A stretch of 64,000 nucleotides of DNA, from NCBI GenBank assembly GCA_958295675.1, contig OY282360.1, positions 125,810 through 189,809 of the forward strand. The letters are read 5' to 3'. Origin of the DNA: Minisyncoccota bacterium. Lineage in GTDB: Bacteria; Patescibacteriota; Minisyncoccia; Phycocordibacterales; JABAAK01. The notes beneath the pieces were generated by a model that was not told where the DNA came from, searched no databases, and saw nothing but the letters and a program-made list of their open reading frames with translations. This document shows positions 1-64,000 of this stretch, one piece after another (within the stretch, counting starts at the first letter, position 1; every line of letters starts with the position of its first letter). The position numbers and the translations under genes were made by a program.

Positions 1-57
1 ACATATTTAGAAACAAGGAGTATTAACGAAGGTATAAGACAATACATCATAGCATCT

Positions 58-558
58 GTGGAATTGCAAATACATATGAGGTCATTATGGTCACCTGATT
101 TCAAAGACAGAGATATAGCACCGTACAATACCGCAATACTCAGGGAGAATCGCCAACAAGAAAAAGCACCAGATACAGGAGTGAAGGAGGTACAAATTAG
201 AACTGAAAGTGAGAGGGATCAGAAAGGTATGATGGGAGAAGGTGTGAACGAAACAGAAACATCAAAAACAAACATGCAAGGAGTAGAAAGTCATGATAAT
301 GACGATGAAGAATCAATCCATGTAGTACAGGAAGGTGAAGATGACCTATACAGTATATTAGAAGGTCACGGAATGACTGATGCTGAAATTATGAAATTAA
401 TGGAGGTACTGAACGGAGATTCAGAAACAATACATGACATAGGTATTACAAGTGGTAATTTGGACGACATGCATCCGGGTGATAAAATAAATCTTGAAAA
501 AGTGAATGAGATAGTACATGCGGAAAATGCAACAAACATGTTTACTAAAGCTGCGTAG
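58..558 (+). CDS. hypothetical highly acidic low-complexity protein (AT-rich)
   Basis: 166-aa ORF rich in D/E with no recognisable motif, lying upstream of tuf. It could be spurious. Confidence 0.25.
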   Translation: MELQIHMRSLWSPDFKDRDIAPYNTAILRENRQQEKAPDTGVKEVQIRTESERDQKGMMGEGVNETETSKTNMQGVESHDNDDEESIHVVQEGEDDLYSILEGHGMTDAEIMKLMEVLNGDSETIHDIGITSGNLDDMHPGDKINLEKVNEIVHAENATNMFTKAA

Positions 559-593
559 ATTTGCTATATCTCACAAAATCATATATTACAATC

Positions 594-622
594 TTGACTG
601 TATTGCGCGGGACAGGTACTAT
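594..622 (+). promoter_or_regulatory. sigma70-like promoter candidate upstream of tuf (TTGACT-17-TACTAT)
   Basis: -35/-10 hexamers with a 17-nt spacer, ~160 nt upstream of the tuf ATG. Confidence 0.35.
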
Positions 623-779
623 ACAAGTGTCGTGTAAACGGCAAACGCATGTGGCTCTTTTTTACGCATTGTCTGACTATTTTAGAGAGATAGAACAGAC
701 AATGAATCAGATGAACAGGACAGTGAAAAATCCTTGATTGCAAACATTATTTATATTTACTTTACAGAGGATATATACT

Positions 780-1970
780 ATGGCAGAAATATTTGACAGA
801 AGCAAACCCCATGTGAATGTGGGAACCGTGGGTCATGTTGACCACGGAAAGACAACACTCACCGCGGCTATTCTTACTGTTTTGGATAAGACGGAAGGAT
901 ACAGTGCGCGCGTGAAAGGTGTTGACGGTATTGACAATGCGCCTGAGGAGAAGGCGCGTGGCATTACCATCGCACTTTCTCATAATGAATACGAGACCCC
1001 GAAGCGACACTACGCCCATGTTGACGCGCCCGGTCACGCTGATTACATCAAGAATATGATTACCGGCGCGGCACAGATGGACGGTGCGGTTATCGTGGTT
1101 GCTGCGTCTGACGGTGCTATGCCGCAGACCAAAGAGCATATTCTACTCGCGCGACAGGTCGGTGTACCGAACCTTATTGTCTTCATTAATAAGTGCGACA
1201 TGGTGGATGACCCTGAAATTATTGACTTGGTTGAGGCAGAGATGCGAGAACTGCTCACTAAATACGAGTTTGACGGCGACAATGCGCCGGTTATTCGTGG
1301 TTCAGGGCTGAAAGCACTGGAAGATCCGTCAGGCGAACATGGACAAAAAATACTTGACTTGGTGAATGCTATGGATGAATACTTTCCAGAGCCGAAACGG
1401 GATACGGATAAGCCGTTCCTTATGCCGATTGAGGATGTGTTCTCAATTGAAGGTCGAGGAACAGTGGTTACCGGTAAGATTGAGCGTGGTATTGTGAAAG
1501 TAGATGAGGAAATTGAGATTGTCGGCATCAAAGAAACAAGCAAAACAACAGTAACTGGCGTTGAGATGTTCAATAAACAGCTTGACGAGGGACGCGCGGG
1601 AGATAATGCAGGTCTGTTGCTTCGCGGTGTGAAAAAAGAAGAAGTACACCGAGGGCAGGTACTGGCAAAACAGGGTACAGTGACACCACACAAGGAATTT
1701 GAAGCGGAGATTTACATCCTTTCCAAAGATGAGGGCGGACGACACACGCCGATTCTGAACGGATACAAACCGCAATTCTACATTCGTACCACAGATGTGA
1801 CCGGTGAGTTGAAACTTCCGCAAGGGACGGAAATGGCAATGCCGGGTGATACAATTCAGGCAAACATTTCCCTCATAAATCCCGTTGCGCTTGAAGAGCG
1901 GCAGCGGTTCGCTATCCGCGAGGGTGGCAAGACGGTCGGAGCAGGAGTAGTGACAAAAATTGTCTCCTAA
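780..1970 (+). CDS. tuf: elongation factor Tu
   Basis: [11 protein letters not shown]-loop and DAPGHADY motifs over a full-length EF-Tu. The ORF-track start at 738 was trimmed to the ATG giving [11 protein letters not shown]. Confidence 0.95.
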
Positions 1971-2002
1971 TCCGCCGATGTTATTTGATTCCACAAATCT
2001 AT

Positions 2003-2350
2003 ATGCCGAGTCAATCAAAGACCGTGAAGAAACAGAACGACATTCATAAACTGCGCATCCGTGTGCAGGCATATGAGCCGCGCGTGCTGGACTCTTCAGT
2101 AAAGCAGATAATAGAGACAGCAACCCGTCTTGAGACGACCGTTGTCGGTCCTATCCCTCTTCCGACTAAGATTAAGAAATATTCTGTGAACAGAGCTCCG
2201 TTTGTGTTCAAAACATCTCAGGAACAGTTTGAGATGCGCACACATACACGATTGTTAGACATAGAGCGTCCGTCACAGCAGGTGATAGAAGCACTAAGTA
2301 ATCTTTCGCTTCCCGCAGGTGTGTCTATTGAGGCACAAATGTTGTCGTAG
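2003..2350 (+). CDS. rpsJ: 30S ribosomal protein S10
   Basis: LRIRVQAYEPRVLD...GPIPLPTK...RTHTRLLDI signature, immediately after tuf. Confidence 0.9.
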   Translation: MPSQSKTVKKQNDIHKLRIRVQAYEPRVLDSSVKQIIETATRLETTVVGPIPLPTKIKKYSVNRAPFVFKTSQEQFEMRTHTRLLDIERPSQQVIEALSNLSLPAGVSIEAQMLS

Positions 2351-2414
2351 TCGGATATCGCGCATGTCGCGCACTTTGTGCGGATTGTATCCGTACATAT
2401 CACAACATATCAAT

Positions 2415-2972
2415 ATGAAATTCGCATTAGGAAGAAAATTACAGATGACACAACTGTTTGATGAAAACGGGATTGTGCGTCCTGTAACAGCAATTGTGCT
2501 TGAACCACTGACGGTAACATTGCTACGCACCGCGGATCGGGATGGTTATGATGCGGTGCAGGTTGAGTATGGCGACAAGAAATCAAAACTCAAAAAAGAA
2601 TTCCACGGTACCGGAGAGTATGCGATTGGCGATAGTGTTGCCGCAACGGAAGTTTTTAATTCCGGTGATGTGGTGCGGGTCTCTGCTACTTCTAAAGGAA
2701 AGGGGTTTCAAGGTGTTGTGAAACGGCACGGATTTGCAGGCGGTCCGCGCACGCACGGACAAAAACATAATGAACGGCAGCCGGGATCAATAGGATCGGG
2801 TCTGCGCAATCGCGTGCCGAAGGGAACACGCATGGCGGGTCGGACCGGAAATAACCGTGTAACAATAAAGGGCACCAAAGTGGTGATGGTAGATAAGGAT
2901 AGAGGATTACTCCTACTGCACGGTTCAATTCCCGGACGGCGCGGCACATTGGTGGAAATTCAAGGCGTATGA
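2415..2972 (+). CDS. rplC: 50S ribosomal protein L3
   Basis: MTQLFDENG...SKGKGFQGVVKRHGF motif. Start trimmed to the ATG at 2415. Confidence 0.9.
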   Translation: MKFALGRKLQMTQLFDENGIVRPVTAIVLEPLTVTLLRTADRDGYDAVQVEYGDKKSKLKKEFHGTGEYAIGDSVAATEVFNSGDVVRVSATSKGKGFQGVVKRHGFAGGPRTHGQKHNERQPGSIGSGLRNRVPKGTRMAGRTGNNRVTIKGTKVVMVDKDRGLLLLHGSIPGRRGTLVEIQGV

Positions 2973-3727
2973 CAAAAGTGGTAGTATACACACAGGAAGG
3001 CAAAAAAAACAGAGAAGTTGTGCTCCCGCAGCACCTCTTCACCCTACTTTGGTCAGATGCATTGGTACACCAGACGGTAATCGGTATAGCAAATAATCGG
3101 CGAACTGGCGCGCATACTAAGGACAGAGCGGAAGTGCGCGGCGGCGGACGCAAACCGTGGAGACAAAAAGGAACCGACCGCGCACGCCACGGTTCAATTC
3201 GTTCACCGCTGTGGGTCGGTGGCGGTGTGACATTCGGACCGAAGAAGGAAAAAAATTACAGTGTATCACTGAACAAAAAAATGCGCACAAAAGCTTTTTT
3301 CATTGTGCTGTCAGAAAAATTCCGCGACGATGCCATCCTATTTCTTGATTCATTCACTGTGGACACACCTTCGACGAAAACAGCAGCAGCGTGCCTAACC
3401 GCTATTTATGGTGAAGACAGAAAACAAAAAAATCACTGCACAGTTGTGTTTTCGGAAAGTAATGAGGCAATACGGAAGAGCTTCTCAAATCTACAAGGTG
3501 TGAGGACAATCACTCTGCACGCATTTAATGCAGAAGATGCACTTACCGCGGAAAAAATATTGTTTGTGCATCCGGAAAAAACAGTGGAGCACTTGGAAAT
3601 ACGCGGTGCAGGAATAAAGAGCAGCACGGATACCGCAACTGTTTCTGAAAAACATACTGAAAAGAAAGGTGCAAATAAAGTAGAAAAGAAAAATAGAACA
3701 GAAAAAGCAGATAAAAAAGATATATGA
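2969..3727 (+). CDS. rplD: 50S ribosomal protein L4/L1e with K-rich C-terminal extension
   Basis: GGGRKPWRQKGTDRARHGSIRSPLWVGGGVTFGP motif. ATGA overlap with rplC. Confidence 0.9.
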   Translation: MTKVVVYTQEGKKNREVVLPQHLFTLLWSDALVHQTVIGIANNRRTGAHTKDRAEVRGGGRKPWRQKGTDRARHGSIRSPLWVGGGVTFGPKKEKNYSVSLNKKMRTKAFFIVLSEKFRDDAILFLDSFTVDTPSTKTAAACLTAIYGEDRKQKNHCTVVFSESNEAIRKSFSNLQGVRTITLHAFNAEDALTAEKILFVHPEKTVEHLEIRGAGIKSSTDTATVSEKHTEKKGANKVEKKNRTEKADKKDI

Positions 3728-4320
3728 TTTTCGATAAACTATTCAAAAAAGATGATGAAGAAAAAAAGAACGCAGATTTATCTATCGCCGATGATACTGT
3801 TGTGCAGGAAAATAGCGACACAAAACAGAATCTGCAGGAAGATTCAGATGGAGGAACATTTACAGGCACCGCGGCCAACATTCGTCCGTCAGAAAAAAGC
3901 GTAAAAAAATCAAAAAGCATAAAAACAAACAAAGCGTTTGACCTGAAAAGCCGCAAAAACCGGACAAAGCGGATAGTGCACACAAAGCGACCGTTCCATA
4001 GAAAGCAACGCCAAGATGTCAAAACTATGGTTAATGTGTATGATTTAATTGAGCGTCCGGTAGTAACTGAGAAAGTTGCCACTTTATCAGAAAAAAGAAC
4101 TTACGCTTTCTTCATCCGTCCGTCTGCAACAAAACATACAGTTGCAGATGCCGTTGAAGCACTTTATGGTGTTCGCCCAATCAAGGTACGCATAACAAAA
4201 AACGCACCGAAAAAAAAGCGTATTCGTATTGCGGGACGGGAACGGGAATTCGGTGTCACCGCGCGGAGAAAAAAGGCGTATGTATTCTTAAAAGAAGGTG
4301 ATTCAATCCGATTAACATAA
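3724..4320 (+). CDS. rplW: 50S ribosomal protein L23 with ~100-aa K-rich N-terminal extension
   Basis: C-terminal 97 aa are a canonical L23 (YDLIERPVVTEKV...). ATGA overlap with the rplD stop supports the long form. An alternative internal ATG lies at 4027. Confidence 0.8.
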   Translation: MIFDKLFKKDDEEKKNADLSIADDTVVQENSDTKQNLQEDSDGGTFTGTAANIRPSEKSVKKSKSIKTNKAFDLKSRKNRTKRIVHTKRPFHRKQRQDVKTMVNVYDLIERPVVTEKVATLSEKRTYAFFIRPSATKHTVADAVEALYGVRPIKVRITKNAPKKKRIRIAGREREFGVTARRKKAYVFLKEGDSIRLT

Positions 4321-4325
4321 CACAT

Positions 4326-5180
4326 ATGGCAGTAAGAAAATATAAACCAACAACACCCGGAGTACGCAGTACAGTGGTGCCGCTGTACAAACACCTCTTA
4401 TCACAGGGAAATTCACCAAAAAAAATGCTGATCAAAGATACGCATCGCAGTGTCGGACGCAATAGTGATGGTCGCATTACCATGCGGCATCGTGGCGGCG
4501 GTCATAAACGACGCTTCCGCGATATTGATTTTCTACAGGATAAGTTTGACATACCGGCAAGGATAGAAACAATTGAGTATGACCCGAATCGATCCTCGTT
4601 TATCTCACTTATTTGTTACAAAGATGGTGAGCGACGGTATATCCTCACACCTGATGGATTGCATGTGGGTGATACGGTTATCACATCAGAAAAGGCACCA
4701 TTGAAACCGGGCAACAGAACGGTATTAAAAAATATTCCAGTCGGCACCGCGATCTATAATGTGGAGTTAAAAATGCATGGTGGTGCAAAAATTGCCCGAT
4801 CTGCGGGAAATACAGCAACATTACTCGGGCACGACGGCATATTCGCGCATATTAAACTCCCATCACAGGAGGTACGCAAGATGCCTGTTACTTGTTATGC
4901 TTCAATCGGGTCAGTCGGTAATAAAGAACACCATCTGCGTGTGATCGGTAAGGCAGGTCGTCATCGTTGGATGGGTAAACGACCGACTGTCAGGGGTAAT
5001 GCTATGAACGCGGTTGACCATCCGCACGGCGGAGGTGAGGGCAGGCAGGGACGCGGACGCAAGCGCGCGGTGACGAAATGGGGTAAACCGTCCGGTAAGG
5101 GACAGAAAACAAGGAAACCAAAACGGTATTCAGATGCACACATCGTTCGCCGACGCCAATTGATGCGCAGAAAACGATAG
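4326..5180 (+). CDS. rplB: 50S ribosomal protein L2
   Basis: Full-length L2 with GGGHKRRFR and HPHGGGEG motifs. Confidence 0.95.
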   Translation: MAVRKYKPTTPGVRSTVVPLYKHLLSQGNSPKKMLIKDTHRSVGRNSDGRITMRHRGGGHKRRFRDIDFLQDKFDIPARIETIEYDPNRSSFISLICYKDGERRYILTPDGLHVGDTVITSEKAPLKPGNRTVLKNIPVGTAIYNVELKMHGGAKIARSAGNTATLLGHDGIFAHIKLPSQEVRKMPVTCYASIGSVGNKEHHLRVIGKAGRHRWMGKRPTVRGNAMNAVDHPHGGGEGRQGRGRKRAVTKWGKPSGKGQKTRKPKRYSDAHIVRRRQLMRRKR

Positions 5181-5234
5181 AAAGACCATTTTTATTGATT
5201 TTTTTACTATTATTACCGCACAATAATCTAGGTA

Positions 5235-5263
5235 TTGCAATATTCATGTTTTCATGCTATGCT
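5235..5263 (+). promoter_or_regulatory. promoter-like element (TTGCAA-17-TATGCT) inside the rplB-rpsS spacer
   Basis: Hexamers with a 17-nt spacer, followed by a ~230-nt non-coding stretch ending in a strong hairpin. Confidence 0.3.
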
Positions 5264-5465
5264 GGTAAATAGATTGGGAAAGTGCCAATTGAGTGGCTTA
5301 GCCGCAAGCATATCCTGATTTGGCAGATTTGACGGGTTTGTAATTCCGTCATTTCTTTTCTTTTGAACTCAGAGTTGGAGGAAGAATGGTAAGGTCCATC
5401 ATGTCCGCAGTCCCCGAAGCAATTCACTGACCAAACGGCGCCGAGCGGCATCACCCTCAACCAAC

Positions 5466-5495
5466 CCCCCACCGAAACGAATGTTTCGGTGGGGG
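5466..5495 (+). other. perfect 13-bp stem hairpin (CCCCCACCGAAAC-GAAT-GTTTCGGTGGGGG), member of a CCCCACCGAA hairpin family
   Basis: Read directly from the sequence. No T-run follows on either strand. Related hairpins occur at 30036-30068 and 40594-40622. Confidence 0.6.
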
Positions 5496-5636
5496 ATTCT
5501 CATTTAATTACCCTTATGTGGAAATCACGATATTTGTTTAATGCCATTTTTTCTCATATCTAATAGGGGTATAAACTTGCAGAATATACAACCGTCCGCT
5601 ACCATATATAGTATTGCAGGAATAATGCAGTAAAGT

Positions 5637-5978
5637 ATGACACGATCAGTAAGTAAAGGACCGTTTGTTGATTTCAAACTATTGAAAAAAATAACTGGAA
5701 AAAAGCCGGAAGATGCCGGTGTCATTCGCACATGGGCGCGCAGAAGTCAAATTTCCCCCGAAATGATCGGGTTCACTTTCGGCGTGCACAATGGCAAATC
5801 ACATATGGATGTATTAGTCACCGAGGAGATGGTGGGGCACCGCCTCGGTGAGTTCGCACCATCAAAGCGGTTTACTCGGCACGGCGGTAAATTGCAGAAA
5901 GCGACGGATGACGCGAAGAAACAGGCGGAAATCACGGCGGCAAAGGCGGCACGCACCACCACAGAGAACAAGATATAA
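5637..5978 (+). CDS. rpsS: 30S ribosomal protein S19
   Basis: SKGPFVD...[20 protein letters not shown] signature. Confidence 0.95.
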
Positions 5979-5979
5979 T

Positions 5980-6306
5980 ATGAAGGCGACACTTAAAAAT
6001 TACCGGCAATCCCCGAGAAAGGTTCGTTTGGTTGCTGATGCGCTGCGCGGTCGGCGAGTGTCTCATGCGCTTGCTGCATTGCAGTCACTTGATAAAAAAG
6101 TCGCAGGACCGATAGGCAAGTTGATACAATCCGCGATCAGCAACGCAAAGAACGCCGGAAAGACGGATGAACAGACAGCACAACTTGTTATCAGTGGTGT
6201 TGTTGTGAATGAAGGCAGAATGATGAAACGGTACCGTCCGCGCGCGTTTGGTAGAGCAACACCGTTGCGAAAACGGTCCAGCACCATACATATAACATTA
6301 CAGTAA
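5980..6306 (+). CDS. rplV: 50S ribosomal protein L22
   Basis: MKATLKNYRQSPRKVRLVADALRG motif. Start trimmed to the ATG at 5980, directly after the rpsS stop. Confidence 0.9.
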   Translation: MKATLKNYRQSPRKVRLVADALRGRRVSHALAALQSLDKKVAGPIGKLIQSAISNAKNAGKTDEQTAQLVISGVVVNEGRMMKRYRPRAFGRATPLRKRSSTIHITLQ

Positions 6307-6310
6307 ACAT

Positions 6311-6967
6311 ATGACACACACAGCACATCCATACGGTTTTCGGGTCGGTATAACACGCGATTGGCGTGTACAGTGGTTTGCGGCAAGTAGGAATAAGTAT
6401 CGAAAATTATTGCGCGAAGATTACCTGCTCCGCACTTTTCTTGAAAAAGAACTTGAAAACAAATCAGTCAGCACGATATTATTTGAACGGGATAGGGATA
6501 CATTGGGTGTTACTATTAAAACGGCCCGCCCCGGTCTGATTATTGGCAGGGAAGGAATGGGTATTGAGGATCTCATCCGCCGCACAAAACAGTTTGCCAG
6601 AAAAAATGGTTTGAATGAGCATTGCAATATTCGCGTTGAAGAGGTGCGGTATGTGGAACAGGATGCCGCGTTGGTTGCCGAATCAATTGTGGAGTCATTA
6701 AAACGGCATATGCATCACCGCCGCCTGATTAAACACACAATGGAGAAAGTGATGGCGAACAGAAATGCGAAGGGCTGTCGTATTCTTATCGCCGGACGGC
6801 TCGGCGGTGCTGAAATTGCCCGAAGCGAAGAACTGAAACAAGGAAAAATTCCGCTGCAGACATTGCGCGCGGATATTGATTATGCGCACAAGGAAGCGGT
6901 AATGCCCTACGGCATACTTGGTGTCAAGGTGTGGATCTATAAAGGTGATATTGAGAATAAAAAGTAA
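6311..6967 (+). CDS. rpsC: 30S ribosomal protein S3
   Basis: HPYGFRVGITRDW and KH-domain GLIIGREG motifs. Confidence 0.95.
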   Translation: MTHTAHPYGFRVGITRDWRVQWFAASRNKYRKLLREDYLLRTFLEKELENKSVSTILFERDRDTLGVTIKTARPGLIIGREGMGIEDLIRRTKQFARKNGLNEHCNIRVEEVRYVEQDAALVAESIVESLKRHMHHRRLIKHTMEKVMANRNAKGCRILIAGRLGGAEIARSEELKQGKIPLQTLRADIDYAHKEAVMPYGILGVKVWIYKGDIENKK

Positions 6968-6969
6968 AT

Positions 6970-7386
6970 ATGTTGTTTCCCAAGAAAGTAAAATATCGCC
7001 GGCTTCAGCGCAAGCGAACAAATCCGAAAAAGAAGAGAAACGCTTCACGCGGCACAGAACTCAATTTCGGTGTGTATGGTATAAAGGCGATGACACCGGC
7101 AAGAATACGATCAAATCAGATAGAGGCATCCCGCCGGGTTATTTCCCGCATGATGGGAAAAACAGGTCGGATATGGATTCGTATTTTTCCCGACAGACCG
7201 TGGACGCAGAAAGCAGCAGAAGTCGGTATGGGAAAAGGAAAGGGTGATCCGCAGGGTTTTGAAGCGGTTGTTTTACCGGGCAGAATATTATTTGAGATAT
7301 CGGGTGTACCTGAAGAAACGGCGCGAAGTGCCATGCTCAAGGCAGGCAAAAAACTGCCGGTAAAAACAAAGTTTGTAATGAAATAG
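6970..7386 (+). CDS. rplP: 50S ribosomal protein L16
   Basis: MLFPKKVKYRR...GKGKGDPQGF motif. Confidence 0.95.
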   Translation: MLFPKKVKYRRLQRKRTNPKKKRNASRGTELNFGVYGIKAMTPARIRSNQIEASRRVISRMMGKTGRIWIRIFPDRPWTQKAAEVGMGKGKGDPQGFEAVVLPGRILFEISGVPEETARSAMLKAGKKLPVKTKFVMK

Positions 7387-7391
7387 TGCGT

Positions 7392-7640
7392 ATGGCAAAT
7401 AAACAAGAAGAAAAAAAGACAGCCAAGAAAAAAACAAAGCAGCAGATCATTGATGATTTGCGGAAACAGAAGAAAAAATTACAGGAAGCAAGATTCCGTC
7501 TTTCTGCAGAAGCACAGCAAAAAACAAGCAGACACAAGGAACTGCGCAAATCAATAGCGCGCATGACAACCATGCTGACTGCGGTAAAAAAGGAGCAAAA
7601 AACCGGCAATACTCGCGATAATTCAGTTTCTCGTGTATGA
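7392..7640 (+). CDS. rpmC: 50S ribosomal protein L29
   Basis: LRKQKKKLQEARFRLS...IARMTTML pattern. ATG at 7392; the ORF-track GTG is at 7386. Confidence 0.8.
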   Translation: MANKQEEKKTAKKKTKQQIIDDLRKQKKKLQEARFRLSAEAQQKTSRHKELRKSIARMTTMLTAVKKEQKTGNTRDNSVSRV

Positions 7641-7668
7641 TACATATGCAACACAATGTATAAAACAT

Positions 7669-7950
7669 ATGAAACAGGAAAAAAAGACACCAACAAAAGT
7701 AAACAAAAAGACGCTACAGGGAACAGTGGTGTCTTCAAAAATGCAGAGTACTGTTATTGTTGCGGTAAATAGGCATATAAAACATCCGAAATACGGAAAG
7801 TACCGCCGGGTCACGAAGCGGTACAAAGCGCATAATCCTGGAGAAACAATTCCTGTCGGTGAGAAGGTCTCTATAGAATCATGTCGTCCGATATCCAAAG
7901 AGAAACATTTTTGCGTTATCAATACAGAACAAGCAAAGAAAGGAAAATAA
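7669..7950 (+). CDS. rpsQ: 30S ribosomal protein S17
   Basis: TLQGTVVSSKMQSTVIVAV...KHPKYGKY signature. Start trimmed to the ATG at 7669. Confidence 0.9.
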   Translation: MKQEKKTPTKVNKKTLQGTVVSSKMQSTVIVAVNRHIKHPKYGKYRRVTKRYKAHNPGETIPVGEKVSIESCRPISKEKHFCVINTEQAKKGK

Positions 7951-7956
7951 TAGCAT

Positions 7957-8328
7957 ATGATACAGCCCCAAACAATTGTAAGAGTAACTGATAACTCAGG
8001 CGCAAGAATCGCCCGGGTGTTTAAGGTGTTGGGAGGTACGCGCCGCCGGTATGCGCGTATTGGTGATGAAGTGGTATGTTCGGTTCAGGAGGCAGAGCCG
8101 CGCAAGAGCATTAAGAAGAAACAGGTGGTAACCGCCGTGGTAGTGCGTCAAAGAAAACCATACCGTCGTGCGGACGGTTCATATGTATCATTCAGTGAGA
8201 ATGCTGTGGTCATTGTTGACAAAAAAAAGAAAGAGCCGCAGGCAACCCGTATATTCGGTCCGGTACCCCGGGAACTTGAGCGGGTCGGGTATAAGAAAAT
8301 AACCTCAATGGCACCGGAAGTTGTATAG
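7957..8328 (+). CDS. rplN: 50S ribosomal protein L14
   Basis: MIQPQTIVRVTDNSGAR signature. Confidence 0.95.
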   Translation: MIQPQTIVRVTDNSGARIARVFKVLGGTRRRYARIGDEVVCSVQEAEPRKSIKKKQVVTAVVVRQRKPYRRADGSYVSFSENAVVIVDKKKKEPQATRIFGPVPRELERVGYKKITSMAPEVV

Positions 8329-8331
8329 CGT

Positions 8332-8733
8332 ATGAAGATACAGAAAGGAGACACAGTTATGGTAATGAAAGGGTCCGACAAAAAGAAAGTCGGCAATGTA
8401 CTGCATGTTATACCGGACGATGAAAAAGTAATAGTCGCCGGTGTCAATATTCGCACAGCACATAAAAAAGCGCGGACACGCAATGAGAAAGGAACCATTG
8501 AAAAGAAAGAGAGACCGATTAGCATATCTAATGTTCTGGTTATTGATCCAAAGACAAAAGAGCCGTCACGAGTGCAATATACCGGCACCGGAAAGGAGAA
8601 GAAACGAATGACCAAAAAAAACGGCACAATGCTTGAGAAAAAACAAGCAAGAAAAAAGACGGCAAAGAAAACAGTCGTTGCGGCAAAAAGCGAAGAAGAA
8701 AAAAATAAACAAAAGGAACAAAAAGATATATGA
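8332..8733 (+). CDS. rplX: 50S ribosomal protein L24 with K-rich C-terminal extension
   Basis: KOW motif MKIQKGDTVMVMKGSDKKKVG. Confidence 0.9.
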   Translation: MKIQKGDTVMVMKGSDKKKVGNVLHVIPDDEKVIVAGVNIRTAHKKARTRNEKGTIEKKERPISISNVLVIDPKTKEPSRVQYTGTGKEKKRMTKKNGTMLEKKQARKKTAKKTVVAAKSEEEKNKQKEQKDI

Positions 8734-9275
8734 AAACAACAACAGACATAAAGATAGATAAGACATTTGAAATACTCAAAGATGTATTTTCATGGAGTAA
8801 TCCGATGCAAACAACCCGATTGGAGAAAATTGTTGTATCAACAGGTACAGGTCGTGTACGCAAAGAGAAACAAAAAACAGATCTTATACAGGATCGCTTG
8901 ACGGCAATAACCGGACAGAAACCCGCATTTCGAAAAGCTCGCCAGTCAATCGCTTCATTTAAGTTGCGTGAAGGTGAGACAGTCGGATATGCTGTTACAT
9001 TGCGCGGCAGAAAAATGCGTGATTTTCTGGATCGCCTGCTTAATATTTCAATTCCCCGCATGCGTGATTTTCGGGGCATACCCGAATCATCAGTTGATGA
9101 GATGGGAAATCTTACCATAGGTATTTCGGAACACATCATTTTTCCGGAAACACCGGATGAAAATATGCAGGACATCTTCGGTTTGTCAATCACTATCGTT
9201 ACTTCTGCGAAAAATAAAGAAGAAGCATCTAAATTTTTTGAACACATTGGCGTGCCATTCGTTCAAAAGACATAA
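8730..9275 (+). CDS. rplE: 50S ribosomal protein L5
   Basis: ITGQKPAFRKARQSIASFKLREG...NLTIGISEHIIFPE motif. Confidence 0.95.
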   Translation: MKTTTDIKIDKTFEILKDVFSWSNPMQTTRLEKIVVSTGTGRVRKEKQKTDLIQDRLTAITGQKPAFRKARQSIASFKLREGETVGYAVTLRGRKMRDFLDRLLNISIPRMRDFRGIPESSVDEMGNLTIGISEHIIFPETPDENMQDIFGLSITIVTSAKNKEEASKFFEHIGVPFVQKT

Positions 9276-9308
9276 AAAAATACACCACCAGCGAAGTAGT
9301 GGTGGCGT
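9274..9308 (-). terminator. intrinsic terminator (minus-strand sense) for small gene 9379..9561
   Basis: ACACCACC/GGTGGCGT stem with one mismatch. On the minus strand it is followed by a T7 run. It shares flanks with the 9676-9707 copy. Confidence 0.5.
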
Positions 9309-9378
9309 AATATGGTTCGGTGCAATCAATCACCGCACGCAACAATCTCAAACAGCATGGTGCAAAGAACCATTATGA

Positions 9379-9561
9379 TTAATTTGCTAATGCGGATTCA
9401 AAAAAGACCAAAAGAAGAAGGTGTCTCATAGATTCATCCCAGTCAAACACAAGGATGGATGCGCCTAAACAGATAACAGCTGTCAACCCTGTTACGACAC
9501 CAATCAGTAAAACCATGATACTGTTTAAAAAATAACCCGTGAGACGCGTCACTTTTTCCAT
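9379..9561 (-). CDS. small hydrophobic protein (60 aa, 1 predicted TM helix), antisense-embedded in the spc operon
   Basis: ATG preceded by a GGGGGA RBS. It has its own consensus promoter and terminator. No homology recognised. Confidence 0.5.
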   Translation of the reverse strand: MEKVTRLTGYFLNSIMVLLIGVVTGLTAVICLGASILVFDWDESMRHLLLLVFFESALAN

Positions 9562-9611
9562 CGTCGATCCCCCTAGTTTGTTTGCCGAAACCGTTTCAGC
9601 AATCTGATAAT

Positions 9612-9639
9612 ATTATATTAAATAAAATTATTTTGTCAA
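9612..9639 (-). promoter_or_regulatory. consensus sigma70 promoter on the minus strand (TTGACA-16-TATAAT)
   Basis: Perfect hexamers in the reverse complement. ~50 nt upstream of the 9561 start codon. Confidence 0.6.
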
Positions 9640-9675
9640 ATATAGTATGGTGGAGGTGGTATCCCACGAAAGGTA

Positions 9676-9707
9676 TAAAAAAATACACCACCTTCAAAAG
9701 GTGGTGT
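9676..9707 (-). terminator. intrinsic terminator (minus-strand sense) for small gene 9775..10032
   Basis: Perfect ACACCACC-TTCAAAA-GGTGGTGT hairpin followed on the minus strand by a T8 run. Paralogous to 9274-9308. Confidence 0.6.
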
Positions 9708-9774
9708 AATGGGTTTTCGGTGTAACCGGAGGGAGTGTCCTGACTTCTTCCAGTTACTGTGTGCAACAACAGCC

Positions 9775-10032
9775 TCAGGTGTCAAGCCACTCCAAATCAC
9801 GCTGCCGCCAGTATCTGTCAAGATACCCAACGAACGGAGTCCAGATACCGGCCCCAAGAATGATAAGAGCGGCACACAAGGCAATCGTCAGGTAGTTTTC
9901 GTGCGCTGAAACAATGGTGTGTTCAACACCAAAGATCAAAAACGTTCCAAGCATGGTCACAATCAACACGGCAAGGAATGCTGCGGCTCCTACCAAGACA
10001 CCGAGTGCGAACAGCGACATGAAATTTTTCAT
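9775..10032 (-). CDS. small hydrophobic protein (85 aa, 2 predicted TM helices), antisense-embedded in the spc operon
   Basis: ATG preceded by an AAGGAG RBS. It has its own promoter and terminator. Confidence 0.5.
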   Translation of the reverse strand: MKNFMSLFALGVLVGAAAFLAVLIVTMLGTFLIFGVEHTIVSAHENYLTIALCAALIILGAGIWTPFVGYLDRYWRQRDLEWLDT

Positions 10033-10093
10033 GTTTGGTTTCTCCTTTTCAGTGAGTTTTGCCTACTGAACCAGTTCCAGCAGGTCTATACAT

Positions 10094-10122
10094 ATAGTAC
10101 AAAAATAACTTTATTTTGTCAA
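10094..10122 (-). promoter_or_regulatory. sigma70 promoter on the minus strand (TTGACA-17-TACTAT)
   Basis: Shares the 25-nt block ttattttgtcaaatatagtatggtgg with the 9612-9639 copy. Confidence 0.55.
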
Positions 10123-10293
10123 ATATAGTATGGTGGGGTGAAACATCTCTCACACAGTTTTTTAAAATATGTTGCGTATTGCCAACTATGTGCTACCATA
10201 CGGATAACAGAGTAAATCCATAGAGTTTTCTTTGTGCGCGGTAAACACTGCGAGTAAAGACAATTGTATGCGGATATTGCCCTGTGTGAGTAT

Positions 10294-10563
10294 ATGGCAC
10301 GAAAAGCGCTTATAGCACGAAACGAAAAACGAATTCGATTGGCGATAAAATATGCAAAGAAACGAGCCGAATTGAAAGAGAAGGGTGATTGGGAAGGATT
10401 GCAAAAATTGCCGAGAAATGCATCTCCTGTTCGCATTCGCAATCGTTGTTTTATAACCGGTCGTCCGCGCGGGTACCTCCGTGCTTTCAATATGTCCCGC
10501 ATTTCTCTGCGTGAGCAGGCGGTAAAGGGATATATCCCGGGATTACGAAAGTCATCATGGTAA
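10294..10563 (+). CDS. rpsN: 30S ribosomal protein S14
   Basis: [13 protein letters not shown]...[13 protein letters not shown] signature. ATG at 10294. Confidence 0.9.
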
Positions 10564-10952
10564 CAGACACAATCGCAGATTTTATTATTCGCATTAAGAA
10601 CGCGGGCGCGGTCCGTAAGGAGCGCATTGAGATGCCGTACTCAAACATGCGCAATGGTATCGCTCAGAAACTGCGTGTTAGGAAGTACATTGATAATGTG
10701 GATACGGTCGGTCACGGCACAAAAAAGCGACTGGTAATTACGCTTGCGTATGACAAGGACGGCAGACATCGGGTTCAGGGTGTGAAACGGATATCAAAGC
10801 CGGGCTGTCGTGTATACATGGGGGTTCGGGATATTTATCCGGTAAAAAATAACCACGGCATCATGTTGTTCTCCACACCGAAAGGAATATTAACCGACGA
10901 CGAAGCGCGAAAGGAACATGTCGGCGGCGAGACACTTTTTTCAATTTGGTAG
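10557..10952 (+). CDS. rpsH: 30S ribosomal protein S8
   Basis: [16 protein letters not shown] signature. Confidence 0.95.
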
Positions 10953-10953
10953 T

Positions 10954-11487
10954 ATGTCAAGAATAGGAAAACAATCAATCACTGTGCCGAACGGCGTGCA
11001 AGTATCATGTGATGCCGGCATGCTGACAGTAAAAGGTCCGAAAGGAGAGCTGTCGCGGCGTGTGCGTGATGAAGTAGAACTGACTATTGCAGACGGCGCA
11101 GTGTCGGTGAAACCGGTGGCAAAAACCCGACTCGCGCTTGCACTGTGGGGCACCTACGCATCACACACGAAAAACATGATCAACGGTGTCGTTAATGGTT
11201 ATAAAAAAGAACTTGAGGTGCAGGGTGTCGGCTATCGTGCGGAAATGAAAGGAGCGCAATTGGAACTACGGGTTGGGTTTTCGCATTCGGTGTTAGTAGA
11301 TATTCCGGCAGGATTGCAAGTAAGCGTGAAAGACGCTGTCATCACCATTGAAGGTTTTGATAAAGAGTTGGTCGGTGAATTTGCCGCACAGGTTCGTCGG
11401 GTACGCAAACCGGAACCGTATAAAGGAAAAGGAATCCGATATGTCGGCGAAATGGTTCGCCGCAAGCAGGGTAAGAAATCAGATTAA
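10954..11487 (+). CDS. rplF: 50S ribosomal protein L6
   Basis: [17 protein letters not shown]...[11 protein letters not shown] motif. ATG at 10954. Confidence 0.9.
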
Positions 11488-11498
11488 TATATGATACT

Positions 11499-11852
11499 AT
11501 GAAATATACGGCACAAAAAGTACTGGGCAGAAAAAGAAGGCATAGCAGGGTTCGCGCCGTGATACGCGGCACAGCGGATCGCCCTCGTCTCGCATTCTTC
11601 AGATCGAACAAAAATGTGTATGCACAGATTATTGATGATAATGCCGGAAAAACCCTTATCGGTGCTTCATCTTTGAAAGATACAACATCCGCAGGATCTG
11701 TTGCGCAGGCAGAAAAGATGGGTATTGATATCGCTGAGAGAGCGAAGAAGCAGGGCATAACAAGAGTGGTTTTTGATCGCGGTGGATTTATATACACAGG
11801 TTCAACAAAAGCATTTGCTGATGCCGCGCGTAACAGCGGATTACAATTTTAA
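11499..11852 (+). CDS. rplR: 50S ribosomal protein L18
   Basis: [20 protein letters not shown]...[12 protein letters not shown] motif. Confidence 0.9.
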
Positions 11853-11854
11853 TT

Positions 11855-12526
11855 ATGGCTACAGAAGAAAACACAGAGCAAAAAGAGAAAAAAGAGGTGA
11901 CTGCAGAAAATAATACGGTTAAAACGAATCAAACGGTTGACGGCAACAATCGCCCTGAAAAACAGCACAGTACCGCTGAAACAGATAATAGTGGTGAAAA
12001 ACAAAAATTTTCTAAAGAAAAATCCGATGCAAAAAGCAGCAGAGGTCGGAGGCACTCCTCAGCATTCAACCGTTCTTCAAGGCGCGGTAAAAAACAGCCA
12101 AAGTCAGAATTTGAATCACGAGTATTGTCCGCGCGTCGCGTATCCAGAGTGGTCGCCGGTGGTCGCCGTTTTAGTTTGAGCGTCGCGGTCGCAGTCGGTA
12201 ACGGCAAGGGGCAGGTAGGTATAGGTATAAGTAAAGGGCAGGATATGGCAATGGCAACAGAAAAAGCGCGTCACCAAGCACAGAAAAATCTGACACGCGT
12301 GCAACTGACTGACAATAACAGCATCTCAAGTGAATCAACAGGAAAATATTGCGCATCCGTAGTGCAAGTACGACCTTCAAACGGGTTCATTGCAGGCGGT
12401 GCGGTGCGAACTATTGCCGAACTTGCCGGTATACAACGGATTAACGCAAAAATTTTGTCACGCAGCAAAAGTCATCTGAATAATGCGCGCGCCGCGCTGC
12501 GGGCACTACAGTCAGTGAAAGGATAA
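11855..12526 (+). CDS. rpsE: 30S ribosomal protein S5 with ~80-aa K/E-rich N-terminal extension
   Basis: VSRVVAGGRRFSLSVAVAVGNGKGQVGIGISKG core. Confidence 0.9.
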   Translation: MATEENTEQKEKKEVTAENNTVKTNQTVDGNNRPEKQHSTAETDNSGEKQKFSKEKSDAKSSRGRRHSSAFNRSSRRGKKQPKSEFESRVLSARRVSRVVAGGRRFSLSVAVAVGNGKGQVGIGISKGQDMAMATEKARHQAQKNLTRVQLTDNNSISSESTGKYCASVVQVRPSNGFIAGGAVRTIAELAGIQRINAKILSRSKSHLNNARAALRALQSVKG

Positions 12527-12529
12527 TCT

Positions 12530-12970
12530 ATGTTACACACACTTAAGAGCACAACAAGAAAACAAAAAAAAAGAGTCGGTCGCGGCGGCGCGCGCGGTAA
12601 GAATGCGGGTCGTGGGCATAAGGGGCAGAAATCGCGCGCTGGGCATAGAATTCGCCCCGCAATTCGTGATGAACTGCAGCGAATTCCGAAACGTCGCGGG
12701 TATAATAAAAACCGAGCACGGGGTGTGCGTAATAAAGACCCGGTACGGAGTGTGACCCTTGCGCTGCTTGAGAGGAATTTTAAAAAGAACGAAAAAATCA
12801 CACCGGGCGTGCTGGTAACAAGACATATGATTGCACCGGTAAAAGGTCGCGCTCCTAATGTAAAAATTGTTGCGCGCGGCAGCATCACCACACCGCTGAC
12901 AATTCAAAAATGTCTGTTGTCAGCGGATGCCCGGAAAAAGGTGGAAGCAGCGGGCGGTACAGTACAATAA
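12530..12970 (+). CDS. rplO: 50S ribosomal protein L15 (directly after rpsE; no rpmD between them)
   Basis: RVGRGGARGKNAGRGHKGQKSR motif. Confidence 0.9.
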   Translation: MLHTLKSTTRKQKKRVGRGGARGKNAGRGHKGQKSRAGHRIRPAIRDELQRIPKRRGYNKNRARGVRNKDPVRSVTLALLERNFKKNEKITPGVLVTRHMIAPVKGRAPNVKIVARGSITTPLTIQKCLLSADARKKVEAAGGTVQ

Positions 12971-12975
12971 AAGAT

Positions 12976-14253
12976 ATGACCTTTACAGCACTCAAATTAT
13001 TTTTCACTGATATGTTTCTCGTGAAGAAATTTATCGCTGTTGCGATAGGTTTGGTTCTCTTTCGCGTGTTAGCATCTGTGCCGGTACCCCAGATTGATGC
13101 GGCAACACTGGGCGCATTGCTGTATCAGAATCAGCTGCTGGGTGTGTTCAACATTTTCTCCGGCGGCGGATTGTCAAATTTTTCTATCGCTATGCTCGGT
13201 GTATTTCCGTACATCACGGTTGCCATTATAGTGCAGTTGCTGACGGTTGTATCACCCCGTATTCATTCTATGTACCACGAAGAAGGAGAAATCGGGCGAA
13301 AAAAGATAGGGCAGTGGACGCGTGTGGCAACGGTGCCGGTGGCGATTATAAACGCAATCGGTATCCTTGCGTACTTTCAATCGCAGCAGGTTATACCACA
13401 GTTGCCTGTTCCTGATTTCACCATGAGCGTGTTGTTCATTGTCGCCGGTTCAATGCTCACGATGTGGGTTGGTGAACTCATAACTGAATTCGGTATCGGT
13501 AATGGTATCTCATTCATCGTATTTGCAGGTATCGTGGTGAATATTCCGACATTAATGACACAGGCGGTTGCCACATTCTCACCGGCACTGGCTCCCATGT
13601 ATATTATTGCCGGTATCGGCATCATCGTCGGTGTGATGCTTGCGGTATGGATGAACGAGGCTGATCGTCCGGTTCCGATTACTTATGCGAGATATGGTAT
13701 CGGACACGGTTCCGGTGACCGGCGTGTGGAGACATACATTCCGGTCAAAGTGAACCCTGTCGGTGTGTTATCAATCATTTTTGCACTTGTGGTCACTGCA
13801 TTTTTCCAATATCTCTTCAAATTTATGGGTGATAGTGCTACCGCCGCTATCAGTACGATCGGTACATGGGCAACGGAAGTGCTTGCAAATGGGTATTATT
13901 ACGCCATTCCGGTCGCTCTTCTTACATTTTTCTTCACATATTTTCATGCACCGATTGTCTTTAATGTAAAAAAGATTGCGGATAATATACAGCAGCAAGG
14001 TGCTTTTATTCCCGGCGTCCGTCCCGGTGAGGACACAGTTGAGTACTTCAGCAAAGTTCTGAAAAGGGTTGTCTGCTATGCCGCTGTCTTTTTGACAGCA
14101 ATCGCCGCAGTACCGTTTCTTGTGACCGGATCTTCCGCTGGTACATTTTTGTTCGCTGTTGGCGGCACGGGCGCACTCATTATTGTTTCCGTTATTTTAG
14201 ATGTGTACCGAAAAACAGGCGCGCGGATAAATGACCTAAAAGCGTTGCTGTAA
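12976..14253 (+). CDS. secY: preprotein translocase subunit SecY
   Basis: 10 TM helices with SecY order and motifs (VPVPQID..., FNIFSGG, GIGNGISFI). ATG at 12976. Confidence 0.9.
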   Translation: MTFTALKLFFTDMFLVKKFIAVAIGLVLFRVLASVPVPQIDAATLGALLYQNQLLGVFNIFSGGGLSNFSIAMLGVFPYITVAIIVQLLTVVSPRIHSMYHEEGEIGRKKIGQWTRVATVPVAIINAIGILAYFQSQQVIPQLPVPDFTMSVLFIVAGSMLTMWVGELITEFGIGNGISFIVFAGIVVNIPTLMTQAVATFSPALAPMYIIAGIGIIVGVMLAVWMNEADRPVPITYARYGIGHGSGDRRVETYIPVKVNPVGVLSIIFALVVTAFFQYLFKFMGDSATAAISTIGTWATEVLANGYYYAIPVALLTFFFTYFHAPIVFNVKKIADNIQQQGAFIPGVRPGEDTVEYFSKVLKRVVCYAAVFLTAIAAVPFLVTGSSAGTFLFAVGGTGALIIVSVILDVYRKTGARINDLKALL

Positions 14254-14280
14254 ACGGGAATATGCTACACTAACAGATAT

Positions 14281-14871
14281 ATGCACGCATACATTTTTTT
14301 CGGTATTGCGGGTTCAGGGAAAGGAACACAACGGAAGATGCTTGAAGCGCGTTTGAGAGAGGAGGGAAAAACAGTGTTATGTTTGGAGGTGGGGCAGGCA
14401 CTCCGTGAATACACGGCAGATACGGCATCACCCGCAAAAGAGCATCTGGCCAATATTATGAAAACAGGTGAATTAGTACCGTCGGCATTTCCTATTGCTG
14501 TCGTGCTGAATAGAATAATGGAGCAGCAAACACAGCATGATTGTCTTGTGTTTGACGGTTTGGGGCGAAGGCGCATAGAAGCAGAAATTTTTATTGATTT
14601 AATGGCATTTTTTCCGAAGGTAGAGGTGCATGTCATTCTTTTGGATATCTCTGAAAGCGAAGCGATGCAAAGATTGCGCAAGCGGGGGCGATATGATGAT
14701 ACTGAAGATGCCATAAAAACACGGTTCGCGCTTTTCAATGATACGGAGACCGGCACGACGGCAGCACTTAATTTTCTGCGCAACCGTTCCGATGTTGCAT
14801 TCCATACAATAGACGGATTAGGTACATCAGAAGAGATATTTCAGCAAATCGTATCTGAACTTGATGTATGA
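14281..14871 (+). CDS. adk: adenylate kinase-like P-loop kinase
   Basis: GIAGSGKGTQ P-loop. Length and position after secY fit adk. Confidence 0.75.
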   Translation: MHAYIFFGIAGSGKGTQRKMLEARLREEGKTVLCLEVGQALREYTADTASPAKEHLANIMKTGELVPSAFPIAVVLNRIMEQQTQHDCLVFDGLGRRRIEAEIFIDLMAFFPKVEVHVILLDISESEAMQRLRKRGRYDDTEDAIKTRFALFNDTETGTTAALNFLRNRSDVAFHTIDGLGTSEEIFQQIVSELDV

Positions 14872-15641
14872 TTATTACCGATAAAACACAGAAAGAAAGA
14901 CTTGTTGAAGCGGGAAAACGCCTGCGCACTGTTCTTGATGCGGTCAGGAAACATATTAAACCGAATGTTGTTACCACGGAATTAGATGCGTTAGCATATA
15001 CCATGATTACTGAAAAAGGTGATAAACCGGCGTTTCTGAATTATAAGCCGACAGGTATGCCGATTGCATTCCCGGCAACATTATGTGTTTCTTTAAATCA
15101 CGAAATGGTGCATGGCATACCGAATCAGGAGAAAATCATACAAAACGGCGACATCATTTCAATTGACTGCGGATTGGAGTATGAGGGTGTTTTTGTTGAC
15201 GCAGCGTTTACAATAGTTGTCGGTGACAGCGATGCTGCCGCTCAAGCGTTAATTGAGGCGACACGCAAAGCGTTACAGTATGCCATCATTACGGCGCGTG
15301 CGGGCGCAACTACGGGTGATGTCGGTAATGCTGTTGAAACAGTCGCGAAAGAGCATGGTTATACTGTGCCGCCGGAACTCGGCGGACATGGTGTTGGTGC
15401 CGCTCAGCACGAAGATCCGTTCATTCCGAATATTGGAGATGCCGGTCAGGGAGAAATATTACGCGATGGTGAAGTAATTGCCATTGAACCGATTTTTTCA
15501 GAGGGCAGTGACCCGCGAATCACTCATGGAGAAGACGGATTTGCATACTGCGCTATGGATGGAAGCCGATCCGCTCATTTTGAGCATACATTGTTAGTAA
15601 CAAAAGATGCTCCGATTATTATTACCGGACCGATGTGGTAA
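14868..15641 (+). CDS. map: type I methionine aminopeptidase
   Basis: Pita-bread fold metal-ligand pattern and the conserved post-adk position. Confidence 0.85.
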   Translation: MIITDKTQKERLVEAGKRLRTVLDAVRKHIKPNVVTTELDALAYTMITEKGDKPAFLNYKPTGMPIAFPATLCVSLNHEMVHGIPNQEKIIQNGDIISIDCGLEYEGVFVDAAFTIVVGDSDAAAQALIEATRKALQYAIITARAGATTGDVGNAVETVAKEHGYTVPPELGGHGVGAAQHEDPFIPNIGDAGQGEILRDGEVIAIEPIFSEGSDPRITHGEDGFAYCAMDGSRSAHFEHTLLVTKDAPIIITGPMW

Positions 15642-15651
15642 TATACAATCT

Positions 15652-16254
15652 ATGAATACACACATTGAAAGAACACTGGTCGTTATTAAACCGGATGGTG
15701 TGCAGCGTACATTGGTCGGTGAAATTATTAAGCGGCTTGAACGGGTCGGACTGAAATTGGTCGGCATGAAGATGGTAACCGCTGATACCGACATAATAAA
15801 GCAGCATTATTCATCTGATCCGAGATGGAAACAGAATGTCGGTGAAAAATTACTGGAAAATAAAAAAAAGAACGGTGAAGATATCAGTTCAATAACCGCA
15901 TCAGAATTAGGTGAAAAAGTGCTCAGTCAGTTGGTGCGATTTATGACCGCCGGTCCGGTCGTGGTAATAGCACTTGAGGGCGCGCATGCAATACCGCTTA
16001 CGCGAAAATTAGTCGGTGCCACGGAACCGCTTTCTTCGGATGTCGGTACAATCAGAGGTGATTTTGTGCTTGACTCATATAGTATGGCGGACAGCACTGA
16101 CAGAGCGGTCCGCAATGTCATCCATGCCTCATCAGACAACAGTGATGCCGAAAAAGAGATTGCTTTATGGTTCAAGTCAGAGGAATTGATGAACTATCGC
16201 ACTGTACACGAACATACGCTGTACGATGTGAATTTTGACAATGTTACTGAGTAA
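15652..16254 (+). CDS. ndk: nucleoside diphosphate kinase (with an internal insertion)
   Basis: ERTLVVIKPDGVQR...GTIRGDF...NVIHASSD motifs. ATG at 15652. Confidence 0.8.
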   Translation: MNTHIERTLVVIKPDGVQRTLVGEIIKRLERVGLKLVGMKMVTADTDIIKQHYSSDPRWKQNVGEKLLENKKKNGEDISSITASELGEKVLSQLVRFMTAGPVVVIALEGAHAIPLTRKLVGATEPLSSDVGTIRGDFVLDSYSMADSTDRAVRNVIHASSDNSDAEKEIALWFKSEELMNYRTVHEHTLYDVNFDNVTE

Positions 16255-16639
16255 TAACACATATACCCGCCATATGCAGGCACTCTTGTTGCTTCTTTTC
16301 ACATCATCCCTGACACTTATCCTGCATTCTCTCGGACTTGCCGCGTATTTATATTGGAAATTTTGGTGGTTTGATATTGTAACTCATGCGTTAGGCGGTT
16401 TTTCACTCGGATTACTCATTGCTTTCCTTGTGCCAAAAAAACATATTTTCCTGATATATGGCGCGCTGATTCTCTGCATTATCGGATGGGAGATATTTGA
16501 AATTGTTTTTGTGGGAATTGAGACAGGGAACATGTCGTATGTTATTGACATCATTTCTGATTTGGCTATCGGTTTTGCAGCCGCTCACGGTGCAATATGG
16601 ATATATCACACAAACACCACCGAACGAAAACACAGATAA
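16235..16639 (+). CDS. hypothetical small membrane protein (3-4 predicted TM helices)
   Basis: Hydrophobicity pattern only. Confidence 0.4.
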   Translation: MTMLLSNNTYTRHMQALLLLLFTSSLTLILHSLGLAAYLYWKFWWFDIVTHALGGFSLGLLIAFLVPKKHIFLIYGALILCIIGWEIFEIVFVGIETGNMSYVIDIISDLAIGFAAAHGAIWIYHTNTTERKHR

Positions 16640-16641
16640 TA

Positions 16642-16989
16642 TTATTGTTTGTGCGATTCAGCAATACGGTTGAATATGTCCGGATACTTTTGTGCTATTT
16701 CCGAAAGCACTTTCCTATCCAAGTCAATTTTTTCCCGCTTTAATGTATGTATAAAAGCACTGTATGACATATTATGCTGACGCAATGCGGCATTAATTCG
16801 GATATTCCAAAGACGCCTAAAATCCCCTTTCTTTTTCCTCCGGTGCGCGAACGCATGATTGCCCGCATGAAGCAGTGCTTCACGAGCTTGTCGCTCTTTT
16901 GTTGACCGCCCCCAACGATACCCTTTTGTTTTTTTCAATAGGGATCGGCGTTTTTTTAGTGAAAGTGTTCCTCGTTTGATTCGTACCAT
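16642..16989 (-). CDS. rplT: 50S ribosomal protein L20
   Basis: MVRIKRGTLSLKKRR...RRKKKGDFRRLWNIRINAA motif. Confidence 0.9.
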   Translation of the reverse strand: MVRIKRGTLSLKKRRSLLKKTKGYRWGRSTKERQAREALLHAGNHAFAHRRKKKGDFRRLWNIRINAALRQHNMSYSAFIHTLKREKIDLDRKVLSEIAQKYPDIFNRIAESHKQ

Positions 16990-16998
16990 ATGCAAAAG

Positions 16999-17187
16999 TT
17001 ATGAAAGCAAAAGTCGTTGTTTTGCTTTTGTGGGCAAAACAGCATGTCGCTGCCGTTTTTGCCGTAATTTCTTTGAACGGGAATGCTTCGCATTGAAATG
17101 TCCGCGTCCTTTTCCGGACACGAGGATGGCGCCGTGCTTGGTTTTGCGAACACGAGAAATAGCGGATTTATTTGTTTTGGTAGTCAT
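16999..17187 (-). CDS. rpmI: 50S ribosomal protein L35
   Basis: K/R-rich 62-aa protein between infC and rplT. Start trimmed to MTTKTNK. Confidence 0.75.
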   Translation of the reverse strand: MTTKTNKSAISRVRKTKHGAILVSGKGRGHFNAKHSRSKKLRQKRQRHAVLPTKAKQRLLLS

Positions 17188-17266
17188 AAAAGTACCGAAA
17201 AAATGTATAAAGAAGTATACCACAGGACAATAAGCGGCACAAACAATGCTTTTATATACCCTGAGA

Positions 17267-17827
17267 TCATTTCTTATTTTTTCCCTGAAGAACTACGGAA
17301 AAACCTTTCGGGCTCTTGCGAACACTCTCCGCTGTATATACCTCTCCGGGGATTGTTTGTATAAACGAAAGGAGTCGTTCTTTTAAAAACTCACCATTCA
17401 TACTCTTATACCGCCCGAAAAGAAAGAGATCAACCTGCACCTTGTTGCCGTTATCAAGCCATTCACGGATTTTTTTTGCGCGAAGCTGCATGGTGTCTTC
17501 ACCGGTACCCGGCTTTATCTGAGTGTGTTTTACTTCGTCTTGCTTCTTTTTCCCTTTTTCTTTATCTTGCTCTATCCACTTCTTCTTCAGTTTGTTCTGT
17601 TCATATTGGTATTTTCCATGATCAGCGATTCGGGCAACTGGCGGTTTCGCTTTCGCTGTGACCTCAATCAAATCCAAATCAGCTTGTTTCGCCCGCTCAA
17701 GCGCTTTCTTGATAGGTACAATACCGACACTCTTCCCGTCTGCATCAATAAGACGCACCTCCGGCGAGCGAATGGATTCATTGATACGCGCTTTGGGCTG
17801 CGCTAATTTTCTTGGTCCTCTTCGAAT
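17267..17827 (-). CDS. infC: translation initiation factor IF-3, probable non-AUG (AUU) start
   Basis: VRLIDADGKSVGIVPIKKALERAKQADLDLIEV motif. The ORF is open to 17974 but the upstream 49 codons are Cys-rich and non-IF3-like. An in-frame ATT at 17827 is preceded by TATAAT. Confidence 0.75.
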   Translation of the reverse strand: MRRGPRKLAQPKARINESIRSPEVRLIDADGKSVGIVPIKKALERAKQADLDLIEVTAKAKPPVARIADHGKYQYEQNKLKKKWIEQDKEKGKKKQDEVKHTQIKPGTGEDTMQLRAKKIREWLDNGNKVQVDLFLFGRYKSMNGEFLKERLLSFIQTIPGEVYTAESVRKSPKGFSVVLQGKNKK

Positions 17828-17890
17828 ATAATTACATATTATACAGTTTTTTCGTAAATGACAACCGAGAGATGATATAATGCAAAATAC

Positions 17891-18604
17891 ATGGAAAGAA
17901 TATTCACAAGAAGAAAAATTGTAGTTATTACCGCGGTACTCATACTCCTTTCTACACTGGTGTATGTGGAGCACCCATCCGTCCTTGCATTGAAAACAAT
18001 CGCTTCATCGATTGGTTTTATTGATTCAGAGCGGAATGTGGTCGGCATTACCGATGTGCGGTCCATTGATCACACCCAGGGCAGTCATGATGCGAATGTG
18101 CTGCTCATTGAATATTCAGATTTCAGCTGTGTTATGTGCGCGATGATGCAGGACAATCTTAAGCGTATTGCCGAAGAGGAGCGGGTATTACTTGTCTCCC
18201 GGCATCTTTACCCCGAAACATCGGGTACATCCTTTGAAAAAGCAGTCGCGGCTGAGTGTGTGGCAAAGCATGCCGGAGAAGAGGCATATTTCTCATTTGT
18301 ACAATATCTCTATAAGAATCAATACATCCCAGATGACAGCAAGTTAACCATGCTGCAAAAGGCGATTTCTCTCGGTACCGATATTCAGGAATTTGAAAGG
18401 TGTATTGCGAGTGATGACCGAATTCGTGCAAGGATACAAAACGACAGCGAAGAGGGGTGGCACCTTGGTGCCCGTGGCACACCATATATTGTGGTAGTGT
18501 ACAAAGGCAGGCCGATCGGTATCTCCTACGCGAATGAATATGAAAAGTTTTTACATCGTGTTCGTTCCTTGGTTGCCAATGCGCAAGAAAATAGCCGAAC
18601 ATAG
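17891..18604 (+). CDS. DsbA-like thioredoxin-fold protein, N-terminal TM anchor, CVMC active site
   Basis: CxxC motif within a thioredoxin-like context (LLIEYSDFSCVMC). Confidence 0.65.
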   Translation: MERIFTRRKIVVITAVLILLSTLVYVEHPSVLALKTIASSIGFIDSERNVVGITDVRSIDHTQGSHDANVLLIEYSDFSCVMCAMMQDNLKRIAEEERVLLVSRHLYPETSGTSFEKAVAAECVAKHAGEEAYFSFVQYLYKNQYIPDDSKLTMLQKAISLGTDIQEFERCIASDDRIRARIQNDSEEGWHLGARGTPYIVVVYKGRPIGISYANEYEKFLHRVRSLVANAQENSRT

Positions 18605-18727
18605 TCATTGACATATCTATTAATTTATTTGTATATATTTGACTTAAAGTTAAACTATTCTATAACAATACTCTATTGAAAATTAAAGAGGATATGATAC
18701 TATATAATTGGTTTTACTCAAGGAGAA

Positions 18728-19204
18728 TTGGTCGTGCTGAAAAATCAATCTGTGTCTTTCAAAAACCTCACACTCACTTTGATAGGGTGTGTACTTGCCA
18801 TCGGGATTGCCGGATGTGCGTCATCCGGGAAAAAAGGATTTGAAACGAGCTTTGGGTGGCGTGACGGGGAACTGGTGACACACGCTGTCGGGCGGGTGTT
18901 CAATGAGCAAATCAGGCATTCCGTCAACGGAAGTAATGCACCATTGCTGAGTACCGCGTCGCGCGATGTTTTCGGTATGTCAGCGGAGCGTGCTTTGGAC
19001 TTCCCAGGACAAACAAACTACTGGAACAACTACGGCGACAACGACACACATGGTTTTGTCACTGCAGTTCGAGAAGTGAAAGCAGGAAAAAAAACATGTT
19101 GGGAATTCAACGCCGTTGTCAGAACTGCTGGTTATCAGGGAGAAATAAACGGCATTGCATGCAAGAAGGGTGAGAATGATCCGTGGTTAACCAAAAGACC
19201 GTGA
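18728..19204 (+). CDS. putative lipoprotein (lipobox IAGC)
   Basis: Signal peptide plus lipobox. No other homology recognised. Confidence 0.45.
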   Translation: MVVLKNQSVSFKNLTLTLIGCVLAIGIAGCASSGKKGFETSFGWRDGELVTHAVGRVFNEQIRHSVNGSNAPLLSTASRDVFGMSAERALDFPGQTNYWNNYGDNDTHGFVTAVREVKAGKKTCWEFNAVVRTAGYQGEINGIACKKGENDPWLTKRP

Positions 19205-19226
19205 TCACACTCGTCTCATCTCATAA

Positions 19227-19255
19227 CCCCCCGCTTTTTGCGGGGGTTATTTTTA
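19227..19255 (+). terminator. rho-independent terminator
   Basis: CCCCCCGC-TTTTT-GCGGGGG hairpin followed by TTATTTTT. Confidence 0.7.
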
Positions 19256-19353
19256 GATATCAACAGTATCAGAAAACAGCGGAAATAGTAAAACATGTTT
19301 CATGCTATACTTACACTATAGATTAAAAATCGTAAAGAGAGAACACAGAATGT

Positions 19354-20073
19354 ATGAACAAAAAAAATGATATAAAAAATATTGCCACCGTATTGATAGT
19401 ACTGGTTATTATTATCCTTGTCTTCTTTGCCGGTACGGCATACACACCAAATGACAGAATCTCATATTCTGATGATAATGTCGCTCCTTCATATGCCGGT
19501 GAAACCGACAGTGCTTCTGATACCCTGGATCTGCTTGCTGTTCGCGACACTGATGTTCCGAAAGGTAATGGCCCGTTCCTTTTAATTGAATATTCCGATT
19601 ATGAATGTCCTTTTTGCAAAAGGTTCCATCCTGTAGTACAGGAATTAGTTGATAATGGAGAAGTGACATGGGTGTACCGTCATCTGCCGCTGCCGTTTCA
19701 CGAGACCGCTGAAGAAGGTGCGGTCATAGCGGAATGCGTACGCATTCATAAGGGTGGTAGGGCGTTTTGGACATATACTGATTCAGTGTTTGAACAGAAT
19801 ACACTGTCGCTTGATGTGTACAAATCACTCGCCGCAACATCTGGACTTTCATCGGCGCAGGTTGAAAAATGCCTGGAATCGGGCAGTGAAGCGCGGGATG
19901 TGCTGGCAGTACATTATAAGGATACACAGTTAGTCGGCATCAATGGTACACCAGGATCATTCTTGGTAAACAAAAAAACAGGCAAGTTTGAGCGTGTACC
20001 GGGTGCGTTGCCATTGGAAAGTGACGGTTCCGGGGGTCCTTCAATGCGAGCGCTTCTCAACTCACTTCAGTAG
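19354..20073 (+). CDS. DsbA-like thiol:disulfide oxidoreductase, TM anchor, CPFC active site
   Basis: LLIEYSDYECPFC motif, paralogous to the 17891 gene. Confidence 0.7.
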   Translation: MNKKNDIKNIATVLIVLVIIILVFFAGTAYTPNDRISYSDDNVAPSYAGETDSASDTLDLLAVRDTDVPKGNGPFLLIEYSDYECPFCKRFHPVVQELVDNGEVTWVYRHLPLPFHETAEEGAVIAECVRIHKGGRAFWTYTDSVFEQNTLSLDVYKSLAATSGLSSAQVEKCLESGSEARDVLAVHYKDTQLVGINGTPGSFLVNKKTGKFERVPGALPLESDGSGGPSMRALLNSLQ

Positions 20074-20819
20074 TGATAATGACCGAATACTTTTCACTCT
20101 TTAGTTTTCTGACAGCAGCAGTTGCCGGCACAGTCACTGTTTTTCTTCCGTGCACCTATCCGATGATTATCGGATATATCGCCCTTATTATAGGTGACAG
20201 GCGGAATGATGACATGACGCACATTCTGAGAATAACCTTTTGGTTCTTTGTGGGGTTCACAGTCACTTTCATGGTATTCGGCAGTATCGCCGGCTTATTC
20301 GGTCAGTTCAGTGAAACCACGCTCATTGTGAATAGCTTAAGACCGATATTGACGATTATCGGCGGTGTATTCTTTATTATCATCGGTCTCCTGCTTTTGC
20401 AGGCGATACCGTTGCCGTCCAAGTTGCGGAGTATGCGGGCAATTCCCATTCCTTCATCATTAACTTCGCATTCATGGTGGCGTTCATGCGCTATCGGCGC
20501 AATTTTTGCAGCCGGTTGGTCACCCTGCATCGGACCGGTACTCGGAGGCATGTTGGTACTAGCTGCATCATCACAATCAGTCATAGCAGGTACATTACTC
20601 ATGTTTATGTTTTCAGTCGGCATGGTGTTGCCGATGTTGGTGATCGCGCTCCTGTATGGCAAAACCGCGGGTCGAATTCGTCGCTTTGAGAATATTATGC
20701 CGATAATGCGAGTTATCGGCGGCGCACTTTTTATATTCCTCGGTATTATCTTTATCATGGGTGACTTTTCCGTGCTGGGCAGTATGTCAGTGCCGGCATT
20801 TCTTGTGCCGTATATTTGA
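20073..20819 (+). CDS. ccdA: cytochrome c-type biogenesis / thiol-disulfide transporter CcdA (DsbD core) family
   Basis: Two membrane-embedded Cys motifs (LPCTYP and WSPCIGPVLG). ATGA overlap with the upstream dsbA-like gene. Confidence 0.7.
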   Translation: MIMTEYFSLFSFLTAAVAGTVTVFLPCTYPMIIGYIALIIGDRRNDDMTHILRITFWFFVGFTVTFMVFGSIAGLFGQFSETTLIVNSLRPILTIIGGVFFIIIGLLLLQAIPLPSKLRSMRAIPIPSSLTSHSWWRSCAIGAIFAAGWSPCIGPVLGGMLVLAASSQSVIAGTLLMFMFSVGMVLPMLVIALLYGKTAGRIRRFENIMPIMRVIGGALFIFLGIIFIMGDFSVLGSMSVPAFLVPYI

Positions 20820-20850
20820 CCGGTACAGTAATACCAGGTACAATACAGCC

Positions 20851-21024
20851 ATGTTTCAGTATTTTACAGAAGTATTACAGGAATTTAAATACATTCGATG
20901 GCTGTCAATCAGTCGGACGGTACTATTATCCGCCGTGGTCGTTTTTGTTGCGATATTGATTGGATTCATGCTCGGTGCGATGGATAACGGATTGTCCGCC
21001 GTACTGAAAACAATCGTTATATAA
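20851..21024 (+). CDS. secE: preprotein translocase subunit SecE
   Basis: 57 aa with a single TM helix, located before nusG. ATG at 20851. Confidence 0.7.
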   Translation: MFQYFTEVLQEFKYIRWLSISRTVLLSAVVVFVAILIGFMLGAMDNGLSAVLKTIVI

Positions 21025-21032
21025 TATGTAAT

Positions 21033-21590
21033 ATGAAAGAGCATATAATTGAAGATACAGAAAAAGAAGAGCCGAAGTGGTATGTAGTAAAAGTGCATTC
21101 CGGTTTTGAACAACCGGTCAAGTTCAGCATTATGCAGGCCATAGAATCCATGGACCTGCAGGATAGAATATTTGAAGTGATCATACCGGTTGAAAAGCAG
21201 ATGCGCATCAAAGGAGGGAAGCGAACGGAGAAGAAGGAGCGCATCTATCCCGGTTATATTCTGGTGCACATGGTGATAGACGATCAAACTTGGTATGCAA
21301 TTAATAATATTGAGTATGTGTCCGGATTTCTCGGTTCCCGATCTCATGCTGAATCGTTATCACAAGAAGAGGTTGATACTATCAAAGATCGAATGTACAG
21401 TGGTACTGTGCACCATGAGACCGACTACAAGATAGGTGATTCAGTAAAAATAGTAGAAGGTCCGTTCGCTGATCTGGATGGAAAAGTCAGTGAGATTGAT
21501 GCCGGCAAAGGTCAGGCAGTTGTTCTTATCCCAATGTTCGGAAGGGAGACACCGGTGAAACTGGACCTTTTTCAGATACGAAGCGTATAA
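21033..21590 (+). CDS. nusG: transcription antiterminator NusG
   Basis: WYVVKVHSGFE NGN domain and a C-terminal KOW (IGDSVKIVEGPFADLDGKV). Confidence 0.9.
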   Translation: MKEHIIEDTEKEEPKWYVVKVHSGFEQPVKFSIMQAIESMDLQDRIFEVIIPVEKQMRIKGGKRTEKKERIYPGYILVHMVIDDQTWYAINNIEYVSGFLGSRSHAESLSQEEVDTIKDRMYSGTVHHETDYKIGDSVKIVEGPFADLDGKVSEIDAGKGQAVVLIPMFGRETPVKLDLFQIRSV

Positions 21591-21596
21591 ATTACT

Positions 21597-22022
21597 ATGG
21601 CAAAACACATACAACAAGCAATTAAACTACAGATAGAAGCGGGGAAAGCGACACCCGCGCCGCCTATCGGCACAGTACTCGGTCCGGTCGGCATCAATAT
21701 CGGCGATTTCTGCACACAATTCAATGCGGCGACAAAAAATCAGCAAGGAGAAATTGTACCGGTAGTACTTAATGTCTATGATGACCGGTCGTTTGATTTT
21801 GTGCTCAAAACACCTCTGGCATCATTTCTGCTCCGCAAAGCTGCGGGAATCAACAAAGGGTCCGGTAAAAATCTCGTTAAAAAGGCGGGTAAGGTGACAG
21901 AGAAGGATATTCGGGCGATTGCCGAGCAAAAAATGGAGGATTTGAATGCTCGTGATATAGATGCGGCAATGCAGATAATTCGCGGCACAGCTCGTTCAAT
22001 GGGTATAGAGGTAAAATCTTGA
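21597..22022 (+). CDS. rplK: 50S ribosomal protein L11
   Basis: [26 protein letters not shown] motif. Confidence 0.95.
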
Positions 22023-22034
22023 TGAATCTATGAT

Positions 22035-22517
22035 ATGGAATTTCTGTGCGGAGAAAAAGAGGTTGAAGCGGTGCGGTGGATGAATGCAGCGTGCATGACG
22101 GCGCGGCATGCATTGTGTAAACGGGCAAAATGCGGTGCGGTCATTGTAAACAATTCAGAAATAATCGGCAAAGGATATAATGCGCCGCCACTGGATAATA
22201 TAAAATGCTGCATGTGTTCGGAACATCTGCGACCGAATAAGCAGAAATATGACGCGACTTGCTGTATGCATGCGGAATGGCGCGCGATTATTGATGCCCT
22301 GAAGAACACAGCGGAAAAAATAAAGGGATCACGGCTATATTTTATAAGAATTGACGATAACGGCATGATTAAAAAATCAGAAAAACCATACTGCACGGTC
22401 TGCAGCCGTTTGGCACTTGATACCGGTATCGCTGAATTTCTATTGTGGCACGAGGACGGAATTTGTGCATACCCGACCGATGAATACAACAATCTCTCGT
22501 ATCAATTTACAGGATAA
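22035..22517 (+). CDS. CMP/dCMP deaminase-family zinc enzyme (occupies the position where rplA is expected)
   Basis: HAE and PCxxC zinc-binding motifs (CMHAEWRAI, PYCTVCSRL). Confidence 0.7.
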   Translation: MEFLCGEKEVEAVRWMNAACMTARHALCKRAKCGAVIVNNSEIIGKGYNAPPLDNIKCCMCSEHLRPNKQKYDATCCMHAEWRAIIDALKNTAEKIKGSRLYFIRIDDNGMIKKSEKPYCTVCSRLALDTGIAEFLLWHEDGICAYPTDEYNNLSYQFTG

Positions 22518-22521
22518 TCTT

Positions 22522-23124
22522 TCATTGTTCAGAGCAACCCTCTTTCTGAATGTATCGTTTTCCGATGGCGCGATTAGATAGAGTCAGGTTTAACTCGGGG
22601 ACACTGCATGCCATCCACGCGATGAATGTGTTACTGTTCGGTCCGAATGCGGAGTATTCTTTCTCGTACGGATAGCGCAGCGCCGCACGGTGTATATGTT
22701 CCACAATCGGTTCCGCTGTTTCTCCGGAGATAGTAACCAGTACGCGCGGCACCGCATCATACCATTTACGATCCGGGATATCATGTGCTATGCGCAGCGC
22801 GGAATCATGCCCGTCGGAAAGACGCCATCCTATGACCTCGTATACGGTATAGGTATCCGCATTTTTTTGTTTTGTCGCGATCCATATATGATCCGCGAAT
22901 AATCCGCGCCAGCCCCATAGTTCCGCGGCATACACCTGAACTACCGCATCCGGATACTGTTCCGGATCAGGCGCAATGCCGGCAGAACTGCGGGATGCGC
23001 TTGAAAAACCTGTGAAATCCCATATAACAAGAATTGTGAAGAAAATAAGCAGACAGAGTATGCAATACAGGACTGCTTTAAGAAACCGAACAAGAATATG
23101 TTGTGCGTGCCACGGCATATACAC
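22522..23124 (-). CDS. hypothetical membrane-anchored protein
   Basis: N-terminal TM helix. No motif recognised. Confidence 0.4.
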   Translation of the reverse strand: MYMPWHAQHILVRFLKAVLYCILCLLIFFTILVIWDFTGFSSASRSSAGIAPDPEQYPDAVVQVYAAELWGWRGLFADHIWIATKQKNADTYTVYEVIGWRLSDGHDSALRIAHDIPDRKWYDAVPRVLVTISGETAEPIVEHIHRAALRYPYEKEYSAFGPNSNTFIAWMACSVPELNLTLSNRAIGKRYIQKEGCSEQ

Positions 23125-23179
23125 ATACTATCACCCTCATCTTGCGTTTCCATAGAAAGCCGCGGTATACTTACAGCAT

Positions 23180-24322
23180 ATGAATAAAACAGCAATAAGT
23201 GTGGTGGGAATTATTATTATATTACTAATCGGGTGGTATGTGTTCGCGGAGAAAGGTATGATACCGGGCATGTCGGACGACAAGCCGATCACAATCGGTT
23301 TTATCGGTCCGCTGACAGGTGATGCAGTTAGTTATGGAGAACCGATAAGTAATTCCATTCGCCTCGCCGTTGATGAAGTGAACGAAGATGGCGGCATAAA
23401 CGGCAGAATGCTGGAAGTGGTGTATGAGGACGGTAAATGTACCGGGAAGGAGGCGGTGAATGCGGCCCAGAAGTTAGTCAATGTTGATAAGGTGAATGTT
23501 ATCATCGGCGGTGTTTGCAGCGGTGAGGCATTGGCAATTTTGCCGCTAACCGAACCGGCCAAGGTACTGGTACTCTCGCCGTCAGCGTCAAGTCCGGATT
23601 TGACGGGAGCTGGTGAGTATTTCTTCCGTAATAATCCGTCTGATGATAGTGGTGGCTCATTCCTGGCGGACATTGTGCTGAAAGATCACAAGAAAGTTGC
23701 AGTTATCTCGGAGAACACCGATTATGCACAGGCACTCAGGGGAGTATTCACCGAGAGTTTCACTGCCGGTGGCGGTGAGGTTGTTGCTGACGAGAGTTTC
23801 GCTCCGGAGACAAAAGATTTTCGCAGTATTCTGACCAAAGTGAAAGCGGCGGCACCTGATGCGATATTTATTAACCCGCAGACAGAAGATGCCGGCGGCA
23901 TCATTGGCAAACAGATAAAGGAACTGGATATTGAAGGACAGTTATATGGATCCAACATTCTTTCCGGCGCAAAAGCAGTTGAGATCGGCGGGGATAATAT
24001 TGAAGGGCTGCTGCTGTTTGATTCACCGGGACTGAATCCGAATAACAGAAAAGCTGCGGCGTTTTTGGATAATTATCAGGAACAGTATGGCGATCTGAGT
24101 ATAGAATTTTACCTTGGCGCGGCGTATGATGCTGTACATATACTTGCGAAAGGTATGAAAAAGGTCGGCACGGACAGCGATGCGTTGCGTGATTATATTG
24201 ATACCATGACCAGATATAGCGGTGTCATCGGTGCATACTCATTTGATGATAATGGTGATCTGACAGGCATTGATCATGTGCTGAAGAAAATTGAGGAAGG
24301 GAAGCCGGTTACAGTTGAATAG
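23180..24322 (+). CDS. branched-chain amino acid ABC transporter substrate-binding protein (LivJ/K family)
   Basis: Type-1 periplasmic-binding-fold pattern ITIGFIGPLTGD...; N-terminal anchor. Confidence 0.8.
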   Translation: MNKTAISVVGIIIILLIGWYVFAEKGMIPGMSDDKPITIGFIGPLTGDAVSYGEPISNSIRLAVDEVNEDGGINGRMLEVVYEDGKCTGKEAVNAAQKLVNVDKVNVIIGGVCSGEALAILPLTEPAKVLVLSPSASSPDLTGAGEYFFRNNPSDDSGGSFLADIVLKDHKKVAVISENTDYAQALRGVFTESFTAGGGEVVADESFAPETKDFRSILTKVKAAAPDAIFINPQTEDAGGIIGKQIKELDIEGQLYGSNILSGAKAVEIGGDNIEGLLLFDSPGLNPNNRKAAAFLDNYQEQYGDLSIEFYLGAAYDAVHILAKGMKKVGTDSDALRDYIDTMTRYSGVIGAYSFDDNGDLTGIDHVLKKIEEGKPVTVE

Positions 24323-24374
24323 CCGGGATTTGATATGACGGTGAGCAGTTGCGAATATCTGTATACTATGCAGT

Positions 24375-25241
24375 ATGGATATTATTCCGCAAATTATTGC
24401 GAATAGCATTATTGCAGGGTCTGTTTACACGCTCATCGCGGTCAGTTTCAATCTCATCTACGGCGCGACAAAGTTTTTCAATATCACACACGGCGTGATG
24501 ACAGCGATTGGCGCGTATGCGGTCTTCTTTTTCGGCAAGCAAATGGGTTTGTCAGTGTGGGTGGCCGTGTTAATTGGTGTATTGATTGCCGGCATGATCG
24601 GGTGGCTTTTGGATAGATTCATTTACCGTCCGTTGCGGGAAAAGAAAGCATCACAGTTAGCACTGTTGGTTGCTTCACTTGGCGCGTTTACTGTATTACA
24701 GGCATTAATCGCCATTATCTTCACTTCGCGGTTTCAGACACTTACACATGGTGTCGGTGTGCAGAAGACATTTGAAATTGCCGGCGGTATTATTACGCAG
24801 ACACAGGTGTTGATTGTCATAGCCGCGCTTGTAGTGACAGCAGGTCTTATGTTCTTTTTGAAATGCACGCGTTTCGGTAAAGCGGTGCGCGCGGTGAGTG
24901 ATGACAACGAAGTTTCCAAGATTATCGGCATTAACACCGACAGAATAATCGGGATTATATTTTTTATCGGTTCTGCTATCGCGGGTCTCGCGGGTATTCT
25001 GGTCGGTTTTGACACTGCCATAGAGCCGACTATGGGTTTGGTGCTGCTCCTGAAAGGGGTGATTGCGGCGATTGTCGGCGGTATCGGAAGCATATACGGC
25101 GGCGCGATTGGCGCGCTCCTGCTTGGTTTCGTGGAGAATTTCGGCATTATAAAAATTGCCAGTGAATGGAAAGATGCCATAGCGTTCGGTCTGCTTATCC
25201 TATTTCTCATTTTCCGCCCCCGCGGCATTGTTCGCACATAG
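24375..25241 (+). CDS. livH: branched-chain amino acid ABC permease LivH-like
   Basis: 8 TM helices, LivH family pattern. Confidence 0.8.
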   Translation: MDIIPQIIANSIIAGSVYTLIAVSFNLIYGATKFFNITHGVMTAIGAYAVFFFGKQMGLSVWVAVLIGVLIAGMIGWLLDRFIYRPLREKKASQLALLVASLGAFTVLQALIAIIFTSRFQTLTHGVGVQKTFEIAGGIITQTQVLIVIAALVVTAGLMFFLKCTRFGKAVRAVSDDNEVSKIIGINTDRIIGIIFFIGSAIAGLAGILVGFDTAIEPTMGLVLLLKGVIAAIVGGIGSIYGGAIGALLLGFVENFGIIKIASEWKDAIAFGLLILFLIFRPRGIVRT

Positions 25242-25244
25242 CGT

Positions 25245-26111
25245 ATGGAATACTTACTTCACCTCGCAATTTTATTTTCAATCTACGCGATACTCGGTCT
25301 CAGTTTGAATCTAATAGTCGGATACACAGGATTGCTATCCGTCACGCATGCCGCATTCTATGGCATCGGCGCGTATGCGACCGCCCTGCTCCTCATTAAG
25401 ACAGATATCGGTTTCTTGATGTCCGGTTTGATAGGCATTATTCTTGCCGCGATAATCGCTTTCCTCATCGGCATGGTACTGAGCAAATTTGACGGTGATT
25501 ATTATGCGCTTGGTTCAATGGGGTTTTGTATTATCGCATTTTCAGTGTTTTTGAACTGGCAAGATCTTACCAGAGGACCGCTCGGCCTCCCCGGCATACC
25601 GAAGCCGGAAATATTCGGCATTGAATTTTCTACAAGTGCGCTATTTGTCATTCTTGCGGCTGTTATTTTGATCGCTATTTATTTCGCCTGCCGATGTATC
25701 GCTAATTCCTCGTTTGGTAGAGTACTGAAAACAATTAGGGAAGATGAACAGGCGATACAGGTGTTCGGTTACAGCACATTGTATTTTAAATTAACAGTTT
25801 TTGTCATCAGCGCAATGATGGCCGCAGTTGCCGGCTCACTCTTCGCGGCGTATATAACATACATTGACCCGTCAACATTCACAATATTAGAATCCGTCTT
25901 TGTGCTTGCTATCGTCATACTGGGCGGACTGGCGAATCTGCGCGGTTCGCTCCTTGGCGCGTTGTTGCTCATAATGCTGCCGGAAATTCTTCGCTTTGTC
26001 GGTTTTCCCGGTGAGATTGCAGGGCAGATGCGTGAGCTGACCTACGGGGCTATGTTAATAGCGCTGATGCTATGGCGTCCGCAGGGACTTATCGGCGAAT
26101 ATAAATTATGA
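25245..26111 (+). CDS. livM: branched-chain amino acid ABC permease LivM-like
   Basis: TM permease paralog directly downstream. Confidence 0.8.
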   Translation: MEYLLHLAILFSIYAILGLSLNLIVGYTGLLSVTHAAFYGIGAYATALLLIKTDIGFLMSGLIGIILAAIIAFLIGMVLSKFDGDYYALGSMGFCIIAFSVFLNWQDLTRGPLGLPGIPKPEIFGIEFSTSALFVILAAVILIAIYFACRCIANSSFGRVLKTIREDEQAIQVFGYSTLYFKLTVFVISAMMAAVAGSLFAAYITYIDPSTFTILESVFVLAIVILGGLANLRGSLLGALLLIMLPEILRFVGFPGEIAGQMRELTYGAMLIALMLWRPQGLIGEYKL

Positions 26112-26842
26112 GTATACTTGAAACAAAAAAACTGACAAAACGGTTTGATGGTGTGGTTGCGATTAACGGTCTTTCCATTGGTATTGAGGCGGAAACTATT
26201 ACCGGCATTGTCGGTCCGAACGGTTCCGGTAAGACAACCCTAATTAATGTGCTCTCCGGTATGCTTCCTTTTGAGAATGGATCAGTGCGCGTGAACAATG
26301 CTGAGAATCTACGCGTTATACGACCGAGAAATATTCCGCTCTACGGCATAACGCGTACATTCCAGAATATCCGGCTATTTGAACAGATGACCGTGCTTGA
26401 TAACATTATGGTGGTACTGACAAAACGGAATGTGTTTTCCGCGCTTTTTGAGCGGCATACGGCGTATCGGCTGAAACAGGCGGAAGATGTGCTGCGCGCG
26501 GTCAATCTGTGGGAAAAAAGAAACGATCTTGCCATTAATCTGTCATACGGACAGAGAAAACTGCTGGAAATTGCTCGTGCATTGGCGATGCAATCGGATA
26601 TATTTCTACTGGATGAACCGTTCGCGGGTCTGTTCCCGGAAATGGTGAAAACCGTTTCAGGCATCATTAAAGACCTTAAAGATCATCGGAAGACAGTGGT
26701 GCTCATTGAACATAACATGAACCTTATTCGCGAATTGTGCGATCATGTTATTGTGATGGACGGCGGTGTTTTGTTGTCGCAGGGTGTCCCTGAACGGGTG
26801 CTTGCCGAGAAAAAAGTCATTGAGGCATATTTAGGAAAATGA
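26108..26842 (+). CDS. livG: ABC ATP-binding protein LivG-like
   Basis: Walker A GPNGSGKTT, signature LSYGQRK, Walker B LLDEP. Confidence 0.85.
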   Translation: MSILETKKLTKRFDGVVAINGLSIGIEAETITGIVGPNGSGKTTLINVLSGMLPFENGSVRVNNAENLRVIRPRNIPLYGITRTFQNIRLFEQMTVLDNIMVVLTKRNVFSALFERHTAYRLKQAEDVLRAVNLWEKRNDLAINLSYGQRKLLEIARALAMQSDIFLLDEPFAGLFPEMVKTVSGIIKDLKDHRKTVVLIEHNMNLIRELCDHVIVMDGGVLLSQGVPERVLAEKKVIEAYLGK

Positions 26843-27567
26843 ATACGGATAAAGAAAAACTACTGCAACTGAAGGGAGTAAGCGTGCAATATGGCGGCGT
26901 ACATGCGCTTGACACTGTTAGTGTTTCGCTTGACGAAGGTGAAGTTGTCGCATTAATGGGACCGAACGGCGCGGGAAAATCAACAATTTTAAAAGCAATT
27001 TTCGGTCTTGCGCCGCTGCATACAGGCAGGGTGCTGTGGTACGAGCGGCCATTCACGCCGGTACCGCACGAGGTAGTGCGCAACGGTATCGCTTTCGTAC
27101 CGCAGGGCAGACGGGTATTCACGACACTGAGTGTTGAGGAAAATCTGGAAATTGGAGGATACGGTATACGCGATGAAAAGGAACTTAAAAAAAGGATTGA
27201 GAGTGTTATGGATATGTTTCCGGCACTGAAACAGAAGCGGAAAACCCTGTCCGGCACTCTCTCAGGAGGACAGCAGCAAATGCTTGCTATCGCCCGCGGT
27301 CTGATGATTGATCCGAAAGTACTGTTGCTGGACGAACCGTCGCTAGGTCTTGCGCCGAAAGTAGTGAAAGAAGTATTCAAAAAAATAGCGGAGATAAACA
27401 AAAATAGAAAGACAGCAATTATGATCGTTGAGCACAACATTCAGTCGTTGCTCTCTGTCGCACATCGCGGCTATGTACTGGACAAAGGAAGAATAGTCGC
27501 GGAAGACGAGGCAGAAAAACTGACATCAAGCGGCATATTAGAACGTGTGTTCACCGGACGGCTGTGA
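26839..27567 (+). CDS. livF: ABC ATP-binding protein LivF-like
   Basis: Walker A GPNGAGKST, signature LSGGQQQ, Walker B LLDEPS. Confidence 0.85.
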   Translation: MNTDKEKLLQLKGVSVQYGGVHALDTVSVSLDEGEVVALMGPNGAGKSTILKAIFGLAPLHTGRVLWYERPFTPVPHEVVRNGIAFVPQGRRVFTTLSVEENLEIGGYGIRDEKELKKRIESVMDMFPALKQKRKTLSGTLSGGQQQMLAIARGLMIDPKVLLLDEPSLGLAPKVVKEVFKKIAEINKNRKTAIMIVEHNIQSLLSVAHRGYVLDKGRIVAEDEAEKLTSSGILERVFTGRL

Positions 27568-27621
27568 TTGAATAATACACAATTGTTTTTTCAGTGTTGA
27601 GGAACGGCATATACTGCGGGT

Positions 27622-28335
27622 ATGTATGCTCTCATTATAGCCGGAGGGAAAGGTGAACGACTACGACCATTTACTGATACCCTGCCGAAACCGATGATAC
27701 AACTGAACGGAAAGCCAATTCTTTGGCACCAGATACAATGGCTGCAAAGAGCGGGTGTGACGGATGTAATACTCCTAACCGGGTACCTTGCTGATGTCAT
27801 ACAAACATACTTCGGTGACGGCGCGGATTTTAATATGAATATCCGTTACAGTCACGAAGACACACCTCTGGGGCGCGGCGGTGCACTGCGAAAGGGACTG
27901 GCGATGTTGCCCAAGGACGAACGACAGGTGATTGTGACAAATGGCGACATCATAACTGACGCGGATGTAACGGCACTGATCAACATGCACAACACACGAT
28001 CAGAAATGAAAGCGAACCACTGTGTCACGGTGCTGACCGCGCCGATGAAGAGTCCGTACGGTATTGTTGACACAGACACGGACGGTGCGGTAAACGGCTT
28101 TCGGGAGAAAGCGATGCTGCCGTATACCATAAACGGCGGTGTCTATGTGCTGGAAAGAGATATTGAACACCTACTGCCTGAAATTGGTGACCATGAAACA
28201 GAGACATTTCCGGTATTAGCAACAGAAGGGCGAATGTCAGCGATGCTGCATGATAACTTTTGGCGCAGCGTGGATTCGCACAAGGATATGCGTGAAGCGG
28301 AGGAATTTGTCACGCGACAGAGAAGTGGCGCGTAA
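27622..28335 (+). CDS. sugar-phosphate nucleotidyltransferase (NTP_transferase family)
   Basis: N-terminal IIAGGKGERLRPFTDTLPKPM motif. Confidence 0.7.
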   Translation: MYALIIAGGKGERLRPFTDTLPKPMIQLNGKPILWHQIQWLQRAGVTDVILLTGYLADVIQTYFGDGADFNMNIRYSHEDTPLGRGGALRKGLAMLPKDERQVIVTNGDIITDADVTALINMHNTRSEMKANHCVTVLTAPMKSPYGIVDTDTDGAVNGFREKAMLPYTINGGVYVLERDIEHLLPEIGDHETETFPVLATEGRMSAMLHDNFWRSVDSHKDMREAEEFVTRQRSGA

Positions 28336-28340
28336 CACCG

Positions 28341-29294
28341 CTACAATGCCCGGGCATGCGCGAGAAAGGCGAGCGGATCAACCCATACGCCGCCGACTTT
28401 CATTGCAAGGTGCAGATGCGAACCGACAGTGAGTCCTGATTCACCGGCATCACCTATCCGCGCGTTCGCGGAGATTTGCTGACCTTCCGCGGCTGTCATA
28501 CGATCAAGATGACAATACACCGAAAAAACATCAAGACCGTGGTCAATAATGACAGTATTGCCGCAGAGATAGAGATTCCGTGCAAGCGCGACCGTGCCGT
28601 CGCCTATAGCGTAGACAGGATCGCCGACACCAAGACCGAAGTCCGTGCCGTTGTGTACTGACACAGTACCATTTTGATATATTCTTTGTTCACCATATGG
28701 TGAGGTTATGCGTTCGTACGGTGTGGAGGTGAACATGTTGAAATGAAACACATGCGATGAATTAGCATATATATCACGCAATATCGCTTTCTCCGACTGT
28801 ATTCTGCGCCGTTGCTCCGGAGTGAAAAACAAGTATTCCGGCGGAATGGCGAGGTGGGTGGTTGCAAATTTCCTGTCTGTAACAGCGATGCGCGCAATAG
28901 TTTTTTCGCCGAGAGTACATACAATGTCATCGGTCATATCGTACTGTGCGGCGACAAAAAACAAGATACCCGAGGCATGCGTGTGATACTTTGTCGGCGT
29001 GCTGTTACAAAGCAAGTCCGATTGATCATGTGTCGGATAGAAAATAGAGATTGTTTCTCCTTGTGAGATACTGCGTTCAACAACAGGTGCGTCAGCAATA
29101 ATTGCCTGCAGCGCTGCCTCTGATTCACGCGCTGCTTCTTCCGCGATCGCGGCATCGCGCCACAATCGTTGTGTTTCATAATAGTGCATGCCGCCGATGA
29201 TAACAGCAGCGCTGATACAGCATACAAAGACAAGTATAACTATACTGTGCGGAATGTGCATATAAAAACATAGTACCCCGAAACAATACCTCAA
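28341..29294 (-). CDS. M23 family metallopeptidase with N-terminal TM anchor
   Basis: HxxxD and HLH motifs (GTDFG...GSHLHLAM). Confidence 0.8.
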   Translation of the reverse strand: MRYCFGVLCFYMHIPHSIVILVFVCCISAAVIIGGMHYYETQRLWRDAAIAEEAARESEAALQAIIADAPVVERSISQGETISIFYPTHDQSDLLCNSTPTKYHTHASGILFFVAAQYDMTDDIVCTLGEKTIARIAVTDRKFATTHLAIPPEYLFFTPEQRRRIQSEKAILRDIYANSSHVFHFNMFTSTPYERITSPYGEQRIYQNGTVSVHNGTDFGLGVGDPVYAIGDGTVALARNLYLCGNTVIIDHGLDVFSVYCHLDRMTAAEGQQISANARIGDAGESGLTVGSHLHLAMKVGGVWVDPLAFLAHARAL

Positions 29295-29302
29295 GTGCGA
29301 TA

Positions 29303-29926
29303 CTATTCGGTGTGATAGCGGTATTCCAGGGGCTCTATGACCGGAGGTGCGGGACAGTCACCGAGGGTTGAGCAGAGTTCAGCCGGATCACCCCGTTCAG
29401 GACAGGATCCGGACTGAATGCACGCCTTATCGGTCACAGCATCCATTTCTTGTTTCAAAGTATCCTTATCCGGCGTGTTTGTCAGGAGTATCCGATCCAA
29501 ATCCTCAGGCATGTAGCTGTCAAACGGCTTATCATACTCCTTGTCATTCACGAACAAGCGAAGACCGTCAGCACGGCAGTGAATGTCGTCGTTCGCAAAA
29601 AGACAATTGTCATCAAGCGGCATGCCGAGTGAACGCAAAAACTTTGCGAATGTCTGCTGTTTTGCGTGGATGTGAAACACATCACCTTCGTTTTCATGAA
29701 GATGCAAAAACGCATGCCTGGCGATAGAATCATTTGATTGATATGCATCATCTGTCAAATCAATCCGCTCACCGTCAAGATATAGTGCAAAGTCAGCGTG
29801 AATATGCACTTCATTATAATGGTGCTGTTCATGGGAAGATTCAGAGAAGTACAGAACAAGCAGAATGACGACACACACAAGAAGAGCAACGGCGCACAGC
29901 ATTATCTTTTTTCCATCAGACATCAT
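29303..29926 (-). CDS. hypothetical membrane-anchored protein, His-rich with a Cys-rich C-terminus
   Basis: TM helix, repeated HxH and C-terminal CxxxxC patterns. A possible metal-binding protein. Confidence 0.4.
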   Translation of the reverse strand: MMSDGKKIMLCAVALLVCVVILLVLYFSESSHEQHHYNEVHIHADFALYLDGERIDLTDDAYQSNDSIARHAFLHLHENEGDVFHIHAKQQTFAKFLRSLGMPLDDNCLFANDDIHCRADGLRLFVNDKEYDKPFDSYMPEDLDRILLTNTPDKDTLKQEMDAVTDKACIQSGSCPERGDPAELCSTLGDCPAPPVIEPLEYRYHTE

Positions 29927-30028
29927 GCAGAACAGTATACATAATAGTGGTTGAAAATAAAAGAGACATATTTATTTCATGGACTATAACATTGCACAAA
30001 AACCAGATAATCTTCGCGCAAAGCGATT

Positions 30029-30068
30029 AAAAAAATCCCCCACCGAAGTTATAAACTTCGGTGGGGGA
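30029..30068 (-). terminator. rho-independent terminator (minus-strand sense) for gene 30097..30738
   Basis: TCCCCCACCGAAGTT-ATAA-AACTTCGGTGGGGGA hairpin followed on the minus strand by a T7 run. Confidence 0.7.
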
Positions 30069-30096
30069 GGAGGTGTCGTCTGAGTCAGATCAGTTG

Positions 30097-30738
30097 CTAC
30101 GCGCCGACAACGACTTTCAAGTCGTTGTCGCGAGCAACCCGCAGCAGTTGACCGATGCCATTGACATCGACCAAACCGGCGGATCCAAGAACGGTCACCT
30201 CAGGATGATCTCCGGCGGTCACGAGCACCTGCAACGCATGCCGATCAGCAATGTTGCGTATGGCGGCATAGTCATGCTCGTTGAGAGGCGCCGCGATGAT
30301 GTTCCTGGCCATGAGCATAGGGACATCAAGTTCGGCTGCCAGATCGAGCAATTCGCTAAGGTCGCCGTTGGTCTGCGCTTCGGTATTGTCATGCGCCACC
30401 ACAACGACTTTCAAGTCGTTGTCGCGAGCAACCCGCAGCAGTTGACCGATGCCATTGACATCGACCAAACCGGCGGATCCAAGAACGGTCACCTCAGGAT
30501 GATCTCCGGCGGTCACGAGCACCTGCAACGCATGCCGATCAGCAATGTTGCGTATGGCGGCATAGTCATGCTCGTTGAGAGGCGCCGCGATGATGTTCCT
30601 GGCCATGAGCATAGGGACATCAAGTTCGGCTGCCAGATCGAGCAATTCGCTAAGGTCGCCGTTGGTCTGCGATTCTTCGGCCGCAAAAGCGACGGAACCG
30701 GCGAATGCCAGCGTGAAAATGGCAAGCAATTTGCCCAT
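30097..30738 (-). CDS. secreted protein made of two identical ~98-aa tandem repeats (signal peptide + 2 x repeat), GC-rich
   Basis: N-terminal signal peptide, AAGGAG RBS and a downstream terminator all sit on the minus strand. The plus-strand ORF 30061..30876 is its antisense shadow. Confidence 0.6.
   Translation of the reverse strand: MGKLLAIFTLAFAGSVAFAAEESQTNGDLSELLDLAAELDVPMLMARNIIAAPLNEHDYAAIRNIADRHALQVLVTAGDHPEVTVLGSAGLVDVNGIGQLLRVARDNDLKVVVVAHDNTEAQTNGDLSELLDLAAELDVPMLMARNIIAAPLNEHDYAAIRNIADRHALQVLVTAGDHPEVTVLGSAGLVDVNGIGQLLRVARDNDLKVVVGA
30107..30670. repeat. perfect tandem duplication, 294-bp period (30107-30376 equals 30401-30670)
   Basis: Identity over ~270 bp by direct reading; in-frame with the minus-strand CDS. 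Confidence 0.9.
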
Positions 30739-30923
30739 GAGTGTTTCTCCTTGAAAGAGGGTTTTGAAAGACCAGTTTTAGGAAAGGAAGGTGAAAATAC
30801 GCCTAGCATGGCGGTCTTTTACACCATCCGTTTCCGACTACTAATAAATATAGCACGGGGGGGGATTTGTCAATGACTATATAATATAGTATGGCATGTT
30901 TCAAGAAAAAGACACTGAAAACA

Positions 30924-31409
30924 CTACCTTTTTATACGATTAAACATCCAACCGATAAGGTAGAGGAGGTGTGGTACCGTGACAACCAGAACAACAGAGA
31001 CCTCGCCGGGAACAATACGGGCGAGCAAAATACCGATATTAACGAGGGAGATGATGATAAAAACAATGGCGGCAAGCAATGAATACCATGGTGTATATCG
31101 TTTGATAAAGCCAAGGAGCAGCAGGGGTACGGACACAGCATTTATGACCGCCCAGGCGATATACAATACGGTAACCCACTGCGGTTCATTGCCGACACCC
31201 TGCAGCGCGAGCAGGATGATTATGGCAAGAAAAATCGCAACGACAGAAACGATAATACCAAGCACCCTGATAGTGTCAGTAAGTATTCTATACATACACA
31301 CTATTATACAATATTTTCTAAACTTGTGCCATGGAAACATTTTTCTTGTGAGTTTGTGGGCAGTACGGTATAGTGTTGTATATAAGCAGGAGGTATGACA
31401 GAACAGCAA
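30924..31409 (-). CDS. hypothetical membrane protein (3-4 predicted TM helices); true start probably internal
   Basis: Hydrophobicity only. Confidence 0.35.
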   Translation of the reverse strand: MLFCHTSCLYTTLYRTAHKLTRKMFPWHKFRKYCIIVCMYRILTDTIRVLGIIVSVVAIFLAIIILLALQGVGNEPQWVTVLYIAWAVINAVSVPLLLLGFIKRYTPWYSLLAAIVFIIISLVNIGILLARIVPGEVSVVLVVTVPHLLYLIGWMFNRIKR

Positions 31410-32300
31410 AAAAACATAAAAATAGTGTTTCTCTATGTCGGTATCGCGCTTTCACTTTTCGTTGCGGTTATCTCCGGGTTCTTTACCGCATTCAATGTTA
31501 TTGACTACTTTCTAAGTTCGGAACTTACCTGGTGGCAGTTTGAATACCAAGTATTGGGAACAGGTCCGGTCAGCGCAGCTTTTTTGATCGTTTCATTTTC
31601 GGTGTTGTTTTTCCTTTCACGAATGGTACGCAGAATTGTACTGCCCGACCATCAGAATGTGTGGCATAAGGTTTGTCATATAATCATAATGATTATACTC
31701 ACTCTCGCGTTTTTGGCGATTTTCATATCCGCGGCACTGATTCTAAAAGGATTTTTGAGCGGTGATATTTCATGGGCATTCACGCTGAAGTCAGTTTTCA
31801 CAGCCGGTGTCGGTGCGATGGTATTTTATTACTACCGCGGCATGCTGCGCGGCGTGTGGCGGAATCGAGGTAAGGAGGAGCGAGTATTCGTTTCTTCGGT
31901 GTCGTTGCTCATTGTTCTGCTTGTCGGCAGCACTGTTTGGATTGTGGATCCTATAGATCGTTCGGCAAAACAAAAAACATACAACACACTTGCAGTGATG
32001 AGTAATATGCGTTTCAAAATCAACCTTGATTTTGAGGAAAAGAAACAGTTGCCGAAAAAATTGAGTGAAGATCTTACGGAAAGTGCGATGAATGTACTGT
32101 ACCCGCCGTCGCAGAATATCGGCGACATCAGTTATAAAAAGACCGGATATGCAACATATCAATTGTGCGGTGTGTTTTCCATCGTTCCGCCTGAGTCGGA
32201 AACCGATATTTCCGGTTACCCGTATGACGATTTTCCTGTGACTGAAGTGGGAGAAAATTGTTTTGATTTTGACGCGAAAGAGAAAATAAGCAGGTTTTAA
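31395..32300 (+). CDS. hypothetical membrane protein (N-terminal multi-TM domain plus a soluble C-terminal domain)
   Basis: Hydrophobicity only. Confidence 0.45.
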   Translation: MTEQQKNIKIVFLYVGIALSLFVAVISGFFTAFNVIDYFLSSELTWWQFEYQVLGTGPVSAAFLIVSFSVLFFLSRMVRRIVLPDHQNVWHKVCHIIIMIILTLAFLAIFISAALILKGFLSGDISWAFTLKSVFTAGVGAMVFYYYRGMLRGVWRNRGKEERVFVSSVSLLIVLLVGSTVWIVDPIDRSAKQKTYNTLAVMSNMRFKINLDFEEKKQLPKKLSEDLTESAMNVLYPPSQNIGDISYKKTGYATYQLCGVFSIVPPESETDISGYPYDDFPVTEVGENCFDFDAKEKISRF

Positions 32301-32408
32301 TATATAGAACAGCGCCTGACGACTCTGTGAGATGCTTTATGTATCGTGTGTTTCATACACTAAGGTTATACTTTGTTTTTGGTGGTATTAGTACTATAGT
32401 GAGCATAT

Positions 32409-33986
32409 ATGTTGTTATCTGTCCAATCTCTTGAGAAACGCTACGGATCAGAAGTAGTTTTTAGCGATATTTCATTTACCCTTGATGAAGGGCATAAGGT
32501 GGCGTTGGTCGGAAAAAACGGCGCGGGAAAGAGTACCATCATGAAAATAATTTCCGGCGGAGAAGAGCCGGAAGCCGGCTCGGTAACAGTGACCGGAGGA
32601 AGAAAAATCGCATACCTGCAACAGGAGGTAAAGCAGAGTGACGAACGAACCGGCATTGAATACATTCAGGACGGCATTGATCTGCAGCCGCATCAATTTT
32701 TTCCGATACTTGAGGGGCTCGGTGTACCGCAAAAGGTTGCCGAACAGAAATTAGTTGATATGAGCGGCGGACAGCAGACAAAAATACTATTGACCCGCTT
32801 TTTGTTGGAACCATCCGATATTCTGCTGTTGGATGAACCGACAAACAATCTTGATATACCGTCATTGCTGTGGCTTGAAAGATTCCTTGCATCGTCAAAG
32901 AAGACAATGATTATTATTTCACATGATTTAGTATTTCTGAACACAGTGGCAAACCGGGTGTTTGAACTGAAAGATGGTTCTCTAACTGTGGAGCGCGGCA
33001 CCTACGGTGATTACATTGAACGGAAAAAGAAAGAATTCGCGCGGCAAATGAAGGAGTATGCGCTGTATCTGCAGAAAGTGCGTCAGTTGGAACAGGCAAA
33101 AAGAAATTTACAAAGCAAGGGTGAAAAAATTGACACAATTGAAGCATCTGACAGTGATAAAATGGCGGCAGACGCGGTTCGGGATCGTGCGTCAGCCGGT
33201 CAAAGCGGTGTGAAGGCGATAGAGCGGCGAATACAGCGGCTGGAGAAGGTGGAGAAACCGTTTGAGGAAGATCCGTTTATGCTTAATATCCGCGCACGCA
33301 ATACGGACGGTGATATTGAAATCACAGCCAAGGATGTGGTCGCCGGATACGAAGACGGTGTACACATCGGTCCGGTGTCATTCACAGTAAAAATCGGTAA
33401 TCGTGTATGTATGATGGGCATGAATGGTGCGGGAAAAAGCACGCTTCTGAAGACAATAACAGGAGTGCTGAAACCGCTGGACGGCGCGGTGACCGTCACA
33501 GACGGTGTATTGTTCGGTGACTTGATGCAGCAGCATGAACGGGCAGACCGTGACGAGAAATCCATTGACTTTTTTATACACCAAACCGGCAGTGACCATG
33601 AGCGCGGGATGCACATGCTGAAACAATCAGGTTTTACCGATCAGATGATACAGCAGCGTATTGAGGGACTCTCTTCCGGTATGCGCGCGCGATTACTCTT
33701 TGCTGTGTTCATGGCGTTGGGTGTGAATGTACTGATTCTTGATGAACCGACAAATCATTTGGACATAGAAGCGGTTGCCGCACTGAAGGAAATGTTGAAG
33801 GTGTATACAGGAACGGTATTGTTGGTATCGCACAATCGATGGTTTTTGGAAGAGATGAAGATAGATGTATTCTATGATATTGCCGACGGCTCAGTACAGC
33901 GTATTAAAGATTTTGACGGCTATATCGCTGAGGCAAACACACGCGCGGAACGCATGGTAAAACGACTGAAACGGGTAATCGGATAA
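32409..33986 (+). CDS. ABC-F family ATPase (two tandem ABC domains, no TM domain)
   Basis: Two Walker A motifs (GKNGAGKST, GMNGAGKST), two signature motifs, and an interdomain linker. Confidence 0.85.
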   Translation: MLLSVQSLEKRYGSEVVFSDISFTLDEGHKVALVGKNGAGKSTIMKIISGGEEPEAGSVTVTGGRKIAYLQQEVKQSDERTGIEYIQDGIDLQPHQFFPILEGLGVPQKVAEQKLVDMSGGQQTKILLTRFLLEPSDILLLDEPTNNLDIPSLLWLERFLASSKKTMIIISHDLVFLNTVANRVFELKDGSLTVERGTYGDYIERKKKEFARQMKEYALYLQKVRQLEQAKRNLQSKGEKIDTIEASDSDKMAADAVRDRASAGQSGVKAIERRIQRLEKVEKPFEEDPFMLNIRARNTDGDIEITAKDVVAGYEDGVHIGPVSFTVKIGNRVCMMGMNGAGKSTLLKTITGVLKPLDGAVTVTDGVLFGDLMQQHERADRDEKSIDFFIHQTGSDHERGMHMLKQSGFTDQMIQQRIEGLSSGMRARLLFAVFMALGVNVLILDEPTNHLDIEAVAALKEMLKVYTGTVLLVSHNRWFLEEMKIDVFYDIADGSVQRIKDFDGYIAEANTRAERMVKRLKRVIG

Positions 33987-34046
33987 CCGAAATTATGTAT
34001 AGGTGTTTCACACAATTTCTGCTGTATTCGTGGCACAATATGAACC

Positions 34047-34829
34047 ATGGATATTGCGCAAACTCTTCTTCTCGCACTTGTGCAGGGCATAACAGAATTT
34101 TTGCCCGTTTCCTCATCAGCACACCTTGTACTTGTCTCCGATGTGTGGGGATACGCCGCGCAGTCAGTAGCATTTGATATCGTGCTGCACGGAGCGACAT
34201 TGCTTGCGGCACTGTTATATTTCAGAAAAGATATTCAGACCATAGCGACCGGCGTTATTAAAAGAGATCAGACACAGCAATCATATGCGCTCGCGCTGCT
34301 GTTCGGCACAGTGCCGGTTGTTATAATCGGCATACTTATATACCGCGGTATTGAAGTGTTCCGTGCCGTGCCGGTAATCGGTATAGTCCTCATTCTCTCC
34401 GGCATATTTCTTTTTATTGTCGATCAGTGTGGTAAGCGGGGATGGATTCGGTCGGATACATCATTGTCCCGGAAAGGTTTGTTCATAGGTCTTTTTCAAA
34501 CACTTTCGCTATTGCCGGGTGTATCGCGGTCCGGTATAACAATGGCTGCGGGGCGACTCGTCGGTTTTTCCAGAAAGGAATCAACACGATTTTCTTTTCT
34601 TCTCTCCATTCCTGCTATAACCGGCGCGTTACTATTAGTATCAGCACAGGCAGATATCACATCGTTATCTCTTATCTCAACACTGCCTCTCATTGCCGCC
34701 GCCGTGACAGCATTTTGTGTTGCGTACACGGTCATCCATGGTTTCCTGAAGTTAATTGAACGAATCGGATTCACGCCGTTCTGTGTCTATCAGATTGTTC
34801 TGGGTATCGTGCTTCTGTCAGTGCTTTGA
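34047..34829 (+). CDS. uppP: undecaprenyl-diphosphatase
   Basis: GITEFLPVSSSAHL and PGVSRSG motifs of the BacA/UppP family. Confidence 0.85.
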   Translation: MDIAQTLLLALVQGITEFLPVSSSAHLVLVSDVWGYAAQSVAFDIVLHGATLLAALLYFRKDIQTIATGVIKRDQTQQSYALALLFGTVPVVIIGILIYRGIEVFRAVPVIGIVLILSGIFLFIVDQCGKRGWIRSDTSLSRKGLFIGLFQTLSLLPGVSRSGITMAAGRLVGFSRKESTRFSFLLSIPAITGALLLVSAQADITSLSLISTLPLIAAAVTAFCVAYTVIHGFLKLIERIGFTPFCVYQIVLGIVLLSVL

Positions 34830-34996
34830 TAGTCGCTATCCCCGTACCTCGCTGAGCGTGAGCCACCAATGTGTGGGCGGGGTCTCATCAAGTCCGAATG
34901 GCGGCTCGGTTACCACTACGGAATACAGCCAAAGTGCGGCAATGAATCCTATGAGAATATATGCAATTTTCATATATACTGTATACCACACCAACT

Positions 34997-35069
34997 GCCA
35001 CCTTAGCTCAGCCGGTAGAGCACTCCCATGGTAAGGGAGAGGTCGTCGGTTCAAGTCCGACAGGTGGCT
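34997..35069 (+). tRNA. tRNA-Thr (anticodon GGT)
   Basis: Cloverleaf: GCCACCT acceptor, GCTC/GAGC D-stem, CTCCC-ATGGTAA-GGGAG anticodon arm, GGTTCAAGTCC T-arm. CCA is not encoded. Confidence 0.85.
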
Positions 35070-35088
35070 CAGTGTATACTGGCAGAAT

Positions 35089-36588
35089 ATGGCATCGGAT
35101 CACTACCTCACCAAGACCGACTATATCCACTACCTCCAGTGTCCGAAGTCGCTATGGCTGCTGAAACATAAGCCCAATGTATATCCGCGCGGTGAGTTCA
35201 GTGACTTTTTAAAAAAAATTACCCGGGAAGGGTATGAGGTTGAGAAATACGCGCAGAAATTATTTCCCGGGGGTGTGTCATTGCCACAGAATACAGCCGC
35301 GATTGAAAAAACACGCGATGCGATACATGAAAAAAAATCACCATTGTTTCAGGCGACTTTCCATACAGATGACGGTATGTTTGTCCGGTGTGATGTGTTG
35401 AACCTGCGCAAAGACGGGACATACGATATGTATGAAGTAAAATCATCAACAGATATCAAACGGAGCAAGAAGCATGATCACATCAAAGATGCATGCTTCC
35501 AGATGATCGCGGTTGAGAAAGCAGGATTGACGGTGTGTGATGTGTTCGTTATCCATGTCAATGCTGACTATGTGCGCGGCGAGGAGATAGAGCCGGAAAA
35601 ACTACTGAAGAAGGTTATAGTAACCGACAAGGTGCGGAACATAGAGGAAGAAACAAAATCGGAAGTAGAGCGCGCACTGAAACTGCTCAATGAAAATACG
35701 ATTGATGAGACAGGGTGCGGCTGTTACCGGAAAACAAGAACAAACCACTGCGATGCGTTTGCATATTTCAACGGCACGCCGGAGAAAAAGTCCGTTTGGG
35801 AATTACATCGGGTAAGCGAAAAAAAACTACTGATCCTGCTTGAACGGGGAGTGGAGACACTGTCGGAAGTACCGGACGACATTAATCTCAACACGCTGCA
35901 GTGCCTGCAGGTGCGTTCCGCGGTAGAGAAGCGGCCGATAGTGCTGGATACACGGATAGCGGAAATGCTTGATGAGCTCAAGTTTCCGCTGTATTTCTTT
36001 GACTATGAAACGGTAATGCATGCGGTACCGAGAATGATTGGCATGCGTCCGTGGCAGCAGGTTCCGTTTCAGTACTCCCTGCACATTATGCACGAGGACG
36101 GCACACTGGAACATAAAGAATATGTGAGTGACACACTGCACGATGTGAAAAAAGTGTTTGAATCGCTATGCGACAGTATCGGTCCGGTTGGATCTGTCGT
36201 GTCATGGCATGCGTCATTTGAGCGATCACGGAACAGGGAAATGGGAAACATGTTCCCCGAGCATTGTGACGCTCTGACAAACATCAACGACCGCATGTTT
36301 GATCTTGAGGATGTTTTTAAGGAGGCATATGTTGATGCTGAATTTTGCGGGTCAACATCCATAAAAAAAGTGTTGCCGATCCTATGTCCGCAACTTTCAT
36401 ACACCAATCTGAATATTCAGGACGGTACACAGGCGATGGAGAGGTGGATGAGTATGGTGGACGATACGATTGATAAGTCGACTAAAGATGCCATACGCGA
36501 AGATTTGCTGGCGTACTGTGCATTGGATACATACGCGATGGTGGAATTGTATCGCGCACTGGTTATCCGTACAGAAAGCAGGGTATGA
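35089..36588 (+). CDS. PD-(D/E)xK nuclease-like protein (DUF2779-like)
   Basis: N-terminal YLQCPKSLWL Cas4/RecB-like motif and overall length. Family assignment is from memory and not verified. Confidence 0.45.
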   Translation: MASDHYLTKTDYIHYLQCPKSLWLLKHKPNVYPRGEFSDFLKKITREGYEVEKYAQKLFPGGVSLPQNTAAIEKTRDAIHEKKSPLFQATFHTDDGMFVRCDVLNLRKDGTYDMYEVKSSTDIKRSKKHDHIKDACFQMIAVEKAGLTVCDVFVIHVNADYVRGEEIEPEKLLKKVIVTDKVRNIEEETKSEVERALKLLNENTIDETGCGCYRKTRTNHCDAFAYFNGTPEKKSVWELHRVSEKKLLILLERGVETLSEVPDDINLNTLQCLQVRSAVEKRPIVLDTRIAEMLDELKFPLYFFDYETVMHAVPRMIGMRPWQQVPFQYSLHIMHEDGTLEHKEYVSDTLHDVKKVFESLCDSIGPVGSVVSWHASFERSRNREMGNMFPEHCDALTNINDRMFDLEDVFKEAYVDAEFCGSTSIKKVLPILCPQLSYTNLNIQDGTQAMERWMSMVDDTIDKSTKDAIREDLLAYCALDTYAMVELYRALVIRTESRV

Positions 36589-36597
36589 TAGGAATAT

Positions 36598-37335
36598 ATG
36601 CGCCGTTTCACATATGCTGCACAGGAACAAGAGAGTGCCGAAGGATTCACGCTCATTGAGGTTTTGGTCGCGATTTTAATACTGACTACAGTTGTGTTTG
36701 TGCCGGTGTCTATCATTGCGCAGCATCTTTCGTATAATGTGCTGACTGAGAGGAATGTTCAGGCAAATTTGCTGGCACAAGAAATCATAGAATATGTCCG
36801 ATACTCCCGTGACTCAAACTTGTTGGATGCAACATCGGTCGGATCAGGAACATTACCGGCCGGCGCGTGGTTTGAAGAAATACACGATAAAACTTCGGCG
36901 AGGAATGAGTATCGTTTCTGCATCACCAGTGAATCAGAGTGGGCAGAAAGCGGTCGTGCAAGCAATCCAACGCAGCTTCCATTCTGCGATGTGCTGTGTC
37001 TGGAAAATGCAGTGTGGTCAAGACAAACGGCGATACAGTCGGCGATATGCGGTAATTCAGATGGGTCAACCCCGGACACATCGGATGTGGTGAACGGATT
37101 TGTATCCGGTGTCAGCGCAGTCGCCCGCGCGAGAGGCACCACGCCCGATACATGCGATAACAATTCGGCGAAACCAAATGAAGCATTTACGGCAACCCTA
37201 ACTGTTATTATTCCGCGGCGGACAGATATAGTGCAGTACGCGATGATCAATCCGTGCGTGTCGTGGAAAGACAGAAACGGCAAAGTGCAGAAAGTTGAAC
37301 TTACTGAAACCATGTTTGAATGGGTAGCACGATAA
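36598..37335 (+). CDS. type IV pilin / pseudopilin (prepilin N-terminal methylation motif)
   Basis: G|FTLIEVLVAILIL class-III signal peptide. Confidence 0.75.
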   Translation: MRRFTYAAQEQESAEGFTLIEVLVAILILTTVVFVPVSIIAQHLSYNVLTERNVQANLLAQEIIEYVRYSRDSNLLDATSVGSGTLPAGAWFEEIHDKTSARNEYRFCITSESEWAESGRASNPTQLPFCDVLCLENAVWSRQTAIQSAICGNSDGSTPDTSDVVNGFVSGVSAVARARGTTPDTCDNNSAKPNEAFTATLTVIIPRRTDIVQYAMINPCVSWKDRNGKVQKVELTETMFEWVAR

Positions 37336-37341
37336 TACGGT

Positions 37342-39998
<2,657 letters not shown>

Positions 39999-40064
39999 TA
40001 GAGAATATAGGGGGTATAATAGATAGTAAAATAAGGGTATTGTAAGAATTTTCATACATAATTA

Positions 40065-40094
40065 TTGACAAATTGTCTATAATTATGGTATTAT
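40065..40094 (+). promoter_or_regulatory. sigma70-like promoter (TTGACA-18-TATTAT) in an AT-rich spacer
   Basis: Hexamers read directly; ~50 nt upstream of a GGAG RBS and the ATG at 40146. Confidence 0.45.
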
Positions 40095-40145
40095 ATATAT
40101 TAGAAAGGGGCTATTGTCCCTTAACATTTCAATGAGGAGACAGAA

Positions 40146-40580
40146 ATGGTAGTAAGAGTCGTCGCCACGCACCCGCGGTGGCAAGTTATGAAGATGCTCT
40201 TCGTGAGCATGGTCAATTGGTTCGCCGCTCGACAGCAGCAGCATCAGCAGTGCGAAAATGGTGCCGTAACGGCACCCGCTATCGCTGCGGCACCCGAACC
40301 GGTAACGCCGCCACCGCCACTACCGTACCGTGGGCATGGTAAGACCTGGAAACAGGTCTACCGCGTGTACACGGCACGGCACGGATATCCCGATCGCGCC
40401 ATGGCGTACTTCATCGCCAAGGCAAACAAGGAGTGTTTGCTTGCGATGCTCCGTGACGAGGAGTTGCCGATGGAACATGTGTCCGTGCTCATGACGGACA
40501 GTCGTCCCAAGGTTTGCGTCACAGCTCATATTGTAGCGAATGCCCGCCGGAGCCGGAAGCAATGTGACGGTGCGGTCTAA
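40146..40580 (+). CDS. hypothetical GC-rich protein (orphan)
   Basis: GGAG RBS, its own promoter, and a terminator. ~60% GC versus ~45-50% in its neighbours. Confidence 0.45.
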   Translation: MVVRVVATHPRWQVMKMLFVSMVNWFAARQQQHQQCENGAVTAPAIAAAPEPVTPPPPLPYRGHGKTWKQVYRVYTARHGYPDRAMAYFIAKANKECLLAMLRDEELPMEHVSVLMTDSRPKVCVTAHIVANARRSRKQCDGAV

Positions 40581-40593
40581 AGACCGCACCTCA

Positions 40594-40635
40594 GCCCCAC
40601 CGAAACTAAGTTTCGGTGGGGCTCAACTTTTTCAT
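40594..40635 (+). terminator. rho-independent terminator, preceded by a second stop-codon-spanning hairpin (40571-40588)
   Basis: GCCCCACCGAAAC-TAA-GTTTCGGTGGGGC followed by TCAACTTTTTCAT. Confidence 0.65.
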
Positions 40636-40678
40636 ACGAACCTTGCAGGTCGCACTATATACCGTTATCATACAAACT

Positions 40679-40957
40679 ATGGAACAAGACGATATTTCAC
40701 GGGCAATACATTTATCACTGTTTGAAAAAAGTGATGCGGAACAAAAAGCACTGCACACCGATGTTGAAAAAATACTTTCATTTGTCGCGGATATACAATC
40801 AATTGACACTTCAACAACAGCAGAAACAGCGGCGAAAACAAATATATTCCGTGATGATGTTGTGACTGTGCCTCCCGGTGCATTCCGCGAACAAATACTC
40901 GGTCAGGCACCGAATCGTTTTAAGGACTGGTTTCTTTCAAAAAAGATATTGTCATGA
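40679..40957 (+). CDS. gatC: Asp/Glu-tRNA(Asn/Gln) amidotransferase subunit C
   Basis: ~92 aa and directly upstream of (overlapping) gatA. Carries the IFRDDVV...FKVP-like C-terminal pattern. Confidence 0.7.
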   Translation: MEQDDISRAIHLSLFEKSDAEQKALHTDVEKILSFVADIQSIDTSTTAETAAKTNIFRDDVVTVPPGAFREQILGQAPNRFKDWFLSKKILS

Positions 40958-42351
40958 AGTATGAAGAAGCAACAGCGCAGGATATGCGGCAGGCACTGGA
41001 GGACGGCAGCACAACCGCGACTGACCTCCTGAAAGAAGCGCGCCGAGTGATCCGGGAAAAAGACGATAGTATACACGCATTTGTTGAAGTATTTGATTCA
41101 GCGGATGAAGACGCGCGATTAGCGGATACCATGATACAGGAAAAGCGGGCGACACCGCTGACCGGTATTCCGATTGCCGTAAAGGATAACATCTGCGTGA
41201 AAGGGCGTACCGTCACCGCGGCATCAAAAATGCTGGAAGGATTTGTGTCGCCGTATGATGCGACCGTCATAACGCGGTTACGGGAACAGGGCGCGGTCAT
41301 TGTCGGCAGGACGAATATGGACGAGTTTGCCATGGGTTCCAGCACGGAACACTCAGTATATGGCACAACCTTCAATCCGCATGACACAACCCGCGTCTCC
41401 GGCGGCTCATCCGGCGGCTCAGCGGCAGCGGTCGCCATGGGTGCGGTGCCGCTTGCGCTCGGGTCCGACACCGGCGGTTCCATCCGCCAGCCGGCGAGTT
41501 TCTGCGGCACGGTCGGACTCAAACCGACGTACGGTTCAGTATCCAGACACGGACTCATCGCGCTCGGATCGTCACTGGATGTCATCGGTCCGCTCGCCCG
41601 CACCGCTGACGATGCGGCACTCTTGTATCAGGCGATTAAAGGAGAGAATAAAAAGTACGACAGCACCGCCGATTTATTCGAAGATGCGGCGACTGTCAAA
41701 AACAGCAGGGTGATAGGCGTGCCTGACAATCTTGATGCTGTAGGCGTTTCACAGGAGACGATGGACGCGTTTAACGCGGCACTACAAGCATTACAAGAAA
41801 AAGGATACACGATAGCAAGTGTATCGCTCCCCATAATGGAGCATGCCGGAGCAATTTACTACATCATCCAGCCGGCGGAAGCATCGTCAAACCTCGCTCG
41901 GTTTGACGGCATGCGCTACGGGTTCCACAAGGACGGTGATGATTTGTGGAGTGAATATAGAGAGACACGCAGCGCGGGGTTCGGCGATGAAGTCATGAGA
42001 CGAATCGTTGCCGGCACCTATGTCCTCTCCGCCGGATACTACGATGCGTATTACAGAAAAGCGATGGATGCGCGACGGGCGATGCAGACGGCATTTTCAA
42101 ACGCACTGGAAGAGGTGAGTGTGCTGGCGATGCCCACAACACCGGATACCGCGTTTCCTGAAGGTGCCAGACAGGATCCGATCGCGATGTACGCCGAGGA
42201 CCGCCTGACACTGCAGGCAAACCTTACCGGACTGCCGGCACTGTCCGTACCGATGCACACCGACGGGTTGCCGAGGGGCATACAGTTCATCAGCGGATAC
42301 AACCGCGAAGAAACACTGTTCGCCTGCGCGCGTGATGTGCAGCAGAGGTAA
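40954..42351 (+). CDS. gatA: Asp/Glu-tRNA(Asn/Gln) amidotransferase subunit A
   Basis: Amidase signature GGSSGGSAAAVA and the Ser-cisSer-Lys triad context. Confidence 0.9.
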   Translation: MKYEEATAQDMRQALEDGSTTATDLLKEARRVIREKDDSIHAFVEVFDSADEDARLADTMIQEKRATPLTGIPIAVKDNICVKGRTVTAASKMLEGFVSPYDATVITRLREQGAVIVGRTNMDEFAMGSSTEHSVYGTTFNPHDTTRVSGGSSGGSAAAVAMGAVPLALGSDTGGSIRQPASFCGTVGLKPTYGSVSRHGLIALGSSLDVIGPLARTADDAALLYQAIKGENKKYDSTADLFEDAATVKNSRVIGVPDNLDAVGVSQETMDAFNAALQALQEKGYTIASVSLPIMEHAGAIYYIIQPAEASSNLARFDGMRYGFHKDGDDLWSEYRETRSAGFGDEVMRRIVAGTYVLSAGYYDAYYRKAMDARRAMQTAFSNALEEVSVLAMPTTPDTAFPEGARQDPIAMYAEDRLTLQANLTGLPALSVPMHTDGLPRGIQFISGYNREETLFACARDVQQR

Positions 42352-42363
42352 TGCAGCCGCAAA

Positions 42364-43530
42364 GTGCCGTATACTGAACACAGTATGGCTGATGATGTAA
42401 ACAAAGATTCCAGAAGTATTGCCGATGAGATAGCGGATAATGTCTATGAATCGGTGCAGACACCGGCTGAAATTTTCTTTTTTGCGCTTGCGGTCATCGG
42501 CATCCTTTCTCTCGCGGCGACGACATTGGTGGGTCCGTGCGGTAATGTTGACGATGACGCGATATATCCGGATCCGCGCACCGTTGATTACCTGCCCGGC
42601 GCGACCGTCGTAACAACCAGTTCAATTGTGCTTGAAAACACCACGATTACCGCGGGTGCGTGCGGTATCGTGGACAGCGTTGACGAAGAGTCAGGCACCG
42701 CGCATGTGCACATTCTCGCGAAGTCAGCACCGTTCTTCGTGACTTCTCCGGAAGGATACCGCCCGCTTTCCGCGTTTTCAAGCGTGCTTGAAACACCGGT
42801 TTCAACACTGCTGTTCTTACACGCAGGATCACCGAAAGGCGATGTGTCGCTGGGACAAATAGCGCCGATCGCAACCCAGCAATACACCAACTGGTTCAGA
42901 AACTTCTACCTCAACACGATCTACATCATCATGGCCGTCCTCGCCGTCTTTGTGGTGCTGTTCGGCTATATCGGCTTTCGTTTTGAGAAAAAGAGAAAGG
43001 TGTGGTACGAACGCCACACCCTCCGCGCCACCTACATCTCTCGCCTTATGCAGGACAAACAGCGGACCAGGGAACTGCAGGAAAACTGGCAGCGGGTCAT
43101 TGAGATGACGGAAAGCAAGGATCAGGATGCGGCGCTATGGAAAGAGATGCTGGATCTGCTTGACGAAACACTGCACGGCGTGCTGACACTGCTCCGCTTT
43201 GAGGGAGCAAACTGCACTGAAAAGCTGAGAAACATGACAAAAGAAGATCTGTGGACTATCGAACGACTGTGGGAAGCGCACAGCTTTATCATGCGCGTGC
43301 AGGGAGTCAGTATCGGATCAAAAAAGGAACAGCATGCGGACAGCAAAAAAACGGAGACAGAGAACACGGCGGACACAAACAAAGAACACAGCGCGACTCC
43401 CGCGGAAGAAGGAGAAAAACTTGATGAAAAGGACATACCGACGGTCACCGAACAAACCGTGGAGAAAGCGGTTGAGATTTACAAAGAATCATTTATTTGG
43501 CTCGGTCTGCTGCCGCACTGGACAAAATAA
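42364..43530 (+). CDS. hypothetical membrane protein with a coiled-coil / K,E-rich C-terminus
   Basis: Two TM helices. No motif recognised. Confidence 0.4.
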   Translation: MPYTEHSMADDVNKDSRSIADEIADNVYESVQTPAEIFFFALAVIGILSLAATTLVGPCGNVDDDAIYPDPRTVDYLPGATVVTTSSIVLENTTITAGACGIVDSVDEESGTAHVHILAKSAPFFVTSPEGYRPLSAFSSVLETPVSTLLFLHAGSPKGDVSLGQIAPIATQQYTNWFRNFYLNTIYIIMAVLAVFVVLFGYIGFRFEKKRKVWYERHTLRATYISRLMQDKQRTRELQENWQRVIEMTESKDQDAALWKEMLDLLDETLHGVLTLLRFEGANCTEKLRNMTKEDLWTIERLWEAHSFIMRVQGVSIGSKKEQHADSKKTETENTADTNKEHSATPAEEGEKLDEKDIPTVTEQTVEKAVEIYKESFIWLGLLPHWTK

Positions 43531-43698
43531 TCGCACATCAAATAAAAAAACATTCGTGACGAATTGCGGACACATATCATTTGCAAATACTACCCGATAA
43601 TCATATACTGTAATACAGTCGTAAAGCACATATGTTCTCCGCTATGAAAACTATCAACGCAACAACATGAACAGTAAAATATGTGCTCACGACCGCGC

Positions 43699-43775
43699 AG
43701 CGGGGTAGAGCAGTCAGGTGGCTCGCCAGGCTCATAACCTGGAGGTCGTTGGTTCAAATCCAACCCCCGCTACCA
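43699..43775 (+). tRNA. tRNA-Met (anticodon CAT; elongator or lysidine-Ile2 type) with encoded CCA
   Basis: AGCGGGG/CCCCGCT acceptor (position 1-72 paired), CCAGG-CTCATAA-CCTGG anticodon arm, GTTGG-TTCAAAT-CCAAC T-arm, 3' ACCA. Confidence 0.85.
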
Positions 43776-43789
43776 AGGTGGAAAGAATA

Positions 43790-45415
43790 ATGTCTATGGC
43801 TACTAATAAAGAGAAGGATAGGGAAGAATATACTAAGAAGATATTAGATAGTGATTCTAATAAGAAAGTTATTGTTGCAGGACCTGGAACCGGGAAAACT
43901 TTTACCTTTGGTGAATACCTGAAAAAAATTCCTGGAAATAGAGAAAATAAAATTGTGATGACTTTTATCAATCCACTTGTTGATGATTTAAACTCTGATT
44001 TGGGGGAGAAGGCAATTGTTAGAACTTTTGATGGTTTTGTAAAAAAGGAATGCGAGGAACACAATCTGATAAAAAGCGATGAGCAGTACTTTTTAGGTGC
44101 AAACAAAATAATTTCCGAGGACCATGATTACATTTTTGGTACAAAGAAAGATTTTTCACATCTTTTCAATACTTTAGATATAGAAAATGAGTCAGAAGAT
44201 ATTCAGAATTTCGTGAAAAAGCAAAATGAGTTTTATAAATTTGTTGATCCGTCTGTCATTAAGTATCGGTTATATGACCACTTTAATAAGCACCAGCATG
44301 AGATACCAAGGTATGATGTTGTTATCATAGATGAATTTCAAGATTTCAACAAATTAGAGGCGAAAATTGTTGTGGAACATCTTTCAAAAAATATTTTATT
44401 GGCAGGTGATGATGACCAAGTCCTCTTTGAATTTAAGGGTTCAAATCCAGATTGTATAAGGGAATTATTCAACAAGGAAAATGATTACGAATCTTTTACA
44501 CTACCCTATTGTTCCCGATGTCCCGCCTCTGTCGTCAAGTTTGTTAATAGAATTATTGAGTACAGTAAAAAACATACTATTTTTCCGGCAGATCGTTGTG
44601 ACAAGCAATATCTACCATTTAGGGAAGAAGAAATAAGCAGTGTGAAATTTGTTCCGTATGGTATGGGGTCAATGTTTCCTATAGAACGAGAATTGAAAGA
44701 CATCAGAGATAGGAATGCGAGTGTTTTAATATTACATCCATATGGTGCAACAAATGAGGCAGAGCGGTTGTATGAGTACCTAACGCTGAGAGGGTTTAAG
44801 GTGAATAGAAAAAAGAAAGAAGTAAAGAAGAAAGTGTTTGAGGCGTTGGATACATTATCCAATGATCAGAGATCAAACCTTGGTTGGAGAATTATCTTAC
44901 CATTTCTTTTTTCTAAAAGTGAGGTTAAAAAAATGATTAAGCGGTGCTATGACGAAAATAAAAATATTTTTGATATTGTAGAAATTGAGTACAAACAAAA
45001 AGTTAAAGATGTTATTACGGTCATTCAACATTTTAAATCATCAAAAACAAAAACCCCCACAACAGGACAGAGTGATACATTATTAAAACTGTTTAATATG
45101 GAAGCATCAAAAATAGGAATATCAGATGATCGAAAAAACAAAATCAGAGAGATGAAGAGAAAATACTTGGGATACAAGTTAAATAATACATTGACTATAG
45201 AAATGTGTAACATAGGGAATTCAAAAGGATTATCTGCAGATTATGTTTTCATTTATCCATTTTCAAAACAACATTTTAAGTTGCAATATCCGCAGGATAT
45301 CTATAATATTGTCGTTGCTTTGACACGAACAAAGAAAAAACTACTGATATTTGAACCAGAAGAAAATTCACAGCAATCGGCAGTAAAAGATTTATATGAA
45401 GAATCCGCCGAGTAA
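43790..45415 (+). CDS. UvrD/PcrA/Rep-like superfamily-1 DNA helicase (short, 541 aa; GajB-like)
   Basis: Motifs I AGPGTGKT, Ia TFINPLV, II IDEFQDFN, III AGDDDQVLFEFKGS and VI VALTRTKKKLLIF. The ORF-track start at 43718 overlaps the tRNA and was trimmed. Confidence 0.8.
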   Translation: MSMATNKEKDREEYTKKILDSDSNKKVIVAGPGTGKTFTFGEYLKKIPGNRENKIVMTFINPLVDDLNSDLGEKAIVRTFDGFVKKECEEHNLIKSDEQYFLGANKIISEDHDYIFGTKKDFSHLFNTLDIENESEDIQNFVKKQNEFYKFVDPSVIKYRLYDHFNKHQHEIPRYDVVIIDEFQDFNKLEAKIVVEHLSKNILLAGDDDQVLFEFKGSNPDCIRELFNKENDYESFTLPYCSRCPASVVKFVNRIIEYSKKHTIFPADRCDKQYLPFREEEISSVKFVPYGMGSMFPIERELKDIRDRNASVLILHPYGATNEAERLYEYLTLRGFKVNRKKKEVKKKVFEALDTLSNDQRSNLGWRIILPFLFSKSEVKKMIKRCYDENKNIFDIVEIEYKQKVKDVITVIQHFKSSKTKTPTTGQSDTLLKLFNMEASKIGISDDRKNKIREMKRKYLGYKLNNTLTIEMCNIGNSKGLSADYVFIYPFSKQHFKLQYPQDIYNIVVALTRTKKKLLIFEPEENSQQSAVKDLYEESAE

Positions 45416-45597
45416 GGGTGTTGGTAAATAAGGATTGGTATTATATTGGTGGTCTAACGATGGGATTTAGAATGGTATACTAACACATATGGAGAATGGC
45501 AAAGACAATAGGCAGGGGAGAGCTGTCAGCAATTCGCTAGAATAAAGGGTGTAGATACCCGATACGGCAAGTTGATTGCATGTGATACCATGAAAGT

Positions 45598-47655
45598 ATG
45601 TCAAAAGGCAGGACAGTAGATATTGCGGACCTGACCAGGTCCTCCGGGAAGTATGATTTAGTCATCTTTTCACGGGAAAGTATTGATAGAGTAGAAAAAA
45701 ATATCTCTGAAAAAGACAAAAAACATGTCATTACCTGTCTGAAACGGGAGAAAGACATACAAGCGAAACCGGAAGAGATAATCCGTCAGCTCATGCTTGA
45801 TAAACTGATATATGAGTATGAATATCCAAAAGATTTGTTGTCGGTGGAGTACGGCGTGAGTTTCGGGCGGGAGAAGAAATCAGCTGACATCGTCATCCTC
45901 AACAAGGCGGACAAGACGAGCGTGTATTGTGTGTTGGAGATTAAAAAACACAACGCAAAAGACGGAAAAGACCAATTGAAGAGTTACACGAACGCAACCG
46001 GCGCACCGCTCGCCGTCTGGACGAACGGAACGGAAATGACCTGTTACGAACGACTGGATCCAAACTACTTTGAGCCGCTGTCAGACCTGCCGAAAGCAGG
46101 AGAGAATATAGACGATGTGAAAAACGAACGGTTCACCTATCTTGACCTAATGCAGAAAGATAGGTTGCAGGAGGAGAGAAAGTCCCTCAAGCAACTCATT
46201 CAGGAAATGGAAGACGAGGTGTTGGCGAATGCGGGAGTGGATGTATTTGAAGAGGTATTCAAATTGATTTTCACAAAACTCTACGACGAGATGGAGAGTG
46301 CTGATGATCGAATACAAATTGAGCGGGAGATGAAGCGGATACACAAAAAAAGCGACAAAGAGTTTCTTGTGGAGGATGCGGTGACCGAAGTAAAGATGGA
46401 CACCTTCGACTTCAGGCAGCTTGAATTCCGAAGCCGTGGTGACGCGCACCACACGAAAGAAGTTATCAATACGCTCTTCAAGAAAGCAAAGAACAAGTGG
46501 CAAGATATATTTGACAAAGGCGAGCCGCTGAAAATAACGGACGAGAATCATCTCCAGATTTGTGTGGGTTTCCTACAGAATGTGAAACTGTTTAACTCCA
46601 ACCTGCAGATAATTGACGAGGCGTTTGAGTATCTGGTCAACAAATCCGCGAAAGGAGAGAAAGGACAATACTTCACCCCGAGAAATGTCATTGATATGGC
46701 GGTGTATATGATAAACCCGAAGGACACGGAGTACATGATTGATACCGCATGCGGTAGTTGCGGTTTCACTATCCACACTCTGTTCAATGTGTGGGAAAAG
46801 ATACGAAGTTCTGGCAAATCACAATTTGCAAACTTCTCCAATCAGCGATTAACACAGGAACAGAAGGACTACATAGATAAAGTGTTCGGTATTGATTTTG
46901 ACGAAAAAACTGTGCGGGTGGCACGGACGCTGAACATGATTGCTGGAGACGGCAGGACGAATGTGCTGTACCTCAACTCCCTTGATTATACACGTTGGGA
47001 GGAGCGGTTGCGGGATGCCGAATGGAGCAGAACCTATTTGCAAGGATACTATCGCCTGCTTGATCTGGCGAAAGACAGAAAAGTGCCGAAAGAGTTCAAC
47101 TTTGACATCGTGATGGCGAATCCTCCATTTGCGGGAGACATTAAAGATGGGCGGATTATATCCAATTACGATATGGCGTTCAATGAGAAAGGTAAAAGAG
47201 TGAACAAAATATCACGGGACATTCTGTTCATAGAGAGAAACCTGGATTTCCTAAAACCGGGCGGACGGATGGCAATCGTTCTCCCTCAAGGTAGGTTCAA
47301 CAACACATCCGACCAGCGAATCAGGGAGTGCATCATGGACAGAGCACGATTGGTAGCCGTTGTCGGACTTGATGTAAACACTTTCAAACCGCACACCGGT
47401 ACCAAGACATCCGTTCTCTTCATTCAGAAGTGGGATGAAAAAATAAACCCAAAGACAGATGACTACCCGATTTTCATGGCGGTCTCCGAAAACTCCGGTA
47501 AAGACAATTCAGGAGACGAGATATACGAGACGGACAGCAAGGGAAACAGAAAACTGGACGAACACAGCCACCTCATCCAAAAGCACGACCTCAGAGATAT
47601 TGCCTTCGCATTTGAGAAGTGGGCGAAGAAGAACAAATTAAGTTTTTGGAAATAG
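45598..47655 (+). CDS. N6-adenine DNA methyltransferase, HsdM-like, fused to an N-terminal HsdR_N-type (PD-(D/E)xK-like) domain
   Basis: N-terminal ADIVILNK...VLEIKKHN...AVWTNG (HsdR_N pattern). MTase motif I region GQYFTPR...DTACGSCGF and motif IV NPPF. Confidence 0.8.
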   Translation: MSKGRTVDIADLTRSSGKYDLVIFSRESIDRVEKNISEKDKKHVITCLKREKDIQAKPEEIIRQLMLDKLIYEYEYPKDLLSVEYGVSFGREKKSADIVILNKADKTSVYCVLEIKKHNAKDGKDQLKSYTNATGAPLAVWTNGTEMTCYERLDPNYFEPLSDLPKAGENIDDVKNERFTYLDLMQKDRLQEERKSLKQLIQEMEDEVLANAGVDVFEEVFKLIFTKLYDEMESADDRIQIEREMKRIHKKSDKEFLVEDAVTEVKMDTFDFRQLEFRSRGDAHHTKEVINTLFKKAKNKWQDIFDKGEPLKITDENHLQICVGFLQNVKLFNSNLQIIDEAFEYLVNKSAKGEKGQYFTPRNVIDMAVYMINPKDTEYMIDTACGSCGFTIHTLFNVWEKIRSSGKSQFANFSNQRLTQEQKDYIDKVFGIDFDEKTVRVARTLNMIAGDGRTNVLYLNSLDYTRWEERLRDAEWSRTYLQGYYRLLDLAKDRKVPKEFNFDIVMANPPFAGDIKDGRIISNYDMAFNEKGKRVNKISRDILFIERNLDFLKPGGRMAIVLPQGRFNNTSDQRIRECIMDRARLVAVVGLDVNTFKPHTGTKTSVLFIQKWDEKINPKTDDYPIFMAVSENSGKDNSGDEIYETDSKGNRKLDEHSHLIQKHDLRDIAFAFEKWAKKNKLSFWK

Positions 47656-47658
47656 CGT

Positions 47659-49485
47659 ATGAAATTTACAAAATTTACAATTAAAAACTTTAAAGGTATT
47701 GAAAACCTTACATTAGATTTCACTAAACATCCTCAAGGTAAGATATTTCCATTAGTGGGATTAAATGAAAGTGGAAAAACAACGATTTTAGAGGCGATTG
47801 ATTTATTTCAGAATGAGATAGAAAATGGACGAGAGCATGAAATGATTCATAAGAGAAAGAAGGGGAAGTTTAATGGTTCTATTGAGATTGCTGCAACCTT
47901 ACAACTGGAAGATCAGGATAAAACTTTTATTAGGAACTTTTTAAGAAGAAAGAGATTGGAAATGCAAGATGATATTGAAGAAATTACAATAACAAAAATA
48001 TATTTTTTTTTAGACTCGGATTATAAAGAATTTCTTTCGGAATGGCATATTCCGCTAATGGTGAAAACAAGCCAGAGGAAAGATTTTATAAATCTGCATA
48101 AGGGGTATAAAGATCATTGGAGTAAATTGGTTAAAGAGATGGAAGATAAATATATTCCTCATATTCTATACTTTGAAAATTTTTTATTTGATTTTCCTGA
48201 GAAAATTTACCTTACCACTCCAGATAATGCAGTAACAGAAACAGATAATCAAACACAAAAAGAATATAGAGAAGTTTTAGATGATATATTAAGCAGTGTA
48301 GATCCTGATTATAATTTCAGAAAACATATTTTACAGAGATTAGAAAGTTCTAGTACTAGTGATAGAGAAGCAGTTACACAAGTATTAAACGAAATGAGTC
48401 AAAAACTTAATGATGTAATTGTTACTCCGTGGAAAAATATTCTAAAAGATTCTGCTGAGATAACTATTGAAGTCAAAAACAGTCAAGATTCAAACGGTCA
48501 TTTTCTTGAATTTAAAATAAAACAAGGTGCAGAAAGTTTTAATATAGGAGAGAGGAGTTTGGGGTTTAAATGGTTTTTTGGTTTTTTGCTTTTCACTGAA
48601 TTTAGAACCCAAAGAAAAGTTGAAAAAGGGGAGTATATATTTTTATTTGATGAACCGGCAAGTAATTTGCATCCTGCTGCTCAGCAGGCGTTATTAAATT
48701 GTTTTACAAACCTTGCTGAAAAATCAAAAATTATTTACTCAACTCACAGTCACTACCTCTTGATACCAAAACTTTTACTCACAGCGTTTGTAGTTATAGA
48801 CAGCGGAAAAAAACAGAATGAGAATGGGGAGATGATTTGGAAAGATTATAGTCAAAATATAACAGCCCAACCATATAGGTATTTTGTTTCCATAACAAGT
48901 GATAGTGATGATATGCATTATCAGCCACTTTTAGACTGCTTGGAATATGTAGAAAACCCTTTTGCAAATAATGATAATATAGTTTTTCTTGAGGGTAAAT
49001 ACGATTATTATATGTTTCAATGGATTAGAGAAAAATTTTTTCTAGGTGAGGATTATAATTTTAATTTTCGTCCAGGTGGGGGTGCCGGAAAATTTGAAAA
49101 TATTTTTTGTGAATATTTAGCGACCAACAAAAAATTTGTTGCAATTTTTGACGCAGATAGCGCAGGGAAAAGAGAAAAAGATCGTTATTTAGATAGTGTA
49201 AGTGTAGAATTGGAAAAAAATATTTTTACACTTGAGGATGTAAAATCATCCTTTAAGGGCTTTCAGATAGAAAAATTATTTTTTGTTAGTAATAAGACGG
49301 ATGATAGGTTGATCATTCAAAAAAAGGTATTTTCAAATGATAAAAGGTACAATAAAGGACGTTTTAACAAGGCAGTTCAAGAAATTTTTATAAACAAGGC
49401 TGAAATCATCCTAACAAGAACAACACAAAAAAACTTCAAAGCAGTTTTTGATTTTATACAACAAAAATTTAATGATCTAAGTTAA
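47659..49485 (+). CDS. OLD-family ATPase-nuclease (ABC-type ATPase + C-terminal TOPRIM-like domain; GajA-like)
   Basis: FTIKNFKGIENLTLDF...GLNESGKTTILEAI Walker A, then LFDEPASNLHP Walker B / D-loop. The C-terminus has VFLEGKYD and AIFDADSAGK (TOPRIM-like E and DxD). Confidence 0.7.
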   Translation: MKFTKFTIKNFKGIENLTLDFTKHPQGKIFPLVGLNESGKTTILEAIDLFQNEIENGREHEMIHKRKKGKFNGSIEIAATLQLEDQDKTFIRNFLRRKRLEMQDDIEEITITKIYFFLDSDYKEFLSEWHIPLMVKTSQRKDFINLHKGYKDHWSKLVKEMEDKYIPHILYFENFLFDFPEKIYLTTPDNAVTETDNQTQKEYREVLDDILSSVDPDYNFRKHILQRLESSSTSDREAVTQVLNEMSQKLNDVIVTPWKNILKDSAEITIEVKNSQDSNGHFLEFKIKQGAESFNIGERSLGFKWFFGFLLFTEFRTQRKVEKGEYIFLFDEPASNLHPAAQQALLNCFTNLAEKSKIIYSTHSHYLLIPKLLLTAFVVIDSGKKQNENGEMIWKDYSQNITAQPYRYFVSITSDSDDMHYQPLLDCLEYVENPFANNDNIVFLEGKYDYYMFQWIREKFFLGEDYNFNFRPGGGAGKFENIFCEYLATNKKFVAIFDADSAGKREKDRYLDSVSVELEKNIFTLEDVKSSFKGFQIEKLFFVSNKTDDRLIIQKKVFSNDKRYNKGRFNKAVQEIFINKAEIILTRTTQKNFKAVFDFIQQKFNDLS

Positions 49486-49490
49486 AATAT

Positions 49491-50837
49491 ATGGCACAGA
49501 TTAGCATAATTAAAAAGAAAGATGTTTTGAAAGGTGGACGGTTAGATGCCGAGTATTTTAAATCGGAGTATTTGGAAGTCGAGAATAAAATAAAAAGTTG
49601 GGGATATAAAACCATATCGGATTTGGCAGGAGGGTGTGTCAATTATGGACTGAATGTTGACCCTTTTTATACAGATGTAGGTATAAAGTTCATAAGAGCG
49701 CAGAATTTGAAGGAATTTGGTTTTGAGGGAGAGATTTTAAACATTCCATATTCAAAAGAGGATCTGTCCGAAAGAGAATTATTACAAACAGGAGATCTGA
49801 TGATAGTTAGAAGCGGTGCTAATGTCGGAGACATAGGAATAATAACCGACGAGTTCAAAGAGTCATCCTTTGGTTCCTATATTATTAAGTTTGATGTAAA
49901 AGATCATATTAATCCCTACTTTGTCTATATCTTTCTAAAAACGAAATATGGAAGATTGCAGACAGTAAGGTTCAGAAGCGGTGCTGCCCAGCCAAACATA
50001 AGTATTCCAAACTTAAATAAAATTTTGGTACCAATCTTAAATTCAAAATTCCAGAAAGATATAGAAAATGATTTCTTCAAGGCAAAAGAAAAACAAGAGA
50101 AAGCAAAAACTTTATATAAAAAAGCAGAAAAAATTCTTTTAGAAGAGTTTGGGTTGATAGGATATAAAACAGAACACGCTCTTACTTTTGAAGTGAAAAG
50201 AAAAGATATTGAAAGTGTAAAGAGATTTGATGCCGAATACTTCCAACCAAAGTATGAGGATATAATTAAAAAGATTCATGGATATAAAATGGGTTTTGCT
50301 AATGCAGAGGATATATTAATTTTCAACAAAAAGAATTTTTTTCCGAAGGAGGATGTGCTCTATAATTATCTTCCGCTGTCAAAGGTGTCAGGTGTGGGTG
50401 ATATAGATGTTTCTGAAAGAGAGTTAGGGAGAAATCTACCAACACGAGCAAGAAGAAGAGTACAGGCAGGTGAGGTGATATTATCTTCTATTAAGGGTAG
50501 CTTGGAATCTTCGGCACTGATACAGCAGGAGCATAATAACATGATTGTTTCTACAGGATTTTATGTTTTTCATTCAAACAAGATAAACTCGGAAACACTT
50601 TTGATTTTGTTTAAATCAAGATTCATGCTTGAATTATTGGAAAGAATATCAAAAGGTGCAATTCTCGGTGGGTATGATTTAGAGAGTTTTGAAAAAATAA
50701 AAATTCCACTCGTTAGGCAAAAGATCCAAAAACAAATCGCCGAAAAAATACAAGAGAGTCATAAATTGCGCAAAGAAAGCAAGAAGATGCTTGAATCAGC
50801 AAAAAAGAAAGTTGAAGAAGAGATAGAGAAAGCATAG
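49491..50837 (+). CDS. hsdS: Type I restriction-modification specificity subunit HsdS (two target-recognition domains)
   Basis: RLDAEYF at the start of TRD1 and FDAEYFQPKY at TRD2, with conserved coiled-coil spacers. 6 nt downstream of the OLD-like gene. Confidence 0.85.
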   Translation: MAQISIIKKKDVLKGGRLDAEYFKSEYLEVENKIKSWGYKTISDLAGGCVNYGLNVDPFYTDVGIKFIRAQNLKEFGFEGEILNIPYSKEDLSERELLQTGDLMIVRSGANVGDIGIITDEFKESSFGSYIIKFDVKDHINPYFVYIFLKTKYGRLQTVRFRSGAAQPNISIPNLNKILVPILNSKFQKDIENDFFKAKEKQEKAKTLYKKAEKILLEEFGLIGYKTEHALTFEVKRKDIESVKRFDAEYFQPKYEDIIKKIHGYKMGFANAEDILIFNKKNFFPKEDVLYNYLPLSKVSGVGDIDVSERELGRNLPTRARRRVQAGEVILSSIKGSLESSALIQQEHNNMIVSTGFYVFHSNKINSETLLILFKSRFMLELLERISKGAILGGYDLESFEKIKIPLVRQKIQKQIAEKIQESHKLRKESKKMLESAKKKVEEEIEKA

Positions 50838-50854
50838 AGACAACCCAAATCCTG

Positions 50855-51010
50855 TTCAGCGAGGTGAATTAAGCGAAAATTCAACAGTCAAGAATTTCTT
50901 GACAGTTCAAAAAGGATGCGGTGCGTAGGATTCGTTTGCACTTAAAATAAGAGCCAACTTGTGCAAAATTTACACAAGTTCAAAAAGAAAGAGCAAATGA
51001 GTTGGAATCC
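50855..51010 (+). repeat. P-repeat copy 1 (~150 bp; two hairpins + RBS + ATGAGTTGGAATCC start module)
   Basis: Homologous to 54745-54895. Contains the near-palindrome AACTTGTGCAAAATTTACACAAGTT. Confidence 0.8.
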
Positions 51011-51578
51011 GGTGAGGATAGAAGTAATCTATGAGTATAAACAATGTCTTAATCCTTCTTATCGTACCTTTAAACGGTATAGTGTAAATATGAGACATTC
51101 ATACACCACAGCAGATTTTATTCCTCTGATAGCGGTGGTTTTGTGTGTTACTGCCGCAACACTGCTCACCGGTGCATATACAGGTGCCGAGGGAATTAGG
51201 TGGATAGCATTGTTCATGGGATTTTTCTTCCTGGTGTTCGGTCTGTTCAAGGCATGGAACTTGCGGGGATTTGCGGAAGCATACCGCATGTACGACCTCA
51301 TTGCAATGCGCAGTCGGTTCTATGCACACCTATATCCGTTCATTGAACTGATGCTCGGAATACTGTATATCGGCGGCTGGTACCTGTTTGCCACCAACAT
51401 CACCACGCTCATTGTTATGACAGTATCAGCGGCAGGTGTGTTCATACAGCTGCGTAAGAGGGAAGAGATACCGTGTGCATGTCTCGGCACGGTATTCGTC
51501 ATCCCGATGACCTGGATCACGCTCGGGGAAGATCTCCTGATGGCAGGCATGGCGGCGGTGATGTTGGTTTTGTTATGA
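50997..51578 (+). CDS. MauE/DoxX-family membrane protein (start uncertain; the ATG lies within the P-repeat start module)
   Basis: 4 TM helices and a CACLG motif typical of the MauE/DoxX family. The ORF-track start at 50961 translates the palindrome. Confidence 0.5.
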   Translation: MSWNPVRIEVIYEYKQCLNPSYRTFKRYSVNMRHSYTTADFIPLIAVVLCVTAATLLTGAYTGAEGIRWIALFMGFFFLVFGLFKAWNLRGFAEAYRMYDLIAMRSRFYAHLYPFIELMLGILYIGGWYLFATNITTLIVMTVSAAGVFIQLRKREEIPCACLGTVFVIPMTWITLGEDLLMAGMAAVMLVLL

Positions 51579-51610
51579 GCGATTTAGGTAAGCAATTCTT
51601 TGATTTTAGA

Positions 51611-51650
51611 AGAGTCAACTTGTGCAAAATTTGCACAAGTTCAAAAAGAA
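51611..51650 (+). repeat. P-repeat copy 2 (palindrome core only: AACTTGTGCAAAATTTGCACAAGTT)
   Basis: Perfect 12-bp-arm palindrome. Followed by an RBS-like sequence and a 6-codon ORF. Confidence 0.8.
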
Positions 51651-51722
51651 GGAAATAGAGATGTTAGTAGTGTCGGTATAACGCTTGCGGTATTAGTACT
51701 CAGAAATCATTTTTTCTTTGTG

Positions 51723-52949
51723 CTATTTTCTGTAGGTAAATTTGTGCAATGATTTAATAATAAAGTACCAGCAGAGTACCAAGAGTATATAGTACGCAGT
51801 AAAAAGCAATTGTTTTAGCCAATTTGGAGAATTAACAAGCTTTTCAAGATTTTCTATGTTTTCAAACATGAAATGAGGAAGTGTAGGAAATAGGAGCGAA
51901 AGATTAAAAGAACAAGTCATGAATGATACTATAGAAAATAAAACAAGGAGTATCACTAATGGTTTTGTATAATTCAATCCTCCTCCGAAAAACTTGGAAA
52001 TATATATTATAAGTTTTTCCAAGAATGATAATCTTTTCATCTTTAACTCTTGCTGTAGATATTTCTGATGCGCGAATAATGCCTGTATCTGATCATCTCT
52101 TTCTTTTTGAAACATTTTTATTATTTTGAAGAAATATCGTTTTGATTCCGGCGTATGATTTTCATTATTTGGATCTATATCCATTTTTTCAGAAAAATAA
52201 ATATCATGTATACCATTCTTTTCTTGTCCAAGATAATTAGCAATTTGATAAATATCTGTTATTTTATTGATGACGCTTTCTCCTAAAAATTCCACAAGTG
52301 GACATTGTCCAAACCTAAAATCAGTTTCTGAAATTGTACAATTTTCAAACGCCAATCTTACCGTTGCTGTTGTATTTTTCAACTTAGCAATATTCTTATT
52401 CTTTATAACTTCATTACGAAAAGTACAGTTTAAGAAACTAATATCTCTTCCATTATTACCTTCTTTATTAATTTCTTTGAAAAACTTCTCATGTATTTCA
52501 TGAGAGACAGTATTTAAATGTGAAATTTCTCCAGTGATACAGTTGTCTTTAAATTCAATACAGCCATTATAATTTTCAATCCTTTCCGCATTAAAATTTT
52601 CAATATCATTGTTTTTGATACGAAACTTGACTACTTGATAACGCCCGTTTCTTTTTTTATAAAGAAATCTACAGTATGTATTTTGTTTTTTAAAATGATC
52701 ATCAAAATAGACATTGGAAATTTTCTTTTTTTCTATTGTCAAATAACCGGTTCGTGTATCAAATTTGCCTCTCTCTCTTAGAATAAAAAAGGGCTCGCTA
52801 GGCATGCCACCCAAAAGACTTTTGTGTATCTCTTTACCATTTGTATCTTGAATACGAAGGTGAGGGCTAGAAATTAAAAAGAAACCGTGATTTTTCTCAT
52901 CAAAAAGAGATCTAATATGTTCAATAATATTTATACGATTATCTGTCAT
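51723..52949 (-). CDS. hypothetical protein with an internal N-C-T/I repeat-like region and 2 C-terminal TM helices
   Basis: Repeated F-x-N-C-[TI] segments reminiscent of pentapeptide-like repeats. No firm family assignment. Confidence 0.4.
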   Translation of the reverse strand: MTDNRINIIEHIRSLFDEKNHGFFLISSPHLRIQDTNGKEIHKSLLGGMPSEPFFILRERGKFDTRTGYLTIEKKKISNVYFDDHFKKQNTYCRFLYKKRNGRYQVVKFRIKNNDIENFNAERIENYNGCIEFKDNCITGEISHLNTVSHEIHEKFFKEINKEGNNGRDISFLNCTFRNEVIKNKNIAKLKNTTATVRLAFENCTISETDFRFGQCPLVEFLGESVINKITDIYQIANYLGQEKNGIHDIYFSEKMDIDPNNENHTPESKRYFFKIIKMFQKERDDQIQALFAHQKYLQQELKMKRLSFLEKLIIYISKFFGGGLNYTKPLVILLVLFSIVSFMTCSFNLSLLFPTLPHFMFENIENLEKLVNSPNWLKQLLFTAYYILLVLCWYFIIKSLHKFTYRK

Positions 52950-53022
52950 GTTTTATATTTTTCCTGTTCCTATTCATAGGATTATTTAGTATACAGCCTT
53001 TCTTTACGACAGCAAATCTATC

Positions 53023-53122
53023 AAAAATAATACGCCCTGATTGCATCCACGCATGTGTTCCATCTCTCCTCGCCTAATTTTTTCGTTGTTTTTCCGTATT
53101 TCAGATTTTCTCTCGGGAACAG
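53023..53122 (+). repeat. Q-repeat copy 1 (100 bp, 99% identical to 55923-56022)
   Basis: Direct reading shows one mismatch. It corresponds to the 3' end (last ~33 codons) of the minus-strand gene 55921..56304. Confidence 0.85.
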
Positions 53123-53201
53123 AGAGTATTATTTGATGCTAGAATTTATTTTTTGTAGATTTGGCACTGTGCATTTCTAATTAAGGTGTATACTGAAATA
53201 T

Positions 53202-54038
53202 ATGGCCACCAAGACCCGATACAAAGGTCCGCGCATCAAGATGAAAGAGAAAGAGGTACCTCATTACTTTAATTATGAGGATATTTATATTTATCAGGGT
53301 AATATTTTAGATGTGCCACATATTAAAAAATCATCTGTTGATTTGATCATAACCTCACCACCATACAATGTGGATATCAGTTATAATTCACATAAGGATG
53401 ATTCAACGTATGAGGATTATTTGAAGTTTACAGAAAAATGGTTGGAAAAATGTTACGACTTAGCAAACGATGCCGGACGATTTTGTCTCAATATCCCATT
53501 AGATAAAAATAAAGGCGGGCAACAGTCAGTGTGTGCTGATATCACCAGTATTGCTAAACAAATTGGTTGGAAATATCATTCAACAATTATTTGGAATGAA
53601 GGAAATATATCGCGTCGGACAGCATGGGGTTCTTGGTTGTCTGCGTCTGCTCCCTATGTTATCGCTCCGGTAGAAGTCATCGTTATTTTGTATAAAAATG
53701 AATGGAAGAAGGAAAAAAATGAAAAAGAGAATGACATTACCAAACAAGAATTTATGGATTGGACTAATGGAGTGTGGACATTCTCTGGTCAAAGTAAAAA
53801 AGGAGCCGGCGGGCATCCAGCTGCCTTTCCGCTTGAATTACCTCGCCGATGTGTTAAATTATTCAGTTTTGTTGGTGACACTGTTTTTGATCCGTTTTTG
53901 GGAAGTGGTTCAACCCTTATAGCAGCGCGCTTACATAATAGAAAGAGTATTGGGGTTGATATTGATAAAGAGTACTGTGATATAGCCATTGAAAGATTGC
54001 GCAAAGAGGCAAATATTGATCAAGGTAATTTATTTTAA
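53202..54038 (+). CDS. Type II DNA methyltransferase, beta-class N6_N4_Mtase (motif IV SPPY, motif I DPFLGSGST)
   Basis: DLIITSPPY comes before the C-terminal FDPFLGSGST, the circular permutation typical of N4C/N6A beta MTases. Confidence 0.8.
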   Translation: MATKTRYKGPRIKMKEKEVPHYFNYEDIYIYQGNILDVPHIKKSSVDLIITSPPYNVDISYNSHKDDSTYEDYLKFTEKWLEKCYDLANDAGRFCLNIPLDKNKGGQQSVCADITSIAKQIGWKYHSTIIWNEGNISRRTAWGSWLSASAPYVIAPVEVIVILYKNEWKKEKNEKENDITKQEFMDWTNGVWTFSGQSKKGAGGHPAAFPLELPRRCVKLFSFVGDTVFDPFLGSGSTLIAARLHNRKSIGVDIDKEYCDIAIERLRKEANIDQGNLF

Positions 54039-54052
54039 TCTCTTTACAATGT

Positions 54053-54655
54053 ATGAAAAAGCACATATCAGAGAAAAGGCAAAAATCACAAAAAGATTTG
54101 ATATTGGAGTTTTTCAAAAAACACCCTAACAAGGATATATCACACCCAGAAGTTGTGGATTGGGCAACGAAGACATGGAAAAGGCAAACTGGCAGAGTTC
54201 TGCGAGATCCGGATAGAGCAGTTCGGATTTTACATGAAGAGGGGTATTTAATCAAAGTTGAAAAAGGTGTGTATCGCTACAATCCAAAGTCTGCCACTAA
54301 AAAGAAACAGCAGAATTTTACCGAAGTTCAAAAAAAGAAAATCTTAAAAAGAGATGGAAACAAATGCGTAATTTGCGGAAAAGGTAAGAAGGAAGGGATG
54401 GAGTTACATGTTGATCATATAAAACCAAAAGATCGTGGCGGTGAAGCAACTATAAGTAATGGACAAACTCTTTGTTCACAGCATAACTTTATGAAGAAAA
54501 ATGTAGATCAGACAGAAACAGGAAAGAAAATGTTCATTAGATTATACACACTTGCGAAAAAGGAGAAAAATAAAGGTTTACAAAAGTTTTGTGCTGATAT
54601 CCTAAAGACATACAAAAAACACAATGTAAATGGACATATTGAATGGGAAAAATAA
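54053..54655 (+). CDS. HNH endonuclease (putative cognate Type II restriction enzyme)
   Basis: CVICG...HVDHIKP...NGQTLCSQHN HNH motif. 15 nt downstream of the MTase gene. Confidence 0.65.
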   Translation: MKKHISEKRQKSQKDLILEFFKKHPNKDISHPEVVDWATKTWKRQTGRVLRDPDRAVRILHEEGYLIKVEKGVYRYNPKSATKKKQQNFTEVQKKKILKRDGNKCVICGKGKKEGMELHVDHIKPKDRGGEATISNGQTLCSQHNFMKKNVDQTETGKKMFIRLYTLAKKEKNKGLQKFCADILKTYKKHNVNGHIEWEK

Positions 54656-54744
54656 CAATTATTTCCGGCTTCGCACTATTGGTGAATAGGATTTTCAATG
54701 AAGGCAGATTGGATGAACATTCAGTATGTTCAAAAATGGAACAT

Positions 54745-54895
54745 ACTCCAAGGTGAATTGAGCGAAAATTCAACTATTAAGGATTTCTTAATAGTTCAAG
54801 AAATTTATTACAAAAACTGAAAAGAAGAGCCAACTTGTGCAAAATTTGCACAAGTTCAAAAAAAGAGAGCAGATGAGTTGGAATCCAGTGGATGG
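54745..54895 (+). repeat. P-repeat copy 3 (two hairpins + RBS + ATGAGTTGGAATCC start module leading into a 37-codon ORF)
   Basis: Aligned to copy 1. Hairpin A shows compensatory substitutions (CAGTCAAG/CTTGACAG versus CTATTAAG/CTTAATAG). Confidence 0.8.
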
Positions 54896-54992
54896 CGTTT
54901 GTTCATGGAGGTTTTCTTGCTCATTTGAATTGTTGCGGTCTATGCGGTACTATGTGAGGATATGCCCGAAGAGGAGAACTTAATAAATAAAC

Positions 54993-55700
54993 ATGGAAGA
55001 TACAGAGAAACATAAGGAATGGATTAAAGTGAATAAACAAAAGGTAATTGATCATTTTTGTTCCGGCATTGAACAGAGTGAATCCCCACTTGCCATTTTC
55101 ATGTGTGGATCTTCAGGTGCTGGTAAGACCGAAGAGGCGCGGAGATTAAAAGAGCATTTTGAAAAAAAGGGCACCAATCCGCATTTCGTGCATATTGACC
55201 AGGACATAGTAAAGGGGATGATTCCTGGATATAGTGGAGAGAATGCGGATATGTTTCAAGGTGCGGCATCAATCGGTGTTGATAAGATTCTCGATTACTG
55301 TTATAAGAAAAAATTACATTTTATTTTGGATTCCACCTTTTCTAGATACCCAAAAGCACAAAAAAATATAGCACGGGCTATCAAACAAAAAAGGCGTATA
55401 TTTATCATATATATTTACCAAGATCCTGAAGTGACCTGGAATTTTGTAGAAAATAGGAGAAAGGTTGAAAAGCGAAAAGTACCAATCGATGCTTTTGCAA
55501 ATTCTTACTTTGGCGCGTTTAAAACCATCAAGAAAATAAAGGAAGAGTATAAAACAAAGGTGTTATTGACTGTGGTAAACAAAGATACCGGCAAACAATA
55601 TATGAATGTGACAGGGGTTGACTCATATGTAAAAATGAAATACTCTAATAGTAAGAATCTAATAAAAAAACTTACAGAAGGAAACAATAAAATCACCTAA
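54993..55700 (+). CDS. P-loop kinase, zeta-toxin / AAA_33-like (putative toxin)
   Basis: Walker A GSSGAGKT near the N-terminus of a ~235-aa protein, in a defense context. Confidence 0.4.
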   Translation: MEDTEKHKEWIKVNKQKVIDHFCSGIEQSESPLAIFMCGSSGAGKTEEARRLKEHFEKKGTNPHFVHIDQDIVKGMIPGYSGENADMFQGAASIGVDKILDYCYKKKLHFILDSTFSRYPKAQKNIARAIKQKRRIFIIYIYQDPEVTWNFVENRRKVEKRKVPIDAFANSYFGAFKTIKKIKEEYKTKVLLTVVNKDTGKQYMNVTGVDSYVKMKYSNSKNLIKKLTEGNNKIT

Positions 55701-55920
55701 AATAGTATGAATTTTATCAAAATCATTTTCACATTTGGGAAAAGCAGGCAGGATGATGTAGCACATCCGAGTTCATTATTTGGTGTTTCCGCTCGGGAAG
55801 AAAAGAAAATTTGGAAAGAGATAACAAGGAAAGCAACTGAAGATCAGGAAAAGGTTACCAGAAAGGCAAACGCAATGAAGACAAGGAGCTTATAAACAGG
55901 TATCTGTTTATCCCGCACCG

Positions 55921-56304
55921 TTAAAAATAATACGCCCTGATTGCATCCACGCATGTGTTCCATCTCTCCTCACCTAATTTTTTCGTTGTTTTTCCGTATT
56001 TCAGATTTTCTCTCGGGAACAGGTAGCAGAGTGTGATTTTCTTGTGCAGGGTATCTATGACACACAGCATTCTGAAAGCATTTTTTCCTTTGATGCCCGG
56101 ATTCGGCAGATGTATATCCCATATCCCGACATTGCTATTCTTATAATATATCCTTTTAGATCTGCTCGTTACGACACATTCAAATGTCTCCAGTACCTGT
56201 GTTAAATTTTCTTTAAATTTTGAAGATAGTTTCTTACTGTCCGTGAATCTGTAGAAATCTTTTTCTGAGGTATGATATGCAATGCTGTTTTTTAGCGTGG
56301 GCAT
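55921..56304 (-). CDS. putative RelE/ParE-superfamily (HigB/Gp49-like) toxin
   Basis: ~127 aa with a GIWDIHLPNPG...FRMLCVID...LCYLFPR pattern resembling RelE/ParE-fold toxins. Lies downstream of the Panacea-domain gene on the same strand. Confidence 0.35.
   Translation of the reverse strand: MPTLKNSIAYHTSEKDFYRFTDSKKLSSKFKENLTQVLETFECVVTSRSKRIYYKNSNVGIWDIHLPNPGIKGKNAFRMLCVIDTLHKKITLCYLFPRENLKYGKTTKKLGEERWNTCVDAIRAYYF
55923..56022 (+). repeat. Q-repeat copy 2
   Basis: See copy 1. Overlaps the 3' end of the 55921..56304 (-) gene. Confidence 0.85.
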
Positions 56305-56320
56305 GAGATTCCTTCATAGA

Positions 56321-56800
56321 TCAAATAATATCTATATCAGTCGCATATTTGTACCGTATATTCTCACCGGGTGATGAGTAAAACCACGGTGCTTCAAGGT
56401 GTGTCTGCGCTATGATTTTTTTGGTGTTCCATGTTTTAAATTTCCTGCATATTTTCTCAAGCAATTCTTTTTCTGTTTTGGTGAAAACGCTCATGGACGG
56501 TTCAGATTTCGCCCGATAGCGCACCTTGTGTCCTCCTTCGTCAAGGAGCACCTCCTCCCGTTCTATGACATTGTCTCCGACAAGCGATGAGATAATTTCC
56601 CGCGCTTTTTTGGGGACCGGACCGAAGTCCAGATGGCAGTAGACATCTCCCGTGACACTTTTGCCCCGTTCCCGGTGATTGACGAAGTCAAAGTAGTAGA
56701 GCAGCTTGTTCAGCTTTGTTTCCCCAAGATACTGGTTATTGCAGTGCTTGATGAAATAGAGCACTGTATGTTTATATTTTTTTTCCTGCTGTTTGTCCAT
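56321..56800 (-). CDS. Panacea (DUF4065) domain antitoxin-like protein (SocA/PanA-like)
   Basis: TKLNKLLYYFDF...GKSVTGDVYCHLDFGPVP matches the Panacea core. Start trimmed to MDKQQ. Confidence 0.55.
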   Translation of the reverse strand: MDKQQEKKYKHTVLYFIKHCNNQYLGETKLNKLLYYFDFVNHRERGKSVTGDVYCHLDFGPVPKKAREIISSLVGDNVIEREEVLLDEGGHKVRYRAKSEPSMSVFTKTEKELLEKICRKFKTWNTKKIIAQTHLEAPWFYSSPGENIRYKYATDIDII

Positions 56801-56951
56801 GGTGTGACTGCACAGTAGTAGTATACAACCTTTCTTTTGCACGCACAAATGTTTGGCGCACGGTGTGCATTATTGTCAAAAATGAGTATACTATGACACA
56901 TGCCATTGCAGAATGAGCATGTTCTTTTAACTCACACCGAAAGGAGGAACC

Positions 56952-58172
56952 ATGAGAAATATGCTTGGAGCGGGGTTGTTTCTGTTGCTCGTTGCATGCA
57001 GTGGAGGCGGAAACATCAGCAATGATTCTGAAAAAACCAGGATCGTGCCGGAAAAACCGTATGCCGTGCTTGAAGAGGGCGATGAAGATCTTTCCCATGT
57101 CATCCGGTTGCTTGAGCAGGTTACATGGAGATCAATAACGGTCGGCAGTACTGCTCCCGGCATGCTGTTGGACGAATTGAAGACCGCGCTGGAAGGAAAC
57201 GATCGCAGATTGAGCAATCTTGCGGAAGACATGATGCGGAGCTATCAGTTCATGATCAACGATCGGGAAGAAACAATCAATCTGTGGGCACCGCGGCTGA
57301 TGGATATCGGTATTTCCGAAAGCGCGCCGTACGACGAGATCGTTCGCATAGCGGAAGGTATCGGTCTCAGGTTGCTCCCGCACGATGCCGCCGCGCAATT
57401 GGTGCTGCAGCATGACACGGCAGGCGTGTACGAGCATTTCATTGCCACAGCCCCTGTTGACGGGGAAGACGGCAATCCGCGTGTTTTTTCCGTGTCGCGC
57501 GGCTCTGTCGGAAGCAGGGATGTTTCCGATCAGGTAGAATGGCGCGCATGTGAACAGTGGGTGTTTCAGATTCCGGACGGGGTGAATATTGAAAGTTATC
57601 TTTCATTGTTCAAGTACCAATGGGATACGAAACACTGGCGCAATGATCGGGCAATTCTGAAAACGGTCAGTGTGTCCGGCAGGCAGCCGAATCAGCTGCT
57701 GGCGGCGCATGAGGAGCGGGACATTTTTGTCAGCGGCGGCGCGAAGAACATACTGGAGGCACTGGAAGTGCTGCCGGCTGTTGTTGAAGCGGGTGATGAA
57801 ATTGATCTGATCGCCGTCTCGGTCGGTGAGCTCGGTTTTGAGTTCGCCACCTTTCCGGAGATCGTTGAGCGCGCGGAAGAGCGCGGATTAGCACTTGTCC
57901 CGCCCGAAATCGGTCCTGAATTCCGTCTTCAGTATCCTGAGCAGCAGGCGAACGAATGGTTGTTTATCGGCATGGAACCGGTACAGACACCCTCCCTGCC
58001 GAGGATTTTCCTCGTCGTGCAGGATATCGGCATTGAGCCGGACGACAGCAGAAATCGTCCGTGGTTGCTGAGTGTCGCCATGTGGGAAGGACGGGTGTTT
58101 CAGGAGTGCGATTGGTTTGTCTTCGGGAAACCGAGACAGCGGGCAAGCGCGCGAATACCGAGAATGCGGTAA
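56952..58172 (+). CDS. hypothetical lipoprotein (lipobox LVAC), GC-normal
   Basis: Signal peptide and lipobox. Confidence 0.45.
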   Translation: MRNMLGAGLFLLLVACSGGGNISNDSEKTRIVPEKPYAVLEEGDEDLSHVIRLLEQVTWRSITVGSTAPGMLLDELKTALEGNDRRLSNLAEDMMRSYQFMINDREETINLWAPRLMDIGISESAPYDEIVRIAEGIGLRLLPHDAAAQLVLQHDTAGVYEHFIATAPVDGEDGNPRVFSVSRGSVGSRDVSDQVEWRACEQWVFQIPDGVNIESYLSLFKYQWDTKHWRNDRAILKTVSVSGRQPNQLLAAHEERDIFVSGGAKNILEALEVLPAVVEAGDEIDLIAVSVGELGFEFATFPEIVERAEERGLALVPPEIGPEFRLQYPEQQANEWLFIGMEPVQTPSLPRIFLVVQDIGIEPDDSRNRPWLLSVAMWEGRVFQECDWFVFGKPRQRASARIPRMR

Positions 58173-58251
58173 TCCGTCGCACTACATACATCCGACTGAT
58201 GCAGTCGGATGTATTTTTTGTATATATATGCACCTGCCGAAAAATAGCGTA

Positions 58252-59466
58252 TCACTCCAGCACCTGATAGCGTTTCTTCAGTTCTAAAATGCGGTTCGCT
58301 GATGTGTAAATCTGCTCTTCAGACACATCGCCGTCGCGCACCGCGTCCATGACGGCATCCCGAACTTCGTACACATGAGCAAGGTCATAGGTGCCGATCT
58401 GGTTGGCAAGCAGAATGATGTCAACGCCCGCCTGTATTGTTTTAACCGCCGCTTCCGCCAGTCCGTATGCTTCAACAATGGCACCCATCTGCATGTCGTC
58501 TGAGATAACGACACCGTCAAAGCCGAGTTCATTCCGCAGAAGTTCTGTGATAATCGCGTATGACAGTGTTCCCGGCAGACCGTCCTGTTCCAGATTTCTG
58601 TTCACAATGTGCGCGGTCATAACAGGGTCGGTGTAGCCGTTTTTGATAAGGAGGCGGTACGGTTCCAGTTCCTTATCCCGATCGTAGGTGTCCGTCACAT
58701 CAGTCACGCCGAGGTGCGTGTCGCCCGAAGCGCTGCCGTGTCCGGGGAAATGCTTTATTGCCGGGATGATGTTCTGCGCGTGCAGTCCGTCAATAAACGC
58801 GCCGGCATGCGCCGCGACAACTTCAGGATCATCGCTGAACGATCGCTCTATATTGCCGATAGCGGGACTTGTCGGATCTATATTGACATCAACGACCGGA
58901 GCGAAGTTCCAGTTAATGCCCGCATCACGCAGTTCTCCGGCAAGTTCCTCGGCGATACGCCGCGTTTCGGAAGAAGCACCGGCACCGAGTTTCTGGGCAG
59001 ACGGCACCACAACGGGAAAGCCGTACTTTTTCTTCAACCGGTTAACATAGCCGCCTTCCGCGTCAACCGCGATAAACAGGGGAGTCGAGGACATGCGCTG
59101 CAGTTGTTCAGTGAGGGATCGTACCTGTTCGGGTGACTCTATATTCCGTGTTTCCTCGCCTTTGCTCGGCAGATCGTAATCAAACAGCACCACGCCGCCG
59201 GGCTTGATATCCCGCAGCACCGTTTCAACCGCATCGCCCGCCTCACGGCCACGAAAGCCGATCATCAGCATCTGTCCGACCGCTTCCTGCAATGTCAGCG
59301 TCTCATTTTCTTCGGGTGGCGGAGGAGGCACATCCCGCGCTGTGCCGCGATAGATAAAGACAGATCCGATGATAAGCAGAGCAACAAGAATCCATAGTAT
59401 CGTCATCCCGGACTTTGTTTCTTCCTTTTGCGTTTTGTTCTCTGCTGTATCCGTGCCTTCCTGCAT
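58252..59466 (-). CDS. nagZ: beta-N-acetylhexosaminidase, glycoside hydrolase family 3 (NagZ-like), TM-anchored
   Basis: KHFPGHG motif and GH3 N-terminal domain pattern. Confidence 0.8.
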   Translation of the reverse strand: MQEGTDTAENKTQKEETKSGMTILWILVALLIIGSVFIYRGTARDVPPPPPEENETLTLQEAVGQMLMIGFRGREAGDAVETVLRDIKPGGVVLFDYDLPSKGEETRNIESPEQVRSLTEQLQRMSSTPLFIAVDAEGGYVNRLKKKYGFPVVVPSAQKLGAGASSETRRIAEELAGELRDAGINWNFAPVVDVNIDPTSPAIGNIERSFSDDPEVVAAHAGAFIDGLHAQNIIPAIKHFPGHGSASGDTHLGVTDVTDTYDRDKELEPYRLLIKNGYTDPVMTAHIVNRNLEQDGLPGTLSYAIITELLRNELGFDGVVISDDMQMGAIVEAYGLAEAAVKTIQAGVDIILLANQIGTYDLAHVYEVRDAVMDAVRDGDVSEEQIYTSANRILELKKRYQVLE

Positions 59467-59521
59467 ACATGCACTATACCACGCTACCGCATATATGGAA
59501 TATGTACTATATTGGGTTATT

Positions 59522-60016
59522 ATGGATCAGAAAGAATTAAAAGAAATCATTGAGAGGGCATGGGATGCTGTAAAGAAAAGGGAAGAGTGGGTAATAAAAA
59601 ATATTAATGTTTCTGAATGGGCAATATCCGCATCTTTATATTGTGAACTGCGGTGTGATAATAGGTTAAAGGAATGGGATATTCATGCAGAGTATAATAA
59701 GCAGGGAACGGATGAAAAACAGAAGAAAATGTCAGATGACAAACCAATACGACCTGATATTGTAATACACAGAGCCGGTAAGACAGATAAGTGTGACAAT
59801 TTGCTGTATATTGAAGTAAAAAAGGAAAAAGTAAAAAAGGAAAAGGGGGATGAAAATATATATCCTGAAGATATAGAAAAATGTGAGGATGTTACCGATG
59901 TGCCAGGAGGAGAAAGAAGTTTTCAATATCAATATGCATTACTACTTGCTTACAACAAAGAAGAAGGCGATGCAACAATACGCTGGTTTAAGAATGGTAA
60001 GGAAATAGAAAATTAA
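59522..60016 (+). CDS. small PD-(D/E)xK-like nuclease-fold protein (AT-rich)
   Basis: RPDIVIH...LLYIEVKK fits a D...E-x-K core. Weak evidence. Confidence 0.3.
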   Translation: MDQKELKEIIERAWDAVKKREEWVIKNINVSEWAISASLYCELRCDNRLKEWDIHAEYNKQGTDEKQKKMSDDKPIRPDIVIHRAGKTDKCDNLLYIEVKKEKVKKEKGDENIYPEDIEKCEDVTDVPGGERSFQYQYALLLAYNKEEGDATIRWFKNGKEIEN

Positions 60017-60093
60017 ACAAGTTATGTAGAAAGCACTCTATGACAGGTTGCATTTAGAGTAAATACGCTACAATTTGAATACACGGGTAAAAA

Positions 60094-62112
60094 TTACTGA
60101 TACAACTCTTTCAGAATTTGGTATTGGGTTTTTCCTCGTTTTTCCTTTGAGTCAACAATCTGCTCTTTCCAGTTGACATCAACCTTATCCAAAATATACC
60201 CGAGTGCCGCACCGGTTGCATAGAGTATTCTGAAACTCAGCGAGTTAGCGCGCGCATCGCTTCCTTTGCTAATAATATCGTCCAGTGTAACGACAAAACT
60301 GAACGATTGTATGCCATAGAGATCAAACGATTGTGTACCTGTCTGCAGATTGGTGAATTTCAGTTCCACATACCTCGCTGTTCCTTCAATCGCTTCAATC
60401 AGCTCCTCTTTTTTCAGTTCAGGGTACGCGCTCATCCTTGCTTCCCGTTTTTGAATATATTGCCTTGCGAGCGCGGGAACATCCTCTTTTGATGCCAGAA
60501 CAAGTGCGTCCAACAGCGCGTACTCTTCTCTCAGTTCGGCGATGTACTCTTCACCGGTCGGATACTGGGCTATAAACCAATCTTGCACAGTTGGATCATC
60601 GTAGACCCAGCCCCGCTGCACATATGTATGAAAAGATTCGTGCAGCAAAAAGTTAGAGAAATCAAGTTTATCACTGTCATCTGTGAACCTATCGTTGTTG
60701 TATTTGAAATAGAAGTAATCGCCTGTTCCGTCACGGAATGAATATGCGCTGTTTTTCTTAAACAAAAAACCGAAGCTAGACGGGAACCATAGCGGCGCGG
60801 ATCCTGAAAAGAATAACGGAACCCGGTACACCGGACCGAAATTGAATGCATCGTCAAACGACACCTTCTTTGCAAATACAATCTTCTCGGCATCCGGATA
60901 CCGTATGAGGTAAGCATACTGCCAAAATGGGGATGTCTCCCTGTTAGTCCGTACCAACACCAGAGGAACTTCGTGAAATGCGTATCCGTCCCATAGTGTT
61001 GCTTCCTGTTCGGCAAACGCATCATGCAGGGCATCCAGTTCATGAAATACCTTTTTATCAATTTCCGGGAAACTCGCATACTGATCTCCCGCGGTAAAAA
61101 ACAGGGTATAGGAATATATGCTATATACAACAATCAAACTGGCAATTACACTAAAAATCACAATGAAGATTTTAGATAACAAGGATATATCAGACGATTG
61201 AATTTTTTCCAAGAATTCTTTTGGCAATCCCTTCACTGTGTTTGTATTTATATACAAATCAACTTTTTGTTTTTGATCATCAAGTAAACTTGTTGATTTT
61301 ACAACAAATATACCGTGTACATACTTCATGTTTTCTGAACAAAATGAGGAATCATAACTGTATTCATTTTTTGTAATTTCAATTTTCGTCTCCTCTCTTG
61401 ATAGTTGCCTACCGTCTTTTTTGGAATAAAGTAAATCCTCAAGGTTTTTATGAGAAAATCCTATTGCCCCAGTATCCCCAAAGATTTCTGTTATATCAAT
61501 GAGAAAAAAATTAAAATCTTCTTCATGACCCGCAATCTTTTTTAGTTGTTTTAGCTTGTTCTGTATAGAGTTTATTATCCTCAGATTTTTGATTTGGTGT
61601 TCTAGATCGCCATCTCTCCCTGTGTAAATTCGCATACGCGAGTAATCAATATTCTGCAAACCACTTTTTCCTTTTTTAGGAGAAACACATTCCACTCTAT
61701 ACTTCTCACCATTGTAGATGAATTCAAAGTCAAATCCACTACTCGGGTGTGATAGGGAACCAAACAGATTGCGAAAAAACAATAATGCCCCAACCTCAGA
61801 ATAAAAAGAAGATAGTTGTCTCAAGAATTCATTAGGATCGGTGCATTTAATCAATGCTTCCAATTCTGAGATACCACCCCACTTAATGTATTCCTTTATT
61901 TTTGGTATAACCTCTTTTTCATATCGATCAAAATGTTTTCCTTTGCCATAATATATATCGTTATATTCTTCATCTGTTGATATTTTTTTAAAGCCGATTA
62001 TCTCGCCTGTAGGATCAGTATCATCAACAATCGGTTTTTTCCAATTTTCAGAATTACTCTTGTGAAACTTCTTGTATTTCTCCAAGAAATTGTTCAATAT
62101 ATCCTCACACAT
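60094..62112 (-). CDS. hypothetical 672-aa protein with a central TM helix and a sharp composition shift between halves
   Basis: Continuous ORF. The N-terminal half (62112 to ~61130) is AT-rich and the C-terminal half is GC-normal. Confidence 0.4.
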   Translation of the reverse strand: MCEDILNNFLEKYKKFHKSNSENWKKPIVDDTDPTGEIIGFKKISTDEEYNDIYYGKGKHFDRYEKEVIPKIKEYIKWGGISELEALIKCTDPNEFLRQLSSFYSEVGALLFFRNLFGSLSHPSSGFDFEFIYNGEKYRVECVSPKKGKSGLQNIDYSRMRIYTGRDGDLEHQIKNLRIINSIQNKLKQLKKIAGHEEDFNFFLIDITEIFGDTGAIGFSHKNLEDLLYSKKDGRQLSREETKIEITKNEYSYDSSFCSENMKYVHGIFVVKSTSLLDDQKQKVDLYINTNTVKGLPKEFLEKIQSSDISLLSKIFIVIFSVIASLIVVYSIYSYTLFFTAGDQYASFPEIDKKVFHELDALHDAFAEQEATLWDGYAFHEVPLVLVRTNRETSPFWQYAYLIRYPDAEKIVFAKKVSFDDAFNFGPVYRVPLFFSGSAPLWFPSSFGFLFKKNSAYSFRDGTGDYFYFKYNNDRFTDDSDKLDFSNFLLHESFHTYVQRGWVYDDPTVQDWFIAQYPTGEEYIAELREEYALLDALVLASKEDVPALARQYIQKREARMSAYPELKKEELIEAIEGTARYVELKFTNLQTGTQSFDLYGIQSFSFVVTLDDIISKGSDARANSLSFRILYATGAALGYILDKVDVNWKEQIVDSKEKRGKTQYQILKELYQ

Positions 62113-62150
62113 AAATGGAAATGCCGTTGCTTGGTTGAGTATCAGGCATG

Positions 62151-62432
62151 TTATTTTTTCTTATTGCGCGGTGGTATATGCTTTTTTATTTCTTGGCGTT
62201 CTAAACGCTCAGCGGCATCTTTAGTTGGTGTTATGCGGTACTGAAACTGTGTTCCTTTCTGAAAACGACCCTTGTGTTCTTCAATTCGGTCATCCAGCCG
62301 ACCACCCTTTGCTTTTCCAATATATAGAACATTGTCTTGAGCATCTTTAATACGGTATACACCCGGTTTATCACCCGGCACACTGGCAAGATTTTTCTTA
62401 TTAATAGGTTGAGTCTTACTAAATATTTTCAT
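62151..62432 (-). CDS. GIY-YIG nuclease-domain protein
   Basis: PGVYRIKD...VLYIGKA GIY-YIG core. Confidence 0.6.
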   Translation of the reverse strand: MKIFSKTQPINKKNLASVPGDKPGVYRIKDAQDNVLYIGKAKGGRLDDRIEEHKGRFQKGTQFQYRITPTKDAAERLERQEIKKHIPPRNKKK

Positions 62433-62719
62433 CAATAGTAGCGTAGCACATTTACTGCACAATTTTCCTTTCAGGTGGTCACAGGTTGGTGCCGTTCAGG
62501 CGATTATACTTGCTCAAATTATAGCACGGAAGTTGAAAGGGTATTTTGAGAACAACACGCCTGTTTCGTATGGCACATCATGTTTATCATCAAGAGACAT
62601 ATTTGCACCAGGTTGGCTGTTGTGCTTCCAAGGAAAATCAAGTTTTCACCTGCTGTTGAATATACTGCATACACCATTTTAACTCACAGCATTCCCATTA
62701 ATATGTTCAATCATATACT

Positions 62720-63616
62720 TTAAAAACTATCAATATTCAGTTCCATTTTATTTTTATATCCTATAGTATGCTTCCGCATTAACTCAATAAGCCGGTGACC
62801 ATTGATGAGTGTAATAAGATGTTCGTTTCCCAGATTCTCCGCTTTCTTGGAAAAATCGGAGGTGGTGATAAATACAGCCTTTTCCGCACTCTTAGCTTTG
62901 ATTGCACCGAGAAAGTCTCTAATAACCTTTTCTTGTATCTTATTATCCTTATTGAACCGTTTTGCCTCCATGACCACCTTAAACTTTACAAACTCGATTT
63001 CTATGTACCCTACACCATCCACCCCACCATCCCGGGTCTTTTGTGTTTCCTCCATTTTCCCTCCCATCGCCTTGAGTAGTTGGATGCATAACCTTTCAAA
63101 ATTAAGCGGTTCCATTTTCCTAATTTTCTCCAAATCACCCTCTATTCCGTCATCATCTTCAATGGTGATATCTTCTAAATCTGGAAGAGGTTGATTGTCT
63201 TTTTGTCTTGCCACCCTTTGCTCTTCAAGGTACTGATCGATTATCGGTGTCATCTCATCCCTAAGATTTTTCGCTTCAGTATATTTGCCATCTCCTTCTA
63301 GAAGTTTTACCACCTCCTCTCCTTTCTTTGAAAGGTACCAGTATCCTTTCTCCCTAAATTCTTTCGGTTCAATATGATTTGTTGTTCTCAGACGAGACAT
63401 GGTGAACCGAACCGCTTTTTCAAATACAAGGTCCTTGTTTTTACCAGACCTCTTTTCTAGCACTTCTTCTGTCAAACCCATCAGAGTACCGACCCTTGCA
63501 ATAACTTTGGTGCCATGAGCACCACCACCCTCCTTATGGAGTGCATATATTAGATAGGGATATATGGTTTCATATGACGGCATTTCATTTATATCCAAAT
63601 TGTTATCAAACAGCAT
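62720..63616 (-). CDS. Mrr-like Type IV restriction endonuclease (Mrr_N winged helix + Mrr_cat)
   Basis: C-terminal GGVDGVGYIE...VMEAKRF...FITTSDFS catalytic-domain pattern. Confidence 0.7.
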   Translation of the reverse strand: MLFDNNLDINEMPSYETIYPYLIYALHKEGGGAHGTKVIARVGTLMGLTEEVLEKRSGKNKDLVFEKAVRFTMSRLRTTNHIEPKEFREKGYWYLSKKGEEVVKLLEGDGKYTEAKNLRDEMTPIIDQYLEEQRVARQKDNQPLPDLEDITIEDDDGIEGDLEKIRKMEPLNFERLCIQLLKAMGGKMEETQKTRDGGVDGVGYIEIEFVKFKVVMEAKRFNKDNKIQEKVIRDFLGAIKAKSAEKAVFITTSDFSKKAENLGNEHLITLINGHRLIELMRKHTIGYKNKMELNIDSF

Positions 63617-64000
63617 GATAATTGTAGTATATCAAAGAATGTAAAGGAAATCCATTCGTGAAAGCTCCTGTCGGAGAGATTTATGGTTGCGAAGCATAGG
63701 GGCGATAAACTGAATGGGAAAAACGATTGGCGATTGGACGTATGGCAATTTTTCCCGTTAATACTTAAAACTAAGATACACACTTGCTTTCGCTAATATC
63801 TTGTTCCTATTCTCGTTCTTTAAAGAAAGAGTGTAATTTGCGACAATTTCTTTTCAGTTCGTTACGGTTATTGAATTTCCCATCATGAAGAAATTGATTT
63901 GCAAAATTACCAAGTTGAAGAACTGTATTCTTACAAATGTTCACCGCTTTACGTTCTTCAATGAGCCAAAAGCCAACAACAAGAATAAGAGCTGCAACGA

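Follow-up and report, generated by a model that had tools for sequence, protein, structure and literature searches.

Two antisense promoter/small-ORF/terminator modules in the rplE–rpsN gap of a Kaiserbacteria-like Parcubacterium

Two minus-strand modules between rplE and rpsN

The window analysed here, a 64-kb stretch (64,000 nt) from the genome of a Kaiserbacteria-like Parcubacterium, displays a 1,018-nt gap between rplE and rpsN which, as read directly from the sequence, holds two modules on the minus strand (Table 1). The original prediction had placed two autonomous antisense promoter/small-TM-ORF/terminator modules in this gap, and all of their features were recovered in place, including the ribosome-binding sites, the promoters and the hairpin plus T-run terminators of both modules. 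It had also located rpsN at about 10290–10297; the locus is right, while the exact start lies at 10294. The encoded S14 protein scores 111.9 bits against the NCBIfam model PRK08881, over the cut-off of this model, and stays under the cut-off of the type Z model. Horizontal transfer of rpS14 was reportedly described by Brochier et al. in 2000.

Table 1. Features of the rplE–rpsN region (positions in the window)
Feature	Position	Strand	Description
rplE (uL5)	8730..9275	+	ends the upstream r-protein block; Pfam Ribosomal_L5 and L5_C, E = 1e-30
Cassette 1 terminator	9276..9304	-	hairpin 9283-9304 plus U-tract 9276-9282; abuts/overlaps the rplE stop codon
ORF60	9379..9561	-	60 aa, hydrophobic, one long TM stretch (residues ~10-39); singleton orphan
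ORF60 SD	9568..9573	-	GGGGGA, 6 nt ahead of the ATG; unpaired in the predicted fold
ORF60 mRNA 5'-proximal stem-loop	9582..9602	-	predicted fold; homologous to the ORF85 5' hairpin
Cassette 1 promoter	9612..9653	-	TTGACA-16-TATAAT (9639-9612); -10 TATAAT 9612-9617; -35 TTGACA 9634-9639; shared block 9629-9653
Junction J between cassettes	9654..9683	.	relic of the rplE 3' end, then U-tract of terminator 2
Cassette 2 terminator hairpin	9684..9708	-	11 bp, then 7 U; -19.6 kcal/mol, z = -4.25
ORF85	9775..10032	-	85 aa, predicted two-helix membrane hairpin
ORF85 SD	10042..10047	-	AAGGAG, 9 nt ahead of the ATG
ORF85 mRNA 5'-proximal stem-loop	10062..10084	-	9 bp, predicted fold
Cassette 2 promoter	10094..10136	-	TTGACA-17-TACTAT (10122-10094); -10 TACTAT 10094-10099; -35 TTGACA 10117-10122; shared block 10112-10136
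Candidate rpsN promoter	10172..10199	+	TTGCGT-16-TACCAT with TGC (extended -10); divergent from the cassette 2 promoter
rpsN 5' leader	10200..10293	+	highly conserved
rpsN (uS14)	10294..10563	+	89 aa, long non-zinc type; Pfam Ribosomal_S14

Each module follows the same order of promoter, 5' hairpin, SD, small hydrophobic ORF and intrinsic terminator. The shared 25-nt promoter block, CCACCATACTATATTTGACAAAATA, occurs exactly twice, a result matched by none of 100 shuffles, and the repeat around it reaches 34 nt at 94% identity. When sigma-70 consensus matches are ranked over both strands of the 64 kb, the two cassette promoters come 1st and 3rd, that of cassette 1 being the only 12/12 match. 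The terminators are paralogous as well, flanks included (22/24 nt in common, repeat D2); the cassette 1 hairpin, at -15.1 kcal/mol (z = -3.0), is followed by 7 U on the minus strand. In contrast, local alignment of the core DNA of the two modules scores 17 against a shuffle mean of 16.8, so that the picture of duplicated shells around unrelated ORFs holds, and the idea that ORF60 is a frameshifted or diverged ORF85 was rejected for want of significant DNA similarity between the cores. In the predicted folds of both mRNAs the SD and the AUG are unpaired and a 9-bp hairpin stands at the 5' terminus; across four copies, the pairs of this hairpin survive one double change and five single-sided changes.

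Outside the gap the shell is not seen again. No further copy was found in the 64-kb window, in a 20-kb stretch of the relative L001 or in the other loci compared. The supposed related promoter at ~30.85 kb shares no more than the 11-nt CCATACTATAT plus TTGACA. A metagenome scan with a 20-nt promoter block gave 5 matches, all of them chance matches in unrelated AT-rich contigs, while a viral scan with the promoter block gave 0. Neither the insert nor the rpsN leader matched an RNA family in Rfam scans run at gathering cut-offs and at E <= 10.

The junction in related genomes and the history of the modules

Comparison of the rplE–rpsN junction across related genomes, which the original prediction had proposed, revealed at least eight states in 11 genomes. 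The closer relatives were drawn from an L5 protein search combined with contig look-ups; an L5 scan of the genome collection gave only distant ones. A plain rplE–rpsN spacer is present in just 2/11 (L010 and L019, 135–141 nt), and in the others the gap carries other cargo or the linkage is lost. L001, whose L5 is 97% identical to that of the window, has one cassette, while L006 (L5 77% identical) has a 282-aa plus-strand gene. In L007 and L008 (L5 74–75% identical) a convergent recG abuts rplE and rpsN is found elsewhere. Giant ORFs sit at the junction in L009 and L012, an antisense 285-aa multi-TM gene in L011, and a T4SS-pilin-like gene with an HTH_38 protein in L018. The Saccharibacteria outgroup (L003) displays the canonical 33-nt spacer and a 61-aa S14. 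The view that rplE and rpsN are normally adjacent is borne out in L003 but not in 9/11 relatives, where the junction is broken or bears cargo; in this clade it therefore behaves as an operon boundary and an insertion hotspot.

The rplE-rpsN-rpsH segment is a known recombination site at which short and long S14 are swapped, and insertions between cluster units relax the selection on synteny, with disconnection coming after (Brandis 2021, PMC8046335). As a rule the long 89-aa isoform is encoded away from the spc operon, and recombination has brought it into the operon in some lineages (PMC8046335), which fits a recombinogenic rplE|rpsN junction. Compared with the canonical spc operon, in which rplN-rplX-rplE-rpsN-rpsH and later genes are contiguous and co-transcribed, the window differs by its long spacer in place of a short one; it resembles the known rearrangements of the S10-spc-alpha cluster and replacements of the rpsN isoform in having the long S14 within the cluster and a junction broken or occupied in most relatives. 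However, the documented cases come from Gammaproteobacteria and Bacilli and consist of between-operon insertions or single-gene swaps (PMC8046335), whereas here one junction of a CPR clade takes at least eight states across 11 genomes, antisense genes included, a situation for which our literature searches returned no report. As in chromosomal integration hotspots, constant core flanks enclose variable cargo with occasional mobile-element genes (HTH_38 in L018). Unlike in such hotspots, the flanks are r-protein genes, and the cargo of the window is tiny (0.86 kb) and derives at least partly from local tandem duplication, rather than from integrase-mediated insertion.

The cassettes are specific to the species-level lineage of the host. 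L001 carries a single cassette, of the ORF85 type, on an independent 58-kb ENA contig whose flanks are 92–100% identical to the window. A third independent sample, L002, carries two ORF85 copies and the same junction J with 2 differences. Within junction J of the window, the relic AAAGGTATAAAAAAATACACC corresponds to the authentic rplE 3' end, AAAGACATAAAAAAATACACC, at 9266–9286. This relic, also kept in L002, favours tandem duplication in situ over an integron-type site-specific insertion. An integron cassette array was rejected in addition on the grounds that the modules have their own consensus promoters, no integrase nearby and r-protein genes as neighbours. An IS element or MITE was likewise dismissed, with no terminal inverted repeats flanking the modules and no dispersed copies in the compared sequences.

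A three-step history would account for these states. A module made of promoter, 5' hairpin, SD, ORF85 and terminator would first have settled against the rplE stop codon, as in L001. An in situ tandem duplication of ~480 nt, taking along the last ~10 nt of rplE, would then have created junction J, the state seen in L002. Finally, in the lineage of the window, the rplE-proximal core (~9290–9627) would have been replaced, or have diverged past recognition, giving ORF60 and leaving the -35 block and the terminator flanks in place around it.

Selection on the modules and the promoter of rpsN

Between the window and L001, rplE and rpsN have a dS of 0.08–0.10. Against this background the cassette 2 terminator is identical at 34/34 positions and the promoter at 48/49, which amounts to 1 mismatch in 83 nt where ~6.6 are expected (Poisson P ~0.01), while identity is 92.2% in ORF85, 92.7% in the 5' UTR and 80% in the 3' UTR. 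Promoter and terminator are conserved well beyond neutral, unlike ORF85. Pairwise omega for ORF85 is 0.95, 0.54 and 2.0, its variable sites are spread 13/10/8 over the three codon positions, and of its 32 changes 8 are synonymous, where neutrality predicts 10.2. Neither indels nor stops occur across 3.3 copies, although an ORF of this size would stay open by chance at such divergence with P ~0.45. The replacements do keep the hydrophobicity of the TM segments (mean delta-KD +0.53 against -1.36 simulated, P ~0.014). ORF85 thus evolves near the neutral rate, at an omega of ~0.9, with only openness and hydrophobicity kept; as there is no purifying selection on its amino-acid sequence, the peptide may be dispensable or untranslated.

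Both ORFs are orphans. A word-indexed search of 5.8 billion proteins returned only ORF60 itself for ORF60, and confined ORF85 to three near-identical genomes. An exhaustive HMM search with the ORF85 alignment over 1.84 billion representatives gave one extra match, P0125, which was discarded as spurious (a 614-aa low-complexity tandem-repeat translation). Across family profiles the best Pfam match to the two peptides had E = 0.027, far under the gathering scores, PHROGs gave E >= 0.014, and NCBIfam and PADLOC returned nothing significant and nothing at all, respectively; for ORF60 taken separately, Pfam, NCBIfam and PHROGs held no curated-cutoff or significant match (best E 0.03–0.04) and PADLOC none. 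An identity of the two peptides with SecE or SecG was dropped, no profile signal being detected. The AF2 model of ORF85 is a helical hairpin (pLDDT 73) without a fold match in the PDB by Foldseek, and no relatives of the peptides were found in viral contigs. Both ORFs show coding-like codon usage that places them in the 2% tail of the distribution for stop-free off-frame stretches. Since ORF60 has no homologue, its coding status can be judged only from its signals and codon usage. Both modules are probably transcribed and translated, and their products would insert into the membrane.

Upstream of rpsN, the motif TGnTAnnnT (mostly TGCTACYAT) is invariant at a distance of 50–110 nt in 7/7 genomes that keep rpsN at this place, in spacers that are otherwise merely 42% identical. 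The same GCTACCATA is also found upstream of rpsS. This motif-level evidence argues for an rpsN promoter of the extended -10 type, which a simple sigma-70 scan misses because its -35 is weak. The leader that follows is identical to that of L001 at 71/71 aligned positions, against ~8% neutral divergence, and has a motif common to the window, L006 and L018. An invariant extended -10 before rpsN suggests that the distal genes would need no read-through from rplE. In the original prediction the modules lie within an operon and its transcript has to pass through them, a description at odds with the rpsN motif kept in 7 genomes and with a junction broken or occupied in 9/11. No good plus-strand terminator follows rplE in the window, and none does in the relatives with a plain spacer, so that plus-strand read-through from rplE probably occurs and the modules may still interact with the transcription of the operon, also by head-on interference.

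Interpretation and alternatives

With moderate confidence, we read the cassettes as two autonomous, monocistronic and strongly transcribed genes for small membrane peptides, lineage-specific and lodged in a hotspot beside the rpsN promoter. Each module would fire from its near-consensus sigma-70 promoter and produce an mRNA that opens with a stabilising 5' stem-loop and an exposed SD and is translated into a TM peptide. Each transcript would end at a strong terminator made of a hairpin and U7, and at the rplE-proximal one antisense transcription would halt exactly where the stop codon of rplE lies. Transcription of rpsN and later genes would start from an extended -10 promoter of their own, back-to-back with that of ORF85. 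A hotspot junction combined with a promoter proper to rpsN argues for strain-specific orphan genes in an inter-operon gap and against an operon-embedded device for the distal spc genes, which had been put forward for these modules.

The genes resemble bacterial small membrane proteins (<100 aa) in that a short ORF with 1–2 TM has its own promoter, SD and terminator, with homologues only in very close relatives and weak constraint beyond hydrophobicity. They depart from them by lying inside the otherwise ultra-conserved S10-spc cluster, by having tandem paralogous shells with unrelated ORFs and by promoters exceptionally near consensus for the genome. If the reading is right, the cassettes themselves are ordinary orphan small-membrane-protein genes, in a Parcubacteria clade where the most conserved prokaryotic gene cluster is split at rplE|rpsN, beside a long-type S14 gene preceded by a conserved promoter and leader of its own. 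That the split junction takes very diverse cargo would matter for the use of r-protein synteny in CPR binning, curation and phylogeny, and bears on how r-protein stoichiometry holds without a single operon. The locus would also be a compact natural case in which selection is stronger on the expression signals than on the ORF under their control, and one duplicated shell with its ORF replaced is relevant to the origin of small or de novo membrane proteins.

The pattern of conservation, strong in promoter and terminator and neutral in the ORF, is what would be expected if strong antisense transcription itself were selected and the peptides were not. Such a device could act as a head-on roadblock on rplE-to-rpsN read-through that uncouples the r-protein units, as an insulator, or by supercoiling coupling, in which case the weak-(-35) rpsN promoter would be boosted ~50 bp behind the ORF85 promoter. 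Both cassette promoters rank within the best three sigma-70 matches of the 64 kb, the ORF85 promoter lies back-to-back with that of rpsN, and collisions are plausible because no plus-strand terminator follows rplE. However, L010 and L019 do without any module and other relatives carry different cargo in either orientation, while copy number is 1 or 2 among near-identical strains. Besides, a device of this kind would not need strong, well-spaced and unpaired SDs, ATG starts, genome-typical codons or retained hydrophobicity. We regard it as unlikely.

An omega of ~1 for ORF85 would also suit neutral passengers or proto-genes in a tolerant hotspot, either ORFs that arose de novo downstream of a strong promoter or what is left of a mobile element. 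In agreement with this, ORF85 is found in three near-identical genomes and ORF60 in one, presence, absence and copy number vary, and the junction takes in cargo of unrelated kinds, among it an HTH_38 protein like those found in IS30-type transposases. We give this explanation equally little chance: promoter and terminator have changed less than neutrality predicts, the TM segments have kept their hydrophobicity (P ~0.014) with codon usage already genome-like, and the 5' hairpin survives via compensatory change. Furthermore, no inverted repeats, target-site duplications or transposase genes were found around the modules.

The resemblance to type I toxin loci seen in the original prediction is not supported by the features compared, and we consider improbable a type I toxin–antitoxin-like locus in which membrane toxins are held in check by an antisense RNA, perhaps the transcript reading through from rplE, so that the toxin is tied to the activity of the ribosomal operon. 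The ORFs are small, hydrophobic, orphan and fast-evolving, the tandem duplication and strain-variable copy number, the intergenic position and the strong promoters recall hok/sok, ldr/rdl, ibs/sib, txpA/ratA and bsrG/SR4, and a convergent rplE read-through transcript could pair with the mRNAs, being fully complementary. Yet no conserved plus-strand promoter–terminator pair, as for a dedicated antitoxin RNA gene, was found: the lone plus-strand promoter-like site (9582–9611, 9/12) occurs in cassette 1 alone and has no counterpart in the homologous L002 copy, and the plus-strand hairpins have no U-tract. The SD is exposed behind a simple stabilising 5' hairpin, whereas a translation-blocking fold is typical of these loci, and neither a known toxin family nor a PADLOC model was matched. 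With respect to size (<~60 aa, single TM), ORF60 has 60 aa and one hydrophobic stretch, but ORF85, with 85 aa and two helices, is longer than typical toxins. A lethal peptide would also be hard to tolerate behind a consensus promoter and a strong SD without a visible repressor. Far-fetched, in our view, is a reusable expression chassis made of the -35 block, the 5' stem-loop and the rplE-stop terminator, within which small hydrophobic ORFs would be exchanged or arise de novo and whose mRNAs would be titrated by the rplE antisense, as a ribosome-synthesis-coupled, toxin-like or growth-rate-sensing membrane-peptide system of a CPR bacterium.

Finally, an assembly artefact, be it a chimeric join or a misassembled repeat, might be suspected in a metagenome-derived genome at a locus with repeats of 26–34 nt, but is effectively refuted because the locus is found again in two close relatives that were assembled independently: the arrangement recurs in the ENA contigs L001 and L002, which excludes the chimeric join, with the rplE-cassette-rpsN order in the former and junction J in the latter, and the two L002 copies differ at several positions and are therefore no collapsed repeat.

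Anatomy of the antisense cassettes

The rplE-rpsN gap spans 1,018 nt and holds two minus-strand ORFs of 60 and 85 aa (ORF60 and ORF85), each within a regulatory shell, forming an rplE-proximal cassette 1 and an rpsN-proximal cassette 2. The original prediction of an antisense insert within the spc ribosomal operon described it accurately, with ORFs, SDs, promoters, shared block and terminators all present. Two exact copies of the 25-nt promoter block CCACCATACTATATTTGACAAAATA are present in the window, and shuffles gave no match; the repeat reaches 34 nt when extended, and the terminator flanks are repeated between the cassettes at 22/24 nt. Aligned with each other, the shells are 100% identical in the -35 block, about 65-70% in the 5' UTR and about 75% in the terminator and its flank, while the coding cores are similar at shuffle level (local score 17 vs 16.8 ± 2.0), which bears out the proposal of duplicated shells with unrelated coding sequences. 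When both strands of the 64 kb were scanned for sigma-70 consensus matches, the promoter of cassette 1 was the sole 12/12 match and that of cassette 2 ranked third. The only other near-perfect match lies upstream of a 144-aa gene.

Features of the window and of the rplE-rpsN junction in related genomes
Sequence	Feature	Coordinates	Strand	Details
Window	rplE	ends 9275	+	identity by Pfam and NCBIfam
Window	rpsN	10294-10563	+	identity by Pfam and NCBIfam; 89 aa
Window	ORF60	9379-9561	-	60 aa
Window	ORF85	9775-10032	-	85 aa
Window	ORF60 SD		-	GGGGGA, ATG 6 nt downstream, well-spaced
Window	ORF85 SD		-	AAGGAG, ATG 9 nt downstream, well-spaced
Window	Cassette 1 sigma-70 promoter	9639-9612	-	TTGACA-16-TATAAT
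Window	Cassette 2 sigma-70 promoter	10122-10094	-	TTGACA-17-TACTAT
Window	Cassette 1 terminator	9283-9304	-	hairpin + U7, -15.1 kcal/mol, z = -3.0
Window	Cassette 2 terminator	9684-9708	-	hairpin + U7, -19.6 kcal/mol, z = -4.25
Window	Candidate rpsN extended -10	10191-10199	+	TTGCGT 16 nt upstream
Window	rpsN 5' leader	10200-10293
Window	rplB-rpsS gap	5181-5636		456 nt; almost invariant core about 5277-5370
Window	Promoter-like site in gap	about 5237-5265	+	TTGCAA-17-TATGCT
Window	GC-rich hairpin, then T residues, in gap	about 5458-5500
Window	End of gap, just upstream of rpsS			TTGCAG-17-TACCAT, 100% conserved
Window	Sigma-70 match	40065-40094		TTGACA-18-TATTAT, 11/12; gene 40146-40580
Window	Promoter of 213-aa gene 30097-30738	30845-30895	-
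L001	junction			L5 97% identical; one ORF85 cassette
L006	junction		+	L5 77%; repeat protein, 282 aa, then rpsN
L007, L008	junction	3544-5664, 3550-4815		L5 74-75%; recG convergent with rplE, 0-3 nt spacer; rpsN, rpsH not adjacent
L009, L012	junction	3968-6558, 3614-6558	+	L5 70-72%; very large ORFs directly after rplE
L011	junction		antisense	L5 69%; multi-TM gene, 285 aa, then rpsN
L018	junction	3646-5997		L5 73%; T4SS-pilin-like gene and antisense HTH_38 protein, then rpsN
L010, L019	junction			L5 67-72%; plain spacer, 135-141 nt
L003	junction	S14 4553-4738		Saccharibacteria outgroup; textbook 33-nt spacer; 61-aa zinc-type S14

Known protein and RNA families gave no match (Pfam, PHROGs, PADLOC, NCBIfam, Rfam, and Foldseek against PDB), and the cassettes would be orphan small membrane-protein genes, a known kind. 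Membership in an integron, or in an IS or MITE, was considered and rejected. We lean towards reading the insert as two autonomous, strongly expressed small-membrane-peptide genes, which a tandem duplication would have produced in an inter-operon spacer tolerant of insertions and whose terminators would bring antisense transcription to a halt right at the stop codon of rplE.

The rplE-rpsN junction and the apparent division of the r-protein cluster

Judged from its L5 protein, the organism belongs among the Kaiserbacteria-like Parcubacteria/Paceibacterota. The junction was retrieved from 11 relatives, a comparison called for with the original prediction, and it carries variable cargo, with a plain spacer in two of them, which marks it as an insertion hotspot across the clade. 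In L007 and L008 the displacement of rpsN and rpsH leaves the spc cluster with a physical break behind rplE. The very large ORFs of L009 and L012 (more than 1,600 aa and more than 1,100 aa in the gene calls) contain no Pfam domains. The L018 cargo comprises a protein of 384 aa that weakly matches T4SS pilin (E = 2e-4) and an antisense HTH_38 protein of 362 aa; this domain is typical of IS30-type transposases, and its presence is a hint that mobile elements have passed through the hotspot. Within the cluster of the window's clade, S14 is the long non-zinc isoform, vs the zinc type of the outgroup L003, which suggests that the isoform was replaced at the very junction that afterwards turned into an insertion hotspot. 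The long isoform usually resides elsewhere than in the spc operon, and in some lineages recombination has brought it in (PMC8046335). No description of an spc split at rplE-rpsN with variable cargo was found in the literature searched; this clade-level split is a more noteworthy result than the cassettes and extends known phenomena, namely S14 isoform replacement and synteny loss after insertion (PMC8046335).

An alignment of the 150-nt regions preceding rpsN covered the seven genomes that keep this gene at the junction. With a mean column identity of 42%, T-G-n-T-A-n-n-n-T is invariant (mostly TGCTACYAT), and by its sequence this is a predicted extended -10 element, which precedes the rpsN start codon by 50-110 nt. 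The leader that follows is identical to L001 at 71/71 positions, vs a neutral divergence of ~8%; it has no Rfam match and is a candidate autoregulatory leader, undescribed so far, for an r-protein (S14 or S8). A leader motif, GAGTWAATCCRYAGRGTTTTCTTTG ... GATATTGCCCTGT, is common to the window and the more distant L006 and L018. The GCTACCATA of the candidate rpsN promoter recurs only once elsewhere in the window, immediately before rpsS and after another conserved gap. This rplB-rpsS gap, 93% identical to L001 and lacking an Rfam match, may comprise an undescribed ncRNA, or a leader, and an internal promoter. Given promoter motifs before both rpsN and rpsS, the r-protein cluster seems to consist of at least three units, and rpsN and its downstream genes do not appear to need transcripts that read through the cassettes. 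After rplE, no terminator was found on the plus strand, in the window or in plain-spacer relatives, so that read-through, and hence head-on encounters, may occur. The proposal that the operon transcript must read through the cassettes is not supported in that form, since the conserved rpsN promoter motif speaks against an obligation. A rival reading makes the cassettes a device at the level of transcription, which could work by interference, by insulation, or through supercoiling that couples them to the rpsN promoter lying back-to-back; we regard it as unlikely.

Selection and coding evidence

Between the window and L001, the cassette 2 promoter (48/49) and terminator (34/34) differ by one mismatch in 83 nt vs about 6.6 expected (P about 0.01), with a synonymous divergence of 0.08-0.10 in rplE and rpsN; identity is 92.2% in ORF85, 92.7% in the 5' UTR and 80% in the 3' UTR. 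Both mRNAs are predicted to start with a 9-bp stem-loop and to have an unpaired SD, and across four copies the stem survives one double change and five one-sided compatible changes, and is broken once. Overall, the cassettes are very probably transcribed and selected to be so. By codon usage, the two ORFs rank in the uppermost 2% of similar-length stop-free non-coding frames and fall inside the range of real genes, and the AF2 model of ORF85 is a two-helix hairpin (pLDDT 73).

No purifying selection on the ORF85 sequence was detected (pairwise omega 0.95, 0.54 and 2.0, compared with 0.115 for rplE and 0 for rpsN); its variable sites are distributed 13/10/8 by codon position, and 8/32 changes are synonymous vs 10.2 expected in a transition-biased neutral simulation. 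ORF85 retains openness and hydrophobicity. Openness alone is weak evidence, since an ORF of this size would stay open with a neutral P = 0.45, while TM replacements change mean hydropathy by +0.53 vs -1.36 simulated (P ~0.014) and the probability that no stop arises and, jointly, no more than one polar residue enters a TM is ~0.056. That the cassettes are neutral passengers or proto-genes is no likelier than a transcription-level device. Both peptides are probably made and membrane-inserted, and only loosely constrained. The suggested resemblance to type I toxins failed on two testable defining features: a conserved antisense RNA gene is missing, and the predicted folds leave the SD free. The length of ORF85 also exceeds that of the class, and a toxin-like system is improbable. 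An antitoxin role of rplE read-through is conceivable but has no support, and a chassis of reusable expression signals, tied to the ribosomal operon and carrying exchangeable toxin-like peptides, is very improbable.

Proposed duplication history and a related promoter

The database search with ORF85 yielded just three relatives: itself (724,510-bp contig), P0003 (82% identical) and P0002 (88% identical). P0003 is encoded on a 58-kb ENA contig of independent origin (L001), placed and oriented as in the window between rplE and rpsN, as a single cassette in a 588-nt spacer. P0002 belongs to a third sample, where a 675-nt contig (L002) carries two tandem ORF85-type cassettes, which differ at several positions and thus are not a collapsed repeat; their junction is that of the window with two differences. 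Positions 1-60 of L002 (plus-strand coordinates) carry a Nextera adapter, CTGTCTCTTATACACATCT..., at the contig end, ~60 nt of contamination unfit for comparison. Since the locus recurs in these independent contigs, a chimeric join is refuted and an assembly artefact is scarcely credible. The inter-cassette junction holds AAAGGTATAAAAAAATACACC, a relic of the authentic rplE 3' end AAAGACATAAAAAAATACACC (last codons ACA TAA), so the second cassette would stem from a unit of ~480 nt, rplE end included, that was duplicated in tandem in situ. In the window, the rplE-proximal copy has ORF60 in place of ORF85; ORF60 has no relative in the protein database search, and its 5' UTR is similar to that of the proximal copy of L002. 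ORF60 may have been brought in from elsewhere or may have arisen on the spot.

The related promoter proposed upstream of the 213-aa gene shares CCATACTATAT with the cassette block, but the full block is confined to the two cassettes in the window. Just upstream of its TTGACA lies a perfect palindrome, ACTATATTATATAGT, which may be a regulator-binding site, with a half-site also before the cassette promoters.

Follow-up and report, generated by a model that had tools for sequence, protein, structure and literature searches.

In the 64-kb window (the whole stretch of DNA that was analysed, part of a 724-kb contig), four co-directional ORFs were found on the + strand downstream of a tRNA-Met. The tRNA-Met (CAT; 43699..43775, + strand, detected by ARAGORN) lay at the upstream edge of a low-GC island at ~44 to 56.5 kb, the GC content falling from ~0.5 to 0.3–0.4 past 44 kb. 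It was followed by the genes of a UvrD-like SF1 helicase of 541 aa (43790..45415), an RM fusion protein of 685 aa (M; 45598..47655), an OLD-family nuclease of 608 aa (47659..49485) and a specificity subunit HsdS of 448 aa (S; 49491..50837). This four-gene layout was as given in the original prediction, and all four of its domain assignments were upheld by Pfam; but the gaps of 15, 183, 4 and 6 bp reported there were coordinate differences, and the true untranslated gaps were 14 nt between tRNA and helicase, 182 nt between helicase and M, 3 nt between M and OLD, and 5 nt between OLD and S. At the last two distances, M and S enclose the OLD-family ATPase-TOPRIM gene, whose translation is coupled to theirs, as had also been proposed. 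The mechanically called helicase ORF began at a GTG at 43718, within the tRNA-Met; the ATG at 43790 was preferred as the start, having AGGTGG upstream and fitting the length of the homologs (538–542 aa). A repeat of the tRNA-Met 3' end was looked for downstream and was not found. The window ORFs of at least 450 aa comprised only housekeeping genes, the genes of the locus and one unannotated ORF of 672 aa. The locus belongs to a defence island that adjoins the tRNA-Met.

The OLD-family protein contains an ABC ATPase (aa 1–368, nt 47659–48762) and a C-terminal TOPRIM domain (~aa 441–545, nt 48979–49293). The ATPase was detected by Pfam as AAA_15 (3.3e-26) and AAA_21 (1.5e-15), and its Walker A segment G34–T41 and residues D331/E332 were invariant in the OLD-like family. 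In the window protein itself, Toprim_2 was matched with an E-value of 0.035, which does not reach the Pfam threshold; among family members, Toprim_2 was found in 13 of 27 (best 3e-5) and OLD-like_TOPRIM in 7 of 27, and residues E445/G446/D449, D498/D500/G503 and E538 were invariant. The AlphaFold (AF2) model of the protein (pLDDT 84.6) was aligned by Foldseek over the full length to GajA (8u7i, 8sm3, 8x5i) and to Thermus scotoductus (Ts) OLD with E-values of ~6e-15 to 1e-14. These results bore out both the ABC-ATPase and TOPRIM assignments and the structural similarity to GajA that had been put up for checking. By sequence, the best solved relative was Ts OLD (6p74; profile match, E 4.9e-10). 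Like Class 1 OLD proteins (P2 Old, Ts OLD), the protein combines an N-terminal ABC ATPase with a C-terminal TOPRIM whose E and DxD residues are conserved, and its family, like theirs, is without a conserved helicase partner. Nevertheless, identity to solved OLD proteins was just 13–15% in structural alignments, and the clade found here, unlike Class 1 OLD, resides inside an RM operon.

The presence of this protein together with a UvrD-like helicase had suggested a Gabija-type module, in which the OLD-like protein would be GajA and the helicase GajB, the pair being split by an inserted MTase gene. Inspection of the helicase gave Pfam matches to UvrD-helicase (6.6e-14) and AAA_19, and its top PADLOC match was indeed the GajB model (PDLC00122, 76.6 bits, full length). 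With GajA a top structural match of the OLD-like protein, which superposes on it in Foldseek, both protein types of Gabija are found at the locus. However, the two genes are non-adjacent here and were co-conserved in no related locus. No helicase relative was present in any of the 81 loci fetched via homologs of the OLD-like gene, and among the 91 loci fetched via the M family a relative was found only once (27% identity, 1.8 kb downstream of S). Conversely, in six independent helicase-family contexts no OLD gene was found beside the helicase relatives, whose neighbours were assorted methyltransferases, ResIII, PDDEXK_1, TIR, or a canonical hsdMSR operon. The PADLOC GajA matches of the OLD-like protein were weak as well as partial (at most 48 bits) and ranked below the AriA and P2 Old models, and its closest solved relative by sequence was the Class 1 protein mentioned above.

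A syntenic sister contig (L001) carried a tRNA-Met followed by M-OLD-S without the helicase, and its tRNA-to-cassette spacer was 585 bp, compared with 1750 bp in the window. By blastn, positions 45534–49576 of the window corresponded to 7876–11914 of L001 with 93.5% nt identity, against 72.7% for the flanking gatA. The matching region started with a conserved 64-nt cassette leader (45534..45597, + strand) directly upstream of M. These comparisons showed the helicase to be an island gene in its own right, inserted between tRNA and cassette, with no OLD partner. The Gabija reading was rejected, being contradicted by the absence of a co-conserved helicase in the OLD-family loci and in L001, and it is regarded as highly improbable; an OLD gene and a UvrD-like gene sharing one locus do not make Gabija. 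The original prediction had itself named independent insertion in homolog neighbourhoods as grounds for giving up the helicase as a linked component, and this was what the neighbourhoods showed.

In the RM fusion protein, a HSDR_N_2 nuclease domain of the PD-(D/E)xK type (aa 58–165, nt 45769–46092; Pfam 1.2e-25) is joined by a helical connector to an N6-adenine MTase (aa 338–636, nt 46609–47505; N6_Mtase, 1.2e-33), and PADLOC assigned the protein to MTase_I (PDLC03034, 847 bits). Pairs of M and S were very widespread, and conservation was high, with 75–80% identity across bacterial phyla and archaea. Over an identity range of 54–100%, residues D97, E114-x-K116 and Q126xxxY130 were invariant, and the nuclease motif stayed so whether the interval between M and S was empty or held unrelated cargo. 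The best solved relative was RM.BsaXI (8w0p), to which the family profile was aligned with an E-value of 5e-31 over two collinear domains; the nuclease-domain match was picked up only by the family profile (domain E 2e-4). BsaXI D90, E105 and K107, which are essential by mutagenesis (PMC11997821), were aligned to D97, E114 and K116 of M, and BsaXI E73 fell in an insertion. The AlphaFold model of M (pLDDT 50.5) was too poor for fold comparison. The best PADLOC models for the M and S pair bear Type I labels, and some M homologs are named 'type I restriction enzyme M protein' in a source.

The specificity subunit showed Methylase_S in two stretches by Pfam and Specificity_I by PADLOC, and the solved chains nearest to it were Type I HsdS. 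Compared with L001, its TRDs had been swapped and the conserved segments retained (49491–49576, 50089–50267 and 50719–50860 by blastn), and this alternation of conserved and variable segments is as expected for a two-TRD HsdS. S lay downstream of M in 68 of the 78 non-redundant loci.

As originally predicted, no hsdR was found in the window, where the ORFs of at least 450 aa were inspected. Gene calls at seven M-bearing loci included no HsdR either, and of the unexplained ORFs close to M or S at the other M loci, the ten largest were GmrSD, PolA, LeuRS, TPR and similar proteins. The collinearity of M with RM.BsaXI and the invariant D97/E114/K116, together with this absence, argue that the core is a two-gene, motor-less RM+S system like Type IIB BcgI and BsaXI, with restriction predicted from the conserved motifs and homology. 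In Type IIB enzymes (PMC11997821), as here, one RM polypeptide carries an N-terminal PD-(D/E)xK domain, a helical connector and a gamma-type N6-adenine MTase, the two-TRD HsdS-like subunit is separate, and there is no translocase; homology to RM.BsaXI is collinear over both domains, with the catalytic D/ExK aligned. The differences are that M is 685 aa compared with 916 aa of BsaXI, being without the C-terminal knob/paddle, and that the RM and S genes are parted by a cargo slot. The knob/paddle belongs to BsaXI and enzymes close to it and is not general among Type IIB enzymes. Type I (hsdMSR) systems share with the locus an HsdS with two TRDs and conserved regions, but they differ in their SF2 translocase-nuclease HsdR, which was absent from the window and the M-bearing loci examined, and in the N-terminus of M, which is HSDR_N_2 here and HsdM_N in the canonical HsdMs of loci L030, L017 and L174.

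In view of this collinearity with a Type IIB enzyme, including the catalytic D/ExK, neither of the two original proposals, an orphan Type I MTase or a hybrid in which OLD and UvrD proteins replace HsdR, was needed. The M+S pair also occurs without any cargo, or together with dozens of different cargo genes; the absence of HsdR is not enough to call a system a hybrid. An orphan, non-restricting Type I-like MTase, with HSDR_N_2 as a non-catalytic DNA-binding or regulatory module and the OLD-like protein as the sole, independent nuclease, would agree with the absence of HsdR and with RM+S cleavage being only predicted. The unusually high conservation of the M family could fit an epigenetic or housekeeping role, and M ends near the BsaXI-equivalent residues 684–756, without the C-terminal paddle (residues 811–823) that BsaXI needs for cleavage (PMC11997821). 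Against it, D97, E114-x-K116 and QxxxY are invariant and aligned to experimentally essential residues of BsaXI, the loci sit amid defence genes such as GmrSD, Type II RM and zeta toxin, and the shuffling of TRDs in S is typical of phage-driven diversification. The orphan MTase was therefore considered rather unlikely.

The stretch separating the RM gene from the S gene was compared in the M-family sample (91 loci fetched, 78 non-redundant). Among the non-redundant loci, it was empty in 7, contained an OLD-like gene in 18 and held other cargo in 43. The distribution differed between M clades: at ≥70% identity, 18 loci had the OLD-like gene and 15 other cargo, so that the former occupied about half of the slots in this close clade, whereas at 54–60% identity OLD was absent, 28 loci had other cargo, and in 7 M and S were separated by less than 100 bp. 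The cargo ORFs of the 78 loci formed 48 clusters, which included Fic, RhuM-Fic, Schlafen/AlbA_2, AAA_13 (the Pfam family of the PrrC/RloC ATPases), another AAA_15, DUF4145, Bro-N and Peptidase_M78+DUF4411. It was shown that the guest gene, or set of genes, in the RM-S interval varies between loci.

The OLD gene has the marks of an RM-embedded defence gene: it lies between genes of a methylation system, in a slot with alternative cargo, and has homologs outside. Such embedding is known in RM, BREX and Hma systems (bioRxiv 10.1101/2024.01.29.577857), as for PrrC in EcoprrI and the rlo genes, and for TgvAB in a V. cholerae Type I RM operon (PMC11411939). An ABC ATPase-TOPRIM fusion is itself a documented embedded type, HEC-04 being a functional one in Hma (bioRxiv 10.1101/2024.01.29.577857). 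The locus resembles these precedents in placing a self-contained defence gene between genes of a methylation-based system and in using one slot for many alternative cargo types, AAA_13 and Fic among them. It differs in its host, which is an HsdR-less Type IIB-like RM+S and not hsdMSR, BREX, DISARM or Hma, and in its OLD-like cargo, which is a single long-lived clade co-diverging with the host M. A defence gene inside an RM operon is a known pattern; the novelty lies in the host system and in the long-lived M-OLD-S cassette. With 48 clusters of guest ORFs, many of them of unknown function, the slot is a promising place in which 'guilt by embedding' could reveal new defence genes, and published surveys, described as covering Type I RM, BREX, DISARM and Hma, may therefore have missed this host.

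Outside any M/S slot, the OLD-like family was found at 56 loci in many phyla. None of their neighbour clusters was common to more than eight of these loci, and the eight include canonical Type I operons, with the orders hsdM-hsdS-OLD-hsdR (L030) and hsdR-OLD-hsdS-...-hsdM (L017). The family is mostly stand-alone and autonomous elsewhere. The slot-resident OLD-like genes, on the other hand, formed one clade, and their divergence tracked that of M (r 0.62; Mantel 0/2000). The tie between OLD and M is a long-standing association and not a casual insertion, although functional integration would look alike. The original prediction had held that unlinked neighbourhoods of homologs would reduce the OLD-like gene to a passenger of an ordinary RM system; a passenger it is in that sense, but a long-standing one.

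Taken together, the locus is probably a motor-less Type IIB-like RM+S system that carries an OLD-family guest nuclease in a variable slot, with the helicase as an unrelated neighbour. Judging from the homology to BsaXI, the proteins would form an (RM)2S complex that methylates host DNA at a bipartite site and, without translocating, cleaves unmethylated DNA near such a site; this would be the reason why no HsdR is there. The Class-1-type OLD guest would be co-transcribed and translationally coupled with the host RM and S genes, and would presumably travel with the RM system and be expressed alongside it. Most likely it serves as a self-contained second-line defence, with an ATP-dependent sensor and a TOPRIM nuclease effector, and evasion or inhibition of the RM system may be its trigger, in the manner of PrrC in EcoprrI or HEC-04.

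The order of the cassette was reminiscent of MADS (mad1-8 of P. aeruginosa), in which an M with the same N-terminal domain, an ATPase and S follow one another. M is related to MAD2 and S to MAD5, and each matched its model over the full length, but all scores were far under the NCBIfam equivalog cutoffs (MAD2, 304.7/720 bits; MAD3, 28.6/420; MAD5, 140/400). Moreover, the present ATPase, a fusion with TOPRIM, is no MAD3 ortholog, and there is no DUF4276 gene (mad4); the kinase MAD6, the DptG-like MAD7 and the HerA-like MAD8 were not found among the island genes. In MADS, mad2 and mad5 flank mad3 and mad4 (ATPase and TOPRIM-like DUF4276), both of which are required for defence, loss of mad5 (S) is lethal unless mad2 or mad3 is also deleted, and MAD6-8 are treated as mandatory by the authors (bioRxiv 10.1101/2023.03.30.534895).

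From this comparison, an integrated three-component system may be considered, a minimal MADS-like core in which M/S would mark self DNA and detect unmethylated sites, and the OLD-like protein would serve the M/S complex as effector or motor, degrading DNA once recruited or licensed. The M-ATPase-S order with its 3- and 5-nt gaps was kept in 18 non-redundant loci, and the monophyly and co-divergence of the slot OLD-like genes, the M/S matches and the position and necessity of mad3/mad4 are all consistent with it. However, the same M+S pair has no cargo at 7 loci and unrelated cargo at 43, with the nuclease motif of M invariant throughout; the OLD-like family mostly stands alone, and also rides Type I operons that already hold HsdR; the MAD3 match reflects generic ATPase similarity; and MAD6-8 are missing from the island. 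We regard this integrated system as a possible but not very likely alternative to the guest nuclease. A bolder form, which appears unlikely, is that M-OLD-S is a minimal three-gene methylation-guided restriction system akin to the MADS core, the slot being more than a parking place, namely a socket that connects interchangeable effectors to one shared sensor. The nuclease-MTase fusion and S would then read the methylation state, the co-evolving ATPase/TOPRIM would be a licensed effector or obligatory partner, and the design would recur, in a more elaborate form, in mad2-[mad3-mad4]-mad5. With its likeness to the MADS core, the long-lived M-OLD-S cassette offers a small, tractable system for asking whether an embedded ATPase-nuclease is functionally wired to its host RM. 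No Hma model was among the 25 PADLOC matches of the helicase or the top 25 for M or the ATPase, and the mad8 match of the helicase in PADLOC was 16.9 bits.

The locus is best read as a Type IIB-like restriction-modification (RM) and specificity (S) system in which an OLD-family defence gene is embedded, lying beside an unrelated island helicase. ARAGORN and the ORF calls agreed with the original prediction that four plus-strand genes follow a tRNA-Met (CAT) gene at 43699-43775, and the Pfam run agreed with the domains assigned to all four proteins. The first gene (43790-45415) encodes a 541-aa helicase (UvrD-helicase and AAA_19). It is followed by M (45598-47655), a 685-aa fusion of HSDR_N_2 (aa 58-165) and N6_Mtase (aa 338-636), by a 608-aa OLD-like protein (47659-49485) with AAA_15 and AAA_21 across aa 1-368, and by the 448-aa S (49491-50837) with two Methylase_S matches. 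The mechanical ORF and the public gene call of the helicase (P0241, 565 aa) begin at a GTG at 43718, within the tRNA-Met gene; because the helicase homologs are 538-542 aa long, a length matched from the ATG at 43790 with AGGTGG just upstream, this ATG is the likely start. GC content drops from ∼0.5 to 0.3-0.4 across 44-56.5 kb of the window, showing that the locus forms a tRNA-associated island. No copy of the tRNA-Met 3' end, which would mark an integration-site repeat, was found downstream. Promoter and terminator scanning returned counts no higher than in shuffled sequence and gave no operon boundaries.

The predicted absence of hsdR was borne out: no HsdR was found within the 64-kb window, in the M loci with gene calls, or among the ten longest ORFs left unexplained near M or S in other M loci, which were GmrSD, PolA, LeuRS, TPR, HATPase and the like. 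The best solved relative of M was RM.BsaXI, a Type IIB enzyme. The AlphaFold model of M had a pLDDT of only 50.5, owing to a shallow alignment of low diversity, and was left out of the fold search; a profile search of PDB sequences was substituted. The profile of 14 M-family members (54-100% identity) matched RM.BsaXI with an E value of 5e-31; the match comprises two collinear segments, one over the N-terminal nuclease domain and one over the MTase. BsaXI has (RM)2S composition, and four residues of its N-terminal PD-(D/E)xK domain (E73, D90, E105, K107) have been shown to be essential (PMC11997821). D90, E105 and K107 of BsaXI align with D97, E114 and K116 of M, and these three residues, together with a QxxxY motif (Q126, Y130), are invariant in the M family. 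BsaXI has a C-terminal paddle, whereas the M of the window is without it. S is a normal two-TRD HsdS; compared with that of L001, a syntenic sister contig, its conserved segments are kept and both TRDs are swapped. Judged from sequence, the description that fits the core best is a BcgI/BsaXI-like Type IIB RM+S system, with cleavage predicted. Since such a core explains the missing HsdR by itself, a hybrid in which OLD and UvrD proteins supply its functions, as had been proposed, is unnecessary. The M family is very large, with E < 1e-10 for all of the at least 8000 candidates scored, and M is 75-80% identical across Patescibacteria, Bacteroidales, Endomicrobia, Alphaproteobacteria and Aenigmarchaeota (loci L083-L168, proteins P0121-P0240). 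This conservation is unusually high for an RM enzyme and hints at either strong constraint or frequent horizontal transfer.

The 608-aa protein between M and S is an OLD-family ABC-ATPase/TOPRIM nuclease. Pfam at threshold left aa 370-608 uncovered, the region in which TOPRIM-like E/DxD motifs had been read from the sequence alone. That reading was upheld when 27 full-length homologs of 38-89% identity were aligned: E445, G446, D449, D498, D500, G503 and E538 are invariant; Toprim_2 matched 13 of these homologs (best 3e-5) and OLD-like_TOPRIM matched 7. With the AlphaFold model (pLDDT 84.6) as query, the best Foldseek matches, aligned along the entire protein, were GajA (8u7i, 8sm3, 8x5i) and Thermus scotoductus OLD (6p74), so that a structural similarity to GajA was recovered; by sequence profile, the T. 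scotoductus OLD was the closest solved relative. An exact look-up of the protein sequence returned no record.

In one of its two readings, the original prediction had paired the helicase with the OLD-like protein as GajB and GajA. When the helicase was searched by tblastn against 80 genome loci fetched for the OLD-like family, with comparison loci L001 and L002 added, there were zero matches. Among 80 metagenome loci fetched by M protein, the sole helicase relative (L092, 27% identity) lay 1.8 kb downstream of S. In L001 the order is gatC, gatA, a 448-aa gene and tRNA-Met, then M-OLD-S, syntenic with the window; the spacer between tRNA and cassette is 585 bp, versus 1750 bp with the helicase inside in the window. 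Nucleotide identity between window and L001 is 93.5% over the cassette (45534-49576) but 72.7% over gatA, and thus the cassette is a separately moving unit whose upstream boundary leaves the helicase outside. The helicase relatives examined, from 67% down to 33% identity, had varied neighbours: an N6_N4 MTase-HNH fusion, a ResIII/N6_N4 MTase pair with PDDEXK_1, a canonical hsdM-fic-hsdS-hsdR operon and an MTase-TIR-NACHT island. No OLD gene was beside them in these contexts. The helicase is therefore an unrelated island gene and no part of the M-OLD-S system, and Gabija, whose defining feature is the helicase-OLD pairing, was ruled out by the gene neighbourhoods. The gene order also suggested Hma (helicase-methylase-ATPase), which was rejected: no Hma model matched, and conservation of the cassette does not extend to the helicase.

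It was also observed that most of the helicase relatives examined (∼550-aa SF1 proteins; L169, L170, L171, L174, L177, L092 and the window) adjoin or lie near MTase genes. These are of different classes, and in L171 a PDDEXK_1 gene directly follows the helicase relative. In this small sample, the protein may represent a defence helicase that favours sites near RM genes.

The interval between M and S proved to be a slot for varied cargo. The window and the 91 fetched loci, 92 sequences bearing M in all, formed 78 non-redundant groups; counts from the M-selected loci are biased towards slot contexts, whereas the OLD-selected genome set is not. In the M clade of at least 70% identity (36 groups), the slot held the OLD-like gene in 18 and other cargo in 15, an M-S gap below 100 bp occurred in 0, and no S was seen in 3; the corresponding numbers for the clade of 54-60% identity (42 groups) were 0, 28, 7 and 7. 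The distance from M to S ranged from 4 bp to 5.96 kb. Cargo ORFs fell into 48 clusters, including Fic, RhuM-Fic, Schlafen/AlbA_2, AAA_13, a different 668-aa AAA_15, DUF4145, Bro-N, Peptidase_M78+DUF4411 and many unknowns. The slot of L003 (5879-9850) contains six genes over 5.96 kb, among them the OLD-like gene, indicating that a slot can expand into a small island in its own right. Also present there is a gene from the cluster whose L088 representative is annotated DUF4145. The same embedding pattern is known from Type I RM, BREX, DISARM and Hma, and HEC-04 is a functional embedded ATPase-TOPRIM fusion (bioRxiv 10.1101/2024.01.29.577857); TgvAB is another embedded case, in a Vibrio Type I operon (PMC11411939). 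The locus belongs to already known kinds; what makes it valuable is that it exemplifies a widespread, overlooked host system with a rich cargo slot.

The OLD-like gene was also found away from any M or S of the M family, at 56 loci in many bacterial phyla and two archaeal lineages. These stand-alone genes had no conserved partner, no neighbour being common to more than 8 of the 56 loci. Recurring neighbours included Type I RM subunits, and the 8 loci comprise among others canonical Type I operons embedding the gene, such as hsdM-hsdS-OLD-hsdR in L030 (7346-14887, Bacteroidota) and hsdR-OLD-hsdS-AAA_15-x-hsdM, with two ATPase guests, in L017 (1741-11279, Bacteroidota). It follows that this is an autonomous Class-1-type OLD family whose members have settled repeatedly in RM operons. 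That M-OLD-S is instead an integrated system, with OLD coupled to M and S, was considered unlikely. All 20 slot-resident OLD-like proteins formed one clade (neighbour-joining tree, no bootstrap), their pairwise distances correlated with the distances between the corresponding M proteins (r 0.62; Mantel 0 of 2000), and in the close M clade the gene fills roughly half the slots. The M-OLD association is thus old and stable; however, a mobile cassette would show co-inheritance anyway, which does not prove coupling. M and S also matched the MAD2 and MAD5 models of the methylation-associated defence system (MADS) full-length, with scores far under the cutoffs; with the mandatory genes absent as well, MADS membership was rejected. 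The mad2-[mad3-mad4]-mad5 order has the same M-slot-S layout as 45598-50837. In MADS, the ATPase and TOPRIM-like DUF4276 genes between M and S are both needed for defence, and S is deletable only together with M or the ATPase. These two genes could be read as slot cargo that acquired functional integration or had it from the start.

Downstream of S are a MauE-like membrane protein gene and a 408-aa gene of unknown kind. The same low-GC island carries a compact Type II RM pair, an N6_N4 MTase (53202-54038) and an HNH endonuclease (54053-54655), followed by a zeta toxin (54993-55700) for which no recognisable epsilon antitoxin was found. Another stretch of low GC, spanning 60-64 kb, contains, on the minus strand, a 672-aa ORF with no Pfam match (60094-62112) and, adjoining it, an Mrr-type (Type IV) restriction endonuclease (62720-63616). 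An intergenic element with the palindrome CAACTTGTGCAAAATTTGCACAAGTT is repeated at 50862-51014, 51601-51675 and 54751-54890, and two copies are followed by the same first codons (ATGAGTTGGAATCC..GTG). A separate 115-nt repeat occurs at 53023-53137 and 55923-56037, its copies being 93% identical. These island repeats may be shared operators or promoters, or island-cassette junctions.

Follow-up and report, generated by a model that had tools for sequence, protein, structure and literature searches.

Probable relics of RhuM-family toxin genes, with a palindrome conserved at the DNA level, at the module junctions of a mosaic defence island

In a defence island of a Minisyncoccota bacterium, the P repeats (P1, P2 and P3) are best read as relics of RhuM-family toxin genes and not as promoter or start modules, the Q1 repeat as an ordinary partial duplication, 100 nt long, of the 3'-terminal part of a toxin gene linked to SocA/Panacea, and the palindrome of the RhuM family as a feature kept at the DNA level, where compensatory changes override amino-acid identity; we consider these three statements, taken jointly, to be likely. 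The island, part of a window of 64,000 nt (the whole stretch of DNA that was analysed), is a mosaic, decaying defence island. Repeat search and MAFFT alignment recovered both repeat families where the first-pass annotation had placed them, among the following features:

45598-50837, + strand: Type I-like RM/MADS-like module with an HSDR_N-N6_Mtase fusion, an AAA_15 ATPase and HsdS (Pfam; PADLOC MTase_I, mad2, mad3, mad5)
50855-51014, + strand: P1, probable truncated RhuM pseudogene fragment directly 3' of hsdS (repeat search and MAFFT)
50883-50907, + strand: hairpin A of P1, AACAGTCAAGAATTTCTTGACAGTT, codons T-V-K-N-F-L-T-V
50956-50980, + strand: palindrome B of P1, AACTTGTGCAAAATTTACACAAGTT, codons T-C-A-K-F-T-Q-V, one arm mutation (C·A)
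51090-51578, + strand: MauE/DoxX-like membrane protein (Pfam MauE E=5.6e-15), with the ATG at 51090 as its likely true start
~51600-51675, + strand: P2, probable isolated RhuM fragment …LILEES-TCAKFAQV-QKEGNRDVSS…, between the convergent MauE and 408-aa genes
51617-51641, + strand: palindrome B of P2, a perfect 25-nt palindrome
51723-52949, − strand: 408-aa protein whose C-terminus is hydrophobic; unrelated cargo lying between P2 and Q1
53023-53122, − strand: Q1, an orphan repeat of the 3'-terminal 33 codons of the toxin-like gene (127 aa), reading LFPRENLKYGKTTKKLGEERWNTCVDAIRAYYF plus stop
53202-54038, + strand: N4/N6 methyltransferase of a Type II RM system (Pfam N6_N4_Mtase E=9e-49; PADLOC MTase_II)
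54053-54655, + strand: HNH endonuclease of the Type II RM system (Pfam HNH E=7e-11)
54698-54950, + strand: P3 (core repeat 54745-54890), probably the most complete RhuM pseudogene remnant, with weak RhuM C-side homology after the linker units
54772-54796, + strand: hairpin A of P3, AACTATTAAGGATTTCTTAATAGTT, codons T-I-K-D-F-L-I-V
54832-54856, + strand: palindrome B of P3, codons T-C-A-K-F-A-Q-V
54993-55700, + strand: zeta-toxin-family kinase (Pfam Zeta_toxin E=5e-33), convergent with the toxin gene also in contigs L001, L002 and L262
55707-55895, + strand: 62-aa ORF (orf62), in the same convergent neighbourhood in L001, L002 and L262
55921-56304, − strand: 127-aa presumed toxin, paired with the SocA antitoxin gene also in L261 and L262
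55923-56022, − strand: Q2, at the 3' end of the 127-aa gene, here intact
56321-56848, − strand: SocA/Panacea-domain antitoxin (Pfam SocA_Panacea E=7e-20); the toxin-antitoxin module spans 55921-56848

The short translated P fragments had no Pfam score; their homology was detected by tblastn, blastn and hhalign over short stretches. P1 was matched by RhuM N-domain queries (tblastn) and displayed 85-97% identity to RhuM genes over 34-53 nt (blastn). Two partial linker units in tandem, A and B, and a further ~30 nt make it up, and its + strand translates as ...QRGELSENS-TVKNFLTV-QKG... and, in another frame, as EP-TCAKFTQV-QKE.... P2 matched a RhuM-N/Fic protein (tblastn, E=4e-5) and RhuM genes from other genomes (92-97% identity over 43-56 nt, blastn), and only ~44-55 nt around its palindrome are common to the other P copies. 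Its palindrome was confirmed, but the ATGAGTTGGAATCC module was absent, contrary to the start module that all copies had been said to share. P3, in which the two tandem partial linker units are spaced exactly 60 nt (20 codons), was matched by the RhuM N-region profile A3 (hhalign, E=5.3e-6) as well as by tblastn. P1-B and P2, in direct orientation on either side of the MauE gene, are 93% identical over 44 nt. Window fragments reading as GELSENS-TVKNFLTV-QK, EES-TCAKFAQV-QKEGNRDV and the like matched RhuM genes at 92-97% identity over 37-56 nt. No intact RhuM gene was found in the window, only pseudogene fragments of 55-250 nt. RhuM is a proposed toxin within R-M operons, often fused to DOC (PMC3710099), and is enriched beside Type I RM genes (PMC9881135).

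The first-pass annotation had described P as a promoter/operator/start unit made up of hairpin, palindrome, RBS and ATG. Both hairpins are instead RhuM-family coding sequence by tblastn, blastn and hhalign, and the supposed A-rich RBS corresponds to the purine-rich codons V-Q-K-E of the RhuM linker. The start module ATGAGTTGG is not part of MauE homologues. In 149 of 150 of them the alignment starts no earlier than query residue 18 (in most at ~29-41), and they begin at an internal methionine, residue 32 of the MauE ORF, at position 51090; a start at MSWNPV... is therefore not conserved. As to the 6- and 37-codon ORFs that this module had been thought to feed, they are read-outs of pseudogene sequence. 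No C-protein was found. With the P copies identified as remnants that include coding sequence, the regulatory reading falls on its own terms.

Palindrome B is 25 nt long (AACTTGTGCAAAATTTGCACAAGTT), with one mismatch in P1, and had 0 matches in shuffled windows. Hairpin A and palindrome B have a common codon register and are two sequence variants of one eight-codon linker segment (T-x-x-x-F-x-x-V). Between P1 and P3, hairpin A differs at 6 of its central 23 positions, and four of the six differences form two compensatory pairs (G-C to A-T and C-G to T-A); the claim that such changes preserve its pairing was borne out, and it is also true across the whole RhuM gene family. The 24 nt upstream are 23/24 identical; divergence is therefore greater in hairpin A (6/23), which stayed paired, than in its 5' flank (1/24). 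Such a pattern is unusual in a relic that decays neutrally and could reflect either continuing constraint on the hairpins here or P1 and P3 copies derived from different alleles. Folded as RNA, the five window hairpins reached -7.3 to -13.9 kcal/mol (z = -2 to -6), with -8.5 on the + strand and -10.8 on the − strand for hairpin A of P1, and -13.1 and -13.9, respectively, for the P2 hairpin.

In intact genes the linker segment lies between an N-terminal DNA-binding-like domain and the RhuM domain, and it is carried by RhuM-family (PF13310) and RhuM-N/Fic-DOC genes. Throughout Bacteria it forms a 23-29-nt DNA palindrome (10-bp stem, ~5-nt loop) that lies, free of indels, on the same eight codons of the alignment in every family member. 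The exact-palindrome pattern gave more than 120 matches in each of the genome and metagenome contig collections; 240 were classified, and 205 of these lie in ORFs with both RhuM N- and C-side homology. A palindrome carrier ORF was assigned to PF13310 (E=1e-104), and the N-domain/Fic fusion bears the palindrome too. Stems of at least 8 bp in the RhuM loci examined were almost exclusively at the linker position. The swap between RhuM and Fic C-termini falls ~30 codons downstream of the hairpin, not at the hairpin.

The 10-bp stem with its 5-nt loop was 94% Watson-Crick paired in 63 distinct, widely differing RhuM-type genes sampled by protein similarity. Alignment A4 combined 16 plasmid genes recovered with tblastn, 4 genes obtained by protein look-up and 6 pattern-found loci; pairing in it was 90.6%, compared to 63.8% when shuffled (0/500), with double changes in 12/12 pairs (slid controls 25-41%). 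Alignment A5, consisting of 42 distinct viral-contig relatives retrieved via a motif 20 codons away, gave 95.0% compared to 60.5% (0/500), with double changes in 10/10 pairs. The stem sets amino-acid pairs (C–Q, V–T, K–L, S–E, R–R, G–P), and under the reverse-complement rule 27 motif types had a mean of 10.04 of 11 achievable pairs compared to 8.18±0.22 when shuffled. Stem mismatches in 630 cells (A·C 17, G·T 9, other 14) were without G·U bias, which points to a constraint at the DNA level. The palindrome may be maintained by selection for a cis function or by quasipalindrome template-switch "correction". Neither Rfam nor the literature searched gave a match to it, and this conserved intragenic palindrome is apparently an undescribed feature.

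Thirty-five of the 240 exact-palindrome matches (~15%) lacked RhuM homology within 40 codons on at least one side, although such broken copies came mostly from MAG/metagenome (short-read) contigs, in which a shared 25-29-nt palindrome could create chimeric joins. In the inspected cases the break was 0-5 codons from the palindrome. Loci L146 and L190 contain head-to-head joins beside the palindrome, L006 has two different RhuM-type palindromes in tandem in an intergenic, divergent promoter region, and in L018 a canonical palindrome stands 6 nt past the stop of a RhuM gene without an internal one. No composite copy of the P1/P3 type occurred among ~360 loci examined. P1 and P3 would descend from one composite pseudogene with two tandem partial linker units, and P2 would be a separate B-type fragment. 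Most likely the relics are scars that recombination and decay left in the mosaic island, with the palindrome acting either as a preferred break/join point or as a segment resisting decay. An empty-site allele was found for neither Q nor P, and we therefore infer the order of events.

The two Q copies, 2900 nt apart, are 99/100 identical with a single, synonymous difference, and as first described they comprise the last 33 codons of the minus-strand toxin-like gene and bracket the segment of MTase, HNH, P3, zeta-kinase and orf62. The stop codon of Q1 (TGA, 53021-53023) has its first base inside the repeat. The Q2-side junction (toxin/orf62/zeta) recurs in other contigs, a distant relative included: L001 and L002 are 99% identical across it, and L262 has the same convergent toxin/zeta (plus orf62-like) neighbourhood at 50-68% amino-acid identity. 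Because of this recurrence the Q2 junction is not a fresh insertion boundary, and with no recombinase detected by Pfam in the ORFs scanned between 42.4 and 62.1 kb the proposed att-site duplication is not supported. Recombination probably gave rise to Q1: DNA bearing the toxin end would have been joined by a single crossover, or a partial tandem duplication would then have undergone replacement. Flanked by direct repeats, the 2.9-kb RM and zeta segment could be deleted by homologous recombination.

It is unlikely that the hairpins were retained from dead RhuM genes as working cis elements, whether terminators or insulators (mainly minus-strand) or mRNA-stabilising 3' hairpins. All five are intergenic and shortly downstream of gene ends, P2 lies between convergent genes, fold energies go down to -13.9 kcal/mol, hairpin A stayed paired despite its divergence and the L018 palindrome follows a RhuM stop; however, AT-rich stems argue against it, as do weak or missing U-tracts on the + strand, which carries the upstream hsdS, MauE and HNH genes. 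P1-A, P1-B and P3-B (3/5) score as terminator-like on the minus strand, an orientation that fits no nearby minus-strand gene for P1 or P3. High-GC RhuM genes have no U-tract, the relic palindromes of L006 are in a divergent promoter region, and the family mismatches have no G·U bias.

The MauE gene (GC 0.50 compared to ~0.30 for its neighbours), bracketed by the direct 44-nt B-type fragments P1-B and P2, could be regarded as an integron-like cassette between B sites, with the linker palindrome a recombination site for a trans recombinase or for cruciform/hairpin processing. We judge this very improbable. P elements do stand at three module junctions, L006 has its tandem relic palindromes, and in its outline, perfect arms about a variable centre, the palindrome recalls a recombinase core site; the stem sequence, however, varies near-freely between genes, counter to sequence-specific recognition, and lacks the extrahelical bases of attC. 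Pfam detected no integrase or recombinase domain among the ORFs scanned (42.4-62.1 kb), three of which had no Pfam match. The 35 copies broken beside the palindrome, head-to-head joins included, are mostly from short-read MAGs with possible chimeras, and the RhuM/Fic swap is not at the hairpin. We give almost no credence to P as a MITE-like or non-autonomous mobile element and Q as the att or target-site duplication of a site-specifically inserted element: several copies lie within 4 kb, P1 and P3 have ~150 nt in common in non-coding positions and Q exactly flanks the 2.9-kb segment, but P consists of RhuM coding sequence, its boundaries showed no terminal inverted repeats or target-site duplications by inspection, the composite copy was absent from the ~360 loci, a 100-nt coding-end "TSD" without an integrase is unlike insertion by known elements, and a distant relative shares the Q2 junction. 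As no recombinase was found in the ORFs scanned, nor any C-protein or TIR/TSD features, the integron, MITE and att-site readings are without their defining features, and no evidence of an integron or MITE was found in the island. What stands of the proposed partitioning is the presence of repeats at junctions of unrelated modules, among them the 408-aa gene (no match in Pfam, NCBIfam or PADLOC), in a compositionally mosaic island; the integron/MITE cassette logic does not.

As relics of RhuM-family genes, the P fragments are pieces of a gene of the kind typically found within R-M operons, and P1, directly after hsdS, has the position of rhuM in hsdS-rhuM-hsdR (Aeromonas plasmid) or hsdM-rhuM-hsdS, although the window holds no functional gene. 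Like integron attC sites in cassette arrays, P is imperfectly conserved in sequence, keeps hairpin potential and lies between unrelated cargo genes, but an IntI is missing, the hairpins come from coding sequence, two stand in tandem, the stems are perfect, and orientation and spacing are not cassette-like. Rickettsia palindromic elements, REP and Correia are short palindromic DNAs that can lie in-frame within protein-coding genes and are found in intergenic DNA too, as is the RhuM palindrome, which in contrast is not an insertion, occupies the same eight codons and varies in sequence with pairing kept. In orphan toxin-module arrays (Rhs/CdiA polymorphic toxins), short coding stretches repeated downstream mark recombination joints, and a gene end like Q can be duplicated through displacement by recombination; the P and Q fragments are much shorter and are not followed by orphan toxin/immunity ORFs. 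Quasipalindrome template-switching corrects imperfect inverted repeats to perfect ones during replication and is known to create mutational hot spots in genes studied in the laboratory; it is not known to keep a single palindrome in place throughout a gene family spread over many phyla. It would predict several features observed for the RhuM palindrome, namely complementarity irrespective of sequence, arms that change together, no G·U bias and an unconstrained loop, and, as here, a palindrome that persists in pseudogene fragments and acts as a rearrangement hot spot.

The two repeat families reported in the first-pass annotation are real, and their copies lie in a low-GC island as follows:

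43699-56900 (low GC from about 43.8 to 56.9 kb): low-GC island, starting directly after tRNA-Met
50855-51014: P1, with hairpin A at 50883-50907
51090-51578: MauE/DoxX-like gene, GC 0.50 against surroundings of about 0.30
about 51600-51675: P2
53023-53122, minus strand: Q1, 100-nt repeat
54745-54890: P3, with hairpin A at 54772-54796
55921-56304: 127-aa toxin-like gene
55923-56022, minus strand: Q2, 100-nt repeat within the toxin-like gene

P1 and P3 each carry a hairpin A, and comparison of these two hairpins shows compensatory changes at two base pairs, as had been claimed. The 25-nt palindrome AACTTGTGCAAAATTTGCACAAGTT occurred three times in the window compared to zero occurrences in shuffled windows. 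The island opens with a GajB/UvrD-like helicase, followed by an HSDR_N_2 and N6_Mtase fusion ("HsdM"), an AAA_15 ATPase and HsdS; the fusion, the ATPase and HsdS also match mad2, mad3 and mad5 of the PADLOC MADS system, and HsdR is absent from the island. After HsdS come P1, the MauE-like gene, P2, a 408-aa gene of no known family on the minus strand and Q1. Next are the genes for the Type II methylase and HNH nuclease, P3, and the genes for the zeta-family kinase and orf62; Q2, inside the toxin gene, and SocA close the series. GC content changes from gene to gene (hsdM 0.45, AAA_15 0.30, MauE 0.50, 408-aa gene 0.29), and the island is a mosaic, decaying defence island. The window holds two further repeats, a 282-nt tandem direct repeat (30100-30381 and 30394-30675; 99% identical, 294-nt spacing) and a 34-nt repeat, AAATAA..TTATTTTGTCAAATATAGTATGGTGG (9620-9653 and 10103-10136; 94% identical, 483 nt apart), which resembles a shared promoter/operator region.

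Public genomes and metagenomes were scanned with the pattern ACTTGTGNAAANTTTNCACAAGT, giving more than 120 loci in each collection from many phyla. The palindrome was located inside an ORF in 205 of the 240 matches listed, where it was read as ...HLKNIFxxGELxExx-TCA(K/N)FAQV-(ADNGKTY... or QKEGxRxVxRxxxxYNLD...). The carrier ORFs belong to the RhuM family (PF13310, E=1e-104) or have the same N-terminal region fused to Fic/DOC, and in intact genes the palindrome site is position 1 of the PF13310 model. RhuM is a proposed toxin of restriction-modification operons, often fused to DOC (PMC3710099), and is enriched near Type I RM genes (PMC9881135). On the plus strand of the window, hairpin A was read as GELSENS-TVKNFLTV-QK in P1 and NILQGELSENS-TIKDFLIV-QE in P3, and palindrome B, present in all three copies, as EP-TCAKFTQV-QKE (P1), LILEES-TCAKFAQV-QKEGNRDV (P2) and EEP-TCAKFAQV-QKK (P3), indicating that A and B represent one and the same eight-codon segment in genes of one type. 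All five hairpins keep the T-x6-V codon register, with perfect pairing in P2 and P3-B and one mismatch or wobble each in P1-A, P1-B and P3-A. Homology to RhuM was detected by tblastn for P2 (E=4e-5) and P3 (E=0.003), by hhalign between P3 and a profile of the RhuM N region (E=5.3e-6) and by blastn of P fragments against RhuM genes of other genomes (92-97% identity across 37-56 nt). A Pfam hmmscan of the translated P fragments gave no match at E<=10 because the fragments are too short.

The P fragments contain stops and frameshifts, and no intact RhuM gene is present in the window; judged from their sequence, the P copies are pseudogene relics and not genes. P3 is the fullest remnant, in which two partial linker units follow one another in tandem at a spacing of exactly 60 nt, with weak homology on both sides. 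P1 reads as a shorter copy of the same composite and P2 as an independent B-type fragment. A crude tblastn test with the window's Type I subunits gave matches at 11 of 252 palindrome-carrying loci, and many carriers, above all in gut Firmicutes, lie outside recognisable Type I loci. RhuM is often split in two ORFs or truncated, even within otherwise intact Type I RM operons; split or truncated genes were seen at L255 6001-6994, L258 6001-7032 and L256 5315-6585 among the fetched loci.

The RhuM reading accounts for the sequence previously described as a promoter, operator and start unit. The "A-rich RBS" consists of V-Q-K-E codons, and the tract ATGAGTTGGAATCC is common to P1 and P3 only and lies within an insertion of eight codons when compared with RhuM genes. 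ATGAGTTGG had been regarded as a conserved start module, but the start is not kept among MauE homologues. When the MauE ORF was used as a query from that ATG, the alignment began at residue 18 or later in 149 of the 150 homologues listed, and the MSWNPV start was missing in the same proportion (149/150). Most of these alignments began at query residue ~29-41, near the internal Met at 51090 (residue 32), indicating that the 31 N-terminal residues are outside the family. Many MauE homologues have an unrelated N-terminal extension of ~80-90 aa. The 6- and 37-codon ORFs downstream of P are incidental, promoter-like matches were not above shuffle frequency and no C-protein was found adjoining the palindrome by Pfam on the ORFs. 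The promoter/operator/RBS reading of P was therefore dismissed.

The palindrome extends beyond the exact pattern. RhuM paralogues without the exact pattern in the fetched loci retained an in-register palindrome whose sequence differs (ACTTGTAAGGATTTCTTACAAGT, codons TCKDFLQV; ACTGTCAAGGATTCCTTGACAGT, TVKDSLTV; ACTGTTTCCAAAATGGAAACAGT, TVSKMETV). A protein profile search returned 7984 relatives, and in the best 120 of these residues 2 and 7 of the motif were coupled as C-Q, V-T or T-V and residues 3 and 6 as A-A, K-L, S-E, R-R or E-S, couplings that follow the reverse-complement codon rule exactly. Across 27 motif types, 10.04 of 11 pairs were achievable on average, compared to 8.18±0.22 when shuffled. 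The stem was also kept, despite very different sequences, in 16 plasmid genes chosen by tblastn (GC 0.29-0.66) from Alpha-, Gamma- and Epsilonproteobacteria, Actinomycetota, Bacillota and Bacteroidota, as in Neotabrizicola (AACTATCCGGAAATTCCGGATAGTT), Pseudonocardia (AACTATTGACTCGCAGTCAATAGTT) and Salmonella (AACCTGTAAGTCTTACTTACAAGTT).

Covariation was assessed on two alignments. The first (A4) comprised 26 sequences, consisting of 15 of the 16 plasmid genes (one duplicate removed), four genes from protein look-ups and seven from DNA-pattern loci. Pairing was 90.6% compared to 63.8% in shuffled alignments (0/500), with double changes in 12 of 12 pairs and only 25-41% pairing in slid controls. 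The second, independent set was drawn from 80 viral-contig relatives located by the motif YNLDAIISVGY 20 codons downstream, which gave 42 distinct in-register hairpins; here pairing was 95.0% compared to 60.5% (0/500), double changes occurred in 10 of 10 pairs and the covariation score was 0.95 vs 0.30. The proposal that hairpin pairing is conserved is thus borne out family-wide in RhuM-type genes. Over 63 distinct sequences, positions 3-12 from the centre were 93.7% Watson-Crick paired and the two innermost positions were largely unpaired, so the element is a 10-bp stem with a loop of ~5 nt; stems of at least 8 bp were nearly confined to this position in the RhuM loci examined. This family-wide intragenic palindrome is apparently undescribed, as literature searches for RhuM with a palindrome or hairpin, or for the literal sequence, found nothing relevant, and only two tRNAs in the window reached the Rfam gathering threshold, with nothing at E<=1 across 50800-55000. 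A -1 frameshift site (A_AAU_UUU, N variant) was considered and dismissed, being missing in the K variant and located within the loop. The only RhuM gene seen without an internal palindrome (L018 921-2013, an Akkermansia MAG; motif TSRSISGH) has the canonical 25-nt palindrome 6 nt past its stop codon.

Mismatches within the stems were A·C in 17 cases, G·T in nine and of other types in 14. If RNA formed the helix, G·U would be expected to be favoured on the strand concerned, whichever of the two it is. G·U was not enriched over A·C, which points to a constraint at the level of DNA; a sense-strand RNA hairpin was accordingly rejected and an RNA-only explanation is unfavoured on either strand. At the DNA level the palindrome could act as a cruciform or hairpin, could be a symmetric binding site, or could be maintained by quasipalindrome template switching, a process for which no function is required and which would account for both persistence and compensation in pseudogene copies. 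A self-perpetuating palindrome kept by a template-switch "molecular drive" is a related candidate. We consider it possible, though rather doubtful, that the RhuM-linker palindrome constitutes a functional DNA element of its own, conserved across bacterial phyla in a toxin gene at the protein's expense, that serves as a cruciform/hairpin signal (toxin control, infection sensing) or as a recombination joint for defence-island modules, with the P copies being working or recently working joints. The window hairpins might alternatively retain a terminator or insulator role. All five lie just past gene ends and three of the five match a loose terminator consensus, but they do so on the minus strand only, and the stems are AT-rich with no U-tract on the plus strand; such a role is possible, though unlikely.

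Broken copies bear on how the P elements came to lie where they do. Among the 240 exact-pattern matches listed, 35 lacked RhuM homology on at least one side; 18 of these had it on neither side, 11 on the N-terminal side only and four on the C-terminal side only, and two were head-to-head. The break was 0-5 codons from the palindrome in the cases inspected. In a Rickettsiaceae MAG (L006 726-912) one intergenic region contains two or three palindromes of the RhuM type, which differ in sequence and orientation and have almost no RhuM homology beside them, a parallel to P1 and P3. These observations fit a palindrome that is a preferred break/join point. Chimeric assembly at the shared palindrome is possible, since most contigs with broken copies are short-read MAGs. 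In three human gut metagenome loci (L146, L173, L190) a shared RhuM 5' half continues at the palindrome into its normal 3' half, into unrelated DNA or, head-to-head, into a second RhuM 5' half, which is either inversion/recombination at the palindrome or low-coverage assembly chimerism. In the window, the GC-rich MauE gene is flanked by direct B fragments (44 nt, 93% identical), and the MauE segment may have been inserted by recombination at or near the palindrome. The P elements in the window are most likely relics at recombination junctions of the decaying defence island. At L165 3760-4100, between a gene read as ParM-like from its sequence alone and a large serine recombinase, seven or more related palindromes (AAGTTCCCAnnTTGGGAACTT and variants of it that carry compensatory changes) form an array that was rejected as RhuM-type hairpins; the array has the look of a parC centromere, unrelated to the RhuM hairpin.

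The Q copies are 99/100 identical and cover the last 33 codons of the 127-aa gene, as described, with the stop being TGA for Q1 and TAA for Q2. The 127-aa gene follows the SocA/Panacea antitoxin gene and its family is rare, with three clusters found. Two loci (L001 and L002) were 99% identical across the toxin/orf62/zeta junction, and in L262, a distant relative, the SocA-toxin pair converges on a zeta gene bearing an orf62-like end, with a GH3 gene in between. The neighbourhood on the Q2 side, being shared by all three, predates the duplication, which makes Q1 the derived copy. The earlier interpretation as an att-site duplication is unsupported because Pfam found no integrase in the ORFs scanned and the repeat is 100 nt of coding sequence up to the stop codon; the Q2 junction is moreover kept in the three loci. 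Q1 could have arisen when DNA carrying the toxin end recombined through a single crossover, or by partial tandem duplication followed by replacement. The order P1...Q1...P3...Q2 is the pattern expected from tandem duplication of a [P...Q] unit, but the spacings are unequal (3889 nt vs 2900 nt). Exact-protein look-ups with the zeta kinase, the 408-aa protein and the MTase found no empty-site allele or alternative arrangement on record. One locus with the order SocA-toxin-418aa (L261) was dismissed as an empty site, its 418-aa protein being unrelated to the 408-aa protein of the window.

RhuM-type toxins rank among the most frequent passengers of restriction-modification operons, and their genes carry a 10-bp-stem palindrome at one fixed position with pairing kept in more than 60 sequence versions. 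The pairing sets the protein's amino acids at that site, making this an unusually clear example in which a constraint on the nucleic acid takes precedence over that on the encoded protein, and a direct experimental handle on the RhuM family. The palindrome may also explain the frequent breakage of RhuM genes at that point in defence islands. More generally, short conserved intragenic palindromes can imitate operators and terminators and seed assembly chimeras.

The integron- or MITE-like cassette logic that the first-pass annotation had suggested was not upheld. Among the ORFs scanned from 42.4 to 62.1 kb, three of which had no Pfam match, Pfam identified no recombinase domain, whether of the IntI type or any other. 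Inspection of the P1 and P3 boundaries found no TIR or TSD, and no composite P copy occurred elsewhere in the window or in the fetched loci. The P repeats of the window represent neither a new promoter/operator cassette system nor integron-like logic, and a false lead is removed. The P palindromes lack the attC architecture (R''-L''...L'-R' with extrahelical bases) and, in contrast to integron attC arrays, are perfect, of coding origin, arranged two in tandem and in one case beside a minus-strand gene. P1 directly follows hsdS, and in hsdS-rhuM-hsdR and hsdM-rhuM-hsdS operons it is rhuM that occupies the position of P1.
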